DNA of 64,000 nucleotides. Source: Candidatus Limnocylindria bacterium. GTDB taxonomy: Bacteria > Chloroflexota > Limnocylindria > QHBO01. The translations under genes were made by a program, and so were the position numbers. The stretch covers positions 8,060 through 72,059 of the forward strand of contig JBOGTC010000039.1 in NCBI GenBank assembly GCA_050692055.1, read 5' to 3'. A model generated the notes under the pieces. That model saw only the letters and a list, made by a program, of their open reading frames with translations. It did not search any database and had not been told where the DNA came from. This document shows, in pieces, positions 1 through 64,000 of the stretch. Positions within the stretch are counted from its first letter, which is position 1. The number at the start of each line of letters is the position of its first letter.

Positions 1-2
1 AC

Positions 3-56
3 CGCGCCCAGGGCATGGACCTGTCCGTCCAGGTGATCGGTCCCGAGATCCCCTGA
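3..56 (+). CDS. 3' end of a CDS entering from the left edge (…RAQGMDLSVQVIGPEIP*)
   Basis: Open frame from position 3 to TGA at 54-56, read by hand; too short to identify. Confidence 0.4.
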   Translation, partial: RAQGMDLSVQVIGPEIP

Positions 57-132
57 CGCTCCAGCCCAAGCCGCGGCCCGTGACGTCTTCGGCATCAGGT
101 GCGACGCGGCCTTCGGCGAGAGCAGCCGGTCA

Positions 133-339
133 GTTGCCACCTGCCAATCAGGATCGGCTTAAGCACACCGCGGGGAGAAATCTGCCCATCTCCGGCGACC
201 TGGTGAGCGTGCACCGACCGTGCAGCTGGATCGATCAGCCCCGTGAGTTCGCCGAAGCCGGCGGTGGTTGGCAGGTGGCAACGCGGAGCGCCGGAAGGCG
301 GGTTAACCCGGCGGTGGTTGGCAGGTGGCAACGCGGAGC
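133..339. repeat. REP-like element: 18-bp inverted arms plus a duplicated right arm
   Basis: GTTGCCACCTGCCAATCA (133-150) is 17/18 reverse-complementary to TGGTTGGCAGGTGGCAAC (265-282); a 32-nt block with the right arm repeats 50 nt later (258-289 and 308-339). Confidence 0.85.
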
Positions 340-393
340 ACCCGAAGGCCACAAACCCTCACGCTCCGGCCAGGGCCGCGCTAGCCTTCCGGC

Positions 394-684
394 ATGACGC
401 AGCGTCGCCGGCTCGATCAGCTGACGGACCGATGGCGCGCCCGGCACGACGCCCGCCGTTCCGCCGCCACCGAGCGGCCGATGGCCGATCCGGAGCGCGA
501 GACCCTGGCGCGCGAGGCGTTCCCTTACCACGAGCTGGCTCCCGCGGAGTACGTGGAGCGCCACGGCCACGACATGCCCGGCTTCACGTACGACGACGCT
601 CGCTACGCCGATCCCGAGCTCGACGCCTGGCTGGCCGAGGTTGGCCGCCTGCTGCGGGAGCGCAGGATCGCCAATGACCGATGA
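394..684 (+). CDS. Small hypothetical protein (start possibly at 481, MADPERE)
   Basis: Acidic/aromatic protein-like sequence (AFPYHELAPAEYVERHGHDMPGFTYDDARY); stop overlaps the next start (ATGA 681-684). Confidence 0.65.
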   Translation: MTQRRRLDQLTDRWRARHDARRSAATERPMADPERETLAREAFPYHELAPAEYVERHGHDMPGFTYDDARYADPELDAWLAEVGRLLRERRIANDR

Positions 685-1319
685 AGGCCTCCGCCGGAAC
701 TCCGCGCTGGGCGGTCGAGCTGACGGCGGCTGTCTGCGCCGATGCGGAGATCGCGCCGCCCTCGCGCCTCCTCTGGCGTCGCCGCCGGGGCGAGCACTCG
801 ACCGGAGTCACGCGACGGGCGGAGGGCATCGTGGCCGTCCGTGCCGGCAGCGACGAGCTCGATCACCGTCTGACGCTCCTTCACGAGCTGGCTCATTGGC
901 TGGTGCCGATACGACGCCGGGCGCGTGGCCGGCGCCGCCCTGAGCACCACGGCCGGGCATTCTACGCCATCGCGTTCGATCTCTACCTGCGCTACGGGCT
1001 CACGGCTCCGGAGGCGCTGGACCGCGAGTCATCGCGCTACCCGAGCTCGCTGCGCCATGCAGCTGCGCTGGGCATCGTGGGCGCCGCCGCGGCGCTGGCT
1101 CACCGGCGCACCACGTTGCGCGACCGCCCCCGCCGGAAGTGGCGCGTCCTCGTGCCCGAGCATGCCATCCGCCTGGAGCGGGATGGACGCTGGGCCGTGT
1201 GCGGCGTCTGCCGCCAGCGGATGGTGGGCCTGCACCTGCAACGGGCGCGGCGATCGCGACGCCCGATGCGCCACGTGCTCATGACCGGTCACGGAACGAT
1301 GGGTGAGCCCGGCGCCTGA
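681..1319 (+). CDS. SprT/YgjP-like zincin metalloprotease with C-terminal CxxC
   Basis: LLHELAH (HExxH), downstream EHHGRAF third-ligand motif, C-terminal CGVC. Confidence 0.7.
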   Translation: MKASAGTPRWAVELTAAVCADAEIAPPSRLLWRRRRGEHSTGVTRRAEGIVAVRAGSDELDHRLTLLHELAHWLVPIRRRARGRRRPEHHGRAFYAIAFDLYLRYGLTAPEALDRESSRYPSSLRHAAALGIVGAAAALAHRRTTLRDRPRRKWRVLVPEHAIRLERDGRWAVCGVCRQRMVGLHLQRARRSRRPMRHVLMTGHGTMGEPGA

Positions 1320-1397
1320 TGTGACGATCCCGGCACGGGGTGACGGTGACAAGTCGGCGTTTCCATCGGTAGATGGCGGAGCCGCGCCGCTCGCGAC

Positions 1398-2324
1398 TCA
1401 GGAGGCCGTGACCGCCACTCGCTCCCGCGCCATGGACGCTGCTCGACCGAGCTCCGCGACGGCCTCTGGCGTGTGCGGCCAGAGATGCACGATGAGATGC
1501 TCGATGTTCCGGTCGCGGTATCCGGCCAACGCCGTCGCGACCTCCTCCGCATTGCCGCGCATCGCGCGCTTGGGCGCGCCGTCCACATCGCCGAGATGGG
1601 GGAAGACGACGAAGATCCCGGCCGTCAGCGTCAGCGTGGCGGGATCACGGCCAGCCTCGTCGAGCGCGGCTCGCAGCCGGCCGAGCCGCTCGTCGAGCTC
1701 CGAGGCATCACCCGGGTCGCCGTACCAGGCCGCGTTCCAGGCATCGGCATGGCGGGCGACCAGCTGCAGCATGCGCGGCTGCTTGCCGGCGATGAGGATC
1801 GGCGGACCATCCGGGCGCGGCCCGCGGGGCGTCAGGGCGGCATCCGAGGCACGGTGCCACCGGCCGCTGAAGTCGGACCGGCCGGTGCGCAGCAGCGGCA
1901 CGATGATGTTCAGGGCTTCCTCGAAGCGGCCGACGCGGTGGTCGAACGGGTAGCCAAAGGCGTCGAACTCCGGCTCGTGCCAGCCGCAGCCGAGGCCCAG
2001 GATCAGGCGCCCGCCGCTCACCTCGTCGAGCGTGGCGGCCATCTTGGCGGTGAGCGCCGGGTTTCGGAAGGGAACAGCCAGCACCAGCGGCCCAATCTCG
2101 ACGCGCTCGGTCACCGCAGCCACCGCCGTCAGGATGGTCCAGATCTCGTGGATGCCGGTCGTGCCCTCCTCGCCCGGGGAGCGGAACAGGAGGTGATCGG
2201 CGCCCCACACCGAGTCGAGAGCGTGCTCTTCGGCGGCGAGCGCCAGCGCACCCAGCTCCGCGAAGGACGGTGGGCGGCCGAGTTTCTCGTCCTCGCCCAG
2301 GGGCAGCATCAGTCCAATCTTCAT
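1398..2324 (-). CDS. LLM-class flavin-dependent oxidoreductase
   Basis: Luciferase-like motifs DSVWGADH, RNPALTAKMAATLDEVSGGRLILGLGCGW, PILIAG. Confidence 0.92.
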   Translation of the reverse strand: MKIGLMLPLGEDEKLGRPPSFAELGALALAAEEHALDSVWGADHLLFRSPGEEGTTGIHEIWTILTAVAAVTERVEIGPLVLAVPFRNPALTAKMAATLDEVSGGRLILGLGCGWHEPEFDAFGYPFDHRVGRFEEALNIIVPLLRTGRSDFSGRWHRASDAALTPRGPRPDGPPILIAGKQPRMLQLVARHADAWNAAWYGDPGDASELDERLGRLRAALDEAGRDPATLTLTAGIFVVFPHLGDVDGAPKRAMRGNAEEVATALAGYRDRNIEHLIVHLWPHTPEAVAELGRAASMARERVAVTAS

Positions 2325-2377
2325 CGGTCAATGCTAGCGGCGCGCAGCGCCGCCATCGGTCTAGGCTTGCCTGACTC

Positions 2378-3520
2378 ATGACCGATGCGCCGAACCTGCC
2401 CCTGGCGGGCGTCCGCGTGCTGGACTGCAGCCGGGTCCTCGCCGGGCCGTTCGCCACGATGCTGCTCGCGGACCTCGGCGCCGACGTCATCAAGATCGAG
2501 CCGCCCGACGGCGATGAGAGCCGAGCCTGGGGCCCGCCGTGGTGGGGCGATCCGGCGGATCGGCGCAGCGCCTACTTCGCAGCCGTGAACCGGAACAAGC
2601 GCAGCGTCGTGGTCGACCTGCGGACCGATGACGGTCGCGCCGTGCTGGACGGTCTCGCAGCGAGCGCGGATCTGCTGGTGCACAACTACCGACCGGGGAC
2701 CGCGGAACGCCTGGGCCTGGGCACCGATGCGCTCGCCGCGCGCCACCCGCGCCTCATCGTCGCCAGCGTGGGCGGCTTTCCCGGAGCCGATGCGGAGCGC
2801 CCCGCCTACGACCTGCTGGCGCAGGCGGTGAGTGGCCTGATGGCGGTGACGGGGGAGCCGGATCGGCCGCCGGTGAAGGTGGGCGTGGCCGTGCTCGACC
2901 TCATCGCCGGGCTGGAGTGCGCGGTGGGTGCTCTGGCGGTGCTGGCCGGGCGTGGACGGCGATCAGCCGCAGTCGCATCGGTCGAGGTCAGCCTGGTCGA
3001 GGCCGGCGTGACGTCGCTGATCAACGTGCTGGGCAACCATCTCGCCTCGGGCGTGGAGCCCGGCCGCCACGGCAGTGCCCATCCGAACATCGCGCCGTAC
3101 CAGGCGTTCGCCGCCCGCGACGGCGAGCTCGTCATCGCGGTGGGCAACGACGCGCAGTTCACGCGCCTGCTCGGCGTCCTGGGCCTGGAGGATCCGGGTG
3201 GGCTGTACGCCGGAAATTCTGGTCGGCTGGCGCGCCGCGAGGAGCTCGTCGCCTGGCTGCGTGACGCCGTGGCACTGCGCGATCGCGACGAGCTCGTGGC
3301 TGCGCTCGCCGCCGCGGACGTGCCCGCCGGGCCAGTCAACAGCGTGGGCGAGGCGCTGGCCGCCATGGAGGCCGCGCATCCCGACGGCTGGGTCGAGGAG
3401 GGCGACGGCCTGCGGACCGCGCCGACCCCGATCCGGGTCGCTGGTCACCGACCGGCGATGCGCCTTCCACCTCCCCGGCTGGGCGAGCACACCGACGAGA
3501 TCCTGAGAAGCGGGTGGTAG
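2378..3520 (+). CDS. CaiB/BaiF family (class III) CoA-transferase
   Basis: LAGVRVLD..RVLAGPF..MLLADLGADVIKIE, NRNKRS, HNYRPG, PAYDLLAQA, HPNIAPY. Confidence 0.95.
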   Translation: MTDAPNLPLAGVRVLDCSRVLAGPFATMLLADLGADVIKIEPPDGDESRAWGPPWWGDPADRRSAYFAAVNRNKRSVVVDLRTDDGRAVLDGLAASADLLVHNYRPGTAERLGLGTDALAARHPRLIVASVGGFPGADAERPAYDLLAQAVSGLMAVTGEPDRPPVKVGVAVLDLIAGLECAVGALAVLAGRGRRSAAVASVEVSLVEAGVTSLINVLGNHLASGVEPGRHGSAHPNIAPYQAFAARDGELVIAVGNDAQFTRLLGVLGLEDPGGLYAGNSGRLARREELVAWLRDAVALRDRDELVAALAAADVPAGPVNSVGEALAAMEAAHPDGWVEEGDGLRTAPTPIRVAGHRPAMRLPPPRLGEHTDEILRSGW

Positions 3521-3556
3521 GAGGACTCCTGCGCGCGCGGCGAGTCGGCCCGCTGG

Positions 3557-3652
3557 CTATGTCGGCGCTGCCACCAGCGACGAGAGGAGCGCGACCAGGA
3601 TCGCGGCGACCACGAACGGAATCGCGATGAGCATGGAGCGGACCAACTGCAT
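3557..3652 (-). CDS. 31-aa hydrophobic microprotein (MQLVRSMLIAIPFVVAAILVALLSSLVAAPT)
   Basis: Read by hand; ATG 3 nt after the stop of 3656-3868; one TM helix; last gene of the psp-like operon. Confidence 0.55.
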   Translation of the reverse strand: MQLVRSMLIAIPFVVAAILVALLSSLVAAPT

Positions 3653-3655
3653 CGG

Positions 3656-3868
3656 TCAGGCGTCCGGCGGAGGCTCATTGGCGGGGCGGCTTCCGGAGGA
3701 TCGCGCGGCCACGAGCAGCACCCCACCCAGGCCGATGGCCACGGGCGGGCCGGCCCAGGCCATCGACACCGCCCCGATGCCGCCGGTGAGCAGGACCAGG
3801 CCGATGGCGGAGAAGAGCAGGCCAAATGCCAGCGAGAGCAGGTCGGCCGCGTGGCGGGCCATCGTCAT
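3656..3868 (-). CDS. Small two-TM membrane protein of the PspC locus
   Basis: Two hydrophobic segments; overlaps the stop of the PspC gene. Confidence 0.75.
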   Translation of the reverse strand: MTMARHAADLLSLAFGLLFSAIGLVLLTGGIGAVSMAWAGPPVAIGLGGVLLVAARSSGSRPANEPPPDA

Positions 3869-5025
3869 CGGCCTCCCAACGGGCCACCCTCGACGATGAG
3901 CTCACCGATCCCGGTCTCCAGATCCAGGTCGAACGCGGGGCCCTCGCTGCCGTCGCGGACGTAGCGGTCCGCCAGAGCGGTTCCGGCATGGCGCGTGCCC
4001 AGCACGAGCATGTCTCCGGCGCCCACCCGGGCATCGACCCGGATGGCGGCGTCGACCGGCAGGATCACCCGCAGCTGGCCGAGCGCCACGCTCACGGCGA
4101 CCAGGATCGGCTCACCGGTGGCTTCCACGGCCGTGAGGTCCAGCACGACGCGCCCACCGACCAGTCGGTACGCATCTCGCAGCTCGGCGGCGTTGGCCGG
4201 CGCGAAGCGATGGTCGCCGACGCCCCCCTCGATCGGCGCGGTCACGAAGCTGGCGACGACGGCGAACGGCAGCAACAGCAGCCCGCGCAGAATCAGCAGG
4301 CGCGCCCGTCCCCACCAGGTACCGATCACCAGGCCGATGCCGAGCACGCCCAGCGCGACGCCGAAGAACTGCCCCGGATCCGCCTCGATGCCGAGGATGG
4401 TGGTAGCGAGCGCCAGCAGGCCAACGGCACCGAGCATTGCGCCGAGGACGTACTCGCCCAACGGCGAGGGAGGTCGCTGTTCGCGGCGCCTGGCCGGTGC
4501 AGCCGGCAGCGTCGCCGCCGCCGCGGTCGAGGCCGCCGGGCGGACGGGCTGAGCCACCGGCTGAGAGGTCGCGGCCATGGGTCGCTCGCCCTGCCGCAGC
4601 AGGGCAACGCCGGCCACGATGACCACGAATGCGACCGCCGCGGTGGGAACGAAGCTCCCCACGATCGCATTGTTCAATGCGGCGATGATCAGCACTCCCC
4701 CGATGAGGAGCAGCAGGACCGCGGCGAGACGGCTGGGGCTGAGGCCGAGCCGCGCGAGGGCCTGCTCGGCGATCGACTCGTCGCGCTCCTCGTTCGGCAG
4801 CAAGAGCCACGCGCCGACGTAGAGCACCAGCCCAAGGCCGCCGAAGACCATGAGGCCAACGAAGGCGATCCGGATCAGCAGCGGGTCGACGTTGAGGAAG
4901 TCGCCCAGGCCGCCGGCGACACCGGCGATGACCCGATCCGTGGAGCGGCGACGCAGCACACGCCCGGTCGGAGTCGACGAGGCCGTTCCGGCCGCCCGTG
5001 TGGAATCGGTCTGCTCGGTCGTCAT
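3865..5025 (-). CDS. pspC: PspC-domain protein with C-terminal LiaF/DUF2154-like domain
   Basis: LRRRSTDRVIAGVAGGLGDFLNVDPLLIRIAFV PspC signature; TM segments; C-terminal repeats LDLT..VALGQLRVILP..VGAGDM. Confidence 0.88.
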   Translation of the reverse strand: MTTEQTDSTRAAGTASSTPTGRVLRRRSTDRVIAGVAGGLGDFLNVDPLLIRIAFVGLMVFGGLGLVLYVGAWLLLPNEERDESIAEQALARLGLSPSRLAAVLLLLIGGVLIIAALNNAIVGSFVPTAAVAFVVIVAGVALLRQGERPMAATSQPVAQPVRPAASTAAAATLPAAPARRREQRPPSPLGEYVLGAMLGAVGLLALATTILGIEADPGQFFGVALGVLGIGLVIGTWWGRARLLILRGLLLLPFAVVASFVTAPIEGGVGDHRFAPANAAELRDAYRLVGGRVVLDLTAVEATGEPILVAVSVALGQLRVILPVDAAIRVDARVGAGDMLVLGTRHAGTALADRYVRDGSEGPAFDLDLETGIGELIVEGGPLGGR

Positions 5026-5158
5026 CGGTCCTCATCATCCGTCGCGGCGCGGCGTGCTGACCATCGGGGAGAACCCCTGCTCGACCCTGAGTCGCGGCTC
5101 CCCAGGTCCAGGTCTTCACCCATCGTGCCGCGCGTGGCCGGTGTGCGAACATGCCTTC

Positions 5159-6415
5159 ATGGCGCAGGTCAACGTCCGGCGAGGGCCCGCCGACCCGGCG
5201 GCGTCGCGCGGCGGCGTGCGCTCACGGCTCGAACGCAGCGCGACCGATCGCGTCATCGCCGGCGTCGCCGGCGGCATCGCTCGGCACCTCGGCATCGGTC
5301 CGCTCTTCGTGCGGATCGGGTTCATCGGCCTCTCGTTCGCGTTGGGGTTCGGCGTGGTCGTCTATCTGCTGACCTGGCTGCTTGCGCCGCTCGAGGAGGC
5401 CGGCGCGGACGACGTCCCGGCTCGCCGCGTCATTGCGCCCACGAGGAGCCAGATCCTGGGGATCGCCCTGGTGGCGGGAGGGCTCCTCGTGCTGCTCTGG
5501 ATCTCAGGCTTCTGGTTCGGCGGCGACCTCGGGTGGCCGGTCGTGCTCGCCGCCGTGGGCTTCGCGATCCTCTGGGCGCGTAGCAGCGAAGATGGCGGCG
5601 GACGCTGGACGCTCTCGAGTCTGGGCACGCCACTGGAGTCCGTCGTCGGCGGAAGGGTGTCGCTGCCGCGGATCGCGATGGGCAGCATCCTGATCCTGGC
5701 CGGCATGACGGTCTTTCTCGCCACCAACACCACGCTCGCCGCGGCGGGCAACATGCTGCTGGCGGTGATCGTGGCCATCGGCGGCCTGGCCCTCATCCTG
5801 GGCCCATGGGTCTGGAGCATGGGCCGCGAGTTGGTCGAGGAGCGCAGCACCAGGGTCCGTTCCGAGGCGCGGGCCGAGATGGCCGCTCATCTCCACGATT
5901 CGGTGCTGCAGACGCTGGCCCTGATCCAGCGCTCGAAGATGCCGCGGGAGATGGTGAGCCTGGCGCGAACGCAGGAGCGCGAGCTGCGAGCCTGGCTGTA
6001 CGGACGCGCGCCCACGCTGGCCGGCGTGCGGCTGCGCGATGCGATCGATGCGATGGCCGGCCGCATCGAGCGGCAGCACCAGGTGAGCGTCGAGGCGGTG
6101 GTCGTCGGTGATGCCGACCTGGATGACCACCTGCGGGCGCTGGTCAACGCGTGTGCCGAGGCCGTCGCCAATGCCGCCCGGCACTCGGGCACCACGGCCT
6201 TCTCGGTCTATGTCGAGGTCGAGGAGGACGCTGTCAGCGCGTTCGTTCGAGACCACGGCGCCGGGTTCGATCCGTCGGCGGTTCCTGGCGATCGGCGCGG
6301 CATCGCGGATTCGATCGTCGGTCGGATGGAGCGCCGAGGCGGCACCGCGCACGTGCACAGCCGTCCCGGCGCCGGAACCGAGGTGGTCCTGCAGCTGCCG
6401 CGGTTACCCTCATGA
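5159..6415 (+). CDS. PspC-domain sensor histidine kinase (HisKA_3 type)
   Basis: N-terminal PspC motif, TM region, H-box AHLHDSVLQTL, N-box EAVANAARH, G-boxes DHGAGF and GAGT; start chosen at MAQVNV. Confidence 0.92.
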   Translation: MAQVNVRRGPADPAASRGGVRSRLERSATDRVIAGVAGGIARHLGIGPLFVRIGFIGLSFALGFGVVVYLLTWLLAPLEEAGADDVPARRVIAPTRSQILGIALVAGGLLVLLWISGFWFGGDLGWPVVLAAVGFAILWARSSEDGGGRWTLSSLGTPLESVVGGRVSLPRIAMGSILILAGMTVFLATNTTLAAAGNMLLAVIVAIGGLALILGPWVWSMGRELVEERSTRVRSEARAEMAAHLHDSVLQTLALIQRSKMPREMVSLARTQERELRAWLYGRAPTLAGVRLRDAIDAMAGRIERQHQVSVEAVVVGDADLDDHLRALVNACAEAVANAARHSGTTAFSVYVEVEEDAVSAFVRDHGAGFDPSAVPGDRRGIADSIVGRMERRGGTAHVHSRPGAGTEVVLQLPRLPS

Positions 6416-7047
6416 CGGCGCGCGTCTTCGTGGTGGACGACCACGAGCTGTTCCGCTCGGGCGTCCGACTGGAGCTCGGGCGCGACCTGGAGATCGTCGG
6501 CGACGCCGGATCGGTCGAGGAGGCCGTGCCGGCCATCCTGGAGCGGGAGCCCGATGTCGTGCTCCTTGACGTGCACATGGCCGGCGGCGGCGGTCGTGCC
6601 GTGATCGAGACGGTGCGCGCCGAGCGGCCGGACGTGCGGTTCCTGGCGCTCTCGGTCTCGGATGCGGCCGAGGACGTGATCGGCATCATCCGCGCCGGGG
6701 CCCGAGGCTACGTCACGAAGTCCATCTCGGCCGAGGAGCTCGCGCTGGCGGTGCGCCGCATCCATGACGGCGACGCCGTCTTCTCACCGCGCCTCGCGGG
6801 GTTTGTGCTGGATGCCTTCGCCGGGGAGGCGCCCCAGCCGCTCGACCCGGAGCTCGACCTCCTGAGTCGCCGCGAGCGCGAGGTGCTGCGCTACATCGCG
6901 CGCGGCTACGCCTACAAGGAGGTCGCGCACGAGCTCCACATCTCCATCAAGACGGTCGAGACGCACGTATCGGCGGTGCTGCGCAAGCTCCAGCTCTCGA
7001 ACCGATACGAGCTGACGCGCTGGGCCGCCGACCGTCGACTGGTGTGA
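6412..7047 (+). CDS. NarL/LuxR-family response regulator
   Basis: VVDDH, DVVLLD, GYVTK receiver motifs; LSRREREVL..KTVETH HTH; ATGA overlap with the kinase. Confidence 0.95.
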   Translation: MTARVFVVDDHELFRSGVRLELGRDLEIVGDAGSVEEAVPAILEREPDVVLLDVHMAGGGGRAVIETVRAERPDVRFLALSVSDAAEDVIGIIRAGARGYVTKSISAEELALAVRRIHDGDAVFSPRLAGFVLDAFAGEAPQPLDPELDLLSRREREVLRYIARGYAYKEVAHELHISIKTVETHVSAVLRKLQLSNRYELTRWAADRRLV

Positions 7048-7050
7048 GGT

Positions 7051-7126
7051 TGGAGCGGGAGACGGGGATCGAACCCGCGACATTCAGCTTGGAAGGCTGA
7101 CGCTCTGCCAACTGAGCTACTCCCGC
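7051..7126 (-). tRNA. tRNA-Gly(TCC)
   Basis: GCGGGAGTAGCTCAGTTGGCAGAGCGTCAGCCTTCCAAGCTGAATGTCGCGGGTTCGATCCCCGTCTCCCGCTCCA: 76-nt cloverleaf, anticodon TCC, encoded CCA. Confidence 0.97.
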
Positions 7127-7208
7127 GCAGCATCAGGATACGCGATCGCCTCGTTCTGGAGGCGCTCGCAGCCAGCTGCGTGTTACGGCGCTGCTTGGCA
7201 GCGACCGG

Positions 7209-8786
7209 TCAGCAGCCGGCCGTGCTCGGCCGATTCGAGGCGTTCGGGTCGCCGTAGGGGGCCACGAACACGATCATCTCGCCGGATGGGCCGAGCGAGG
7301 CATCGGTGATGACGCCGTCCGGCGGCAGGACGTGGACCTCGCTCACACCCCGGGCCGGCGCAGTGGTGATCTCGAGCCGCCACGACAGCCGCAGGTGGCC
7401 GCGCGCCTTGAGCTCGACCTCCGCCTCGGACGGCTGGAGCTCCTCGATCCTGCTGCAGTGCAGAGCCTGACCGGGTCCGAAGGCGGAGAACTGCGGCGCG
7501 GCCGGCGCGTCAGGGTCGGCGCCGCACAGCACCTGCGCCACCGAGCAGCTCACCCAGGCGGTATGGACCGAGGGGATCTCGACGACCGGCGTGCCCGACA
7601 GGTCGATCTCGAGCGTGCCCCCGCCGTCCAGGACGCTGAGACGGCGGCCGTCGGGAGAGAAGCGCGGCCGGAGGCCGTCGGCCACGCGGGCGACCGCGCC
7701 ATCGGCCACCGTCATGACGAAGACGCCGTCGTCACCGCGGTCGAAGGCGATGCGGCTGGCGTCGGGACTGACGTCGACGCTGCCTGCATCCTCGATCGTG
7801 GCGAGCACGGCATCGGTCTCAGCGACGCGGTGGATGACGGTCGCGTCGTCCGCATCGGTGCGATAGGCGACCGATCCGTCGGCCAGCGGCACCGGCCCGT
7901 AGGCGTCGGTCGAGGGGCTGACCGCGAGCGCCGAGCCATCGGCCGGGTCGATCACCACCACCATCGAGACCGATGGGGAGACCGGCTCGTCGACCGCGGT
8001 GCCGACCAGCGTGCCGTCGCGCCCGTAGCGCAGGCCGGAACCGAAGCGCAGCTCCTCGCCATCAACGTCCACCGAGCGCGCCAGCCGCGTCGGCTCGGTG
8101 CCCATCACGTCGATGCGCCATAGCGCGCCATTGCCGTCAGTGGCCATGAGCGTGGTGCCGTCGGGGGCGAACGCGGCGGCCAGCGTGGCAGGGCCATCCG
8201 GGCCGGGCAGCTCGATCTCGACGGCGCTGCCATCTGCGCGCAGCTGGAGCGGTCCGCTGTCGAGTCCCGGCCGGCTCACGCTGGCGCTGAGCGCGCCGCC
8301 GCCGCCGATGTCGAGCAGGCGACCGGCCTCATCGAACGGCTCGAGCGCGGTCGAGCTCTGGGGCAGCGCGGCCGGCACGACTGCCTGCCAGGCCAGCTCC
8401 GGGGACGCGCCACCGCCCAGACCGAGGCCCTCCCCGCCGGGGCGTGGCGCTTCGGGGCCGAACCCGACCGGCGCCAGGCGGAGCCCGCCGAGTGTCAGCA
8501 CCGCGGCGACCAGCACGGTCAGCACCGCGCCGGCGACGGGAAGCGCCAGTGCCGGGCTCCAGCGCCAGGGGCGCCTGCCCGGCAGCAGCAGCGGGTCGCT
8601 GCCCAGCGGCTCGCTGACCAGGCCGCGGCCGACTCGCGCCAGCGACCCGTCGAACTCGCGCATCCAGCTCGCGATGGCGCCGCACTCGGCGCACGCGTCG
8701 AGGTGCGGATCGCGCAGCGTGGCCTCACTGCGCCGCGGGTCGAGCAGCCCGTCCCAGGTGCGGGCGGTGCGCCGGCAATGGCTCAT
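7209..8786 (-). CDS. Anti-sigma factor: ZAS/zf-HC2 domain, TM helix, extracytoplasmic TolB/PD40-like beta-propeller
   Basis: HLDACAEC (HxxxCxxC), one TM helix, repeats AFAPDG, VSPDASRIAF, FSPDGRRL; overlaps the sigma stop. Confidence 0.82.
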   Translation of the reverse strand: MSHCRRTARTWDGLLDPRRSEATLRDPHLDACAECGAIASWMREFDGSLARVGRGLVSEPLGSDPLLLPGRRPWRWSPALALPVAGAVLTVLVAAVLTLGGLRLAPVGFGPEAPRPGGEGLGLGGGASPELAWQAVVPAALPQSSTALEPFDEAGRLLDIGGGGALSASVSRPGLDSGPLQLRADGSAVEIELPGPDGPATLAAAFAPDGTTLMATDGNGALWRIDVMGTEPTRLARSVDVDGEELRFGSGLRYGRDGTLVGTAVDEPVSPSVSMVVVIDPADGSALAVSPSTDAYGPVPLADGSVAYRTDADDATVIHRVAETDAVLATIEDAGSVDVSPDASRIAFDRGDDGVFVMTVADGAVARVADGLRPRFSPDGRRLSVLDGGGTLEIDLSGTPVVEIPSVHTAWVSCSVAQVLCGADPDAPAAPQFSAFGPGQALHCSRIEELQPSEAEVELKARGHLRLSWRLEITTAPARGVSEVHVLPPDGVITDASLGPSGEMIVFVAPYGDPNASNRPSTAGC

Positions 8787-9298
8787 CGTTCGGCCTCCAG
8801 CAGCGCCTGCTGCAGGCGCCTGCGGGTGCGGGCGATGATGGTGCGCACGTTGGTGTGGCTCAGCGATAGGATGGTGGCGATCTCCTCCAGACCGTAGCCG
8901 TGGCCGTAGTGCAGGACGAGCACGGTGCGCTGACGCGGCGGCAGCTCCTCGACCAGCTCGCGCAGTGCCACGTCGCGCTCGGTGCGACTCCTGGCCATGT
9001 ACTCGAGCGGCTCGGGCGAGGCCAGCGGCCGGAGGCGCCGGTGATGGTCGTAGCAGCGGTTGACCGCGATGCGCTTGACCCACGCCTCGAACAGCCGCTC
9101 GTCGTGGAGCTGGTGCAGTCTGCGGCTGGCAAGCAGGTAGGCATCCTGCACGGCATCCTCCGCTTCGCCGTCCCCGATCAGCGACGCGCAGATACGCAGC
9201 AGCTTGGGTCGGAGGGCGGCGAACCGTGTCTCCAGTGATTCCGCGTCGAGGCGTCCTTCGACGGGCGACTCGCCCAACCTCTCGGCGGGCTCAGACAT
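8783..9298 (-). CDS. ECF (sigma-70 group 4) RNA polymerase sigma factor
   Basis: AEDAVQDAY, FEAWVKRIAVNRCYD, LPPRQRTVLVLHY..EEIATIL; start chosen at MSEPAE. Confidence 0.92.
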   Translation of the reverse strand: MSEPAERLGESPVEGRLDAESLETRFAALRPKLLRICASLIGDGEAEDAVQDAYLLASRRLHQLHDERLFEAWVKRIAVNRCYDHHRRLRPLASPEPLEYMARSRTERDVALRELVEELPPRQRTVLVLHYGHGYGLEEIATILSLSHTNVRTIIARTRRRLQQALLEAER

Positions 9299-9433
9299 TG
9301 ATTCCCCCCGACGCACCGCGGACGTGGAATGTGGCACGCCATCGAAAGAACGCTGTCAGCGAGGCGGCTGCCTGACCTCTGGGCACCAGGGAATGGTCAC
9401 ACGTCCCCGGCCATAGTCCAGGCGCTGCCATTC

Positions 9434-10486
9434 TCACCGATCTGGCGCCGTCGAAACCGAGGTGGTCATGATGACCAGGCGGTCATCCGTGGTGAGCAGA
9501 ACCGTTTCCTCGGCCTTGGCGCCGGAGATCGATGGGTTCCAGGCGAAGGCCATGCCAGGCCGGATCGGCGTGGGATCTCCCGGCACGGCGATTCGCTCGC
9601 GCGGCTGGTAGCCGATGACGCCGCCCTGGTGATGGAGGTGCCACTCGTCCGGGAAGCCGCTTGCCTCGTAGGCAAGCCGGGCCGCGGCCATCACGTCGCC
9701 GAGCGTGCTAGTCGCCCGAGTGGCGCGGTGCATCGACTCCTGGATGGTCTCGACCGCGTCCATTCGGCGGGCCAGCTCGGCGCTGGGCGGTTCGAAGGCG
9801 CGCGAGCGGGTGAGCGCGACGTGCAGGCCCCAGCGCTCGGCGACGAGGACGATCATGAGGCGCTGGCGCACCGGCGTCGCCGTGGGCAGGGGATGACGGT
9901 AGCGCGTGATGCGCTCATCCGCAGCGGCGAGCAGTACCGGTGCCCGCAGTCCCATCGCGGCCAGCGCGCCGAGCAGGCGGCCGGCCGCTTGATCCTCGGT
10001 ATCCATCGGTTGGAGGGTGTCCAGCGTCTGCGCCATGGCCTGGCAGGCGCCCACGGCGATGGCCATGAGCCGATGGTGGTCGAAGGGGCTGAGCTGTGAC
10101 CGCAGCCGGGCCAGCTCCGGCTCGAGCGCCATCTCGTCGAGGAGCGACCCGGGCGTGCGCCTTCGCGCCTCATCCTCGAGCGCATCGGGCTCGTGCCACG
10201 GTACCGGCGCCACCTCGATCGGCAGGCCGGCCAGCTCTTCCGCCTCGATTCGAGCCGCCTCGTTGACCGGTGCCAGAACGACGGTCTCATCCCGAGTGAC
10301 CAAGATTGACGCTGCTCCATCCTCGCTGGCCACGACGACGTGGTTCGCGCCGCCGCCGGTCAGCCACGCGAAGTTGCGCCGCAGGCCGAGGACGACGCCA
10401 GCGCCGTCGGCCTCATCGAGCAGCGCTCGGACAGCCTGGAGCCGCCGGTGAACCTCCGAGAGCCTGGCCGGGGAAGACTCCTCCAT
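9434..10486 (-). CDS. M24 (aminopeptidase P/creatinase-fold) family protein
   Basis: Creatinase-like N-terminus; C-terminal YRHP, ALTRS, HHQGGVIGY..RE, AFAWNPS..KAEET. Confidence 0.8.
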   Translation of the reverse strand: MEESSPARLSEVHRRLQAVRALLDEADGAGVVLGLRRNFAWLTGGGANHVVVASEDGAASILVTRDETVVLAPVNEAARIEAEELAGLPIEVAPVPWHEPDALEDEARRRTPGSLLDEMALEPELARLRSQLSPFDHHRLMAIAVGACQAMAQTLDTLQPMDTEDQAAGRLLGALAAMGLRAPVLLAAADERITRYRHPLPTATPVRQRLMIVLVAERWGLHVALTRSRAFEPPSAELARRMDAVETIQESMHRATRATSTLGDVMAAARLAYEASGFPDEWHLHHQGGVIGYQPRERIAVPGDPTPIRPGMAFAWNPSISGAKAEETVLLTTDDRLVIMTTSVSTAPDR

Positions 10487-10492
10487 GTCGAG

Positions 10493-12722
<2,230 letters not shown>

Positions 12723-12726
<4 letters not shown>

Positions 12727-13597
12727 GGGTCGTAGGCGCAGCGGAATCCGAGATTGCCGGTCGAGCTGTCAGGATCGTCATGGCTGCGGGCTGCGACGCG
12801 GTATCGGTTGCAGTAGGAGGCGTGGCAGAGGTAGGAGCCACCGCGCATCGCCTTGGCCGTGCCGGATTGCGGGCCTGCGGGATCGACCAGTGGCCGCGCC
12901 CTGGGATGGTCGACAGACCACCAGTCCGAGCACCACTCCCAGACGTTGCCGACCATGTTGTGCAGACCGTAGCCGTTGGGCTCGTAGGCCGTGACGGGCG
13001 CCGTCCCGAGAAAGCCGTCCTCCCCGCTGTTCGACCGAGGAAAGTCCCCCCCTGCCACACGTTGCATCGATGGACGCCATCGGGCATGAGGTCAGCGCCC
13101 CATGGATAGCGCGCTCGCTCGATGCCGCCGCGCGCGGCGTACTCCCATTCCGCCTCGGTCGGGAGGCGCGCACCGGACCAGCGGCAATAGGCGGTTGCAT
13201 CGCTCCACGAGACGTGGACCACCGGGTGATCCCGGCGCCGCTCCACATCGGACCCCGGTCCCTCGGGGTGCCGCCAGTCGGCGCCCTCGATCCCGCACCA
13301 CCACGGCGTGCCCGGCGGGTGGGGCGCGACCTGGCGCCGCTCGTCATCGAGGAAGCCGGCGAAGACGTAGGACCACCCGTGGCGCTCGGCATCGGTTGCA
13401 TACCCGGTGGCGTCGATGAACTCGGCGAACCGCGCATTCGTCACGGCCACCACCTCGAGCCGATACGGACTGAGCTCGACCTCTCGGACGGGGCCCTCGC
13501 CGTCGGCGATGATGCCGTCAGCATCATCGCCGCCCATCAGGAACCGCCCCTCCAGCCGCACGGCCGCCGGCCTGAGCGCCCGGCTCATTCCTTCCAC
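12723..13597 (-). pseudogene. Formylglycine-generating enzyme (FGE/SUMF1) family, split by a frameshift at a C7 tract (13046-13052)
   Basis: N-half [36 protein letters not shown]; C-half in another frame [43 protein letters not shown]. Confidence 0.85.
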
Positions 13598-13890
13598 CTG
13601 GCCGCGCTGCGTTGGGCATCGATCGCCTCGGCCGGGATTGCGCGGCTCGGTCGCGTCACGATCTCGCGCACGGGGTCGACCTTAGCAGGCTCTCGCGTCG
13701 GGTTCGCCTTTTCGTTGTGGATGATCGCGCGGCTCGACCGCGGAGGCCGTCGACCGGGCTGAATCGGCGGCTGTTCCCGTGAGCGGTGGTCGTCGGGCGT
13801 CCCGCGCCACGTAGCGTGACGTAATGGCGCAGGGAGCGGCGACATCGGCAAGCTGCGTCACGCTGCCTGGCACGGCGCTGTGGGATCTCA

Positions 13891-15501
13891 TTGGTGTCCG
13901 CGGCGGACGACGGGGAAGGTACCATCGCGCCAGTCGCATCAGCCATCGGAGGAGCAGCGATCGTGACGCGTGACCAGGGATCGCGGCGACGCGAGGGCGA
14001 GGCTGCGCACGAGGCCGAGCACGAGCTGATGGAGAGCGGCGAGCCGGTCATCCTCCATGACGTCCCCGAGTCGAAGGAGCTGCTGGACACGCCTCCGCAG
14101 GGGCTCGGGCGCAGGGAGCAGCCGCCCAAGCGGGTCGTCATCATCGGCGCCGGGCTGGCAGGGCTGGTGGCCGGCTTCGAGCTGAAGCGCCAGGGCCACG
14201 AGCCGATCATCCTGGAGGCCCAGAACCGCGTCGGCGGTCGGGTCCATACGCTGCGCAGCTTCGGGCCCGGCCTGTATGCCGAGGCGGGAGCCATGCGCAT
14301 CCCGCGCGCCCACGATCTGACGCTCGCCTACTGCGAGCTGTTCGGGCTGGAGCTGCGTCCGTTCATGATGGGCAACCCAAAGGGCCTGGTCCACGTCGGT
14401 GGCGTGCGGATGACCGCCGAGGAGGCGGCGCGCGACCCGGGCAGCCTGCCGTTCGAGCTCGCCGAGCACGAGCGGGGCCGTTCCCCGCAGGCGTTGTGGG
14501 AGGACGCCATCGCCGACCTGCGCGCCGCGGTGGAGTCAGGCGGCGACGCCGGCTGGCAGCAGATCGTGCGCGAGTACGACCGCTACTCGCTCTACGACTT
14601 CCTGCGGCTGCGCGGCTTCAGCGAGGGCGCTATCGAGTACTACGCCGTGATGAACTTCCTCGAAGCCGATATGCACAACGCGGTGGTCGAGATCCTGCGC
14701 GAGGAGCTTGGCAAGGCGTTCGTCGACATGCAGGAGATCGTGGGCGGCATGGATCGCCTGCCGGATGCCTTCTACCACCGGCTGGAGCGCGAGGTGCGCC
14801 TCGGGGCGGAGGTGCACGCCATCGACCAGGATCCCGCATCGGTCACCGTGCACTACAAGACCGAGGCCGGGCGCTTCACCCTGAGCGCCGATTACGCCAT
14901 CTGCACGGTGCCGTTCAGCGTCCTGCGCTCGATCGAGATGCTGACCCCGCTCTCACGCGACAAGCAGCGGGCGATCCGGCAGCTGAACTACCACGCCTCG
15001 ACGAAGATCCTCTTCCAGGTGCGCCGGCGGTTCTGGGAGGACGAGGGCATCACCGGCGGAGCCACCGTGACCGATCTGCCGGTGCGCCGCCTCAACTATC
15101 CCACGCCGGATCCGACGACCGAGCGCGGGGTCCTGCTGGCCAGCTACACCTGGGGCCAGGACGCGCTGCAGTGGGGTGCCATGGATCCCGAAACGCGGCT
15201 CGAGGAGGCGCTCGATGATGTCGCCCGCATTCACCCGCAGGTGCGCGACGAGTTCGAGGTCGGTGCCTCATACGCCTGGTATGGAGACCGATGGGCGCGC
15301 GGCGCCTTCGCCATGTTCGCTCCCGAGCAGCAGACGAACCTCCAGGACGATATCGTTCGGCCCGAGGGCCGCATCCACTTCGCCGGCGAGCACTGCTCGC
15401 TCTACCACGCCTGGATCCAGGGCGCGCTGGAATCCGGCATCCGCAGCGCTCGCCAGATCCACGAGGCGCCGATGGAGGCGGCATCGAGCGTCGTCGACTG
15501 A
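13891..15501 (+). CDS. Flavin monoamine oxidase / L-amino-acid oxidase family
   Basis: VVIIGAGLAGL, EAQNRVGGR, EAGAMRIP, IHFAGEH..WIQGALESG; true start may be downstream (about 13964-14028). Confidence 0.92.
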   Translation: MVSAADDGEGTIAPVASAIGGAAIVTRDQGSRRREGEAAHEAEHELMESGEPVILHDVPESKELLDTPPQGLGRREQPPKRVVIIGAGLAGLVAGFELKRQGHEPIILEAQNRVGGRVHTLRSFGPGLYAEAGAMRIPRAHDLTLAYCELFGLELRPFMMGNPKGLVHVGGVRMTAEEAARDPGSLPFELAEHERGRSPQALWEDAIADLRAAVESGGDAGWQQIVREYDRYSLYDFLRLRGFSEGAIEYYAVMNFLEADMHNAVVEILREELGKAFVDMQEIVGGMDRLPDAFYHRLEREVRLGAEVHAIDQDPASVTVHYKTEAGRFTLSADYAICTVPFSVLRSIEMLTPLSRDKQRAIRQLNYHASTKILFQVRRRFWEDEGITGGATVTDLPVRRLNYPTPDPTTERGVLLASYTWGQDALQWGAMDPETRLEEALDDVARIHPQVRDEFEVGASYAWYGDRWARGAFAMFAPEQQTNLQDDIVRPEGRIHFAGEHCSLYHAWIQGALESGIRSARQIHEAPMEAASSVVD

Positions 15502-15514
15502 TCCGCGGCGGCCC

Positions 15515-16429
15515 TCAGGCATTCGCCACCAGGACCGCGCGTACGCGTGGCAGGTCGGACGCGACGAGCCGCCACGAGATACCGCTGTCTTCGGAGAGGA
15601 AGACGCGGCCGTCGCCGGTGCCGAAGGCGGCCGCGCTGCCATTGGTGGCGAGGCAGCCGGAGTCGATGTTGTCGTCGAACCATTCCGGCAGTCCGGTCGT
15701 GCAGCGCTCGAAGGAGCCCGGCGCGTCCACCGCCCGGCGGTAGAGCGCCACCTGACCGCCGCGCGGCCCGCGCGAGGCGCTGAGCAGGATCGTTTCGTCC
15801 GCCAGGCCCACCGCTCGGCTGTATCGAGCGTGAAGGTTGGCCGCATCGTAGGACCATGAAGCGCCCCGGTCGCGGCTGAGGGCCAGGCCATCCGCGACGG
15901 CCGCGAGGAGCAGGTCATCGCGAGGCGCACGCACCTCGTGGACATCGGCCTCGATAGGGATGGTGGGGCGCCAGGTCGAGCCGCCATCCTCCGAGCGCAG
16001 GATGCCGCCCACGTGCACGTTGGCGTACAGGGTCCCGGCGCGATCGGTCGCCAGCGAACGGACGTCCGGCGGGCCGCCCCACGGCGTGTGCCACGCGGTG
16101 CGTCCTTCCGCAGCCTCGACGCCGGGCACGGGATCCGCGTGTCCGTCCCGCAGCCGGAGCAGATGTGCCTCCGAGGTGCCGATCAGCACGTCATCGGCGA
16201 CGGGCAGCAGGCAGTTCAGCCGCCGATCGGGCACCGATGCCACCTGCTCCCACGCTCCGGCGCCATCGTTGCGCCACACCTCGTGGACATCGACGATCGC
16301 CCACCGGCCGTCACCGACGGTCGCGAGCGCGGCGACGTCGGATCCCTCCAGCTCCACGCGCGGCTCGGCACCAATGATGTGCAGCCCGCCTTCGGTTGCC
16401 GCATGGATCACGGGCGTCATCTTCATCAC
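15515..16429 (-). CDS. BNR/YCF48-like (Asp-box) beta-propeller protein
   Basis: Asp-box repeats SEDGGSTW, SRDRGASW, SEDSGISW; WHTPWGGPPDVRS. Confidence 0.78.
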   Translation of the reverse strand: MMKMTPVIHAATEGGLHIIGAEPRVELEGSDVAALATVGDGRWAIVDVHEVWRNDGAGAWEQVASVPDRRLNCLLPVADDVLIGTSEAHLLRLRDGHADPVPGVEAAEGRTAWHTPWGGPPDVRSLATDRAGTLYANVHVGGILRSEDGGSTWRPTIPIEADVHEVRAPRDDLLLAAVADGLALSRDRGASWSYDAANLHARYSRAVGLADETILLSASRGPRGGQVALYRRAVDAPGSFERCTTGLPEWFDDNIDSGCLATNGSAAAFGTGDGRVFLSEDSGISWRLVASDLPRVRAVLVANA

Positions 16430-16460
16430 CTCACAGGTTCATACGCCGACTCATGAGCTG

Positions 16461-16491
16461 AGTCTGCAACTTGAAGTGCAGTTGAAGTCAA
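16461..16491 (-). promoter_or_regulatory. MerR/SoxR-type promoter with a 19-bp spacer
   Basis: Minus strand TTGACT-TCAACTGCACTTCAAGTTG-CAGACT (-35, 19 bp, -10); overlapping CTTCAACTGCACTTCAAG matches 12/18 of the soxR box CCTCAAGTTAACTTGAGG; divergent from soxR. Confidence 0.8.
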
Positions 16492-16519
16492 GACCGATGT
16501 TGACGCGCTATGCTGACGG

Positions 16520-17002
16520 ATGACGATGCCCGTCCTGCCGGACCAGATCACGATCGGCGAGCTCGCCGCCCGCAGTGGCGTGGCGACGTCGGCGCTGCGC
16601 TTCTATGAGGCGAGCGGCCTGATCGTTGCCGAGCGCAGCGGGGGAAACCAGCGCCGGTACGCCCGCCCCGTACTGCGGCGCGTGGCGTTCATCCGCGCGG
16701 CGCAGCAGGTGGGCCTCTCGCTCGACGAGATCCGCGAGGCGCTGGCGCGGCTGCCGAGCGACCGGACGCCCGACAAGCGCGATTGGGAGCGGCTCGCGCG
16801 CGCCTGGCGCGGGCGGCTGGATCAGCGGATCACCGAGCTGGAGCGGCTGCGTGACAGCCTCACCGGCTGCATCGGCTGCGGCTGCCTATCCCTCCGGCGA
16901 TGCGGGCTCCTCAACCGCGACGACCGGGTGGCTGCGCGCGGCGCCGGCGCTCGATACCTGCTCGGGGACAGTGCCGCCGCCGCACCGCTTGGGCCCGCGT
17001 AG
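16520..17002 (+). CDS. soxR: Redox-sensitive transcriptional activator SoxR
   Basis: MerR HTH (TIGELAARSGVATSALRFYE), GNQRRY, [2Fe-2S] motif CIGCGCLSLRRC. Confidence 0.95.
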   Translation: MTMPVLPDQITIGELAARSGVATSALRFYEASGLIVAERSGGNQRRYARPVLRRVAFIRAAQQVGLSLDEIREALARLPSDRTPDKRDWERLARAWRGRLDQRITELERLRDSLTGCIGCGCLSLRRCGLLNRDDRVAARGAGARYLLGDSAAAAPLGPA

Positions 17003-17448
17003 AACCGGCGGGTTCATCCGGCGTCGACAGCCGCGCGGCGAGGCGAGGCCCCGCAAGGGTGCTGCGGTGCTTCCGGCGCGGGCCACGTCGCTTCAATGCT
17101 CGTGCTGTGCAACGTATCGGGGCTGGCCGCGGCTGAAGGAGCAGGCTGCCTCCATCAATGTGTCGTCACCGCGGCAGTGATGCGAGCTGCTGGCCGGCAT
17201 CGGTCGCTCGCGCTCGGATAAGTTGCAGGAGCGAGGCATAAGCACGAGCTGACCGGGGCCGGTACGTGCGCCGGGGTCCCGGGGCGAGGGCTGACCGCGC
17301 CCGGCCCCAGCCGCCGCCCGCGCGGGCAGAGCGGCCCGATCGCCGAGACCGACGCCGAAGCTGACGCCACGAGCCGCTGGCACGACCGATGCTCATGGAT
17401 GGCACATGACGGAACACACGGCACGAACGGCCAGGAGGAGGCGTCCAG

Positions 17449-17607
17449 ATGCCAGCCGGAGCCAGCAAGAAGCGGGAACGGCAGTACGAGCACATCAAGG
17501 AGAGCTACGAGGACAGGGGCGTCTCGAAGGACGAGGCAGAGGAGCGCGCGGCTCGGACGGTGAACAAGGAGCGTCGCGAGTCGGGCGAGACCAAGAGCAA
17601 GAAGTAA
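17449..17607 (+). CDS. 52-aa basic protein (MPAGASKKRERQYEHIKESYEDRGVSKDEAEERAARTVNKERRESGETKSKK), ChaB/'plasmid stabilization'-like small family
   Basis: Read by hand; strong RBS AGGAGGAG upstream; recognisable KRERQYEHIK..AARTVNK motif. Confidence 0.85.
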   Translation: MPAGASKKRERQYEHIKESYEDRGVSKDEAEERAARTVNKERRESGETKSKK

Positions 17608-17610
17608 CGC

Positions 17611-17899
17611 CCGAGGGCTACGCGCCGCCGGAGCAGGCAGTTCGCTCCGCGGCTACGGGCTGCTGATCGCCGCCTTCAACCTGCTCTTCGGCGGCCTGTT
17701 GGTCGTGGCTGCGGCCCGCGGGCGGCTGCCGCGCCGCGTGGAGCCGTGGGATGTGCTGCTACTCGGCGTGGCGACGCACAAGCTGAGCCGGCTCGTCACC
17801 AAGGGCTTCGTGGCTGCCACCTTCAGCGTCGTCGCCCTGAGCGACTTCCTGCACCTGGCCTACGAGCAGGCAAAGCGCACGAGCGGCCAAGCGCGCTGA
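17611..17899 (+). pseudogene. DUF1360-like membrane protein remnant
   Basis: No start codon; frameshift near 17640-17650; VATHKLSRLVTK joined directly to GFVAATFSVVALSDFLHLAY, so the family's central region appears missing. Confidence 0.6.
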
Positions 17900-18286
17900 G
17901 CGGGGGTCCTGGCGCGAGCCAGCCCACGGGCTAGCAAGACCACAGCAAGCCGCAGTGCGGCTGAACCAGCACGGAGGAGGGCTCCGGTTGTCGAATAGCC
18001 GAATCCACGGCTCGGATCGCACGCGAGCTCCTATCTCATGTGCCCGTTCACCCGTGGGACTGCTGAACAGCCCGCGAGGAGCCGATCAGCCCTGAGACTC
18101 CATGACCCGGCGAACTTGCCGCTGGTGCAAGTTGGGCGGCGACCAGCGGGCCGATGCTGCCGCTGAGGCCGTCGATGACCCCGCCTATTTGCCGCAGGTG
18201 CCAACTGTAGCGGTCATCTGGGTCCACCGGGCGCTGGGAAGCGCGCGTAGCTTGCCTGGTCAGCAGATTGATCAGGTCATCGGATG

Positions 18287-18398
18287 CGGCTGGCAGCTCC
18301 CGGCTGGCAGCTCCCGGCTCGCAGGGCCCGGTTCGCAGCGCCCGGCTCGCAGCTTCCGGCTCGCAGCTCGCGGCTCCCATCTCGCGGCTCACAGTTAG
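18287..18398. repeat. Eight tandem 14-bp (two-heptamer) units, consensus CGGCTCGCAGCTCC
   Basis: Units cggctggcagctcc x2, cggctcgcagggcc, cggttcgcagcgcc, cggctcgcagcttc, cggctcgcagctcg, cggctcccatctcg, cggctcacagttag. Confidence 0.9.
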
Positions 18399-18401
18399 CG
18401 G

Positions 18402-18491
18402 TTACGGCCCGCGACGGGAGCGGCCGTAGCCGAAGTAGCCCAGCAGGGCGAGGACGACGAGCACGATGATGATGATCCAGAGCAGGTCCAT
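18402..18491 (-). CDS. 29-aa membrane microprotein (MDLLWIIIIVLVVLALLGYFGYGRSRRGP), DUF3309-like
   Basis: RBS AAAGGAGG upstream of ATG; TM helix followed by a Gly/Tyr/Arg tail. Confidence 0.8.
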   Translation of the reverse strand: MDLLWIIIIVLVVLALLGYFGYGRSRRGP

Positions 18492-18549
18492 GAGGTCCTC
18501 CTTTCGCGGGCAGCACTAGCAGGATGCGCGCCGGGAGGCCGGCGCGAAC

Positions 18550-19434
18550 CTACAGATCGCCCTCGAACGTGTCGCACGCGCCGGGATCGGCCGTCTCGAG
18601 CCCCGTGGTGAACCATTCCTGGCGCTGCTCCGACGAGCCATGGGTCCACGACTCGGGAGTGACCCGGCCCTGCGTCGCCTCCTGGATGCGATCGTCGCCA
18701 ACGGCGGCCGCGGCCGAGAGCGCCTGGTCGATCTGGTCGCGCGTCAGTGGCTCGATGAGTCCGGTCTCGACGGCGTTTCCGGCCCACACCCCGGCGTAGC
18801 AATCAGCCTGCAGCTCCACGCGCACGGCCTCGCCTTCGGCACCGGCATCGCGACCGGCGGATTGCAGGATGCCCGTGAGGTTCTGAACGTGGTGGCCATA
18901 CTCGTGGGCGATGACGTATGCCTGTGCGAGCGGCCCACCCTCCGCGCCGAACGTGCTGCTCAGCTGGTCGAAGAAGCCCAGATCGACGTAGATGTTCTGA
19001 TCTGTGGGGCAGTAGAAGGGGCCGACCTGGCTCGACGCCGTGCCGCAGCCGGTCGCGACAGCATCGCTGAAGAAGGTGGTCTGTGCCTCTGCGTAGCCTT
19101 CACCGAAGGATGCGGGAAAAGCATTGGTCCAGTAGGCCTGCACGCTGTTGACGTAGCCCACGATGCGGCAGTCGTCGCGCTCGTTGGCATCCGCCCCTGT
19201 CTGGCACTCGGAGAGGGTCTCGCCACTGCCGTCAAGGGTCGTGTCCTCGAGGGAGCCGAGCGGTGCGCCACCGAGGTTCCCGCTGAGCAGCACGATGGCC
19301 ACGAGCAGGATCAGCCCGCCGATGCCGCCGACCCCGCCAAGCGCCATGCCGCGGCCACCGATACGGCCCATGCGCCGGCCGCGCAGGTCCCGCACCTGGC
19401 CGGGATCGAGCCGCGCGCGACGCCGGAAGGTCAC
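18550..19434 (-). CDS. Neutral zinc metallopeptidase (YpfJ/KPN_02809 family)
   Basis: CGTASSQVGPFYCPTD, AHEYGHHVQ, ELQADCYAG, SWTHGSSEQR. Confidence 0.93.
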   Translation of the reverse strand: MTFRRRARLDPGQVRDLRGRRMGRIGGRGMALGGVGGIGGLILLVAIVLLSGNLGGAPLGSLEDTTLDGSGETLSECQTGADANERDDCRIVGYVNSVQAYWTNAFPASFGEGYAEAQTTFFSDAVATGCGTASSQVGPFYCPTDQNIYVDLGFFDQLSSTFGAEGGPLAQAYVIAHEYGHHVQNLTGILQSAGRDAGAEGEAVRVELQADCYAGVWAGNAVETGLIEPLTRDQIDQALSAAAAVGDDRIQEATQGRVTPESWTHGSSEQRQEWFTTGLETADPGACDTFEGDL

Positions 19435-19491
19435 GTCCCTGGATTCAGCAAGTCGCGGACCGCAGCCGAGCGCGCGCTGGCCATGCGTCGC

Positions 19492-19593
19492 TCAACGCTC
19501 CGGATAGCCGCGCTCGCCGATCCGCTGCTTGCGTCGCAGAAACCAGAAGATTCCGAACAGTTGGGCACCCACCGCGCCCAGGATCGCTGCCAT
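19492..19593 (-). CDS. Possible 33-aa membrane microprotein (MAAILGAVGAQLFGIFWFLRRKQRIGERGYPER)
   Basis: Hydrophobic helix followed by a basic tail; co-directional with ypfJ; no clear RBS. Confidence 0.35.
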   Translation of the reverse strand: MAAILGAVGAQLFGIFWFLRRKQRIGERGYPER

Positions 19594-19776
19594 GAGGCGT
19601 ACCAGATGCAAATGCAAGACACGGGCCGCGATCCGGCCTCGGGGGCGCGATCCGTGACAGTGGCATGCTCGTTGCAGGAGGGCGAGCAAGCGAAGGGGGA
19701 GTCGGAGGATAATCGTGGTGTGCCCATCGGGTCCCGAGTGGCCGACGGTTGAGATGGCCGTTGACGGCGCCCTGAC

Positions 19777-21654
19777 GTGAGTGCCGCCGACTTTCTGAGC
19801 GGACTCACGGAGCTCGTCTTCCTGGTCGTGTTCGCCGTCGTCGCCTGGCAGGCCGTTCGTCGACCGCGCTGGGCGCACATCGACATCGCCGCCTTCTTCG
19901 GCGTCATCGCCTTCGTCCTGCTCGCCGGCGACGTTGCCGAGCTCATCGGCCAGGCAGACGCGCCAGTGATGCAGTACCTGGCTTACGCCGGGGTCAGCGC
20001 CCTGCCCTATATCCTGCTGCGGCTCGTCGATGACTTTCGCCGCCAGCCGACGTGGCTGATGGTGCTCAGCCCAATCGCCCTGGTGGGCATGGTCGCCGCG
20101 TCGGTCGCGGTCGGGCTTCCTTGGCCGGCGTGGGTTCAGATCCTGCCGGTGATCTACTTCGTGCTGCTGGGGAGCTATGCCGCCGCCGCGTTCTCCCGGG
20201 AGGCGACGAGGAGCACCAGCGTGACCCAGCGCCGCATGCAGGCCGTGGCGGTCGGAGCCGGGCTCATCGCCCTGGTGCTCGCTCTGGTGGGCGTCGGGAT
20301 CGTGCTGCCTGCCGTCCGGGAGGCGCTTTCGCTGGTCACTGACCTGCTGATCCTCACCGCCGCCCTGGCCTTCTTCGTGGGCTTCGCTCCACCTCGACTC
20401 CTGCGGCGCGCGTGGCAGGTGCCGGCGCTGCGCGACCTGCTGAATCGGTCCAGTGACCTGATCCGCGAGCCCGATACGCGCGAGGTCGTCGCCGAGCTCT
20501 CGCGCCTCGCGGTGGATGCCACCGGCTCGCACGGCGCGTCGATCGGCCTGTGGGACGCGGAAGCCAACCTCCTGCGCTACTCGGCCGCCGACGGATCGAC
20601 GTACGAGGCCGGCCCGGAGGAGTTCATCGCGGGTCGAGCATTCAGCGCGCAGCGGCCAGTTCTTGCGGAGGATGCCGCCCGCATCGATCCGGCACACGCC
20701 GCGGAATACGAGGCATCCGGCGCGAGCGCGGTGCTCGCCGCGCCGATCACGGCGAGCGAGCGGCGCATCGGCGTCCTGTCCGTCTACGCAGAGCGCGCCC
20801 CCATCTTTGCCTATGACGACCTCGAGCTGGTTCGCCTGCTTGCCGAGCAGTCCGCCGTGGTCCTCGAGGGCCAGGGCCTCGTGCGCGATGCCGCCCGTGT
20901 CGAGGCCCGCGAGCAGGCCGCTCGCCTCAAGGACGACTTCCTGTCTGCCGTCGCGCACGATCTGCGAACGCCGGTGACGACCCTGCTGCTCAACGCGGAG
21001 CTGCTGGACCGGGCCCTGGGCGATGCGACCGAGGAACGCCAGGCCCGCCGGCTCGAGAGCCTCGTGCGCGAGGCGAAGCGCCTGAAGTCACTCGTGCATG
21101 ACTATCTCGACCTGACGCGCGCCGAGCACGGCGGGCTGGTGGCGCGACGAGAGCGGCGGGACCTCGTGGAGCTCGCGCGCCAGGCAGTGGAGGAGCGGCT
21201 CGTTGAGCGACACACGATACGGCTCTCCAACGAGGGCCAGGTCATCGGCGCATTCGACGCGCTGCGCATCCGTCAGCTCGTCGACAATCTCCTCGACAAC
21301 GCGATCAAGTACAGCCCGCGCGGCGGCGACATCGAGGTGCGAGTGTGGTCCGATGGAAGCCTCGTCCACCTGTCGGTGCGCGACCCGGGGATCGGGATCG
21401 AGCCGCCCGACATGCCGAGGCTCTTCGGCCGGTTCCATCGGGGCCAGAACGTGGACGACCGCCGCTTCCAGGGAGTGGGCCTGGGCCTCTACCTGTGCCG
21501 GAGGATCGTCGAGGAGCACGATGGCACGATTGCTGCAGCCAGCGAGCCCGGCCAGGGAACCACGATCACCGCCACCTTCGACACGACAGGACCGATGTCC
21601 AGCAATACCCAGCCCGCGCGATCCAGCACGCCGACCCGGGTTGCCGATGACTAA
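19777..21654 (+). CDS. Multi-TM GAF-domain sensor histidine kinase
   Basis: About 7 N-terminal TM helices, GAF domain, H-box VAHDLRTP, NLLDNAIKYS, DPGIGI, GLGLYL. Confidence 0.93.
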   Translation: MSAADFLSGLTELVFLVVFAVVAWQAVRRPRWAHIDIAAFFGVIAFVLLAGDVAELIGQADAPVMQYLAYAGVSALPYILLRLVDDFRRQPTWLMVLSPIALVGMVAASVAVGLPWPAWVQILPVIYFVLLGSYAAAAFSREATRSTSVTQRRMQAVAVGAGLIALVLALVGVGIVLPAVREALSLVTDLLILTAALAFFVGFAPPRLLRRAWQVPALRDLLNRSSDLIREPDTREVVAELSRLAVDATGSHGASIGLWDAEANLLRYSAADGSTYEAGPEEFIAGRAFSAQRPVLAEDAARIDPAHAAEYEASGASAVLAAPITASERRIGVLSVYAERAPIFAYDDLELVRLLAEQSAVVLEGQGLVRDAARVEAREQAARLKDDFLSAVAHDLRTPVTTLLLNAELLDRALGDATEERQARRLESLVREAKRLKSLVHDYLDLTRAEHGGLVARRERRDLVELARQAVEERLVERHTIRLSNEGQVIGAFDALRIRQLVDNLLDNAIKYSPRGGDIEVRVWSDGSLVHLSVRDPGIGIEPPDMPRLFGRFHRGQNVDDRRFQGVGLGLYLCRRIVEEHDGTIAAASEPGQGTTITATFDTTGPMSSNTQPARSSTPTRVADD

Positions 21655-22009
21655 CCATCCGGTCCTGGTAGTTGACGATGACGCCGGGGTGCGCGATGCC
21701 GTGCGCGATCTGCTCGAGATCGAGGGCTATCCGGTGGTCACCGCAGGGGACGGTGCCGCGGCGCTGCGGCTGGTCGATCAGCGCCGGCCGCGGCTTGTCC
21801 TCCTCGACATGCGCATGCCCGGCGTCGACGGCTGGGGCTTCGCCCAGCTGCTCAGGGAGCGCGGGATCCAGCTGCCGGTCGTGGTCATGACCGCGGCCGC
21901 AGATGCGGTGGCGTGGGCGCGCGAGATCGGAGCGGACGGCCACCTGTCGAAGCCGTTCGAGGTGACCGACCTGCTCGAGGTCGTCACCCGCCACAGCACG
22001 GCGGACTAG
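21647..22009 (+). CDS. Single-domain response regulator (CheY-like)
   Basis: VLVVDDD, VLLDMRMP, LSKPF; overlaps the kinase stop. Confidence 0.92.
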   Translation: MTNHPVLVVDDDAGVRDAVRDLLEIEGYPVVTAGDGAAALRLVDQRRPRLVLLDMRMPGVDGWGFAQLLRERGIQLPVVVMTAAADAVAWAREIGADGHLSKPFEVTDLLEVVTRHSTAD

Positions 22010-23043
22010 GAGAGGCGCTCGGCAAGCCACCCGACGGCGAGCGGGTAACGCCACTCGATGCCGGAATGCGTGCCTTCGAAAAGCTCGAAGCGCACGATGG
22101 GTTCGCCGATGCCGAGCGCATCCAGCTCCCCACGGAAGGCCTCCGCACCGAGATCAAGGTAGAAGTCGTCGCCGCGGCCCGCGTCGATCCACGCCGCCCG
22201 CAGCGAGCGGAGTGCATCCGCGTGTGCGGGTGCCATGCGAACCGGGTCCCAGGCCAGCCATCGGTCCCAGACCTCCGGAAGCAGGCGGCCGGTGGCGGTC
22301 TCGAACGGCAGGCGAACAGTGCCGTCGCCATCGGTCGAGTAGCAGGCGGCCATGCAGTAGGCGTTGAGCAGCGCGCCATCGGTCTTGCGGGAGCGACCGG
22401 GCCGTGAGCGGAAGTCGGCCCAGAAGGCGTCGTACGAGCCGTCGTAGTCGTCCCGCAGCGCGCGAGCGGCCTCGCGCAGATCGGGCACGTAGCAGACCTC
22501 GAACAGCGCGTCCCCGGCGTGCGTGGCCAGGCCGCCGAACAGGTCCGGCCGCAGCATCGGCGTGACCATGGCGCCATAGCCACCCGATGACTTGCCTGCC
22601 ACGCCGCGGTGCGCGGCCTCGTCGAACGTCCGATAGCGCGCGTCGACGAACGGCACGACCTCGTCGCACAGGTAGGTGTGGTAGCGACCGGTCCCCGGCG
22701 AGTCGAGAAACTGCGAGCCGCCCAGGCTGGTCCAGGCATCAACGAAGACGACGATCGCCGGTGAGACGCCATCGGTGGCGAAGGCCGCGTCCAGCAGCTC
22801 GATCGGGCTCTGCGCAACGGCCTTGCGGTTGCGCCACATGTCGACCTGCCCGGTGAGGCCCTGCAGCACATACACGGAGGGATAGCGCCGCCCGCTATCT
22901 GGGTCGTAGCCCGGAGGCGTGTAGACATACAGCGGGCGCAGGTGTGGATCGCCGAGCGGATTGGCGGTGAGCGCCTGGCTGTCGATGACGTGCTCATCGA
23001 GCCGGCCGGCCCACGCGTGGCCCCAAGGCGGCGAGAGGTCCAT
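22006..23043 (-). CDS. Alpha/beta-hydrolase esterase (enterochelin-esterase-like)
   Basis: RYPSVYVLQG, GKSSGG nucleophile elbow, WIDAGRGD, GTH. Confidence 0.88.
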   Translation of the reverse strand: MDLSPPWGHAWAGRLDEHVIDSQALTANPLGDPHLRPLYVYTPPGYDPDSGRRYPSVYVLQGLTGQVDMWRNRKAVAQSPIELLDAAFATDGVSPAIVVFVDAWTSLGGSQFLDSPGTGRYHTYLCDEVVPFVDARYRTFDEAAHRGVAGKSSGGYGAMVTPMLRPDLFGGLATHAGDALFEVCYVPDLREAARALRDDYDGSYDAFWADFRSRPGRSRKTDGALLNAYCMAACYSTDGDGTVRLPFETATGRLLPEVWDRWLAWDPVRMAPAHADALRSLRAAWIDAGRGDDFYLDLGAEAFRGELDALGIGEPIVRFELFEGTHSGIEWRYPLAVGWLAERLS

Positions 23044-23126
23044 GGCCGGCAGCGTAGCAGGACCCGCGGCCGGACCATCGTCCCGTACCGACGGCCCATG
23101 GCAGTACCCCCCGGCGGGCCGTAGCG

Positions 23127-25223
23127 TTGGCCCAAATGGCAGAGACCGCCCAGGCCGGGACAGGCTCGGCGTCCCCGGTCCGCTTCGCGCGCCGCAGGCT
23201 GTCCACGACGGCGGCGCGTCGCGTGCTGCGCGATCCGCACGTCGGCCACGCCCTCCTGCTGGCGCTGGCGGTAGTGATCCTGGCGTCGGTTCGCGAGCAT
23301 GCGCTGCCGTTGCTCGCCGGCACGATGGCGATCTTCATCGCCCTTCAGGGCGCCATTGCGCTGGCCCTGCCTCGCGTCGATCGTCATCGGCGCTCGCCCT
23401 GGTCGATCGTGCGCTTCCTCGTCGGCATCGCGTTCGTGGCGGCAATGCAGGTAATGCTGGGCGCGACCGGCATCCTTGCTGTCGCGTACCTGCCGATCGT
23501 CGCCATGGCCGCCTCGTACGGCCGGCGTGCCACGATCGTGGTGACCGGCAGCGCCATCGCCATTCACAGCCTGAACGAGGTCGTTGATCGAGCTCCGGAT
23601 GGTGACGGGGCGCAGCGGGCCGCGGCGTTCGCCCTGTTCGCCATCCTCGTCGCCCTCGCGACTCGCCTGGAGGTCACCCGGCTGCAACTGGCGCGGCGAC
23701 GCCTGAGGCAGGCGGTGACGGCAGACCGGCGACGCGCACGCCAGATCGCGGGCGTGGAGGCCATCGGTCGCATCCTGGCCAGCGGCGGGCCCACGAGGGA
23801 GGCGCTGGACGGCATCGTCGCGCAGATCGACCGCGAGTTTGGCTACCACTACGTCTCCATCTACCTGGGGAGTGAGACCGAAGTGAGCCTGGGGGCCCAG
23901 CGCGGGTACTCGGAGCTGGTGGAGGGGTTCGACGGGCAGCACGGGATCGTCGGACGGGTGATGCGCACGCGGCGACCCGCGTTCGTGCCGGACGTGAGCG
24001 CCGATCCCGACTACTGGGGTGTGAATTCAGACGTGCGCAGCGAGATCTGCGTGCCGCTCCTGGCCCAGGGCGAGTTCCTGGGTTTCATCAACGTGGAATC
24101 GACGGCCTCCGCCCCGCTGGACGCCACCGACCTGCGGGTCATGGTGGCGGTTGCGGACAGGCTGGCCGCTGCCCTGATCACCGGTCGGGATCGGCTCGCC
24201 CTGGCGGAGCGCGTCGAGCTCTTCAGGCATCTGCACGAGTTCAGCGAGGCGATCAATGGCACCCTCGAGCCGAACGAGCTGTACGCCGCCATCGTCGAGC
24301 GTGTCGCTTCGGTGGTCCCGGCAGAGATCGCCGCGCTCGTCATCCTCGAGCGCGCGAGCGGGCGCTACTTCCTGCGCGCCATCACGCCGACCGAGGCCGC
24401 CGAGCCTGGCATCGAGGTGCGGCTCGGTGAGGGCATGGCGGGGCGCGCGATCAGGGACAGGTCCCTGGTCATCGATGAGCAGTTCCAATCGTCCTCGTAC
24501 CCGGCCGCAGCAGCCGGGCTGGCCGGGCCGAACCCGATGCCGATGCAGGCGGCATCGGTGCCGCTGGTACGAGACGGAGTCGTGGTCGGCGCGCTGACCC
24601 TCCTGCGGGCCGATACCGCTCAGCGCTTCAGCGAGACCGACAGGGATGCGCTGGCCATGATCTCCGAGCAGTCGGCGCTGGCGGTCGCGAACGCCTTCCT
24701 TCACGCGGACGTGCACCAGATGGCGATCCGCGATCCGCTGACCGGCCTGTTCAACCGACGCTATCTCGACCCGATGATGGCGCAGATGTTCGCGCAGCGC
24801 CGGCGCCTGCCGGAGAACGAGCGCCCACAGCTTGCCGCGATCATGTTCGACCTCGATCACTTCAGCGACCTCAACAACCGCTACGGCCACCAGGCCGGGG
24901 ACGCGGTGCTTCGTGACTTCGGCGCGCTGCTGCAGCAGCGCATGCGCTCGACCGACCTCGTCGCCCGCATCGGCGGCGAGGAGTTCGCCGCCATCCTCTT
25001 CCGCGCCGACCTGGAGGACGCCGTTCGCATCGCCCAGCAGGTGCGTTCGCACATGGCCGAGATGCGCATCGAGACGCCCAACGGGGAGATCACGGCGACG
25101 GTATCGGCCGGCTGCGCCGTCGCCGGAGTCGACGCGGACACGCCCGAGGCGCTGCTGCGAGCCGCCGACGTCGCTCTCTACATGGCGAAGCGCGCCGGGC
25201 GCGATCGCGTGGTGGCGGCATGA
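23127..25223 (+). CDS. Membrane diguanylate cyclase with two GAF domains
   Basis: TM N-terminus, two GAF domains, DPLTGLFNRR, MFDLDHF, I-site RSTD, RIGGEEF. Confidence 0.93.
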   Translation: MAQMAETAQAGTGSASPVRFARRRLSTTAARRVLRDPHVGHALLLALAVVILASVREHALPLLAGTMAIFIALQGAIALALPRVDRHRRSPWSIVRFLVGIAFVAAMQVMLGATGILAVAYLPIVAMAASYGRRATIVVTGSAIAIHSLNEVVDRAPDGDGAQRAAAFALFAILVALATRLEVTRLQLARRRLRQAVTADRRRARQIAGVEAIGRILASGGPTREALDGIVAQIDREFGYHYVSIYLGSETEVSLGAQRGYSELVEGFDGQHGIVGRVMRTRRPAFVPDVSADPDYWGVNSDVRSEICVPLLAQGEFLGFINVESTASAPLDATDLRVMVAVADRLAAALITGRDRLALAERVELFRHLHEFSEAINGTLEPNELYAAIVERVASVVPAEIAALVILERASGRYFLRAITPTEAAEPGIEVRLGEGMAGRAIRDRSLVIDEQFQSSSYPAAAAGLAGPNPMPMQAASVPLVRDGVVVGALTLLRADTAQRFSETDRDALAMISEQSALAVANAFLHADVHQMAIRDPLTGLFNRRYLDPMMAQMFAQRRRLPENERPQLAAIMFDLDHFSDLNNRYGHQAGDAVLRDFGALLQQRMRSTDLVARIGGEEFAAILFRADLEDAVRIAQQVRSHMAEMRIETPNGEITATVSAGCAVAGVDADTPEALLRAADVALYMAKRAGRDRVVAA

Positions 25224-27340
25224 GACGCTACCAGGAGCCGGCCCGGAGGCGGCGCGGCGTGCGTCGCGAGCGTGCGAGCGCCGCCTCGCGCTCGGTGCCG
25301 AGCCCGGCCTCGGCCCTGCATCAGATCGCGGACCACGTGGTCGACGCGGTGGTCCGCATGGACGCGGACGGCGTGATCACCGGCTGGAACGCGCATGCCG
25401 AGACGCTCTTCGGCTGGACCGCCGCCGAGGTCATGGGGCGCCGGCTGGCGGACACAATCATTCCCGCGCGTGACCGCGAGGCTCATGCGGCCGGCCTGGC
25501 CCGCTACCTGGTCGACGGTCGCGGCATCGTGCTCGACACGCACACCCAGGTCGCCGCGCTGCATCGCGACGGCCACGAGATCTCCGTCGACCTCTCGGTC
25601 ACGGCGCTGGCCGACGCGTCCGGCACCACGTTCGTGGTCTTCATGCGCGACCTCTCGTCGCAGCGGGCGGTCGAGGCGGCATTGCGCGACAGCGAGGAGC
25701 GATTCAAGTCCCTGGTCGAGAACCTGCCCGGGATCGCCTACGTCGACGAGATGGGCGGGCACGGGCGGTGGGTCAGTCCGAGGGTGGCGTCGATCCTGGG
25801 CTACACCCCGGAGGAATGGCTCGGCGACGACGAGCTGTGGGAGCGCGCCCTGCACCCCGACGATCGCGAGCGAGCAGTGGCACAGATGGTGGCCGCCGAG
25901 ACCGCCGAGGGGCCAATCGTGTACACGTATCGGCTGTTCACGCGCGAGGGCCGCCTCGTCTGGATCCGGGACCACGCCAGCGTGGTGCGCGACGGGACTG
26001 GTCAGCCGGTGGTCCAGGGCGTCATGTTCGACGTGACGCACGAGCGCGGAATCGAGGTGGAGCTGGAGCTCGAGGTGGCCGAGCGCGCGGCAATCGCGGC
26101 CGCGCTGCACCGGCTTCCGGCCGGGCAGGAGGCGTCTGCGACCGCCTCAGCCCTCTGCCGCGAGCTGCTGCGGCTCCGACATCTCGATATCGCGGTCGTC
26201 TACGAGTTCTCCCACGGCGACGCGGTCGTCCCGCTGGCCGTGGTCGCGCCGCCGGGTGCGCCGATCGCCGTCGGCCGTCCGCTTCCAATGGAACAGGCGC
26301 GCTACCTCCGCGAGAGCGCCACCGGCCCCTGGGTCGACGAATGGCACCGGACCCGCGACGACGATGACTATCGCCGCGCGTGGCTCGACGTCGGCCTGAC
26401 CTGTGGGGCATTCGTCCCCTTCGGCTCGACAGGCACCGTCCACGGCCTGATCTCGGCCGGCACCACGTCGTTGATCGGCGCGGCGGGCGTCTCGCGCTGG
26501 CTTCCGTCGCTGGCCGAGTTCGGCGCCATCGCCGCCGCCCTGCTGGTTCCCGAGCTCGCCGCTCGCCGCGAGGAGGCAGGGGCGCGATCTGCGGTGGAGG
26601 CGATCATCGCCGAGCGGCAATTCTCGGTGGTCTACCAGCCCATCGTGCGGCTCTCCGATGCGTCGGCGGTGGGCTACGAGGCGCTCGCCAGGTTCGACGA
26701 CGGGACGCAGCCGGATCGCCGCTTTGCCGAGGCGGCCGCCCTCGGGCTCGGAAGCCAGCTCGAGCTGGCGGTGATGGCGTCAGTTCTGGACGAGGCGAGG
26801 TCGCTGCCGAAGGGACCGTTTCTCAGTTTGAACCTGTCGCCCGGCCTGCTGGCTGATCCGGAAACGACACGCCTGCTGGGCTCGGCCGGCCGGCGGGCGC
26901 TGGTGCTCGAGGTCACCGAGCAGTCGGCAATCGACGACTACGACGTGGTGCGTGCCCGCGTCGGCGCCCTGCCGTCCTCCATCACGTTGGCGGTCGACGA
27001 CGCCGGCGCCGGCTTCGCCAGCCTGCGGCACATCATCGAGCTGCGCCCGAAGTACGTGAAGCTCGACATGCAGCTCGTGCGCGGGGTTGATGCGGATCCC
27101 GCGCGGCAGGCGCTCATCGCCGGCATGGTGTACTTCGCGCACCAGTCCGGCTGCCTCCTGGTAGCGGAAGGCATCGAGTCCGAGGCGGAGCGCGGAACGC
27201 TCGCCCGCCTGGGCATCCCCTTCGGGCAGGGCTTCCTCTTCGCTCAGCCGGCCCCCGTGCTCGCGATGCGCGCCCTCGGAATTGGCCGGCTGGGCCGATC
27301 GACGCCGCGCGTGACTCCCGCGAGGGTGCTCGGCGCCTGA
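25220..27340 (+). CDS. PAS-PAS-(GAF)-EAL c-di-GMP phosphodiesterase
   Basis: Two PAS domains; YQPIV, YEALARF, LEVTE, DDAGAGF, VKLD, AEGIE; ATGA overlap with the DGC. Confidence 0.92.
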   Translation: MRRYQEPARRRRGVRRERASAASRSVPSPASALHQIADHVVDAVVRMDADGVITGWNAHAETLFGWTAAEVMGRRLADTIIPARDREAHAAGLARYLVDGRGIVLDTHTQVAALHRDGHEISVDLSVTALADASGTTFVVFMRDLSSQRAVEAALRDSEERFKSLVENLPGIAYVDEMGGHGRWVSPRVASILGYTPEEWLGDDELWERALHPDDRERAVAQMVAAETAEGPIVYTYRLFTREGRLVWIRDHASVVRDGTGQPVVQGVMFDVTHERGIEVELELEVAERAAIAAALHRLPAGQEASATASALCRELLRLRHLDIAVVYEFSHGDAVVPLAVVAPPGAPIAVGRPLPMEQARYLRESATGPWVDEWHRTRDDDDYRRAWLDVGLTCGAFVPFGSTGTVHGLISAGTTSLIGAAGVSRWLPSLAEFGAIAAALLVPELAARREEAGARSAVEAIIAERQFSVVYQPIVRLSDASAVGYEALARFDDGTQPDRRFAEAAALGLGSQLELAVMASVLDEARSLPKGPFLSLNLSPGLLADPETTRLLGSAGRRALVLEVTEQSAIDDYDVVRARVGALPSSITLAVDDAGAGFASLRHIIELRPKYVKLDMQLVRGVDADPARQALIAGMVYFAHQSGCLLVAEGIESEAERGTLARLGIPFGQGFLFAQPAPVLAMRALGIGRLGRSTPRVTPARVLGA

Positions 27341-27526
27341 CTACATGCTCGGGACGTAGCCCGGGTCGAAGTACCTGGCGGGGTCATCGCGGAAGTCAAG
27401 CATGCATCCCCTGCCACAGAAGTAGTAGGGCTTGCCCTCGTGCTCGGCGGTGAGGCCCTGCGCCTGCGCCACCTCTGGGCTGACCTCCATGCCGCACACC
27501 GGGTCCCTCGCCACGTCCGTCGTCAT
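27341..27526 (-). CDS. YHS-domain protein
   Basis: DPVCGM, YYFCGRGC, DPARY. Confidence 0.9.
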   Translation of the reverse strand: MTTDVARDPVCGMEVSPEVAQAQGLTAEHEGKPYYFCGRGCMLDFRDDPARYFDPGYVPSM

Positions 27527-27591
27527 CGGCTTGCGTCTCCTTGTCTGGGCTGGCTGGCGGCTGCGCTGGAGGAGCCTGCCATCGCTCCCAT

Positions 27592-27766
27592 GTCGCCAGA
27601 TTCATGCCTGGTATGCGCCGGGCGCCCGGTATCGGTCTGTAGTCACCAAATTCATGCCAGGGCGAGCACCGCGGCTGGAACTCGACCCTCCTCGGCGCTT
27701 CGTGCAGACGGGGTGAGAATCTGGCGACTCGCGGCTAGCCACGCGCCTGGATCTGGGGACTCGCGG
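27592..27766. repeat. Mosaic repeat copy A: 50-bp satellite (27592-27641), 87-bp core (27642-27728), degenerate extra arm
   Basis: GTCGCCAGATTCATGCC at 27592, GTCACCAAATTCATGCC at 27642, GAATCTGGCGAC ending 27728; CTGGCGACTCGCGG and CTGGGGACTCGCGG repeat 32 nt apart. Confidence 0.85.
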
Positions 27767-27780
27767 GTGCCAGCAGCGCA

Positions 27781-30054
27781 TCATGCGACGCGGAACGACC
27801 GCAGGCGGAGCGAGTTGGCGACCACGCTCACGCTCGACAGGGCCATCGCGCCGGCAGCCAGGGCCGGGCTGAGCAGAAGCCCGGCGACCGGGAACAGCGC
27901 CCCCGCCGCCACCGGAATCAGCAGCACGTTGTATCCGAAGGCCCACCCCAGGTTCTGGCGGATCGTGCGCATCGTCGCGCGCGACAGGCCGATGGCGCCC
28001 GGCACGCCGCGCAGGTCGTCTCCCACCAGCGTGATGTCGGACGCCTCGAGCGCCACGTCGGCGCCGGTGCCGATGGCGATGCCGACGTCGGCCTGGGCCA
28101 GCGCGGGAGCGTCGTTGATGCCGTCTCCGACCATCGCCACGCTTCGCCCATCCGCCTGAAGCCGAGCGATCTCCGCGGCCTTCTGCGCTGGCAGCACCTC
28201 GGCCAGGATGCGCTCGGGACCGATGCCCACCGTGGATCCGATGGCCTGGGCGGTCGTCCGGCGATCGCCGGTGAGCATCCAGACCTCCAGCCCGGCATCC
28301 TGCAGACGCCGGACAGCCTGCGTCGACTCGGGCTTCACGGTATCGGCGATGGCGATGAGCCCGATGAGCACGCCGTCGCGGGCCACGAACACCGCTGAGC
28401 TGCCGGACGAGGCCACGCCATCGGCGCGCTCGCGCAGCGGCGAAATGTCGATGCCCGATGAGGCCAGGAAGGCCTCGGCACCGACGAGCACAGCCGTCCC
28501 TTCGACGGCAGCGCTGACGCCCTGGCCGGCGACCGCCTCGAACGCCGTCGTGATCGCGATCTCGATCCCGACCCGCTCCGCGTGGCGCACGACCGCCTCG
28601 GCCAGTGGATGCTCGCTGCCCCGTTCGGCTGCGGCGGCGACATGCAGCAGCGTCCGCTCGTCGATGCCGGCGGCGGGGATCACCTCGGTCACCGATGGCT
28701 CTCCGCGCGTGATGGTGCCGGTCTTGTCGAGCACCACCGCGTCGACCCGGTGGGCGTGCTCGAGTGCCGCGCCGTCCCGGACCAGGATGCCGCTCTGCGC
28801 ACCTTTGCCCGTGCCGACCATGATGGCGGTCGGCGTCGCGAGACCCATGGCGCACGGGCAGGCGATGATCAGGACGGCGATGGTGCTGGCCAGGGCGTAC
28901 GTCAGCGCCGGCTCGGGGCCGATGAGGAGCCAGCCGGCGAAGGTGAGGGTCGCCAGCACGATGACGGCGGGCACGAACCAGCCTGTGACTCGATCCGCCA
29001 ACCGCTGGATGGGGGCCTTCGAGCCCTGTGCCCGCTCCACGAGGTCGACGATCTGGGCGAGCGCGGTGTCGCGCCCGACGCGTTCGGCCCGCATGACGAA
29101 GCTGCCGGAAGCATTCATGGTCGCGCCGATGACCCGGTCGCCGCTCACCTTCTCGACCGGCATCGATTCCCCGGTGAGCATCGACTCGTCGACCGCCGAC
29201 GCTCCCTCGAGCACCACGCCGTCGACGGGCACCCGGTCGCCGGGTCGGACGCGGACGAGATCACCGGCCACGACCTGCTCCACCGGAACGTCGATCTCGC
29301 GCCCATCGCGCAGCACGCGAGCAGTGGCGGGACGGAGCTTCAGCAGTGCCTTGACCGCGCCGGCCGCGCGTCCCTTGGCGCGCGCTTCCAGCCACCGGCC
29401 GAAGAGGATGAGGCCGATGATGATCGCGGCCGAATCGAAATAGGTCTCGTGCGACACGCCGGCCGCCATCAGCGCGTCCGGCATGAGCGTCACGAACAGC
29501 GAGTAGCCGTACGCCGCCAGCGTCCCCATCGCCACGAGGGTGTTCATGTTCGCCTCGCCGTGCCTGGCGCCCCGCAGGGCGGCCACCAGGAACCGACGAC
29601 CGTAGACGAACTGGACGATCGTGGCCGGAGCCAGGAACCAGACGTTGATGCGGTCCATCGGCCACGGCGCGCCGCCCGGCCAGAACATGACGGCCATCAT
29701 CGCCAGGCCGACCGCCGTCGAGACGAGGGCACCGATGAGCAGGTCACGCTGCTCGGCGGATGGTTGCGCCTCCTCGGCCGCGTCGGCCGCCGAAACCTCC
29801 ACGGAATCCTCGGCGCGCCGATCGGGGCGCACCTCGTAGCCGGCGGCCTCGATGGCGGCGACGATGCCGGTGCGATCGATCAGCGCCGGATCGAAGCGCA
29901 CGCTGGCGCGTTCGGTCGCCAGATTGACGCTGGCGTCGCTGACTCCATCGGCCCTGCGCAGGAAGCGCTCGATCCGGTTCACACAGCTGGCGCAGGTCAT
30001 GCCCACGACGGGCAGGGAAAGCTCGGCATCGGTCGCGACATTCGGGGTGCTCAT
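27781..30054 (-). CDS. copA: Copper-translocating P1B-type ATPase
   Basis: GMTCASC, TGES, CPC, DKTGT, HPL, GDGIND, YN and MALSS motifs; start chosen at MSTPNV. Confidence 0.95.
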
Positions 30055-30066
30055 CGGTCCCACGAG

Positions 30067-30085
30067 GATACTATGGGGGAGTATC
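30067..30085. promoter_or_regulatory. CsoR/RcnR-type operator upstream of copA
   Basis: GATACTATGGGGGAGTATC = TACT-7 nt with G-tract-AGTA; overlaps a minus-strand -10-like TAGTAT (30068-30073). Confidence 0.7.
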
Positions 30086-30224
30086 GCGTGTCGAGGCGTG
30101 ACGTTGCAGGAAACCGATAGCTTGCCCGCTCTCCATGCATGCGTTCCGTTGTCAGAACGACGGTCAGTCACGGAATCCGCATGCGTGCGAGGCATGGCCC
30201 TTGCAAGTGAACTCACGAGACACC

Positions 30225-30635
30225 ATGAAACCTCGTCACATGACTCAGTCAAGGCGTGGCACAGGCAGCTCTTCGGCCCGTGCGCGCCGTCGCGCCTTCG
30301 TCGTTGACGACAACGTAGAGACCCTCACGCTCCTCGACGATGTCGTGCGGAATGCCGGCTGGGAGACGAGGTGCTTCACGCGTCTGCGGTCGGTGCGCCG
30401 CGCTCTACGTGAGTCACCGCCCATGCTGATGATCCTGGATGACGAATTGCCCGATGGCCGAGGCGGTGACCTCGTGCAGGAGCTCCGAAGCGATCCGCGG
30501 CTGCGCGACGTCTCGGTCATCGTCTGCACGGCCGCCGATCCCGCGCGCCAGGCCGAGATCGGGGCGTGGGCGCCGGTCCTCTCGAAGCCATTCAGCCTTG
30601 CCGACCTTGAGCGTTATCTCCAGCGCGCGGCCTGA
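30225..30635 (+). CDS. Single-domain response regulator
   Basis: [22 protein letters not shown]. Confidence 0.85.
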
Positions 30636-30681
30636 GCGCCCTCGCGGCTGGGCGCAGTCCGGCCTGCTACGCTTCGGTGCG

Positions 30682-31899
30682 ATGCGCGCGCTGGTTCTCA
30701 CCAACGAGTTCCCGCCCGCGATCTACGGTGGCGCCGGTATCCATGTGGCCGAGCTGACGCGCCACCTGCGCTCGCTGATCGAGCTCGACGTTCGCACCTT
30801 CGGCGGCCATCACGAGGCCGAGGACCGATGGCGGGCGCGCGGCTATCCCGTCTCGCACGAGCTGGACACGGCCGACGAGCGCCTGCGGCCGATCGTCGGC
30901 GCGCTCTCGCGCGACATCGGCATGCTCGCCGATCCGGTCGCGGCCGACGTGGTCCACTGCCACACCTGGTACACCCACCTCGCCGGGATCCTGATCCGCC
31001 TGGCCTACGGCATCCCGCTGGTGATCACCGTCCACTCGCTGGAGCCGTTGCGGCCATGGAAGCGGGAGCAGCTCGGCGGCGGCTACGACGTCAGCAGCTG
31101 GGTCGAGCGGACGGCGCTCGAGATGGCCGATGCCGTCATCGCGGTGAGCGAGGAGACGCGCGCGGACGTGCTGCGACTCTTCCCGGCCGTGGTGCCTGAG
31201 CGCGTGCACGTCATCCACAACGGGATCGACACCGATTTCTATCGCCCCGATCCTGCGACCGACGTGCTCGACGGCTACGGCGTCGATCCGTCGGGCCCGT
31301 ACGTGCTCTTCGTGGGTCGCGTGACACGGCAGAAGGGAATCGTCCACCTGGTCCGAGCGATTCGGCATCTCGATCCGTCGATCGGCGTCGTGCTGTGCGC
31401 CGGCCAGCCGGATACGCCACAGATCGCGGCCGAGATGGAGGCCGGCCTCGCCGAGGCGCGCCGGCAGCGAGAGAACGTGACGTGGATCGGCGAGATGGTC
31501 AGCCGCGAGGCAGTCCGGCAGCTGTACAGCCATGCGACGGTCTTCTGCTGTCCATCGGTCTACGAGCCGTTCGGGATCATCAATCTCGAGGCTGCCGCCT
31601 GCGAGACGCCGGTCGTGGCGAGCGCCGTGGGCGGCATTCCCGAGGTGGTGGTGGATGGCGAAACCGGGCTGCTCGTGCCGGTCGAGCTCAGCCTGGACGA
31701 TCCGATGTCGCCGATCGACCCCGACCGCTTCGAGCGCAACCTGGCCGGTGCCATCAACGCCCTTGTCGCCGATCCGGCCGGTCGTGAGGCGATGGGTCGC
31801 GCCGGACGGGCACGCGCCATCGAGCACTTCAGCTGGTCGTCGATCGCCGAGCGCACAGTCGCCCTGTACGAGTCGCTGGCGCTCGCCCGGGCGTCGTGA
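30682..31899 (+). CDS. glgA: GT4 glycogen synthase, actinobacterial GlgA/GlgM type
   Basis: TNEFPPAIYGGAG, HCHTWY, HSLEPLRPWKREQLGGGY, FVGRVTRQKG, YEPFGIINLEA. Confidence 0.92.
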   Translation: MRALVLTNEFPPAIYGGAGIHVAELTRHLRSLIELDVRTFGGHHEAEDRWRARGYPVSHELDTADERLRPIVGALSRDIGMLADPVAADVVHCHTWYTHLAGILIRLAYGIPLVITVHSLEPLRPWKREQLGGGYDVSSWVERTALEMADAVIAVSEETRADVLRLFPAVVPERVHVIHNGIDTDFYRPDPATDVLDGYGVDPSGPYVLFVGRVTRQKGIVHLVRAIRHLDPSIGVVLCAGQPDTPQIAAEMEAGLAEARRQRENVTWIGEMVSREAVRQLYSHATVFCCPSVYEPFGIINLEAAACETPVVASAVGGIPEVVVDGETGLLVPVELSLDDPMSPIDPDRFERNLAGAINALVADPAGREAMGRAGRARAIEHFSWSSIAERTVALYESLALARAS

Positions 31900-31923
31900 C
31901 GATCCAGCGACCGCGCAACGCGC

Positions 31924-32601
31924 TTAGGGCGTGACGCGCGACATGAGCGCCAGCGTGTTGCCCTCGCCATCCTCGAAGAAGGCCATCCACTCCTCGGCGC
32001 CGGTGTCGTCATCGGTGTAGATGAGGTGTGGCGCTCCGCTGAAGCGAACGCCGCGGCGCACGAGCTCAGCGTGGGCGGCGTGGATCCCGTCGACGACGAA
32101 ATACAGGATCGAGCCTGGGCGCCACTCATCCTCGCCCTTGCGATGCAGGTAGATGCGGACCCCTGCGGCGTCGAAGAAGGCGAGATCGCCGAACGTGAAC
32201 AGATGCCGCAGGCCGAGGACCTCGCCGTAGAAGCGCTTCGCGCGTTCGACGTCCCTGATCGAAAGCGAGACTTGGCCGATGGCGTTCAGCGACAGGCCGT
32301 TCACCTCGGTCGCGGCGTCCGCGGCTGGATTGGATGGGCTGCCTGTCATGTGACTGCTCCTGGTGCGTGCGAGAAGGCTTGTGGACGGGATGCCGGGCCA
32401 CTGCCGCAGCGCGGTTGGGCCACGGACGCCCAGCTTGCCGGCGATGTTCGCGAGGTGGAACTTGACCGCGTGAAGGCTCGTTCCTCGGCGACGCCCGATC
32501 TCCTGCCGCGAGGCGCCATGCCGCAGGAGATTCAGCACCTCCCACTCGGCGGGGGTCAGCACGTCGGGGTGAGGCGGTCGTCCGCGGCCTCGGTGTCTCA
32601 T
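31924..32601 (-). CDS. LuxR-type HTH fused to a VOC/glyoxalase domain
   Basis: LTPAEWEVL..HAVKFHLANIAGKL HTH; IGQVSLSIRDVERAKRFY..LYFVV..FFEDGEGNTLALM VOC. Confidence 0.85.
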   Translation of the reverse strand: MRHRGRGRPPHPDVLTPAEWEVLNLLRHGASRQEIGRRRGTSLHAVKFHLANIAGKLGVRGPTALRQWPGIPSTSLLARTRSSHMTGSPSNPAADAATEVNGLSLNAIGQVSLSIRDVERAKRFYGEVLGLRHLFTFGDLAFFDAAGVRIYLHRKGEDEWRPGSILYFVVDGIHAAHAELVRRGVRFSGAPHLIYTDDDTGAEEWMAFFEDGEGNTLALMSRVTP

Positions 32602-32654
32602 CGTGGAAAGAGCCTAGCGAAGCAGGCGAGGAATTACCCTCCCCTCAGCCTCAA

Positions 32655-32741
32655 GTCGCCAAATTCATGCCTGGCCGGCACGCGGCCAGAAGAACAGCCG
32701 CCTTACAGCCATGGTGCGGCTCCCGGGCTGAATCTGGCGAC
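32655..32741. repeat. Mosaic repeat copy B: 87-bp core
   Basis: GTCGCCAAATTCATGCC…GCTGAATCTGGCGAC; interior alignable to copies A, C and D. Confidence 0.88.
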
Positions 32742-32838
32742 TAGAAGAGGTGCCTGAGGTCCTCGTGCCTGAGAACGACGGCACGGTCGGTCCAACGGCC
32801 GATGACGTGGCGGCCGACTCCCCGCTAGCATCGCCGCC

Positions 32839-33651
32839 ATGACTTCCCCGAGCACCCTGGAGCGGCGGCGCCCGCTCGGCGCCGACGAGCGAACGCCGAT
32901 CATCGTCGTCAGCGATCTTCGCAAGCGCTACGGCAGCCTGACCGCGGTCGACGGGGTCAGCTTCGAGGTCCACGCCGACGAGGTCTTCGGCATCCTGGGA
33001 CCGAACGGCGCGGGCAAGACCACGACGCTCGAGATGATCGAGGGCATGCGCTCGATCGACTCCGGCTCGGCCAGCGTGGACGGCCTCGACGTGGCCAGCG
33101 ACCCCCGCGGCGTGAAGCGGCGCATCGGCATCCAGCTGCAGTCGAGCGCCTTCTTCGACGAGCTCAACCTCGTCGAGCTGCTGCACCTCTTCGGCCGAAT
33201 GTACGAGCGCGACGTGGACGCCATGGACCTGCTTGCCCAGGTCGAGCTGACCGAGAAGGCGCATGCGCAGGTGCGCACGCTGTCGGGAGGTCAGAAGCAG
33301 CGCTTCAGCATGGCCTCGGCGCTGGTGAACGACCCACGCGTCCTCTTCCTCGACGAGCCGACGACCGGGCTCGATCCGCAGGCCCGCCGCCACATGTGGG
33401 GCCTGATCCGCCGCATCCAGGCCGATGGCCACACCGTGGTCCTGACCACCCACTACATGGAGGAGGCGGAAGAGCTCTGCGGCCGCGTGGCGATCATGGA
33501 CCGCGGGCGGATCATCGCCCTCGACACGCCGCAGCGGCTCATCGACGACCTGGTCGGGCGCGGCTTTCGCAAGGAGCGCGTGGAGCGGCTGGCCAACCTG
33601 GAGGACGTCTTCATCGACATCACCGGCCACGAGCTGCGGGACGAGGACTGA
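32839..33651 (+). CDS. ABC-2 exporter ATP-binding subunit
   Basis: GPNGAGKT, LSGGQ, FLDEPTTGLD, TTHYMEEAE. Confidence 0.95.
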   Translation: MTSPSTLERRRPLGADERTPIIVVSDLRKRYGSLTAVDGVSFEVHADEVFGILGPNGAGKTTTLEMIEGMRSIDSGSASVDGLDVASDPRGVKRRIGIQLQSSAFFDELNLVELLHLFGRMYERDVDAMDLLAQVELTEKAHAQVRTLSGGQKQRFSMASALVNDPRVLFLDEPTTGLDPQARRHMWGLIRRIQADGHTVVLTTHYMEEAEELCGRVAIMDRGRIIALDTPQRLIDDLVGRGFRKERVERLANLEDVFIDITGHELRDED

Positions 33652-33654
33652 CCG

Positions 33655-34764
33655 ATGCGCCTCACCGGCATCCGGCTCGGCATGTTCTGGGCCCTCTTCG
33701 TCGCCAGCAGCAAGATGTTCATCCGCAACCGCGCAGCCGTCTTCTTCAGCCTCTTCCTGCCGCTCATCATCATGCTCATCTTCGGCGTGCTGAACTTCGA
33801 GGGCAGCACCGAGATCGATCTGGGCATCGTCGACGAGGCCGATAACGAGGCGAGCAACGACCTCGTCGCGGGCCTCGAGGAGTACGACTACCTCATCATC
33901 AGCGCAGGCGAGCAGGCGGGGGAGCTCGAGGCGCTCGAGGCCGGCGACCGCGACTTCGTGCTCACCATCCCCGCCGATTGGGCGCCGCCCGCGCCGGGGC
34001 TGCCGACCGGGCTGGTCGCGCGCTCCGCCACGTCGGATCCGGCGCAGGCGCAGGTGGCGCAGGGGCTGCTGCAGCAGGCCATCGGCCAGGCGATCTTCGC
34101 GCCGGGAGGCGATGGCGGCGCGGGGGCCTTCACGCCGCCCGTGGACGTCGAGGCGGTCCAGTCGCGCGACCTGGGCTACATCGACTTCCTGGTCCCGGGC
34201 ATCGTTGGCATGACGGTCATGCAGCTCGGGCTGTTCGGCGTCGCATTCGGCTTCGTGCAGCTCAAGCGCACCGGGGCGCTGCGACGGCTCTTCGCCACAC
34301 CGACCTCGCCCGCCTACTTTCTGTCGGCGCAGGTGGCCTCCCGCCTCATCATCGGCGTGGTGCAGGTGGCGATCCTGTTCGGCATCGGCCTGTGGTTCGG
34401 GCTCCAGATGTTTGGCGACTACATGAGCCTGGCCGTGATCGTCATCATCGCCTCGGCGATCTTCCTGGCCGTCGGCTTCGCGATTGCGGGCTGGGCCAGG
34501 AACGAGGACCAGGCGGCGCCGGTGGCCAACCTCATCAGCCTGCCGATGCTCTTCCTGTCCGGCGTCTTCTTCCCGCGTGACGCGATGCCCGACATCCTGG
34601 CCAGCATCACCCAGTTCATGCCGCTCACCTATGTCAACGAGGCGCTGCGCGCGGTCGTGAACGACGGCGCCACGCTGCCGGCTCTGGGGCCGCAGCTGCT
34701 CGGGATGGGCGTCTGGGCGATCATCACCTTCGTGATCGCGGTGATGCTCTTCAAGTGGGAGTAG
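33655..34764 (+). CDS. ABC-2 exporter permease
   Basis: Six-TM ABC2_membrane pattern; YIDFLVPG, FLSGVFFP. Confidence 0.92.
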   Translation: MRLTGIRLGMFWALFVASSKMFIRNRAAVFFSLFLPLIIMLIFGVLNFEGSTEIDLGIVDEADNEASNDLVAGLEEYDYLIISAGEQAGELEALEAGDRDFVLTIPADWAPPAPGLPTGLVARSATSDPAQAQVAQGLLQQAIGQAIFAPGGDGGAGAFTPPVDVEAVQSRDLGYIDFLVPGIVGMTVMQLGLFGVAFGFVQLKRTGALRRLFATPTSPAYFLSAQVASRLIIGVVQVAILFGIGLWFGLQMFGDYMSLAVIVIIASAIFLAVGFAIAGWARNEDQAAPVANLISLPMLFLSGVFFPRDAMPDILASITQFMPLTYVNEALRAVVNDGATLPALGPQLLGMGVWAIITFVIAVMLFKWE

Positions 34765-34768
34765 GTCC

Positions 34769-35134
34769 GTGAAGCTGATCGAGCTCCTGCTGCGCCTCGA
34801 GTGGCTGGTGGTCTTCCTGGCCGGCATCGGCCTCTACCTGGCCATGAACGGCCACCCGCTGTGGCTGCTGCCGCTGCTCCTGGCGCCGGACGTCTCGATG
34901 CTCGGCTACCTCGGCGGTCCGCGCCTCGGCGCGGCCACCTACAACGCGGCACACAACCTGGTGGTCGCGCTCAGCGTCCTGGCCATCGGCTGGTTCGCGG
35001 CGCTGGCGCCCGTGGCTTTGGCCGGCGCTCTGCTCGTGGCGCACGTTGGCATGGACCGATCGCTGGGCTACGGGCTCAAGCTGGCGACCGGCTTTCGCGA
35101 CACGCATCTCGGCCGGATCGGGACGGACCGATAA
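34769..35134 (+). CDS. DUF4260 family membrane protein
   Basis: LLLRLE, PDVSMLGY, YNAAH, AHVGMDRSLGYGLK. Confidence 0.88.
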   Translation: MKLIELLLRLEWLVVFLAGIGLYLAMNGHPLWLLPLLLAPDVSMLGYLGGPRLGAATYNAAHNLVVALSVLAIGWFAALAPVALAGALLVAHVGMDRSLGYGLKLATGFRDTHLGRIGTDR

Positions 35135-35141
35135 TGGACCG

Positions 35142-36551
35142 ATGCATCCGCATGCCTCCGGACCGATCAGCCGGCGGCGCCTGCTGCAGCTGGGGGCGGC
35201 GGCCTCGGCGGCCGGCCTGGCGGCCTGCGCCGCACCGATCCCCTCGCTGACGCCGCGGCAATCTCCCGCCTCGGCGCCGACCTCCACGCCAAGCCCGTCG
35301 CCCTCTCCGACCCCCGCTGCCACGCCGTCACCCTCACCCACCGCGACCCCGGTGCCGGCAACGGGGAGCATGCTGTACCGCGACGGCGCCCTGGCGGACG
35401 GCCGCTCCGCGGCGCTGGAGCGTAACGTCAGCATCCTCGTCAGCGACGGCCGCATCGCCTGGATTCGCCCGACCGGCGGCGAGGAGGACTCGAGCGGCGC
35501 GCGCGTCATCGACTGCGCGGGGGCGACCTTCGTCCCGGGGATGGTCGACTGCCACAGCCACGTCACCGGTCCGGGCGGCGCGAACTGGATCGCCCGCTTC
35601 AACGACCCACCCGAGGAGCTGGTCGCCGTGGCCGAGCACAACGGCCGCATCGGCATGGCGGCGGGGGTGCGCTGGATGCGCGACGTGGGGTCGCCGCTCG
35701 GCGCCGACCCCGTCGACGGCCGCGAGCGCGCGCTGGCGCTCGGCGTGCGGGACCGATGGGCCGGCCGGATCGACCGGCCCTACCTGCGCGCCGCCGGCTC
35801 GTGGCTCTTCAAGAGTGGCGTGAACCCGATGCGCTCGGCGATCGAGGTGCAGACCGGCGACGAGCTGCTGGCCGCGGCGATGGGCCAGCTCGACGCGGGC
35901 GCCGATCTCGTGAAGCTCTACATGGATGGCCCGGACGCGAACGTCAGCCCATGGACGGCGAACGAGGTGAGCCGCGTCGTCGAGGCGGTGCATGCCCGCG
36001 GCGCGCGCGTGGCCGCGCACTCGGGTCGCCTCAACGGCGCGCAGGCGGCGGCGGCCGGCGGCGTCGACTCCATCGAGCATGGGTTCGACCTCGATGCCGC
36101 GGTGGCGGCCGAGATGGCGCGTCGAGGCATCGTGCTGGTCACCACGCTATCGGTCCAGCGCTCGTGGCTCTCCTTCGGCAACACCACCTCGATGGAGCGG
36201 TTTGCCGGCGAGGCAGGTCGCGCTGCGAACGCGGCGCGGCTCGAGCAGGGGGAGGCGTCGATGCGGCTGGCGCGTGACGCCGGCGTGCCAATCGCGACCG
36301 GCAGTGACTTCGGCGGAGGGTCGCTGCGCGCGAACCAGCTGGCTTGGGAGGTGACGAGCCTCGTGTCGGCCGGCCTGGAGCCGGTCGATGCCCTGGCCGC
36401 CGCCACCTGGCGCGGAGGGGAGCTCCTCGGCGAGGCCGAGGCGGGCATCATCCGCGAGGGCGGTCCGGCCGACTTCTTCCTCGTCCACGGCGACCCGCTC
36501 TCGGATCCCGAGTCCCTCTGGCGCGTCTGGCGCACCGCCTGGGCGCCGTAG
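35142..36551 (+). CDS. Amidohydrolase (Xaa-Pro dipeptidase-like) with a Tat lipoprotein signal
   Basis: SRRRLL..LAAC, P/S/T linker, PGMVDCHSH, VKLY, AAH, SIEHG, TGSD. Confidence 0.88.
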   Translation: MHPHASGPISRRRLLQLGAAASAAGLAACAAPIPSLTPRQSPASAPTSTPSPSPSPTPAATPSPSPTATPVPATGSMLYRDGALADGRSAALERNVSILVSDGRIAWIRPTGGEEDSSGARVIDCAGATFVPGMVDCHSHVTGPGGANWIARFNDPPEELVAVAEHNGRIGMAAGVRWMRDVGSPLGADPVDGRERALALGVRDRWAGRIDRPYLRAAGSWLFKSGVNPMRSAIEVQTGDELLAAAMGQLDAGADLVKLYMDGPDANVSPWTANEVSRVVEAVHARGARVAAHSGRLNGAQAAAAGGVDSIEHGFDLDAAVAAEMARRGIVLVTTLSVQRSWLSFGNTTSMERFAGEAGRAANAARLEQGEASMRLARDAGVPIATGSDFGGGSLRANQLAWEVTSLVSAGLEPVDALAAATWRGGELLGEAEAGIIREGGPADFFLVHGDPLSDPESLWRVWRTAWAP

Positions 36552-36735
36552 GCTCGGTATCGGCTCAGCCGGTATCGGCGCTCCACGTCGGCAGCCGTGT
36601 CGGCTCAGCCGCATCTGTGCGCATCCCGGGCGCTGCCAGCGCACATCCGGGGCGTTGTGACCAGATCTCGCGGTCCGCGTGCAGGACCGCCGCGGCGTCC
36701 GGCCGCGGCGGTCAGGGTCGCCAGGAAGGAGCTGC

Positions 36736-37182
36736 CTAGCTGAACGGGTCGGTGTCGCGCCTATCCGTCCGCCCCAGGTCCTGGTCCGTCCGACCGAAGT
36801 CCGGGCCCGCGGGGCGGTTCGTGGGATCGCCCTCGACTCCACGCCCGTAGTAGGTGCCGACCTGGTCGCGATAGGCCTGGTCGTGATAGCCGAACTCATC
36901 CAGCTCAGGCGCGTTCTTGATCTCGTCCTTCGTCCGGTTCACGAAGACCTTGCGGTCGGTCTCATCGATGCGCTCGATGACGCCCGCCGGCAGCATCACC
37001 TTCTTGCCGAAGATCCACGGTCCCGTGTCGACGATGAGATAGCTCGCATCGACCTCGTTCGTCGACTCGTCGATGGTCCCGATGCTTCCGTCACGTGCCT
37101 CGACCCCGAAGCCCGATAGGTCGATGCCGGCCCAGGCCGTGTCGCCATAGGCCCACATCTCGACAACTGTCATTCGCTCCAT
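36736..37182 (-). CDS. PRC-barrel domain protein
   Basis: GFGVEARDGSIGTID..YLIVDTGPWIFGKKVMLPAGVI..TKDEIKNAPE. Confidence 0.88.
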   Translation of the reverse strand: MERMTVVEMWAYGDTAWAGIDLSGFGVEARDGSIGTIDESTNEVDASYLIVDTGPWIFGKKVMLPAGVIERIDETDRKVFVNRTKDEIKNAPELDEFGYHDQAYRDQVGTYYGRGVEGDPTNRPAGPDFGRTDQDLGRTDRRDTDPFS

Positions 37183-37304
37183 GATCTGAGTCCCTCTGCG
37201 GTGCAATCACTCCCAGGGGGTGCAGCCCGCGTGCCCGTTCGTCGCCGAATCGACGAGCGAGCCCTCGGTATCTCGCGTGCCTGGTACCCTCGTCACCACG
37301 CCAG

Positions 37305-37442
37305 ATCGCCAGATTCATACTCAGCATGCACGCCTGTCCGAAAACGGCGGTCCTGGTCGCCGTGGTGCGGTGCCCGGCCTGAATCTGGCGACAACGACGG
37401 CCCGCAGCTCGCCCCGTGCAGCCTGGGCATGAATATGGCGAC
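37305..37442. repeat. Mosaic repeat copy C: 88-bp core (37305-37392) plus 50-bp satellite (37393-37442)
   Basis: ATCGCCAGATTCAT…CCTGAATCTGGCGAC, then GCATGAATATGGCGAC ending exactly 50 nt later. Confidence 0.88.
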
Positions 37443-37671
37443 ACGCCGCGGCGACGGCGGCGCTGCGCAGCGGAGCCTCGCTGTGTCGGGACCATGGCGG
37501 CGCTTGCTACCCTTTGCCCATGACCGATCGTCCCGATTTCGGCCGGCGGCCGCCGAAGGCGCCACGGAAGAGCCAGGCGTCGGGGTCGACACGGTCAGCG
37601 TGATGGACGGTGTTGAGCAAGTCGGCTGACACGACGGGCGCCGACAGTTCCCGGACAGCGGTGGGTGCTGC

Positions 37672-38991
37672 ATGACCGATCCGATTCGCTACGCGCGCAG
37701 CGGCGAGGTCAACGTCGCATTCCAGGTGACAGGCGACGGGCCATTCGACCTGGTCCTGGTACCGGGATTCTTCTCCCACCTCGAGATCGATTGGGAATAC
37801 CCAGCCATGGCGGGCATGCTCGAGCGGCTGGGTTCGTTCGCCAGGCTCATTCGCTTCGACAAGCGCGGTACTGGCCTTTCCGACCGATCGGTCGGCCTCC
37901 CCGACTTCGAGACGCGCATGGATGACGTCAGGGCTGTCATGGATGCCGCTGGCAGCGAGCGGGCGGCGCTGCTTGGGTACTCGGAAGGCGGACCGATGTG
38001 CGTACTCTTCGCGGCCACCTATCCCGAGCGCACGCGCGCCCTCGTCCTGTACGGGACGTACGCGAAGCGCCAGCACCCGGACGAGGACTACCCGTGGGCG
38101 CCGACGTCCGAAGAGCGCCTGCGGTACGCGAAGGAGCTCGAGGCGACGTGGGGCGAGAACACGGACATCGCGAAGATGTCGCCGAACGCCGACGAGGCGC
38201 TGGTGGCGTGGTTTCAGCGCCGAGGGCGGGCTTCGCTGAGCCCGGCGGCAGCGCGCGACCTGATCCTCATGAACTCACAGGCAGACGTCCGCCACGCCCT
38301 CCCCGCAGTCCAGTGTCCGACCCTCGTCCTGCACCGTAGCGGCGACCGCGACTCGCGGGCTGACGAAGGACGCTACATCGCGGCGAAGATTCCGGGCGCC
38401 CGCTTCGTCGAGCTGAGTGGGGACGATCACCTGCCTGCCGTCCGCCCGGACGAGATCATCGACGAGGTCGAGGAGTTCCTCACCGGCGTACGCTCCGCGC
38501 CCGCGGCGGACCGCGTGCTGGCCACGGTGCTGTTCACTGATCTCGTCAGCTCAACGGCCAGGGCCGAGACCCTCGGTGATACGGCGTGGGCCAGCCTTCT
38601 CAGGTCGCACAACGAGGCCGTTCGTCGTGAGCTTGCCCGCTTCTCCGGCGAGGAGATCGACACCGCGGGCGACGGGTTCCTCGCCGTCTTCGACGGGCCC
38701 GCGCGGGCCATCCGGTGCGCCCTCGAGATCCGTGCCGTGGTAGGCCGGCTCGGGCTGGATGTGCGGGCGGGCGTGCACACCGGAGAGGTCGAGCGGCGTC
38801 GCGGTGACAAGCCGCAGGGGATCGCCGTGCACGTTGGTGCCCGCATCATGTCGCTGGCCGCGGCGAAGGAGGTCCTCGTCAGCTCGACGACGCGAGACCT
38901 CGTCGCGGGCTCTGGCCTCGAGTTCGACGACCGGGGAGAGCACGAGCTGAAGGGGATCGAGGGACGCCGCCGCGTCTTCGCCGCACGCTGA
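37672..38991 (+). CDS. Alpha/beta-hydrolase fused to a class III adenylate/guanylate cyclase (LipJ/Rv1900c-like)
   Basis: GYSEGG nucleophile motif; VLFTDLVSST, TAGDGF, RAGVHTGE, GIAVHVGARI. Confidence 0.92.
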   Translation: MTDPIRYARSGEVNVAFQVTGDGPFDLVLVPGFFSHLEIDWEYPAMAGMLERLGSFARLIRFDKRGTGLSDRSVGLPDFETRMDDVRAVMDAAGSERAALLGYSEGGPMCVLFAATYPERTRALVLYGTYAKRQHPDEDYPWAPTSEERLRYAKELEATWGENTDIAKMSPNADEALVAWFQRRGRASLSPAAARDLILMNSQADVRHALPAVQCPTLVLHRSGDRDSRADEGRYIAAKIPGARFVELSGDDHLPAVRPDEIIDEVEEFLTGVRSAPAADRVLATVLFTDLVSSTARAETLGDTAWASLLRSHNEAVRRELARFSGEEIDTAGDGFLAVFDGPARAIRCALEIRAVVGRLGLDVRAGVHTGEVERRRGDKPQGIAVHVGARIMSLAAAKEVLVSSTTRDLVAGSGLEFDDRGEHELKGIEGRRRVFAAR

Positions 38992-39068
38992 CCGGGCTCG
39001 CCAGCAGAGCAGGCGTCCGTGCGTCCGGGTGGCCGTGGCGATCGAGTGAGGTCGGGCACGGGGAGCGA

Positions 39069-39205
39069 GTCGCCATATTCAGGCCAGGCATGCATGACTT
39101 GCCGAGAGGGCGCTCGTAGCCGCCATCCTGCGTTGCCACGTCTGAATTCGGGGCCAAGGACGACCTGGGGCTCGCCCCATGCAGGCCCCATATGAATCTG
39201 GTTGC
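39069..39205. repeat. Mosaic repeat copy D (decayed): 87-bp core (39069-39155) plus 50-bp satellite (39156-39205)
   Basis: GTCGCCATATTCAGG…CTGAATTCGGGGCC; satellite shares GCTCGCCCCRTGCAG with copy C and ends ATGAATCTGGTTGC. Confidence 0.8.
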
Positions 39206-39310
39206 CCGGGACGGTCAGGCTCGGCGCGCGGGACGGCCAGGCGCCGCGATTGCTGACATCAGATGACATGAATAGGCCGCACTCTGGGCGACGTTAGACT
39301 CAACGATGCC

Positions 39311-43807
<4,497 letters not shown>

Positions 43808-43829
43808 CGGGCCCGCGGCTCCGGGGGCG

Positions 43830-44100
43830 GTCAGCCGCCCTTCGGACGGCTTATTCCTCAGAGACTGAACGGTCGGCCGAACCGTCGGGCACGGGCGCTC
43901 CGCCTACGTTTCATTCTGTGAAGACTCATCCGTCGGTGGAGCATCGGCCGCCGCCCGCTCCGCCGATGGTTCATTCCCTCAGGAATGGGCGGCGGCAATA
44001 ACCCGCCGAAGGCCAAGGAATCGGGCGGGACACAACGAAACGTCCCGAAGGAACCACGGACCCTTTGATGCAATCTCTGGGTCACGGACTCCTCCGGGAC
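43830..44100 (-). ncRNA. Candidate ~270-nt structured ncRNA of unknown class
   Basis: Own promoter; 59-nt 5' hairpin; two 60-nt repeats with conserved stems; 3' hairpin; G-U pairs favour the minus strand; no hallmark motifs of known RNA classes seen by eye. Confidence 0.55.
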
Positions 44101-44107
44101 AAGACGT

Positions 44108-44136
44108 ATGCTACCGGCGCCCGAAAGGACCGCCAA
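44108..44136 (-). promoter_or_regulatory. Sigma70-type promoter
   Basis: Minus strand TTGGCG-17 bp-TAGCAT, implying a TSS at about 44101/44100. Confidence 0.7.
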
Positions 44137-44173
44137 CCCCCTTTCTCCACGACTTCGGCGCCGCGCCGCAGAG

Positions 44174-44193
44174 TTATCCACCGTTTGTCCACA
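44174..44193 (+). promoter_or_regulatory. Two DnaA-box-like 9-mers
   Basis: TTATCCACC (44174-44182) and TTGTCCACA (44185-44193), each one mismatch from TTATCCACA, 2 nt apart. Confidence 0.5.
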
Positions 44194-44204
44194 GCCGGGG
44201 CCGG

Positions 44205-45044
44205 TCAGACGAGAAACGGCAGGAGGTAGTGGTCCGACAGGCCGCCGAGGTTCAGCGCGGTCGTCAGCGCGGCAAAGCAGGCGAAGGCCAGGATGACGAG
44301 CCAGTCGGCTCGGTCGTAGCGCAGCTCGCGGTACCAAGAGCGGCGGCCGGTACCGAATGCACGCAGATCCATGGCGTCGATGGTGTCCTCCGCATTGGCA
44401 ATTGCCCCGACTGTCACCGGCACCAGGACCGGGGCGAACTGCCGGATGCGTCGGATAGGGTTGCGGCTTCCGCGCGCCGGGTCGTAGCCGCGGACGCGTT
44501 GCGCGGCGATAGTCTCGGCGAACTCGGCACCGAGCGAGGGGATGAAGCGAATCGTGAGGTCGAGGGCGAAGGCGAGGCGGTCCGGCAGGCCCAGCCGTCG
44601 GAAAGCGACGCCGAAGTCACCAGGTGCGACGGTGTAGGCGATGGGGATGCTGACCGCGACGAAGCCCAGAAAGCGTAGGATCTGGCTCACGCTGAGGCTG
44701 ATCGCCTCGGCCGTGATCGGTGCTCCGAGCAGTGGAATGCGGAAGAGCACATGCACCTCGTCCGCGGCGAAACCTCCCGCGCGGCCGCCGGTGATGATCG
44801 TGTTGATGCCGGCGATGAAGATGATGATCGTGGCCAGATAGATCCACTGGGCACGCACCCGGCGCCAAGGGATCCGAGCCGTTGCGTAGTAGGCGAGGCC
44901 GAACCCCAGCGCCAGGGCCAGATGACGGGCATCGCGCAGCTGGATCGCCCCGATGACGAAGAGGAGCGCCGCCAGAAGCATCGTCCGCGGGTCGCGGCGT
45001 GCGAGCCATGACCCGCGGCCGATGTAGTGGAACGACGCGCGCAT
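44205..45044 (-). CDS. ecfT: ECF transporter T component
   Basis: RRDPR, IRFIP, AQRVRG, AMDLRAF (two X-R-X motifs). Confidence 0.93.
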   Translation of the reverse strand: MRASFHYIGRGSWLARRDPRTMLLAALLFVIGAIQLRDARHLALALGFGLAYYATARIPWRRVRAQWIYLATIIIFIAGINTIITGGRAGGFAADEVHVLFRIPLLGAPITAEAISLSVSQILRFLGFVAVSIPIAYTVAPGDFGVAFRRLGLPDRLAFALDLTIRFIPSLGAEFAETIAAQRVRGYDPARGSRNPIRRIRQFAPVLVPVTVGAIANAEDTIDAMDLRAFGTGRRSWYRELRYDRADWLVILAFACFAALTTALNLGGLSDHYLLPFLV

Positions 45045-45075
45045 CCCTCGTTTGCCGCCGTTCCGAGCGTTTCGC

Positions 45076-45648
45076 CTACCGCCCCAGCCTCTCGGAGAGC
45101 GGCTCCCAGGCGAGCACCAGGATCGGCGTCAGGATGACGCCGAAGATCGAGTTGCTCACCACGGTGGGGATGTACTCGGCGGTGAGGATCGTGTTGAAGC
45201 CCAGCTCAGGCTGGATGATCAGCTCGATCCAGATGAAGAGGAAGCCGACGACCGTGGCGACGACAGCCGTGATCGCCGCGACGGTCGCTCGGCCGCTCGA
45301 GCTCCCCATCATGCCGCGGAACATCGCCGGTCCGTAGCCGGCGATGAGCCCCACCAGGCCATTCGCCACGCTCCAATGCCAGAACGTGAACGGACCGGAG
45401 CCTGTCAGCGTGTCGGCCAGGGCGTTGCCGACGAGCCCGGTGAAGAGGCCCACGAACGGGCCGAACGCGAAGCCGAAGAAGGTGAGGATGCCGAAGGCCG
45501 GGCGCAGGTAAACGCCCTCGGTGCCCGGGATCTGCGCGAAGAACGAGAAATAGCCGGCGACTGCGTACAGCGCCGCGCCAATCGCCGCGTAGACGATCGT
45601 CCGCGTGCCCAGCTCCCAGCTCGGGCGCTGGACTGTCATGGTCGTCAT
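45076..45648 (-). CDS. ECF transporter S component (UPF0397/MtsT-like)
   Basis: Six TM helices; AAIGAALY, FGPFVGLFTGLVGNALAD, WSVANGLVG. Confidence 0.88.
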   Translation of the reverse strand: MTTMTVQRPSWELGTRTIVYAAIGAALYAVAGYFSFFAQIPGTEGVYLRPAFGILTFFGFAFGPFVGLFTGLVGNALADTLTGSGPFTFWHWSVANGLVGLIAGYGPAMFRGMMGSSSGRATVAAITAVVATVVGFLFIWIELIIQPELGFNTILTAEYIPTVVSNSIFGVILTPILVLAWEPLSERLGR

Positions 45649-45666
45649 CGCTGGATGAGCCTCCTT

Positions 45667-47373
45667 TCACGCCCGCGAGTCGCGGGCGTCCTCCGTGTGC
45701 TCCCCCGCGTGTCCGCCGGACGGCATTCGGCCGCCATCGTGCATCGCCACCCAGCCCGCCAGCGCCTCCGGCCCCATGAAGCGGCCGGTATGCGCGCGCC
45801 AGCGAGCGTTCGCCCGCATGAGCGAGGTGACGCGCAGGTGGCAGGCGCGCCAGAGCTGCTCGTCCGCCGCGACGACGGCCGGCGTCCCCTGCGCCGCGAC
45901 ACGCCCGTCCGCGAGCAGGATGACGTCGTCGGCATGGGTGAGCGCCAGGTCGACGTCGTGCGTGACGAAGTAGATGCTCTCGAGTCCTTCGATCGACCGC
46001 ACCTCGTGCATGAACCGCCCCGCATTGAGATGGTCCTGCCCGGAGGACGGTTCGTCAAGAAGGAGTGTGCGCGGCTGGATCGCCAGGGCCACGGCAATGG
46101 CCAGCCGTTTCTGCTGCCCGAAGCTGAGGGAGAGCGGCGGCCGCCCGGCGATTCCCTCGACCTCGTCGAGCGCCACGCGACGTAGCGCATCGGTCACGAT
46201 CGCGGCGCGCTCGTCCTCCCCGCGCCCGAGGTTGTGCGGCCCGAACCACAGCTCGTCGTCAACGGTCGGGGCGAAGAGCATCTGTCCGGGATTCTGGAAG
46301 ACGTAACCGAAAATGGCCGCCAGGTCTGCCACGCTGCGGGCGGCCGTCGAAGTGCCGTCGACGAGCACGTCCCCGGTCCACGGACGAAGCAGCGCCATGG
46401 CGAGCTTGAGCATCGTTGACTTCCCCGACCCGTTGGGGCCCAGGATCGCCACCCGGTGACGCCGTTCCAGGGTGGCGTCAAGGTCACGGAACACCCGCCT
46501 GCCGTCGTAGCCCGCGGAGACAACCCGGTACGCCAGCCGTGGCTCGCCCGTCCGGCCATGCGAGCCGACGGGCGGCTCGGAACGTTCGGGCAGCGCCCCG
46601 CGTGCGCGAAGGACGCGAGCTTCGACGATCGGGTACGGCAGCTTCACCGCGGACGGATCGGCGGCTTCGAGGAATCCATCCAGGTCGCCCAGGTACCGCG
46701 TGCGACCGCGGTCGAGGTAGAGCACCGTGCCGGGTCGCAGCTCGAGGACGTCCTCGATCCGATGCTCGACCATGACGACCGCGGTCCCGGCGGTGGCCAG
46801 ATCGCCGAGGAGCCCCACGAGCCGCTGGGCGGTGGCCGGGTCGAGGTTGGCGAGCGGCTCGTCGACGAGGATGATCGCCGGCTCCATCATGAGGACGGCC
46901 GCCACCGCCACGAGCTGGCGCTCGCCGCCGGACAGCTCATCGGTCTGGCGCTCCAGCAGGTGGCCGATCTGCACCTGGCTCACGACCCGGTTCAGTCGCC
47001 CGCGGATCTCCGTGCGATCGATCCCCAGGTTCTCCGGTCCAAAGGCGAGCTCGCCGAGCACGGTGGAGGCTACCAGCTGCCGGGCCGGATCCTGCAGCAC
47101 GGTTCCGACACGCTGTCCCACCGAACGCAATGGCAGCTCCGCCACGCTCAGACCGTCGAGACGAACGCCGCCGGACAGCGCTCCATGGTAGGTGTGCGGG
47201 ATCAGCCCGTTCATCGCCCGCACCAGCGTGCTCTTGCCGCAGCCCGAGGGACCGGCGACGAGCACGACCTCGCCCGGTCGAACGACGAGCGAGACATCGG
47301 TCAAGGCTGGGATGGTTGCCGTGCGATAGCTGAATGTCAGCCCGTCGACCTCGATGAGCGGAACGGCGTCCAT
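45667..47373 (-). CDS. ECF transporter fused A-A' ATPase
   Basis: GPSGCGKS / LSGGERQ / DEPLANLD and GPNGSGKS / LSFGQQK / DEPSSGQD. Confidence 0.95.
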   Translation of the reverse strand: MDAVPLIEVDGLTFSYRTATIPALTDVSLVVRPGEVVLVAGPSGCGKSTLVRAMNGLIPHTYHGALSGGVRLDGLSVAELPLRSVGQRVGTVLQDPARQLVASTVLGELAFGPENLGIDRTEIRGRLNRVVSQVQIGHLLERQTDELSGGERQLVAVAAVLMMEPAIILVDEPLANLDPATAQRLVGLLGDLATAGTAVVMVEHRIEDVLELRPGTVLYLDRGRTRYLGDLDGFLEAADPSAVKLPYPIVEARVLRARGALPERSEPPVGSHGRTGEPRLAYRVVSAGYDGRRVFRDLDATLERRHRVAILGPNGSGKSTMLKLAMALLRPWTGDVLVDGTSTAARSVADLAAIFGYVFQNPGQMLFAPTVDDELWFGPHNLGRGEDERAAIVTDALRRVALDEVEGIAGRPPLSLSFGQQKRLAIAVALAIQPRTLLLDEPSSGQDHLNAGRFMHEVRSIEGLESIYFVTHDVDLALTHADDVILLADGRVAAQGTPAVVAADEQLWRACHLRVTSLMRANARWRAHTGRFMGPEALAGWVAMHDGGRMPSGGHAGEHTEDARDSRA

Positions 47374-47376
47374 CGG

Positions 47377-48210
47377 TCAGGCAGGCTCGATTCGCACCGG
47401 TGTGTCGCGCGCCAGGCCGAAGTGCTCGGCGGCGGATCCCTGGTTGATGCCGAGGGCGAGGCCGGCGTAGTCGGCGTCCTCGTAGAGGAGCGGCTCGCCG
47501 GCCGCCACGTCGCCGAAGGTCGTCGCCCATGGCACGGACAGCTCGCGGTGAGGGAGAAGCACGCGAAAGCGGTCGCCCGGTCGCAGCGCGCCGGTCAGTG
47601 ACTCCAAGTCGGCGGCCTGGCCGGCGACGCGGCAGTTGCCGAAGGAGTCGACAAAGAGGACGGCGCTGTCCAGACCGCCGCGCGCCGGGGCTGCCACGGG
47701 CAGGACGAGGTCCACGATCTCCGACGGCGGTATCTCCGGCCCGATCGTGTCGAACCCCGCGCCGCACGCCAGGTGCGCCGCGACCGGCGCGAAGATGTCG
47801 CGCCCATGGAACGTGCTCGACACTTCGGGCCGCCAGAGCTCAGGATTCTCCAGGATGCGCGCGGATTCGATGCCGCCGAGCCGGCGGGCGGCCGGAGCCA
47901 GCAGTCCGTTGTCCGGTCCGAGCAGCACGTCACCGCGAGCGGCTCTGAGGGCAAGGGGCCTGCGGCTGGTGCCGACGCCGGGGTCGACGACGGCCAGGTG
48001 GACCCCGACCGGCAGGTACGGTAGGGCGCAGTCGAGCAGGAAGGCGCCATCGCGGATGGCGAATTTCGCCACCGTGTGGCCGATGTCCAGGATCCGGGCG
48101 TCGGGGCAGATGGCCCACATGACGCCGCGACACACCGCGGGCGCGCTGTCGCTCCCGAAGTCGGTCAGGAACGAGATGAACGGCGGTGCTGGGCGCTCCG
48201 GTCGATCCAT
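47377..48210 (-). CDS. SAM hydroxide adenosyltransferase / chlorinase-fluorinase family (DUF62)
   Basis: FLTDFG, HLAVVDPGVGTSRR, GPDNG, STFHGRDIFAP, VDSFGN; start chosen at MDRPER. Confidence 0.93.
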   Translation of the reverse strand: MDRPERPAPPFISFLTDFGSDSAPAVCRGVMWAICPDARILDIGHTVAKFAIRDGAFLLDCALPYLPVGVHLAVVDPGVGTSRRPLALRAARGDVLLGPDNGLLAPAARRLGGIESARILENPELWRPEVSSTFHGRDIFAPVAAHLACGAGFDTIGPEIPPSEIVDLVLPVAAPARGGLDSAVLFVDSFGNCRVAGQAADLESLTGALRPGDRFRVLLPHRELSVPWATTFGDVAAGEPLLYEDADYAGLALGINQGSAAEHFGLARDTPVRIEPA

Positions 48211-48332
48211 CGGCGCATCGTAGCCGGGCTGCCTTCCGGGCAGCGCCGACCGCGGAGTGCAAGACACCTGCACACTCGCGGAGCATAGGCGCGGGGCGCT
48301 TACCGGCGGATTACTCGTCGCTTACCGGGCGC

Positions 48333-49862
48333 TCAGGTCAGCCGCACCGACTCTCGGTGCTTCGGAAGGTACGGCTCCAGGTTCAGCTCGTCGCGAATAC
48401 GTCTCGCGAACGCCTCGGCGGCCTCCGGATCGCCATGGACCACGAAGACCTTCTTCGGCCGGCCGTTGCTCGCCGCGCCGTTGCTCGCGGCGCCGTTGCC
48501 GGCGCGACCGAAGTGGGCGAGCCACGCCTCGAGCTCTCGCTGGTCGGCGTGGGCGCTGAAGCCGCTGATGGACCGCACGCGACAGCGGACCGGGATCTCC
48601 TGGCCATCGATGCGCGCCGTCCCACCGCCGTCCTGGAGATGGCGCCCCAGCGTCCCCTCCCCCTGATAGCCGATGAACAGCAGCGTGCACTTCGGATCGG
48701 GCAGGAAGTCCTTGAGATGGTGCAGGATCCGGCCGCCGGTGAGCATCCCGGACGAGGCGACGACCATGATCGGACGCTGGGCATGGCGGATGGCCTTCGA
48801 CTGCTCGACGCTATCGGTGAACTCCTGGCCCGGATACTCGAGCGGCGAGTCGCCGGACTCGAGCAGCGCGCGCGTCTCGGAGTCGTAGTCCTCGGGATGG
48901 TCGTGGTAGACGCGCGTCGCCCGGGACGCCATGGGCGAGTCGAGGAAGAGCGGCAGGCGTGGGATGCGGCCCTCCCGCACGAGATCATCGAGCACCCAGA
49001 TCACCTCCTGGGTGCGGCCGATGGCGAACGACGGCACCAGCAGCACGCCCTCATCGTCGGCCACCTCGCCGATGGCCGCCACCAGCTCCGCGATGGCCTC
49101 GTGGCGCGGGGCGTGCTCGCGGTTGCCGTAGGTGGACTCGACCACCACATGGTCGGCGTGGGTGATCGTCGCCGGATCGCGCAGGATCGGCGTGTCGTCG
49201 CGGCCCAGGTCGCCGGAGAAGACGATCGTCGTCGCGGCGTCTCCATCCGTCACGCGCAGCTCGATGATCGCCGAGCCCAGGATGTGGCCCGCGTCGTGGA
49301 AGACGGCCGTGACGCCATCGCTGATCTCCACCTCGCTGCCGTAGTCGGCGCCTCGCACCTGGCGCATCGTCTGGTCGACATCGGCCTCGACGTACAGCGG
49401 CTCGCGCGTCTCGGTGCGGCCCTCGGGTCGCGCCCTGCGCAGTCGTTCGGGCATCTCCTCGTCATCGTGTTCCATTGCCGCCTCCTCACCCGCTCCCTCC
49501 GCGGCCTGCTCGGGATGGCGTCGTCGCCAGCGCTCGGCGAACTCGACCTGCAACTTGGCCGAGTCGCGCAGCACGATCTCGCCGAGGTCGATCGTCCCGT
49601 GCGTGGCATGGATCGGCCCCGGATAGCCGGCCTTCACGAGCGCCGGGACGCGGCCGCAGTGGTCGAGGTGGGCGTGCGTCAGGAGCACGGCGTCGAGCTT
49701 GCTGGCCTCGAAGGCGAACGGCAGCCGGTTGCGCGCCACTTCCTCCGGCGAGCCCTGGAACATCCCGCACTCGACCAGGACGCGGCGCTCGCCCGCGGTG
49801 ACCAGGAACTGCGAGCCGGTGACGCAGCCGACAGCGCCCAGGAACTGAATCTCGATGGCCAT
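48333..49862 (-). CDS. MBL-fold beta-CASP metallo-hydrolase (RNA-specificity family)
   Basis: THAHLDHCG, AGHILGS, ESTYG, PSFAIGRTQE, SSGMLTGGR, SAHAD, VHGD; start MAIEIQFLG. Confidence 0.93.
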   Translation of the reverse strand: MAIEIQFLGAVGCVTGSQFLVTAGERRVLVECGMFQGSPEEVARNRLPFAFEASKLDAVLLTHAHLDHCGRVPALVKAGYPGPIHATHGTIDLGEIVLRDSAKLQVEFAERWRRRHPEQAAEGAGEEAAMEHDDEEMPERLRRARPEGRTETREPLYVEADVDQTMRQVRGADYGSEVEISDGVTAVFHDAGHILGSAIIELRVTDGDAATTIVFSGDLGRDDTPILRDPATITHADHVVVESTYGNREHAPRHEAIAELVAAIGEVADDEGVLLVPSFAIGRTQEVIWVLDDLVREGRIPRLPLFLDSPMASRATRVYHDHPEDYDSETRALLESGDSPLEYPGQEFTDSVEQSKAIRHAQRPIMVVASSGMLTGGRILHHLKDFLPDPKCTLLFIGYQGEGTLGRHLQDGGGTARIDGQEIPVRCRVRSISGFSAHADQRELEAWLAHFGRAGNGAASNGAASNGRPKKVFVVHGDPEAAEAFARRIRDELNLEPYLPKHRESVRLT

Positions 49863-49910
49863 GGCCCGAGTATGGCCGACGGGCACGGCAGGCCGCGTAT
49901 GATCGGCGCC

Positions 49911-51002
49911 ATGGCCTTCCCCGTCGAGCCGCCCGTCGAGCCGATGCTCGCCAAGCCGGCCCCTGAGATCCCCGTAGGCGACGGTTGGTGCTACGAGCCG
50001 AAGTGGGACGGCTTCCGCGCCATCGTCTTCCGCGACCGCGACGAGGTCTTCATCCAATCGCGGGACCTCAAGCCGCTGAACCGGTACTTCCCGGAGCTCG
50101 AGGCGCCACTGCGCGCGGTTGGCGGTCCGTCGGCACGCTTCGTCATCGATGGCGAGGTAGTGATCGCGCTGCCCGACGGCGGACTGGACTTTGACGCATT
50201 GCTGCTGCGCATCCATCCCGCCGCCTCGCGCGTGGCGATGCTGGCCGAGCAGTCGCCCGCCTCGTTCGTCGCCTTTGACTGCCTGGCCGATGGCGCCGAC
50301 GACCTCCGCGCCGCTCCCTTCACCGACCGCCGGCGCCGCCTGGCGGCGCTGCTTGTGGAGCCGCCGGCATCGGTCCGTCTGACGCCGATGACGTCAGACC
50401 CATCGCTTGCGCGCCACTGGTTCGACGTCTTCGAGGGCGCCGGGCTGGATGGCGTGATCGGCAAGCGCTCCACCTCGCCGTATCTCGCCGCCAAGCGCGA
50501 AATGGCCAAGATCAAGCACCTGCGCACCGCGGACTGCGTGGTGGCCGGCTTCCGCTGGCACAAGAACGGGCCCGGCACGCTCGTCGGCTCCCTGCTGCTT
50601 GGGCTGTTCAACGCCGCTGGCCAGTTGCAGCACGTGGGCGTCACCTCGTCGTTCACCGTGGACAGGCGCCGCGAGCTGGTGGCCTTCCTCGAGCCCTACC
50701 GGCGGGACGCCCTTGACGGTCATCCGTGGAGGGACTGGGCCGAAGCCGAGGCGGCCGCGGCGGCGGACGGGCGACGGCTTCCCGGCGCCACGTCGCGCTG
50801 GAACCGTGGCAAGGACCTCTCCTGGGAGGCCGTGCGGCCGGAGCTCGTGTGCGAGGTCGCCTTCGACCACCTGCAGGGCGACCGGTTCCGCCATGCGGCC
50901 ACCTTCAAGCGCTGGCGCCCCGACCGCTCCCCGGAGTCCTGTCGCTACGACCAGCTGGCCGAGACGCCGCCGGCGCTGCTGGCCGACCTGTTCGCATCGT
51001 AG
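49911..51002 (+). CDS. ligC: ATP-dependent DNA ligase, LigC type
   Basis: YEPKWDGFR (KxDG), IDGEVV, AFD, DGVIGK, MAKIKH; no nuclease or polymerase domain. Confidence 0.9.
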   Translation: MAFPVEPPVEPMLAKPAPEIPVGDGWCYEPKWDGFRAIVFRDRDEVFIQSRDLKPLNRYFPELEAPLRAVGGPSARFVIDGEVVIALPDGGLDFDALLLRIHPAASRVAMLAEQSPASFVAFDCLADGADDLRAAPFTDRRRRLAALLVEPPASVRLTPMTSDPSLARHWFDVFEGAGLDGVIGKRSTSPYLAAKREMAKIKHLRTADCVVAGFRWHKNGPGTLVGSLLLGLFNAAGQLQHVGVTSSFTVDRRRELVAFLEPYRRDALDGHPWRDWAEAEAAAAADGRRLPGATSRWNRGKDLSWEAVRPELVCEVAFDHLQGDRFRHAATFKRWRPDRSPESCRYDQLAETPPALLADLFAS

Positions 51003-51119
51003 GTCGATGCGGCGCCGCCCGGCAGTGGCCGGCGTCTGGGCGACGGCGTTGGGCGATAGCGCGTTACACTGGCCCCGCCGCCCGCTTCCCTGACATCCTG
51101 CATCAGGAGGAGACCGACC

Positions 51120-52811
51120 GTGTCCGTCGCCGCGAACCCGAACACCGCCGTCGACGACCTCGCCGACCGCTTCTGGCAGAGCGTCCTGGAGCGCGACCCG
51201 CTGTGGGCCACGATCCTCGGCGACGAGCGCTGGGACGACCGGCTGCCTGACCTCGGCCCCGATGGACGAGCGGCCGACGAGGTCGCCTATCGACGGACGC
51301 TCGAGGAGGCGCAAGCCATCCCAGCCGGCGGCCTGGACCCCGAGCAGACCATCACCCGCGACCTGCTGGTGATCGTGTGCGAGAACCACCTCGAGGCGCT
51401 CGACCAGAAGCAGTACCAGCTCGCCGTCGACCACATGGCCGGCCCCCAGACCTGGCCCGCCGAGATTGCGCAGTACCAGCGCGCGGATACGCCCGAGCGG
51501 CTCGAGCGGCTGCTGACCCGCTACCGTGCGTTCTCGACCACGATCGAGCAGTACATCGGCACGTTGGCGGAGGGCGTCGCAGACGGACGAACCTCGGCGG
51601 CCATGCCGGTGCGGCGAGCCATCGAGCAGATCGATCGCATGCTGGCCACGCCGGTGGAGGAGGCAGCCGCCGTGACGCTGGCGCAGGTCGATGATGCGGC
51701 CCGCGACCGGCTCATCGAGGCCACCCGCGATCACATCTACCCTGCCTGGCGGCACCTTCGCGACTACCTCGCCGACGAATACGAGGCCCGGGCCCGACCC
51801 GAGCCCGGCCTGTCGACCACGCCCGGTGGCGACGAGGCGTATCGGCTCGCGATCCGGATGCAGACCACCGTGGCTACCACGGCCGAGGAGGTCCATGCTT
51901 TCGGCCTCGCGGACCTGGAGCACATCGAGGCCGAGAAGGACGAGATTGCCCGACGGCTGGGCCACGCCGATCGATCGGCGCTGACGAGGGCACTGGCCGA
52001 TGACGGCCAGAACCACACCGATGACCCCGCTGCCCTCGTCCGGCTCGCACAGCAACAGACCGATCGCGCCTACGGGGAGGCGCCGAAGTACTTCGGCCGG
52101 CTGCCGCGCGCGAACTGCATCGTCAAGGCCGTCGAGGCCTACCGCGAGCAGGAGTCGCCGCCGGCGTTCTACATGCCGCCGTCGCTCGACGGCTCGCGCC
52201 AGGGCCAGTACTACATCAACACCTACCAGCCCTCGGAGCGCCAGCTGCACAAGATCGCGGCCATCACCTTCCACGAGGCAACGCCGGGGCACCACTTCCA
52301 GATCGCGATCGAGATGGAGCTGGCCGGGCTGCCCGCCTTCCGCACTCTGGGCGCCCGGATGGCGGGCGTAGCCTACGCCGAGGGCTGGGGCCTGTACTGC
52401 GAGCGGCTTGCCGACGAGATGGGCCTCTACGCCTCCGACGAGGAGCGCCTGGGCATGCTCGACGCGCAGTCCTTCCGCGCCGCGCGGCTCGTCGTCGACT
52501 CGGGGCTGCATGCCATGGGCTGGTCGCGGGAGCGCGCCATCGAGTTCATGCACGAGCGTGGATCGCTGCCCCCGGTCGACGCCGGCATCGAGGTCGACCG
52601 CTACACCGTCTGGGCTGGTCAGGCGCTCAGCTACAAGCTCGGCCAGCGCGAGATCGAGCGCGCCCGCCAGGAGGTGGCGGCCGCCATGGGCGACCGGTTC
52701 GACCTGCGTGCCTTCCACGACGAGGTGCTCGGCCACGGGACGCTGCCGCTCGCCACCCTTCGCCGCGAGATCCCCGGCTGGGTGGAGGCAGCGGTCTCCG
52801 GCGCGTCATGA
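51120..52811 (+). CDS. DUF885 family protein
   Basis: AFYMPPS, HEATPGHHFQ, AEGWGLYCE, RLVVDSGLH, EVDRY..GQALSYKLG. Confidence 0.93.
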   Translation: MSVAANPNTAVDDLADRFWQSVLERDPLWATILGDERWDDRLPDLGPDGRAADEVAYRRTLEEAQAIPAGGLDPEQTITRDLLVIVCENHLEALDQKQYQLAVDHMAGPQTWPAEIAQYQRADTPERLERLLTRYRAFSTTIEQYIGTLAEGVADGRTSAAMPVRRAIEQIDRMLATPVEEAAAVTLAQVDDAARDRLIEATRDHIYPAWRHLRDYLADEYEARARPEPGLSTTPGGDEAYRLAIRMQTTVATTAEEVHAFGLADLEHIEAEKDEIARRLGHADRSALTRALADDGQNHTDDPAALVRLAQQQTDRAYGEAPKYFGRLPRANCIVKAVEAYREQESPPAFYMPPSLDGSRQGQYYINTYQPSERQLHKIAAITFHEATPGHHFQIAIEMELAGLPAFRTLGARMAGVAYAEGWGLYCERLADEMGLYASDEERLGMLDAQSFRAARLVVDSGLHAMGWSRERAIEFMHERGSLPPVDAGIEVDRYTVWAGQALSYKLGQREIERARQEVAAAMGDRFDLRAFHDEVLGHGTLPLATLRREIPGWVEAAVSGAS

Positions 52812-52812
52812 G

Positions 52813-54210
52813 TCAGCCGCCGGACTCGCCCTCCCACGGGTCGTAGTCGGGGTCGGGGGGTTCGGCGGCGGGACGCAGCTTCTCCGGCACGTTGCGCAGG
52901 TTGACGCGCACCCGCCACCAGACGGTGGAGCGGCCGCGCATCGCATCGACCAGCACGTCCTCGGGATCGCGAACGTGCTCGGCCGCCTCCGGGTGGCGTG
53001 CGCGCCACCGGTCCAGCCCGGCGAGGGCGTCCGCCTTGTCGGCCGCCTGGGCGATCACCAGCAGTGGCTGCGTCGATCGGCGCCGACCGGTGGGCGAGAC
53101 GGTGCCGTCTTCCCGCCGCAACGACGCCGATGGACGAGGCGGGGCCACCGAGCCGAGGCGTCCACGCGGGGCGGAGGGATCCGTGGGCGGTCGCGAATCG
53201 GCCGGAGGGATCCGGCGCTTCGAGGGCTGGACGCGTGGCGGCTCCCCGGCCTGCTTGGCGTAGTGCGGCGGCCAGGGCGCATCGCCCTCTCCCTCCGCCT
53301 CGTGGCGCGCCACCAGCTCGAGCAGCGGATCCAGCGAGAACGCCTGCTCATCGATGCCGGCGCCGACCTCGCCCAGCCGCTCGACACGTGGCGGGACGGT
53401 GGCTACGGTGAAGTCCTCGAGCTCCGCGTCGGGCACCTCCTCCCACGTCAGCGGGGCTGCGACGCGCGCATCGGGCACCGGCCGCACCGAGTACGCCGAC
53501 GCCACCGTCCGATCCTTGGCGTTCTGGTTGTAGTCGATGAAGACGCCGTGCCGCTCCTCCTTCCACCACTTGGACGTCGCGAGCGAGGGCGCCCGCCGCT
53601 CGACCTCGCGGGCGAGCGCCAGCGCCGCACGCCGCACGTCGCCGAAGCCCCAGCGCGGCGCGATCCGCACGTATACGTGCATGCCGCGTGAGCCGGACGT
53701 CTTCGGCCACCCGACAAGCCCCAGCTCGGAGAGCACATCGCGCACGGCGAGGGCCACGCGGCGCACGTCATCCCAGCCGACCCCCGGCCCCGGATCGAGA
53801 TCGACGCGCAGCTCGTCAGGATGCTCGAGGTCGCCGGAGCGCACGGGATGCGGGTTGAGGTCGATGCATCCGAGGTTCACGATCCAGGCCAGGGCGGCGG
53901 CGTTGTCGACCACGACCTCGTCGGCGGTGCGGCCGGACGGGAACGACAGCTCGACCGTGCGGACGAACGGCGGAAGCTTCGCCGGAGCCCGCTTCTGGAA
54001 GAAGAACTCGCCAGCGGCTCCGTTCACGAAGCGCTTGAGCGCCATCGGCCGGTCGCGAACGCCGCGCAGCGCGCCATCGGCGACGGCGAGGTAATAGCGC
54101 ACGAGATCGAGCTTGGTGATTCCCGCATCGGCGAAGAAGATCTTGCCGGGGTTGCTCAGCGTGACCTCGTGCCCGTCCAGGCTGAGCGTCTCCGACTCGG
54201 CGCGCGGCAT
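52813..54210 (-). CDS. LigD-Pol / Prim-PolC-like primase-polymerase with a C-terminal extension
   Basis: SNPGKIFF, TKLDLVRYY, FFQKRAP, RVDLDP (DxD), KTSGSRGMHVY, FIDYNQN; start chosen at MPRAES. Confidence 0.9.
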   Translation of the reverse strand: MPRAESETLSLDGHEVTLSNPGKIFFADAGITKLDLVRYYLAVADGALRGVRDRPMALKRFVNGAAGEFFFQKRAPAKLPPFVRTVELSFPSGRTADEVVVDNAAALAWIVNLGCIDLNPHPVRSGDLEHPDELRVDLDPGPGVGWDDVRRVALAVRDVLSELGLVGWPKTSGSRGMHVYVRIAPRWGFGDVRRAALALAREVERRAPSLATSKWWKEERHGVFIDYNQNAKDRTVASAYSVRPVPDARVAAPLTWEEVPDAELEDFTVATVPPRVERLGEVGAGIDEQAFSLDPLLELVARHEAEGEGDAPWPPHYAKQAGEPPRVQPSKRRIPPADSRPPTDPSAPRGRLGSVAPPRPSASLRREDGTVSPTGRRRSTQPLLVIAQAADKADALAGLDRWRARHPEAAEHVRDPEDVLVDAMRGRSTVWWRVRVNLRNVPEKLRPAAEPPDPDYDPWEGESGG

Positions 54211-54283
54211 GCCATCAGGGTACCCTGCGCTCCAGCCGTCGTCTGACAGCGGCACGCGCCTTGCGGACCACCGACCGACACCG

Positions 54284-55327
54284 ATGATCGAACGAGCCAA
54301 GCGCCTGGCCGGCGACCTGGACCGATGGAGCCTGCGTCATCGCGCCGCGCGGGTGACGCGCCGCGCGGTGAGCGGCTTCCTGGCGCACGAGGCCCTGCAG
54401 TACGCGGGCAGCATGGCCTATTTCGGCGTCCTCTCGATCTTCCAGCTGCTCGTGCTCGCCGTGGTTGTCATCAGCTTCGTCGCCGGCGAGGGCGCCGGGC
54501 GCGCGTTCGTGCTCGACCAGGTGACCGCCGGATCGCCGATCGACCGCGAGACAGTGGCGGGCGTCATCGACGCGTCGATCGAGTCGCGCGGCCAGATCAC
54601 GATCATCGGCCTTGCCTTCCTGCTGTGGAGCGGGCTCGGCGTGTTCTCGGCCCTCTCCGGCGGGATCGGGCGCGCGTTCGAGGCGGCGCCGCGGCGGGGA
54701 CTCGTGAAGGACAAGCTCGTCGGGCTGTTACTGATGGGCCTCACCGGGCTGCTGGCGCTGGCCTCGCTCGTCATCGGCATCGTCACCGGCGTCCTCCAGC
54801 GCCTGGCCGACGATGCCATCGGCGGCCTGCCAGGGCAGGGGATCGCGCTGAACGTCATCGGCTCCGTGGTCCCGATCATCCTGATCTTCTTCGCCTTCTG
54901 GATCATCTATCGCGTGGTCCCGAACCGCCCGGTCACGTTCGGCGAGGTCTGGCCGGGAGCAGTGGTGGCGGCGGCGCTGTGGACCATCCTGCGTTTCGGG
55001 TTCACCTACTACGCCACGAACGTCGCCGATTACGACTCCGCCTTTGGGCCCATTGCCACCGCCGTCACCCTGCTCGTCTTCCTGTACTTCGCGAGCGTCA
55101 TCGTGCTGCTCGGGGCCGAGTTCGCGCGCGCCAACGCCCTCGACGACGAGCTCGCGGCTTCGCACGTCGCCGATCCGCGCCTGTTGCCGGTGGCCGCCGA
55201 CTCGCCCGTCTCCGGCCCCGGCGAGCCGACCCGGAGGCGAGGCGGGCTGCCGCGCTGGGCATTCCTGGCAGGCGGCGCGCTCATCGGGCTCGTGGCGGGC
55301 AGGCTCACGAAGCGCGACGAGGAGTGA
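54284..55327 (+). CDS. YihY/virulence factor BrkB family membrane protein
   Basis: AGSMAYFGVLSIF, YRVVPN, VWPGA, YDSAFG..LLVFLYF..LLGAEF. Confidence 0.9.
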   Translation: MIERAKRLAGDLDRWSLRHRAARVTRRAVSGFLAHEALQYAGSMAYFGVLSIFQLLVLAVVVISFVAGEGAGRAFVLDQVTAGSPIDRETVAGVIDASIESRGQITIIGLAFLLWSGLGVFSALSGGIGRAFEAAPRRGLVKDKLVGLLLMGLTGLLALASLVIGIVTGVLQRLADDAIGGLPGQGIALNVIGSVVPIILIFFAFWIIYRVVPNRPVTFGEVWPGAVVAAALWTILRFGFTYYATNVADYDSAFGPIATAVTLLVFLYFASVIVLLGAEFARANALDDELAASHVADPRLLPVAADSPVSGPGEPTRRRGGLPRWAFLAGGALIGLVAGRLTKRDEE

Positions 55328-55468
55328 GCTACCGTCAGAGCTGGCGCGGGAGTACAACGGTGTAGTACATTCGGCCCCGTTCCGCTGGCCGGCAGGATAG
55401 GTCAGCATCCTCCCGGACCTCTCGCTACGGGGCAAAGGGCAATTGCATACCGAACGGATCACCGCCGT

Positions 55469-56902
55469 ATGAGGCGACGATCCCATCTGGCCGCCTGGTT
55501 CGTCGCCCTGTTGATGGTCAGCTGGAGCGTCGTGACAACCGAACCCCGCGGCCTGGCCCTTGCCGCGGACCCGGAAGCGGAGCTCGCGCGCACCCGGGAA
55601 CTGCTGGCCGACGCAAGGTCGACGCACCAGTCGCTTCAGGCTGAGCTGAATCAGCAGCGCGCCGAGCTGGCTCAGCTGCAGCGCCGCTCGGCCGACCTGG
55701 ATGCGCAGCTCGACCTCGCCAGGGCGGAGCTCGCCGCCGTCACCGCCGAGCACGATCGCGTGGGGGGGCTGCTCGAGCAGGTTCGCGTCGAGATCACCGA
55801 GATCGAGGCCCACCTCGCCGAGCTCCACGCGCAGATCGACGCGCTCGACGCTCAGCTGCTCGAGGTCGCCAACGACATCCGCCGCCGCAGCGCCGATCTC
55901 GAGGACCGCGAGGCGCTGCTGCAGGACCATCTCCGCGCGGCCTACGAGCGGTCGCAGACCTCGCTGCTCGAGGTCATCCTGTCCGCCGACTCACTCGACG
56001 AGGCGACCACCCAGGTCGGCTACCTGCTCAACGTCTCGGACCAGGACGTGGCGCTGGCCGAGGAGATCCGGTCGATCCGTGCCGAGCTGGAGATGCGCAG
56101 GGAAACCCTCGCGGACGGCAGGCGGGTGCTGTCGGAGGCTCGCAAGGTCGCGCGCGACCAGGAGGACCAGCTTCACGCACGCCAGGCTGAGCTCGCCGAG
56201 CTGGAGGCCCAGCTCGCCGAGCTGAAGGTCGCAGCCGACCAGAAGCGCGCCGAGCAGGAAGCGGCGCTCAACGCTTCGCTGCAGGCGGAAGGGGACGTCG
56301 AGGCCTCCATCGCGGACAACGAGCGCGCGGCGCAGGCCGCCACCGAGCTCGCCAACCGGCTGCAGTCGCAGGCCGCGGCGCAGCAGGCGGCGATCGAGGA
56401 GGCCAGGCGGCGCGCGGCCGAAGAGGCCGCTCGACGCGCGGCCGAGCAGGAGGCGGCACGGCGCGACGCGGTCTCAAGCTATGGTTTCCGTTGGCCGGAG
56501 GACACCTTCCGCGTCACGCAGGAGTGGGGACCAACGAGCTTCGTCCTCGAGCCCCCGTACAACTACAAGGGCACGTACTACCCCCACTTCCACGGCGGCA
56601 TCGACTTCGCCAACGGCTGCGGCACGCCGATCCACGCCACCGGCCCGGGCGTGGTCGTCGCCTCCGGCCAGCCGCTTGCGCCGTGGGACTCCGGCTATGG
56701 CGTAGTCATCGACCACGGCAGTGGCATGCAGTCGTGGTACTGGCACATGCAGCCGCGGGTCATCGTCTCGCCCGGGCAGATCGTGACCGGCCAGTCCGTG
56801 ATCGGCTACGAGGGGACGACCGGGATGTCCACAGGCTGCCACGTCCACTTCGCGATCAACCACCATGGATGGTGGGAGAACCCGCGCAACTACCTCCCCT
56901 GA
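55469..56902 (+). CDS. Coiled-coil M23 family peptidase (EnvC/MepM-like)
   Basis: Signal peptide, ~300-aa coiled coil, HGGIDFA (HxxxD), HVHF (HxH). Confidence 0.9.
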   Translation: MRRRSHLAAWFVALLMVSWSVVTTEPRGLALAADPEAELARTRELLADARSTHQSLQAELNQQRAELAQLQRRSADLDAQLDLARAELAAVTAEHDRVGGLLEQVRVEITEIEAHLAELHAQIDALDAQLLEVANDIRRRSADLEDREALLQDHLRAAYERSQTSLLEVILSADSLDEATTQVGYLLNVSDQDVALAEEIRSIRAELEMRRETLADGRRVLSEARKVARDQEDQLHARQAELAELEAQLAELKVAADQKRAEQEAALNASLQAEGDVEASIADNERAAQAATELANRLQSQAAAQQAAIEEARRRAAEEAARRAAEQEAARRDAVSSYGFRWPEDTFRVTQEWGPTSFVLEPPYNYKGTYYPHFHGGIDFANGCGTPIHATGPGVVVASGQPLAPWDSGYGVVIDHGSGMQSWYWHMQPRVIVSPGQIVTGQSVIGYEGTTGMSTGCHVHFAINHHGWWENPRNYLP

Positions 56903-59055
56903 AGCGCAACCGGATGGCGAACGGCCGGCAGGTAGAGGCGATCCACGTACTCGGTCAGCATGCGCGCGGTGCTGAACTGCCATAGCGCCGCGGAGATCGC
57001 GGCGCGCATGGTCTCGAGCCAGGCGCGCGGGCAGCCCTGCTCGTCCCGATCGAAGAAGCGGGGGACGATCTCCTCCTCCAGGAGCCGATACAGCTCCTGC
57101 GCATCGGCGTAGTCCTGCGCTCCATCATCGGCGGACGATTCCCGCCCGCCGATGGCCCAGCCGTTGTCGCCGCCGAAGCCCTCGTCCCACCACCCGTCCA
57201 GGATGCTGACCGACGGGATGCCGTTGATGGCCGCCTTCATGCCCGAGGTGCCGGAGGCCTCCATTGGCCTTCGCGGATTGTTGAGCCAGATGTCGACCCC
57301 GCCCACCAGGAAGCGGGCGATCCGCATGTCGTAGTCCTCCACGATGAACACGCGGCCGCGCAGGGGATCCGAGCGCGACAGCTCGAAGATGCGCTGAATC
57401 ACTCGCTGTCCGGGGCGATCGGCCGGGTGCGCCTTGCCGGCGATCACGATCTGCACCGGCCGCTCCGAATCGGACAGGATGCGCGCCAGGCGCTCCTCGT
57501 CGCTGAAGAGGAGGTCGGCGCGCTTGTAGGTGGCGAAGCGCCGCGCAAAGCCGATGGTCAACGCATCCGGATCAAAGATCCCCCGCGTGTGACGGAGGGC
57601 ATCCGGGGACTCGCCGTGCCGCGCGAACTGGCGCGCCAGGCGTCCCTCCAGGAAATGGATGAGCTCGCGCTTCTGCTGTCCGTGCGCCGCCCACAGCTCG
57701 CCGTCCTCGAGTGCGTCCAGGCGCTCCACCGGCTCCGAGGAACCCAGGTCGGGACCGATCGGCGCGTTCATCGCGCGCTCGAACAGCCGGCGCGCGGGAA
57801 GGCCGAGCCAGGTGGCAACGTGGACGCCGTTGGTGATGGCCTGGATCGGGTAGCCGGCCACGGGCTCCCACGTATCGGTGGCGGTCCGGCCGTGAAGCTG
57901 GCTCACCGCGTTCGCGCCGCTGGCATGACGCAGCACGAAGGCGGTCATGTCGAACGGGGCGTCGGGATCGTCGGTGCGGCCTCGTCCGAGCTCGAGCAGC
58001 TCGCCGGGCTCCATGCGCGCGGCCGAGAGCCACGATGCCAGGCCGCTGGTGACCAGATCCCGACCGAAGACCTCGTTCCCGGCGGGCACCGGCGTGTGGA
58101 TCGTGAAGACCGCGTTGCGGCCAACGCGACGCAGCGCCTCGGAGGCGGCCAGCCCGCTCTCAGCGGCGATGAGCTCGCGAGCACGCTCCAGCAGCAGGAA
58201 CGCGGAGTGGCCCTCGTTGAGGTGCCAGACGGCAGGCTCGATGCCGAGCGCCCGCAGCGCACGAACGCCGCCGATGCCCAGGACCAGCTCCTGGCACATC
58301 CGCATCTCGCGGCCGCGGACGTAGAGGATCTGGGTGATCGGCCGGTCCGCCGGGTCGTTCGCCGCGACCTCGGTATCGAGCAGCAGGATCGGCACGCGGC
58401 CCACCTGGGCGACCCAGACCGCGGCATGGACGACACGATCCGCGAAGTCGATCTGCACCTGGACCGGGGCGCCGTTTCGGCCGCGAGCTCGGCGCAGGGG
58501 CAGCTGGGCCGGATCGAGATCCGGCTGCGCGTGCTCCTGGTGGCCATCGGCGTCGATCTGCTGCCGGAAGTAGCCGCGGCGATAGAGCAGGCCGATGCCG
58601 ACGAACGGGAGCGCCGCATCGGATGCCGACTTGCAGTGGTCGCCGGCCAGGATGCCGAGGCCGCCGGAGTAGATCTGCATCGATTCGTGGATGCCGAACT
58701 CGGCGCAGAAGTAGGCCACCGGTCCGGGCAGCTTCCGGTCGGGCGAGGCCCCGTACCAGGAGTCCGCCCCGTTCTCCATGTAACGGTCGAACTCATCGAG
58801 CACGCGGCTGGCGTCGACCATGAAGTCCTCGTCGCCGGTGAGCTCCGCCCAGCGCGCCTGGTTGGTGCCGGTGAGCACCGGAATCGGGTTTCGGTGTCGC
58901 GCCCAGGTCAGGTGGTCGATTCGGCTGAACAGGGACTGGGCGCGCGGTGTCCAGCTCCACCACAGGTTGTAGGCCACCTCGCCAAGGCCCTCGAGGCCGG
59001 CCGGCAGATTGAAATCGTGCCCGGGCAGCGTCGGAACTCGGATCGACGTTGTCAT
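56890..59055 (-). CDS. glgP: Alpha-glucan phosphorylase
   Basis: AYNLWWSW, YSGGLGILAGD, HLNEGH, ITNGVH, ARRFATYKRA, EASGTSGMKA. Confidence 0.96.
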   Translation of the reverse strand: MTTSIRVPTLPGHDFNLPAGLEGLGEVAYNLWWSWTPRAQSLFSRIDHLTWARHRNPIPVLTGTNQARWAELTGDEDFMVDASRVLDEFDRYMENGADSWYGASPDRKLPGPVAYFCAEFGIHESMQIYSGGLGILAGDHCKSASDAALPFVGIGLLYRRGYFRQQIDADGHQEHAQPDLDPAQLPLRRARGRNGAPVQVQIDFADRVVHAAVWVAQVGRVPILLLDTEVAANDPADRPITQILYVRGREMRMCQELVLGIGGVRALRALGIEPAVWHLNEGHSAFLLLERARELIAAESGLAASEALRRVGRNAVFTIHTPVPAGNEVFGRDLVTSGLASWLSAARMEPGELLELGRGRTDDPDAPFDMTAFVLRHASGANAVSQLHGRTATDTWEPVAGYPIQAITNGVHVATWLGLPARRLFERAMNAPIGPDLGSSEPVERLDALEDGELWAAHGQQKRELIHFLEGRLARQFARHGESPDALRHTRGIFDPDALTIGFARRFATYKRADLLFSDEERLARILSDSERPVQIVIAGKAHPADRPGQRVIQRIFELSRSDPLRGRVFIVEDYDMRIARFLVGGVDIWLNNPRRPMEASGTSGMKAAINGIPSVSILDGWWDEGFGGDNGWAIGGRESSADDGAQDYADAQELYRLLEEEIVPRFFDRDEQGCPRAWLETMRAAISAALWQFSTARMLTEYVDRLYLPAVRHPVALQGR

Positions 59056-59090
59056 GGAGCTCGGATGATAGCCGCGCGCGACGGCGTACG

Positions 59091-60374
59091 ATGGAGCCGA
59101 TGACATCGATCATCGAGCGCCGCGGCCTGGATGTCGCCGCCGTGCGGGACCACTTCCCTTCGCTCGCACGACGGCTCGACGGCCGCTCCATCGCCTATCT
59201 CGACGGCCCGGGTGGGACCCAGGTGCCGCGCGAATGCATCGACGCCATGGTCGCCTACCTGGAGACCTCGAACGCCAATCACGGCGGCGCCTTCGCCGCG
59301 GCGATCGAGACCGAGGCGATGCTGCACGAGGCCCGCGCGGCGGCGGCCGACTTCATCGGCGCGCACGATCCGGCCGAGATCGTCTTCGGGCAGAACATGA
59401 CGACGCTGACGTTCGCGCTCAGCCGCGCCATCGGTCGTGAGCTTGCGACAGGGGACGAGCTCATCGTCACGCGCCTTGACCACGACGCCAACGTCGCGCC
59501 GTGGCTGTCGGTGGCGGGCGAGCGCGGCGCGATCGTGCGCTGGGTCGACCTGCGGCCCGAGGACGGCACGCTCGACCTCGACGATCTGGAGCGCCTGGTG
59601 GGGCCGCGCACCCGGCTCGTGGCCATCGGCATGGCCTCCAATGCGCTCGGCACGCTCAACGACGTCGGTCGCGCGATCGAGGTCGCCCATGCCGTTGGCG
59701 CGGTGGCCTTCGTGGACGCGGTGCACGCCGCACCCCACCTGCCCATCGACGTGGCGGCGCTGCGCGCCGACTTTCTGGCCTGCTCGCCCTACAAGTTCTT
59801 CGGGCCGCACCTCGGCATCCTGTACGGGCGGCGCGAGCTGCTCGAGCGGCTGCCCGCGTACCGGGTGCGACCCGCCGGCGACGCGCTGCCCGGCCGGTTC
59901 GAGACGGGCACGCAGAGCCACGAGGCGCTGGCCGGGCTGCTCGGAACGTTCCGCTATCTTGAGTCGGTGGGCCGGGCCTACGGTGGCGGCTCAGCCGAGC
60001 CGTCACGGCGAGGCGCGCTGCACGCAGCGATGGGCGCCTTCCGGGCCTACGAGCGGAAGTTGATCGGTCCCGCGCTGGAGGGCCTGGGGGGCGTGCCGGG
60101 CCTGCGCCTGTTCGGCATCGCGGATGCCTCCCGCATCGAGGAGCGGGTGCCGACCTTTGCGTTCACCCTGCGCGGGCGCCATCCGCGAGCGGTCGCCGAG
60201 CACCTGGCACGACAGGCGATCAGCACCTGGGACGGCGACTTCTACGCCTGGGAGCTGATCCGCCGGCTCGGGCTGGAGGACTCCGGCGGGCTGGTGCGCA
60301 TCGGCTTCGTGCACTACAACACGGCCGAGGAGCTCGATCGCCTGGTGCACGCCCTGCTCGAGCTCGCCGGCTGA
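59091..60374 (+). CDS. Cysteine desulfurase-like class V aminotransferase
   Basis: LDGPGGTQVP, DHDANVAPW, VDAVH, CSPYKFFGPH (PLP lysine). Confidence 0.92.
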   Translation: MEPMTSIIERRGLDVAAVRDHFPSLARRLDGRSIAYLDGPGGTQVPRECIDAMVAYLETSNANHGGAFAAAIETEAMLHEARAAAADFIGAHDPAEIVFGQNMTTLTFALSRAIGRELATGDELIVTRLDHDANVAPWLSVAGERGAIVRWVDLRPEDGTLDLDDLERLVGPRTRLVAIGMASNALGTLNDVGRAIEVAHAVGAVAFVDAVHAAPHLPIDVAALRADFLACSPYKFFGPHLGILYGRRELLERLPAYRVRPAGDALPGRFETGTQSHEALAGLLGTFRYLESVGRAYGGGSAEPSRRGALHAAMGAFRAYERKLIGPALEGLGGVPGLRLFGIADASRIEERVPTFAFTLRGRHPRAVAEHLARQAISTWDGDFYAWELIRRLGLEDSGGLVRIGFVHYNTAEELDRLVHALLELAG

Positions 60375-60429
60375 CTGGCGGGCGCCCCGTCGCCGCCTCT
60401 TGAGGGCAGGCGGTACCCTTAGCGCCCGA

Positions 60430-61902
60430 ATGGACGGCTACACGGTCAACGAGGCGGCCTCGGTCCTGGGCGTGCCCACGGAGCGCATCTGGGAGCTGCT
60501 CGCGCGCGGCGTCCTTTCCGGGACGCCCGAGGGCACGACCGGCATGCGGGTCTTCCTGCAGCCTCGTCCCGGACCGACGACCCCCGGCACCGCGACCGGC
60601 CCGGGAGAGCCAACGCGAGCGAACGGCAACGGCGCCAACGACCCGCCGGCCGAGGCGAGCCCGTTCCGCGAGCTGCTGACCGAGTTCCGGAACCTGACCG
60701 AGCGCTACGGTCAGGCGCTGCTGGCGCTCGGCGAGGCGCGCGGCGAGGCCTCGGCGCTGAGGTCCCGCGTCGAGGTGCTCGAGGCAAGGATGGACCTGCG
60801 GCTTCCGTCCGCGAGCGCATCGCCGCCGCCAGTGTCCTGGACCACCACGCCGATGCCCGTCATCGATGAGCGGCTTGCCGCCTCGGCCGTTACGGCGGAC
60901 GCGCATCCGGAAGCCGGAGAGCCGCAGGCCCGCGCCCGGCGGCGACGCACGCGGAGCGGGCGACTGGCTCCTGAGGAGATCGCCGAGGCCCTGGGCCGGG
61001 CGGACGACCCGTCCCCGTCCGAGCTGCCGGATGGTCGCGAGGCCCCGGACGCGGAGCCGCTCGAATCGCGGATCCTCGCCAGCGAGGCCACGCCACGCAT
61101 CCCGATCGTGCCGATCGACGCGGATGATGCCCTGCCCAGGGACGCCGCCCCGGCCGAGGTCGTCAGCCTCGACGAGGAGCCGGCAGCGCCCGGGATCGTC
61201 GAGATGACCACGCGAGCCAGGGAAGCGGAGGCGGAACCCGGGCTTCCGCCAACCGCGCCGACCGCGCCCGCGCCCGATTCCCCGTACTCGACGGCCATCG
61301 AGGACGCGGATTGGTTCAGCGACGCGGAGCTCACGACCGATCGATCCGCGCAGCCGTTCGAAGAGCCGTGGCCCGCAACGCCTCAGGCAGAAGACGAGCA
61401 GGCGGACGCCGAGAACGACTTCGCGGCAGAGCTGGAGATCGCGACTCCCGGCTGGCGCACCGCCGACGTGACCGATGCCGGAGAGCTGCAGGCACCGGGA
61501 CCCGGCCTCTCGACCGAGGCCGAGGCCGGGCCGGAGCCCTGGCGCGCGGGTGAGGCCTGGGACGTGGAACGGGACGAGTGGCCCGAGATGCCCGGTACGC
61601 GTGGCACGTCCCGATCGGCCATTGAGGCTCCCGAGCCGGTGGAGGCTGATGAGCCGGCCCTGGAGATGCCCGGTTCCCGCGAGCTCGATGAGGCGCTGGC
61701 CGCACTCGACGCGCTGTCGGGACCAGCTGCCTTCGAGCCCTCGGCTGATGAGCCTCCGGGTGCTTCGCTCGAACCGCCCGTGGAGACCGCACCGCCAGAG
61801 TCCCACCCCGCTCCTGAGCAGGGTGAATTCGAGCCGCCCCCCGGCTCCAGCGGGTCGACCTCGCGGGCCTACGGCCGCCTTCGCCGAACCTTCCCCGGTT
61901 GA
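60430..61902 (+). CDS. N-terminal HTH, coiled coil and long acidic Pro/Glu-rich region; hypothetical protein
   Basis: YTVNEAASVLGV..WELLARG HTH; FRELLTEFRNLTERYGQALLALGEARGEASALRSRVEVLEARM coil; acidic tail. Confidence 0.75.
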   Translation: MDGYTVNEAASVLGVPTERIWELLARGVLSGTPEGTTGMRVFLQPRPGPTTPGTATGPGEPTRANGNGANDPPAEASPFRELLTEFRNLTERYGQALLALGEARGEASALRSRVEVLEARMDLRLPSASASPPPVSWTTTPMPVIDERLAASAVTADAHPEAGEPQARARRRRTRSGRLAPEEIAEALGRADDPSPSELPDGREAPDAEPLESRILASEATPRIPIVPIDADDALPRDAAPAEVVSLDEEPAAPGIVEMTTRAREAEAEPGLPPTAPTAPAPDSPYSTAIEDADWFSDAELTTDRSAQPFEEPWPATPQAEDEQADAENDFAAELEIATPGWRTADVTDAGELQAPGPGLSTEAEAGPEPWRAGEAWDVERDEWPEMPGTRGTSRSAIEAPEPVEADEPALEMPGSRELDEALAALDALSGPAAFEPSADEPPGASLEPPVETAPPESHPAPEQGEFEPPPGSSGSTSRAYGRLRRTFPG

Positions 61903-61904
61903 CC

Positions 61905-63374
61905 TCAGGCGCCCGGACCGAGGTGGTAGCCAAGCCACCGGGGCAGCCGCGTCATCACGCGGAGCGGCCATGACGGAGCACGCCCGGCCTCCTCGCCGTC
62001 CTCGCGACGGATCATGGCTTCGCGGATGAGGCGCGCGCCGGCGGAGCGCAGCGGCTCGGGCGGGAAGCGCCGGCGCGGCGGCCCCACGATCGGCAGCCGC
62101 GTGACCGCCTCGTCCGAGCCCAGCGCCAGGGCTGCCAGGATGCGGCCACCGAGATGCGACGGTGCGATCCCGTTGCCCGAGTATCCGACCCCGATGTGGA
62201 TGTGCCCGCCGGGCACTGACCAGAACCGGGGAAGGTGATCGGGCGAGACATCGATCGGCCCACCCCAGGCATCGGTCAGGCGCACCTCGCGCAGCTGCGG
62301 GAAGAGCCCGCGGAAGGCGACGGCCGCGCGCCTGGCGGCCGACACGTCGTCGGTGAAGGAAGGACCGATGCGGCCGGCATAGCCCGGGCTTCCACCTCCG
62401 GCACCGATGGCGATGCGGCCATCGCGCGTGACGCGCAGGTAGTGGACGCTGGCCCGCGCATCGACGATCGACTCGCCGCCGGTCCAGCCGAGCTCGCGCT
62501 CGACGATGTCGGCGATCGGCTCGGAGCGGACCATGTAGCTCGACCAGGTGAGGATCGCGCGTCGCGCCCAGCGCCAGCCCGCCGCCCATGCGTTGACCGC
62601 CAGGACCACGTGCCGCGCGCGGACCTCGCCGCGATCCGTCATGACCCGCAGCCGTGTCGCGGATCGGATGGCACGGATGGCGCGCACGCGCGTCCCCTCG
62701 TGGATCGTCGCGCCCTGGTGCAGAATGACCCGCCGCAGGCCGCGAGCCAGCAGCGCGGGATGAACGGTGGCGCCGTCGCGCATGAACGCCGCTCCGCGGA
62801 AGCGCGGGGAGCGGCAGCGCCGAGCCACCGCGTCCGGGCTCAGCTCCACGAGCGCCAGCGGCTCGCCAAGCCGGGTTGCGGCGGCGATATCGCCCAACCA
62901 GCGGCCATCGTGCAGCGGGGTGGTGGACACGGTCAGCATCCCCGAGCGTCGGTAGTGCGCGTCGACGCCGTGGCGGTCGCACCATGCGCCGATGTCGTGG
63001 ACGCTGGCCGCCGCCTCGCGAGCGCAGGCCAGCGCGCCATCGGCCCCGTAGAGGTCGACCAGGGTGGCGATCTCGTCCCACCAGCCGTTGACGAAGCCGC
63101 CGTTGCGACCGGACGGGCCTCCGCCGCAGATGTCCTGCTCCAGGACCACGACGCGCAGCTCCGGTTCCTGTTCGAGCAGGTGGTGAGCGGTCCATAGGCC
63201 GGTGTAGCCGCCACCCACGACCGCCACGTCGGCCTCGGCCGATCCGTCCAGTGGCGGCAGGGGCGCGGGATCGCCCTCGGCCGCGAGCGCCTCGCGCAGC
63301 CAGGGGGAGCGCTGACCGTGCCCGGGCCGGAGGGCAAGGTCGGCATCGGTCAGGAGCGAGACGTCCATCGGCAT
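61905..63374 (-). CDS. FAD-dependent oxidoreductase (DAO/PuuB-like)
   Basis: DVAVVGGGYTGLW, GGGPSGRNGGF, VHPALLARGL, WGGPID, GYSGNG. Confidence 0.92.
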   Translation of the reverse strand: MPMDVSLLTDADLALRPGHGQRSPWLREALAAEGDPAPLPPLDGSAEADVAVVGGGYTGLWTAHHLLEQEPELRVVVLEQDICGGGPSGRNGGFVNGWWDEIATLVDLYGADGALACAREAAASVHDIGAWCDRHGVDAHYRRSGMLTVSTTPLHDGRWLGDIAAATRLGEPLALVELSPDAVARRCRSPRFRGAAFMRDGATVHPALLARGLRRVILHQGATIHEGTRVRAIRAIRSATRLRVMTDRGEVRARHVVLAVNAWAAGWRWARRAILTWSSYMVRSEPIADIVERELGWTGGESIVDARASVHYLRVTRDGRIAIGAGGGSPGYAGRIGPSFTDDVSAARRAAVAFRGLFPQLREVRLTDAWGGPIDVSPDHLPRFWSVPGGHIHIGVGYSGNGIAPSHLGGRILAALALGSDEAVTRLPIVGPPRRRFPPEPLRSAGARLIREAMIRREDGEEAGRAPSWPLRVMTRLPRWLGYHLGPGA

Positions 63375-63476
63375 GGACTGTAGCGGCCGTGCCGCCTTCG
63401 GACCCGCCGCGTCCGTGCTGCCGACGGCTCGGCAGGCACGCCGGGTGCTAGAACGCCGGTCGGAGGTGACGCTGCA

Positions 63477-63647
63477 ATGACCATCGATCTTGGCAACACC
63501 GCGTTCTGGGCGGCCGTGCTCGCACTGCTGACCGGCCTGCTCATCCTGGTCTTCCCGCGCATCCTGAACTACATCGTCGCCATCTACCTGATCATCATCG
63601 GCGTGCTCGGGCTGATACCGTTCTTCACGGGCGCCGCCAACGTCTGA
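63477..63647 (+). CDS. 56-aa DUF3096-like membrane protein
   Basis: Read by hand: …LALLTGLLILVFPRILNYIVAIYLIIIGVLGLI…; RBS GGAGG upstream. Confidence 0.85.
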   Translation: MTIDLGNTAFWAAVLALLTGLLILVFPRILNYIVAIYLIIIGVLGLIPFFTGAANV

Positions 63648-63692
63648 CTCTGCCCGGGCCGCGCGAGGCCCGGGCGCCGCTACCATCGCCTC

Positions 63693-64000
63693 ATGAACAG
63701 GTATGGCCCGCGAGCCGCCCTCCTGATCGTCGACGTCCAGAACGACTTCGCCGATCCATCGGGCGGCCTTGCGGTGCCCGGTGGCGCTGACATCATCGGG
63801 CGTCTGAACGACGAGATCGGGGCCGCGCGTGAGGCCGGCGCGCTGGTGGTCCTGACCAAGGACTGGCACCCCGAGTCGACGCCGCACTTCGCGAAGGATG
63901 GCGGGGTGTGGCCGGTCCACTGCGTGGCGGGCACGTGGGGCGCGGGGCTGCATCCGGCGCTGGAGGCGCCACCCGACGCGCCAATCGTGCGCAAGGGAAG
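63693..64000 (+). CDS. pncA: Nicotinamidase/pyrazinamidase, truncated by the window edge
   Basis: LLIVDVQNDF, KDWHP..HF, WPVHC, RKG. Confidence 0.9.
   Translation, partial: MNRYGPRAALLIVDVQNDFADPSGGLAVPGGADIIGRLNDEIGAAREAGALVVLTKDWHPESTPHFAKDGGVWPVHCVAGTWGAGLHPALEAPPDAPIVRKG

Follow-up and report, generated by a model that had tools for sequence, protein, structure and literature searches.

The window, by which we mean the whole 64,000-nt stretch of DNA analyzed here, from an uncultured soil bacterium of Candidatus Limnocylindria, contains four copies of a single asymmetric, non-coding element of ~137 nt that bears three arms. With a probability of roughly 65%, we take these copies to belong to an old, lineage-restricted and non-autonomous family of dispersed intergenic repeats of REP/BIME/MITE-like type, in which three phased boxes are putative protein-recognition sites. 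A sequence-only reading of this DNA had proposed four repeat loci, and all of them were present where it had placed them (Table 1). That reading had described the four cores as lying in the same orientation, but copy 1 (27592-27728) is inverted relative to copies 2-4. Its division of the repeat into a core and a 50-bp satellite likewise had to be given up: there is one unit of ~137 nt, and the satellite's appearance on either side corresponds to the two orientations of this unit. The extra arms reported 50 nt outside the core were confirmed at 27592 and 37430-37442; the left-arm box of copy 4, at 39193-39205, is present but degenerate (3 mismatches). The likeness noted between the modules GCTCGCCCCGTGCAG and GCTCGCCCCATGCAG is real and represents the reverse complement of the left-arm TGCA box plus the bases following it.

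Table 1. Repeat features of the window (positions counted from its first nucleotide; rc, reverse complement).
Feature	Position	Strand	Description
Sister family Y copy	102..369	+	~200 nt; arms GTTGCCAGATGCCAACC...
Copy 1	27592..27731	+	full element, model orientation; nhmmer 110 bits
Copy 1, left arm	27592-27619		
Copy 1, inner arm/box	27642-27676		
Copy 1, right arm	27701-27728		
Copy 1, conserved TCG	27729-27731		
Extra degenerate arm GTCCCCAGATCCA	27748..27760	-	2 mismatches; 32 nt outside copy 1
Copy 2	32655..32741	-	truncated, 87 nt; right and inner arm only; nhmmer model positions 34-153
Copy 3	37305..37442	-	full, inverted; nhmmer 106 bits
Copy 3, right arm (rc)	37305-37332		
Copy 3, inner box (rc)	37358-37392		
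Copy 3, left arm (rc)	37415-37442		
Copy 4	39069..39205	-	full, inverted, more decayed; nhmmer 103 bits
Copy 4, right arm (rc)	39069-39096		
Copy 4, inner box (rc)	about 39121-39155		
Copy 4, left arm (rc)	39178-39205		

The box GTCGCCAGATTCA occurred 15 times in the window at up to 2 mismatches, compared with 1.8 occurrences expected, and none of 100 shuffled sequences reached this number. Genome-wide (2.69 Mb), 47 occurrences were found at up to 1 mismatch, with 0-11 in each of 40 relatives. Each arm (~27-30 nt) consists of box A (GYCGCCAGATTCA), 6-8 variable bases and a TGCA/CGCA box. The left arm is followed by the inner arm in direct orientation at +50 nt, and the inner arm in turn by the right arm in inverted orientation at +74 nt; the inner arm carries a conserved GCAGGAYGGCG in addition to the arm boxes. 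As a rule the arms are not self-complementary and lack a GTAG head, and the 137-nt element has no ORF or coding capacity. Across all full copies the arm spacing is 50 ± 1 and 74 ± 1 nt. Identity between copies is 76-84% in the three boxes, 37-40% in the spacers and 35-38% in the flanks. Spacer identity is thus at background level, whereas spacer lengths are fixed to ± 1 nt. Such retention of spacing with saturated spacer sequence fits a geometry set by a protein, as the sequence-only reading had suggested for the fixed lengths, although no cognate protein was found.

The element forms a genome-wide family, as had been predicted from the window. Using nhmmer, we detected 29 loci of the family, 17 full and 12 partial, all of them intergenic. 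Both orientations are present, and orientation relative to the neighboring genes is mixed. The loci cluster locally, 11 of the 29 having a neighboring copy within 6 kb (2.8 expected; P = 0.0016). Convergent (9) and tandem (13) gene contexts predominate over divergent ones (only 2; P = 0.04), indicating enrichment at gene 3' ends and avoidance of divergent promoter regions, and some copies lie within operons, for example prfA-prmC. In the window, copy 1 separates a small YHS-domain gene from the stop codon of a minus-strand gene for a P-type ATPase, and copy 4 lies between a hydrolase-cyclase gene and lhr. Copy 2 occupies the divergent intergenic region of a LuxR-glyoxalase gene and an ABC ATPase gene; no left-arm box was found in its adjoining 50 nt. 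A promoter and terminator consensus scan at the elements returned nothing, and a terminator-like T-tract is lacking. Genes enclosed by two copies were considered as transposase candidates and turned out to be ordinary genes, encoding methylmalonyl-CoA mutase (at C43) and the hydrolase-cyclase (in the window). Note that at C47, near position 6760, an IS110-family element sits directly beside a truncated copy of the repeat family.

We next consider how the family is distributed. Within the same taxonomic family, a profile (R1) gave full-length matches in 79 of the 161 genomes and 17 of the 24 genera, nearly all of them 130-142 nt long. No relatives were detected in ~185 genomes from other families of the class, and when 301 genomes were sampled across the class, all 43 matches fell within that one taxonomic family. 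Element positions are mostly not common to different genera. In a collection holding one genome per species, a strict two-box pattern retrieved only an AT-rich Saprospiraceae palindrome, which we judged to be a chance match. The strict pattern gave zero matches in a metagenome scan. A looser pattern matched 120 metagenome contigs, of which only about 10 high-GC soil contigs were true relatives by nhmmer; most of the others were chance or unrelated matches, such as human-gut contigs at 47% GC. A plasmid BLAST gave no match. The family is lineage-restricted, with members in most genera of a single taxonomic family.

Four orthologous pairs of copies from two species of one genus allowed the boxes and spacers to be compared in place. 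Identity was 325/381 positions in the boxes versus 113/165 in the spacers (Fisher p = 1.2e-5). Purifying selection acts on the boxes and on the distances between them, and the spacers are free to vary. Conservation of the boxes in situ between orthologues would not be expected of a repeat that is purely selfish, and this finding therefore suggests a retained or acquired function.

Evidence for movement came from a relative, G088, which carries an element in its lipA-lipB spacer. The sister species G198 has 11 nt at this site and the genome studied here (G000) has nothing, indicating that the family is or was mobile. No target-site duplication was visible in the comparison of the filled G088 site with the empty G198 and G000 sites, the one site available for it; the older copies are uninformative in this respect, their flanks being saturated. 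For MITEs derived from DDE elements, the absence of a duplication, as at this single filled/empty site, is unusual. Compared with genus g2, whose ATPase-YHS spacer measures 30 nt, copy 1 is an insertion, and tandem duplication of the element also occurs. A seemingly common position beside the P-type ATPase gene in two genera resolved into neighboring, not identical, intergenic sites. A second public assembly of the same organism was 100% identical over 5.3 kb and therefore offered no filled/empty comparison. In conclusion, copies have been gained over evolutionary time without visible target-site duplication. The proposal of a mobile non-autonomous element is borne out as far as this insertion goes, but no autonomous copy was found.

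What enzyme might move the element? Extragenic inverted units at fixed spacing, the lack of a target duplication and the presence of IS110-family neighbors, as seen for REPs, would fit a REP/BIME or REPIN system moved by a RAYT (Y1 HUH) transposase. This explanation is largely refuted. The sequence-only reading had noted no RAYT/TnpA in the window, and this extends further: PF01797 had 0 matches in the whole genome and in 10 relatives (5 of them element-bearing), while control genomes were matched. Moreover, the arms are not hairpins and have no GTAG head. A DDE_Tnp_1 search of the genome gave no match. The single rve gene was rejected as a partner; it is IS481-like and has its own 17-nt inverted repeats, without GCCAGAT arms. 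No autonomous IS with element ends was seen among the RAYT, DDE_Tnp_1 and rve families examined in this fragmented MAG (~90% complete, 169 contigs), which may lack an IS that is present in several copies. In the 4-contig assembly of G088, no widely spaced arm pairs were present.

IS110-family (DEDD, bridge-RNA) elements were a further candidate, either as mobilizers or as the source of the repeats. In G000, the genome with the highest repeat load, there are 7 matches to IS110-family transposases; IS110 elements insert without duplicating their target, as at the filled site, and one family copy adjoins an IS110 element as described above. In contrast, no IS110 genes were found in the other element-bearing genomes G088, G198, G016, G135 and G302, one of which has a species-specific insertion, and we reject IS110 as the mobilizer for this reason. 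The element flanks also have no common target sequence. Published work on REPs (PMC1525189, PMC11208160) describes IS110 elements that target palindromic repeats, and such targeting explains the adjacency better. An IS110 origin is therefore very improbable.

A different explanation holds that the repeats are primarily an exapted cis element of the host, a three-site platform on which a host DNA-binding protein would act at gene ends, serving termination, insulation, topology or nucleoid organization, with mobility largely in the past. The conservation of boxes over spacers in orthologous copies, the strict spacing over 17 genera, the enrichment beside gene 3' ends with copies in operons, and the absence of the tested candidate transposases from element-bearing genomes would all agree with such a role. 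However, the element is dispensable, since about half of the family's genomes carry no copy; few positions are common to genera, and lineage-specific insertion and tandem duplication occur. There is also no terminator-like T-tract, and the protein that would read the platform is putative. We regard a primarily host-functional element as possible, at clearly less than even odds.

Whether the element acts as RNA was assessed from its folding. In every copy the arms close a long hairpin, and the left and right arms change in concert from one lineage to another (columns 36 and 132 form a CG pair in 17 sequences and a UA pair in 14). These features, together with the precedent of ERIC (see below), would be expected of a structured non-coding RNA gene or cis-acting RNA in which an arm-closed hairpin presents a conserved internal loop. 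Inside the paired terminal arms, however, the RNAalifold consensus contained one short interior helix only. Complementarity in cis, between segments of one copy, was no better than in trans, between copies; arm pairing was 79% versus 76.5% in shuffles, and the mid-arm columns were each 40-58% unpaired. There is no consistent strand and no conserved promoter or terminator, and co-variation of the arms is equally expected of inverted repeats read by one protein. An Rfam search, which the sequence-only reading had suggested, gave no match: a scan of 13 kb produced only two sub-threshold chance matches. Thus, the constraint is on sequence, not on structure, and a structured RNA is unlikely.

Comparison with known systems places the element near several types of repeat. 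Like the REP/BIMEs of enterobacteria and the REPINs of Pseudomonas, it is a short extragenic unit with inverted and direct arms at fixed spacing, found mostly near gene 3' ends; shared features further include the lack of a target duplication, long maintenance and use as a landing site for IS110-family elements. Unlike them, it has no RAYT gene, GTAG head or single-arm hairpins. Its arrangement as a triplet of 2+1 arms with a fixed length of 137 nt is also different, and no sequence relationship was seen. In E. coli, BIMEs are bound by host proteins, REP/BIME sites binding gyrase and IHF. With MITEs (Correia/NEMIS of Neisseria, RUP, Nezha) the element shares a size of about 100-200 nt, terminal inverted repeats of ~26 nt, a non-coding, intergenic nature, insertion polymorphism and local clustering. 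It differs in having no target-site duplication (at one testable site) and no partner IS found, in a saturated interior with three conserved boxes and exact length, and in carrying the terminal arm a further time in its interior.

ERIC/IRU sequences of Enterobacteriaceae are imperfect palindromes of ~127 nt that occur at low to moderate copy number in many genera of one family. Their mobilizing enzyme is not known; they show signs of selection and are thought to act as RNA. By description, our element resembles them in palindromic form, taxonomic spread, copy number and signs of selection. ERIC, in contrast, is conserved along its whole length and belongs to a different phylum, whereas the three-box element is conserved only in its boxes. 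In the ends of Tn7, Mu, IS21 and Tn402/Tn5053, a recognition sequence is directly repeated within one end and the two ends carry unequal numbers of sites, as in the element. The element lacks the TG...CA termini, the 5-bp duplication and a matching rve-type transposase/ATPase, and the likeness is one of logic only. The arm presumably shares GTCG...GGCTGCAC with the Tn402 inverted repeat, a resemblance on which we do not rely.

Related repeats follow a similar plan. Sister family Y, with about 45-50 copies in the same genome, has one arm at one end and two at the other, and shares the 50-nt offset and the GCCAGAT core with the three-box element. A five-arm array in G302 (up to 3+2 arms) shows the same 50-nt arm period.

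In the reading we prefer, that of an old non-autonomous family with protein-recognition boxes, a single sequence-specific DNA-binding protein would dock on the arms, either a transposase, a recombinase or a host protein descended from such an enzyme. This putative protein would assemble on the three phased sites, in the manner of transposon ends with several transposase-binding sites, and the assembly would mediate excision and insertion. The boxes of resident copies may be kept because they are still substrates of the protein, or because the bound complex is used by the host, for example at gene ends. More tentatively, and with well under an even chance, the boxes may be the docking platform of a putative recombinase or DNA-binding protein that is restricted to this Limnocylindria family, acting as a 2+1-site transposition enzyme (with ~137-nt inserts and no duplication) or domesticated at gene ends, so that the elements would be selected in situ and not merely tolerated.

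Much work has been devoted to the dispersed intergenic repeats of Proteobacteria. For Limnocylindria, a full-text literature search yielded no description of such repeats, as judged by titles and abstracts. The preservation of boxes and spacing across 17 genera and between orthologues, with the sequence between the boxes randomized, points strongly to a specific protein-DNA assembly. If the partner protein is found, it would represent a new mobilization mechanism or a case of repeat domestication. The genome also has at least two more abundant repeat families; together with these, the three-box repeats cause breaks in MAG assemblies, and they attract IS110-family elements and are usable as strain markers.

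The 13-mer GTCGCCAGATTCA occurred 15 times in the window at ≤2 mismatches, against 1.8 expected, and 0 of 100 shuffles reached this count. Boxes, the short conserved motifs of the repeat, numbered 47 at ≤1 mismatch in this genome (a MAG of 2.69 Mb, 70% GC and 169 contigs), compared with 0-11 in each of 40 relatives; a reversed control pattern gave 0-2. Listing all boxes revealed the order +,+,- with start-to-start spacings of 50 and 74, or +,-,- with 74 and 50. These are the two orientations of a single asymmetric element of ~137 nt, in which a left and an inner arm are followed by an inverted right arm (see table) and spacer lengths vary by ≤1 base. The four loci singled out by the sequence-only reading are all present. 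However, the 87-nt core with a 50-nt satellite on either side that it described is really one unit read on either strand, and the copies do not share one orientation, copy 1 running opposite to copies 3 and 4. The proposed genome-wide family was recovered with an nhmmer profile, which identified 17 full-length and 12 partial copies.

The exact two-box pattern was found in 6 genomes (4 genera) of the same taxonomic family and in 0 of about 245 genomes from the other families of the class. R1, a sequence-only profile built from alignment A1, matched 79 genomes (of 161) in this family, spread over 17 of its 24 genera, nearly always at full length (130-142 nt). Sampling 301 genomes across the class gave 43 matches at E<=1e-5, every one of them within this family. 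PLSDB contained no plasmid with a sequence similar to the element. Between genera the arm sequences drift (TTCGCCAGATTCAGATGACAGCCGCACG in genome G016, TTCGCCAGATTCATGCGGCATGCGCAC in genome G088); the GCCAGATTCA core, the inner GCAGGAYGGCG box and the element length are kept. In genome G302, five arms (+,+,+,-,-) follow one another every 50/51 nt, with a tight 29-nt palindrome as the central arm pair; the ~50-nt arm module is evidently iterable.

Among 15 aligned full copies from this genome, the three boxes were 76-84% identical between copies. The spacers were 37-40% identical, compared with 35-38% for unrelated flanks, and are therefore saturated. Neutral daughters shed by one master copy could have spacers at most ~2-fold as diverged as boxes. 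The contrast exceeds this limit, and we thus infer that selection on boxes and geometry is required by the within-genome pattern. Genomes G088 and G198, two species of one genus, share four elements at orthologous sites. In these pairs (n=4), 325/381 bases were identical in boxes versus 113/165 in spacers (Fisher p=1.2e-5). The boxes are conserved in place here, beyond mere survival of active lineages.

Every copy folds as a long hairpin because the arms are inverted. In the RNAalifold consensus the terminal arms are paired and the interior forms only one short helix; complementarity within a copy exceeded that between copies for no segment pair, left and right arms included. A 33-sequence alignment, drawn from six genomes plus several metagenome contigs, had 79% of its arm cells paired versus 76.5% after shuffling, and its variable mid-arm was 40-58% unpaired. 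Left and right arms clearly co-vary (CG in 17 sequences, UA in 14), splitting lineages, as would be equally expected for two sites read by a single protein. Rfam, where a described family had been sought, returned no match for the element, and no promoter or terminator consensus was present at the elements. We conclude that constraint acts on sequence, which makes recognition by a protein likelier than a fold of RNA or DNA.

With a simple, GC3-based gene call, every copy was intergenic, and many lay 2-80 nt past a stop codon. Their contexts were 9 convergent, 13 tandem and 2 divergent (divergent sites depleted, P=0.04), in both orientations relative to neighbouring genes. Ordinary genes surround them, within the window those for an EAL/PAS protein, P-type ATPase, glycosyltransferase, LuxR-glyoxalase protein, ABC transporter, amidohydrolase, hydrolase-cyclase and Lhr, and elsewhere including prfA-prmC, nrdR and methylmalonyl-CoA mutase. 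A second copy lay within 6 kb at 11 of 29 loci (2.8 expected, P=0.0016), the window's four copies forming one such local cluster. The hyper-abundant word CATCGGTCC / GGACCGATG often lies ≤~60 nt from elements (flanks of several copies in this genome, G000) and was copied along with the element in a G016 tandem pair.

The postulated mobility is upheld at the lipA-lipB spacer, where G088 carries an element, G198 has 11 unrelated bases and this genome a 12-nt spacer. The target duplication sought by comparing filled and empty sites did not appear, no direct repeat being seen at the junctions of this G088 element. Tandem duplications of element plus flank occur in G088 and G016. Copy 1 separates the ATPase stop codon from a small gene with a YHS domain; in genus g2, a related genus, this site measures 30 nt and an element stands one gene further along. 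The small ORF, directly downstream of the P-type ATPase gene, carries a YHS/TRASH-like metal-binding motif and is conserved in g2; only in this genome does copy 1 come between the two genes. At locus L160, G198 has a different sequence where G088 has the 137-nt element; this might reflect either a hot spot for insertion or the replacement of one repeat by another.

As to a partner enzyme, the lack of RAYT noticed in the window extends genome-wide: Y1/RAYT genes numbered 0 in this genome and ten relatives, whereas control genomes do match. DDE_Tnp_1 gave no match, and the only rve gene belongs to an IS481-like element bounded by inverted repeats of its own. IS110-family copies, of which this genome has seven, adjoin repeats of three families (137-nt, Y and X), one directly beside a shortened 137-nt copy. 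Five other element-bearing genomes have no IS110 gene, and the family is therefore ruled out as general mobiliser. The adjacency suggests that the IS110-family copies here target palindromic repeats, in the way that REPs are targeted by IS621 and ISPpu9/10. The arrangement agrees with published insertions of IS110/IS1111 elements into REP-like palindromes (PMC1525189, PMC11208160, PMC11187229).

Sister family Y (~200 nt) is commoner, with ~45-50 copies, several at contig ends. Its arms (GTTGCCAGATGCCAACC / GTTGCCAGATGCCAACCaccGCCGGCTT) are unlike those of the 137-nt family, with a pair at one end of the element and a single arm at the opposite end. The two families have in common the GCCAGAT core and, where two arms stand together at an end, their 50-nt offset. 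Y looks younger, since its copies form subfamilies with interior sequence in common. The most abundant repeat, family X (~80 copies genome-wide, ~170 nt), has no sequence relationship with the 137-nt family. A further repeat of ~220 nt has a C47 copy immediately 3' of an ORF for an IS110-family transposase. It may thus represent the non-coding (bridge/seek-RNA) end of this IS, with solo copies here.

Coordinates and sequences of the repeats and associated features (C, contig of this genome unless another genome is named; the window is C39:8060-72059)
Feature	Location	Sequence or remark
Copy 1	window 27592-27728	
Copy 2	window 32655-32741	shortened version without outer arm
Copy 3	window 37305-37442	
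Copy 4	window 39069-39205	
Left arm		GTCGCCAGATTCATACCnGGnaTGCAc
Inner arm		GTCGCCAGATTCAg...GCAGGACGGyG; orientation as left arm
Right arm		GTGCAG.C...GTATGAATCTGGCGAC, then usually TCG; inverted
Family Y copy	window 102-369	
Family X examples	C3:28045-28240, C15:5712-5907	TTGCATCACATGGAGGTATCGGTGAAGAAGAGGCC...GGCCTTCTTCCCC...ATGCAA
~220-nt repeat	window 17080-17303 (C39:25139-25362)	bounded by TGCAACTTATCCGAGCG...CGATAAGTTGCA
Further ~220-nt copies	C1:2898, C16:49381, C47:6788	
Small YHS ORF	window about 27326-27526, - strand	~66 aa; DPVCGM...YYFCGRGC
IS110-family (PF02371) matches, seven, diverse	C141:~11999, C58:~2037, C47:~7087, C169:~18594, C30:~939, C85:~30134, C129:2-115	outside window
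Locus L160	G198:C2:~194453-194730	~277 nt; ATCAGAGTC...CATCTGACAG ends
Five-arm array	G302:C36:2282-2462 (L156 1983-2163)	
Tandem pair with word	G016:C278 (L013 261-640)	

In conclusion, the 137-nt family belongs to a dispersed repeat superfamily, undescribed in the portions of the literature available to us, that is confined to one taxonomic family. It has 2+1 arms, strictly measured spacing and boxes that are maintained both from genus to genus and in situ; now and then a copy is gained, without visible target duplication. The family works like either a REP/BIME or a MITE, but departs from REP-RAYT systems in their defining features and from MITEs in showing no target duplication at the filled and empty sites compared and no partner IS among the transposase families searched. 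A protein presumably reads the three boxes.

Follow-up and report, generated by a model that had tools for sequence, protein, structure and literature searches.

A predicted multi-copy hairpin RNA gene of Candidatus Limnocylindria, preceded by DnaA-box-like sites and adjoined by an inserted palindromic repeat

The stretch 43830-44136, located in the gap between the convergent genes lhr and ecfT of a Candidatus Limnocylindria genome, appears to consist of two unrelated features: a gene for a hairpin RNA of ~70 nt and, adjoining it, an inserted palindromic DNA repeat. We put the probability of this explanation, taken as a whole and including the DnaA-box-like sites in the promoter of the RNA gene, at about 0.78. 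A previous sequence-only reading had described the stretch as one RNA of ~270 nt, transcribed from the minus strand and made of a 5' hairpin followed by two 60-nt modules. Coordinates are those of the window, i.e., the whole 64-kb stretch of DNA analysed, and the feature was read on the minus strand over 43500-44500 (Table 1). The identity of both flanking genes, as named in that earlier reading, is confirmed by their Pfam domains.

Table 1. Features in and around the gap between ecfT and lhr, listed in the direction of the minus strand (window coordinates).
Feature	Position	Strand	Remarks
ecfT/CbiQ-type transporter gene	44205..45044	-	Pfam CbiQ, E 9e-19; upstream flank of the RNA gene
Complete small-RNA gene, predicted (boxes, -35, -10, hairpin, tail)	44193-44030	-	
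Box 3, distal, TGTGGACAA	44185..44193	-	DnaA-box-like, predicted; 12 nt after the ecfT stop
Box 2, GGTGGATAA	44174..44182	-	DnaA-box-like, predicted; 11 nt from box 3; the most conserved
Box 1, proximal, CGTGGAGAA	44143..44151	-	DnaA-box-like, predicted; 31 nt from box 2, 6 nt before the -35
-35 element TTGGCG	44131..44136	-	TTG conserved in the alignment of upstream regions
-10 element TAGCAT	44108..44113	-	17 nt past the -35, 7 nt before the hairpin
59-nt hairpin RNA, arms GTCCCGGAGGA...TCCTTCGGGAC	44042..44100	-	Model R1, 76.2 bits
U-rich tail GUUUCGUUGUGU	44030..44041	-	RTTTCnTTG kept after every copy
Inserted mosaic palindromic element, 134 bp	43853..43986	.	Terminal inverted repeats ATTCCTCAG / CCTCAGGAAT around two 55-56-nt palindromic units
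Palindromic unit 1	43922..43976	.	nhmmer E 9e-11 / 1e-10 on the two strands
Palindromic unit 2	43862..43917	.	nhmmer E 1.8e-11 / 1.1e-11 on the two strands
Small hairpin AGCCGTCC-GAA-GGGCGGCT	43833..43851	not assigned	26 nt past the lhr stop; read in the sequence and folded
lhr helicase gene	39311..43807	+	Pfam DEAD, Helicase_C, DEAD_assoc and WH_Lhr domains; convergent flank

The composite nature of the region is indicated by the different reach of its two parts in a BLAST search, in which its DNA was queried against 40 related genomes and the window's own assembly (G000). Segment 44104-44024 found matches in 23 relatives belonging to the same family, most of them with two or more matching places, whereas the matches of segment 43996-43849 were confined to its own genome, at ~70% identity and on both strands. 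A tblastn search with EcfT and the C-terminus of Lhr showed that the order ecfT-RNA-lhr recurs in many genera. The interval between the ecfT stop and the 5' end of the RNA, which corresponds to the promoter, measures 105 nt here, within the range of 94-131 nt found in five orthologous loci. On the other side, 229 nt separate the RNA 3' end from the lhr stop in the window; among 17 other loci, this distance is 2-120 nt in ten, 252 nt in one and 1-2 kb in six. Past the tail of the hairpin the sequences of 11 other ecfT-lhr loci are unrelated to each other and to the window, and conservation across genera ends in them at the tail (44030). The unit conserved at these loci is about 70 nt long, far from the ~270 nt proposed earlier.

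The conserved part is a 59-nt hairpin, for which a covariance model (R1; 79 positions, 22 pairs) was built from the copies in relatives; the score of the window copy corresponds to E values of ~4e-18 to 2e-17, depending on the search. When the copies from relatives were folded, every one of them formed a single long hairpin with a common layout, GTCCCGRAGGRGC ... GAGATTGCATCAA ... GGTTCCTTCGGGAC, followed by RTTTCnTTG. The closing stem (GUCCCGGAGGAG/GGUUCCUUCGGGAC) is invariant and contains tandem G.U pairs. The apical module, which reads GA-GAU-UGC-AUC-AA here and has the invariant form GA-GAU-YRC-AUC-AA in the family, is composed of a 2x2 GA/AA internal loop, a 3-bp GAU/AUC helix and a YRC triloop. 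The window copy carries the complete family signature, i.e., the closing stem GYCCGRAGGRG / GGUUCCUUCGGGRC, the apical module and the tail RUUUCnUUG.

Covariation was examined in 71 distinct sequences aligned to the model. Standard pairs are formed in 95% of the cells, and compensatory changes on both sides are seen in 10 of the 22 pairs; none of 500 shuffles reached these pairing measures, and pairing fell to 30-60% when the partners were slid. All six pairs of the middle stem covary, while the closing stem is almost without variation and keeps its two adjacent G.U pairs. Length changes among the copies sit between the 5' arm and the conserved loop, and such indels leave no conserved reading frame. 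A coding reading of the hairpin (an SD-like GGAGGAG, then GUG) was ruled out because they break the frame between copies. Folded alone, the 5' hairpin has a z-score of -4.76, with -34.7 kcal/mol on the minus strand vs. -29.4 kcal/mol on the plus strand. Together with the conserved tandem G.U pairs, this difference places the RNA on the minus strand of the window, in agreement with the earlier reading, which had put a 59-nt hairpin at the start of the transcript and had seen in its G-U pairs a preference for that strand.

The closing stem and the U-rich tail most likely make up the intrinsic terminator of the hairpin RNA, and the transcript would then be ~70 nt long, ending at its own hairpin and tail. 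A terminator scan flags 44054-44042 together with GTTTCGTTGT. Since the U run in the tail is short (GUUUCGUUGU), termination could be leaky. The small hairpin close to the lhr stop is not conserved in orthologous ecfT-lhr loci and may be a terminator for lhr or for read-through.

The search with model R1 found the hairpin in all 121 genomes of the same family (Ca. Limnocylindria, Chloroflexota), representing 24 of 24 genera, usually in 4-5 copies per genome and in five in G000. In a second family of the class, a longer form of the hairpin is carried by nearly every genome; it shares the closing stem and the promoter layout of the first family, and often its apical loop too. No convincing match to the model was found in three other families of the class, where one genome gave a single marginal match. 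A pattern scan of named genomes also placed the hairpin family in the Chloroflexota, class Candidatus Limnocylindria, all of them MAGs, and the few matches in bins of other phyla are probably contamination. Promoter, hairpin and tail recur in 121 of the 121 family genomes and the stems covary, so that the core of the sequence-only reading, an independently promoted and structured minus-strand RNA gene predicted near 44100, has stood well.

The RNA has no Rfam counterpart, in keeping with the earlier reading, which had seen no hallmark motifs of RNase P, SRP, tmRNA or common riboswitches. An Rfam 15 covariance search of the window at gathering thresholds gave no match for it, and at E<=10 the region 43700-44300 gave chance-level matches only (<=15 bits). 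The hairpin RNA family is undescribed, and it is multi-copy in uncultured Chloroflexota. The sole Rfam match in the window is a tRNA gene at 7054-7126 (-).

Several copies depart from the common form or position. Long variants of 100-120 nt occur in the window's own genome (G000:C33:7572-7673) and at loci L007 (G012:C1) and L026 (G021:C81); a second internal arm is present in some of them, and in some, including L007 and L026, the apical GAGATTGCATCAA module is duplicated. The fifth copy of G000 (C136:2942-3023, minus strand) has a degenerate 5' arm (GCCTCGGAGAAGC) and no box array, and may be decaying or differently regulated. A second positional class is represented by G000:C155:74468-74548 (+), where the RNA is convergent with a uracil phosphoribosyltransferase gene (the protein ends ...DETAEVVRRLQR), an arrangement that recurs in at least five other genomes.

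A scan of the phylum gave weak matches in one other Chloroflexota family of lower GC content (L217-L222; G362, G271, G260, G394 and G346). They are terminator-type hairpins located after genes; a 10-bp closing stem, GTCCCGAAGG/CCTTCGGGAC, is followed by a tail that is GTTTCG or rich in T, no DnaA-like boxes are present, and a genome can contain as many as 15 of them. Two share a 66-nt interior. The recurrence of the same closing stem and GTTTCG tail in so distant a family makes this pair of elements look like a phylum-wide terminator or handle module.

Upstream of the hairpin, the -35/-10 arrangement is conserved before every homologous copy: TAnnnT is found 6-7 nt before GTCCC in all copies, and a TTGnnn -35 is likewise kept in relatives. 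The minus-strand promoter TTGGCG-17-TAGCAT, already proposed in the earlier reading, was not flagged by a simple promoter scan because it scores only 8/12. Its position would set the start of transcription at ~44101-44100.

The promoter is preceded by three direct GTGGAnAA boxes, whose spacings of 11 and 31 nt put them on one face of the helix. The general DnaA-box consensus is TTATCCACA / TTGTCCACA, with TGTGGAYAA as its reverse complement. Compared to this consensus, TGTGGACAA is exact, GGTGGATAA has one mismatch and CGTGGAGAA has two. The upstream regions of the 71 distinct copies align without gaps, and their consensus reads, from distal to proximal, an occasional inverted GTCCAC, tGgGGAyaa, TGTGGATAAC (the strongest), cGTGGAnAA and the -35. 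When boxes were scored as having at most one mismatch to TGTGGAYAA, they were found at -82 +/-1 in 68 of the 71 homologous copies, at -51 +/-1 in 35 and at -93 +/-1 in 24, with at least one box in 70 of them. The average is 1.80 boxes per upstream region against 0.015 in shuffles, a 120-fold enrichment. The 31-nt spacing is fixed in the four G000 copies that share the architecture, and in that genome two boxes 31 nt apart are found only at RNA genes (four of the five).

It is plausible that DnaA reads these boxes, and we would give this slightly better than even odds. The best-conserved box, TGTGGATAAC, is the exact complement of the general DnaA-box consensus TTATCCACA. Boxes were also found in the dnaA-dnaN gap of all six genomes examined: 3-4 in G000 (where dnaA is at C95:13643-14989), four in G005 and one each in G022, G067, G180 and G220. 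In addition, boxes 11 and 31 nt apart that share one side of the helix would be suited to DnaA oligomers. These three observations speak against a dedicated Limnocylindria transcription factor that would read the GTGGAnAA boxes of the same small-RNA gene instead of DnaA, which we regard as possible but clearly the less likely reader. Such a factor would agree with the frequent degeneration of the proximal box (GGGGATAA, GTGGAGAA), with the presence of a single box beside dnaA in four of the six genomes, and with the many other promoters of G000 that have one box ~29 nt before the -10, like a class II activator site. The clusters beside dnaA were modest in an origin search, and no dense origin-like cluster of exact boxes was found in the two nearly closed genomes, G005 and G067.

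TGTGGATAA, the reverse complement of the general consensus TTATCCACA, occurs 12 times in G000 vs. 2.8 expected. Single or paired GTGGAYAA boxes lie ~29 nt before TAnnnT -10-like elements at intergenic sites such as G000 C16:25870, C18:28501, C28:17212 / C54:229, C101:4125 and others, and the same regulon may extend to these sites. Two exact boxes placed back to back at a distance of 20-30 nt were seen at G000:C52:330-372, G005:C2:1949605-1949633 and G067:C1:61370-61398.

Phased boxes at 4-5 loci per genome could also be thought of as elements working at the DNA level, i.e., DnaA titration or reactivation sites like datA or DARS, with the hairpin transcript as a by-product that ends local transcription. 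Each promoter does hold 2-4 phased boxes, in nearly closed genomes a noticeable fraction of all exact boxes lies in the promoters of the RNA genes, and the same closing stem and tail serve as a plain post-gene terminator hairpin in the distant Chloroflexota family. A by-product, however, would not be expected to keep its 13-nt apical module invariant, to undergo compensatory changes in the middle stem, or to have its apical module duplicated as in L007 and L026, and the tandem G.U pairs kept on one strand fit selection on an RNA and not a generic terminator. We consider this explanation improbable.

The second part of the stretch has very different properties. Its periodic motifs are as described in the sequence-only reading, with GAATGAA at 43976-70 and 43916-10 and GGCGGAGCG at 43964-56 and 43904-896, as are the complement of a loop (the GCCGCCGCCC at 43996-87, complementary to the loop of the first palindromic unit) and the terminal hairpin at 43851-33. 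An iterated nhmmer profile run on its own genome recovered 21 units of this element at 12 loci in G000, each of them matched equally on both strands. Eight of the 12 loci are tandem pairs with a period of ~60 nt. The consensus of the units is AGACTGAACCGTCGGCSGAGCG, ~12 variable bases and CGYTCSGCCGACGGTTCAGTCT, with ATTCYCYSAGR and its complement as flanking sequences at almost every locus. Eleven of 13 stretches examined are intergenic, several of them between convergent genes; two short units (C143:13517 and C169:17657) are inside a predicted ORF.

The folding of these units shows no strand preference. The two-unit block of the window has z-scores of -4.6 and -5.0 and energies of -66.7 vs. 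-64.7 kcal/mol, and with these same energies it can also be folded as one long hairpin; the summed folding energies of the units are -554 and -534 kcal/mol on the two strands. Searched against 1.1 Mb of loci from other genomes, the profile gave nothing except one marginal match, and the element is absent from the orthologous ecfT-lhr loci. Its absence from these loci and its dispersal in G000 argue that it is an insertion and not a part of the RNA gene. It is, by its sequence features, one copy of a lineage-specific MITE/BIME-like palindromic DNA repeat, located between the terminator of the RNA and the 3' end of lhr. The homologs thus gave a split answer regarding the long RNA of the earlier reading, since its 5' hairpin is conserved and covaries and its 60-nt units are missing from the orthologous loci.

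As in REP/BIME elements and MITEs, the units are imperfect palindromes of 55-56 nt, single or in tandem pairs, intergenic and often at convergent 3' ends, with conserved stems, variable loops and short terminal inverted repeats. They differ from REP/BIMEs in the lack of a RAYT in the genome (no match to the Y1 transposase PF01797 in G000, which is ~90% complete), in having no GTAG head and in being longer than classical REPs. No clear target-site duplication was seen in the flanks examined, and neither a transposase nor a parent insertion sequence was identified for the element. The element was also compared with four 87/88-bp inverted-repeat cores of the window (GTCGCCAAATTCATGCC...GAATCTGGCGAC, 27642-39155), which belong to a different repeat family.

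Another MITE-like element, of ~235 bp and with terminal inverted repeats GGGCTATCCACTTCGCTCCACC, adjoins the palindromic units at three places in G000 (C24:12021-12254, C88:12167-12399 and C143:14837-15071) and has a solo end at C128:29730. Such a position could be explained by a mosaic repeat or by an element that has the palindromes as its target.

These data bear directly on the idea of a single ~270-nt RNA (44100-43833), whose 5' hairpin and two 60-nt modules would act as a sponge, a 6S/Ms1-like binder or a mini guide array. The whole 281-nt stretch does fold better than shuffles, with a z-score of -3.64 that is equal on both strands, the weak U tract after the first hairpin would permit read-through, and among the units the stems are conserved while the loops vary. 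However, conservation across genera stops at the tail and the orthologous loci are without the 60-nt units. Moreover, none of the other 11 loci of the repeat corresponds to any of the other four hairpin-RNA copies of G000, neither strand is favored in the folding of the units, and even with the cutoff relaxed to E 10 the Rfam search gives no match above chance level, to 6S, Ms1 or otherwise. We consider the long RNA very improbable, and the 60-nt units as dispersed DNA repeats and not as RNA modules. The first reading was right in noticing a conserved scaffold with variable loops, but this pattern characterizes a DNA repeat family and not a modular RNA such as a guide array or a 6S/Ms1-like RNA. 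A CRISPR-like or guide array was rejected since the constant parts are the arms of palindromes, ~70% alike between copies, the variable part is their loop, and the units are spread over 12 loci. The repeat itself is an ordinary one, and serves as a caution for annotation, since a genuine RNA gene with repeats beside it can be mistaken for one long RNA built of modules.

6S and Ms1 RNA are rods of 180-300 nt with a central bubble (PMC4191392, PMC9130861). Like them, the hairpin RNA would be a structured, abundant and promoter-driven non-coding RNA of high-GC bacteria. Its conserved unit is nevertheless a continuous hairpin of ~70 nt (59 nt plus the tail), without a bubble and without an Rfam match. 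An identity with 6S/Ms1 was rejected on size and shape against the literature description, and the RNA polymerase binder of this type put forward in the earlier reading goes with it.

Regarding the function of the ~70-nt hairpin RNA, its invariant apical module is likely to be what a partner, whether protein or RNA, recognizes. Full-length complements of the 13-nt apical loop, searched genome-wide in G000, were found at 0-1 mismatch only in the RNA genes themselves, so that a protein partner or a short seed are both possible. At one site with two mismatches (G000:C147:816), 11 nt match exactly across codons 2-5 of an anti-sigma-like gene; the match is at chance level, since ~1.3 such 11-mers are expected at random.

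A mechanism that would accommodate these observations is the following. A sigma-70-type promoter, TTGGCG-17-TAGCAT, preceded by the three direct boxes, would drive a single-hairpin RNA of ~70 nt, for which the closing stem and U-rich tail would act as its own terminator. The RNA of the window would be the ecfT-lhr positional copy of a family of siblings, 4-5 per genome, and the palindromic repeat would have been inserted between its terminator and the 3' end of lhr. DnaA, or a factor reading DnaA-like boxes, would gate the transcription of all siblings, tying the level of the RNA to the state of replication initiation. In a more ambitious version, which we offer tentatively and regard as rather unlikely in all its parts, the replication initiator would control a regulon of small RNAs: bound to the phased boxes as oligomers, DnaA-ATP would switch on the 4-5 siblings, and their apical module would act on a common partner, relaying replication status at the post-transcriptional level. 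Titration of DnaA would be a second role of the promoters, and a conserved protein would recognize the closing stem and tail as a terminator or handle module used across the phylum.

Families of paralogous short RNAs encoded by several genes in one genome, each gene with its own promoter and all with a shared architecture of upstream sites, are also known from Qrr1-5 (LuxO sites), RsmX/Y/Z (GacA box) and GlmY/GlmZ. A further likeness is that a single-stranded or loop module is conserved and that the RNA has a terminator of its own, which is predicted here. The differences are that there is no sequence or Rfam relation and that the Limnocylindria RNA is a single long hairpin with DnaA-box-like upstream sites in an uncultured Chloroflexota host. 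CcnA of Caulobacter crescentus is a non-coding RNA tied to cell-cycle master regulators, single-copy, located at the origin and CtrA-dependent (PMC8959179). The coupling of RNA synthesis to a replication or cell-cycle regulator would be a common trait, deduced from the boxes in the Limnocylindria RNA. The latter has 4-5 dispersed copies with DnaA-like boxes and no homology to CcnA.

Ca. Limnocylindria is an abundant uncultured class of soil and freshwater. A literature search found no paper on the small-RNA biology of this class, nor on such an RNA. To our knowledge, no sibling small RNAs under the replication initiator have been described, and none were found in the literature search. The boxes, the promoter and the hairpin are short and defined, so that DnaA binding and termination are testable in vitro without culturing the organism. 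A hairpin RNA found throughout the family in 4-5 copies, with DnaA-like boxes at rigid spacings upstream, would be a new regulatory RNA family.
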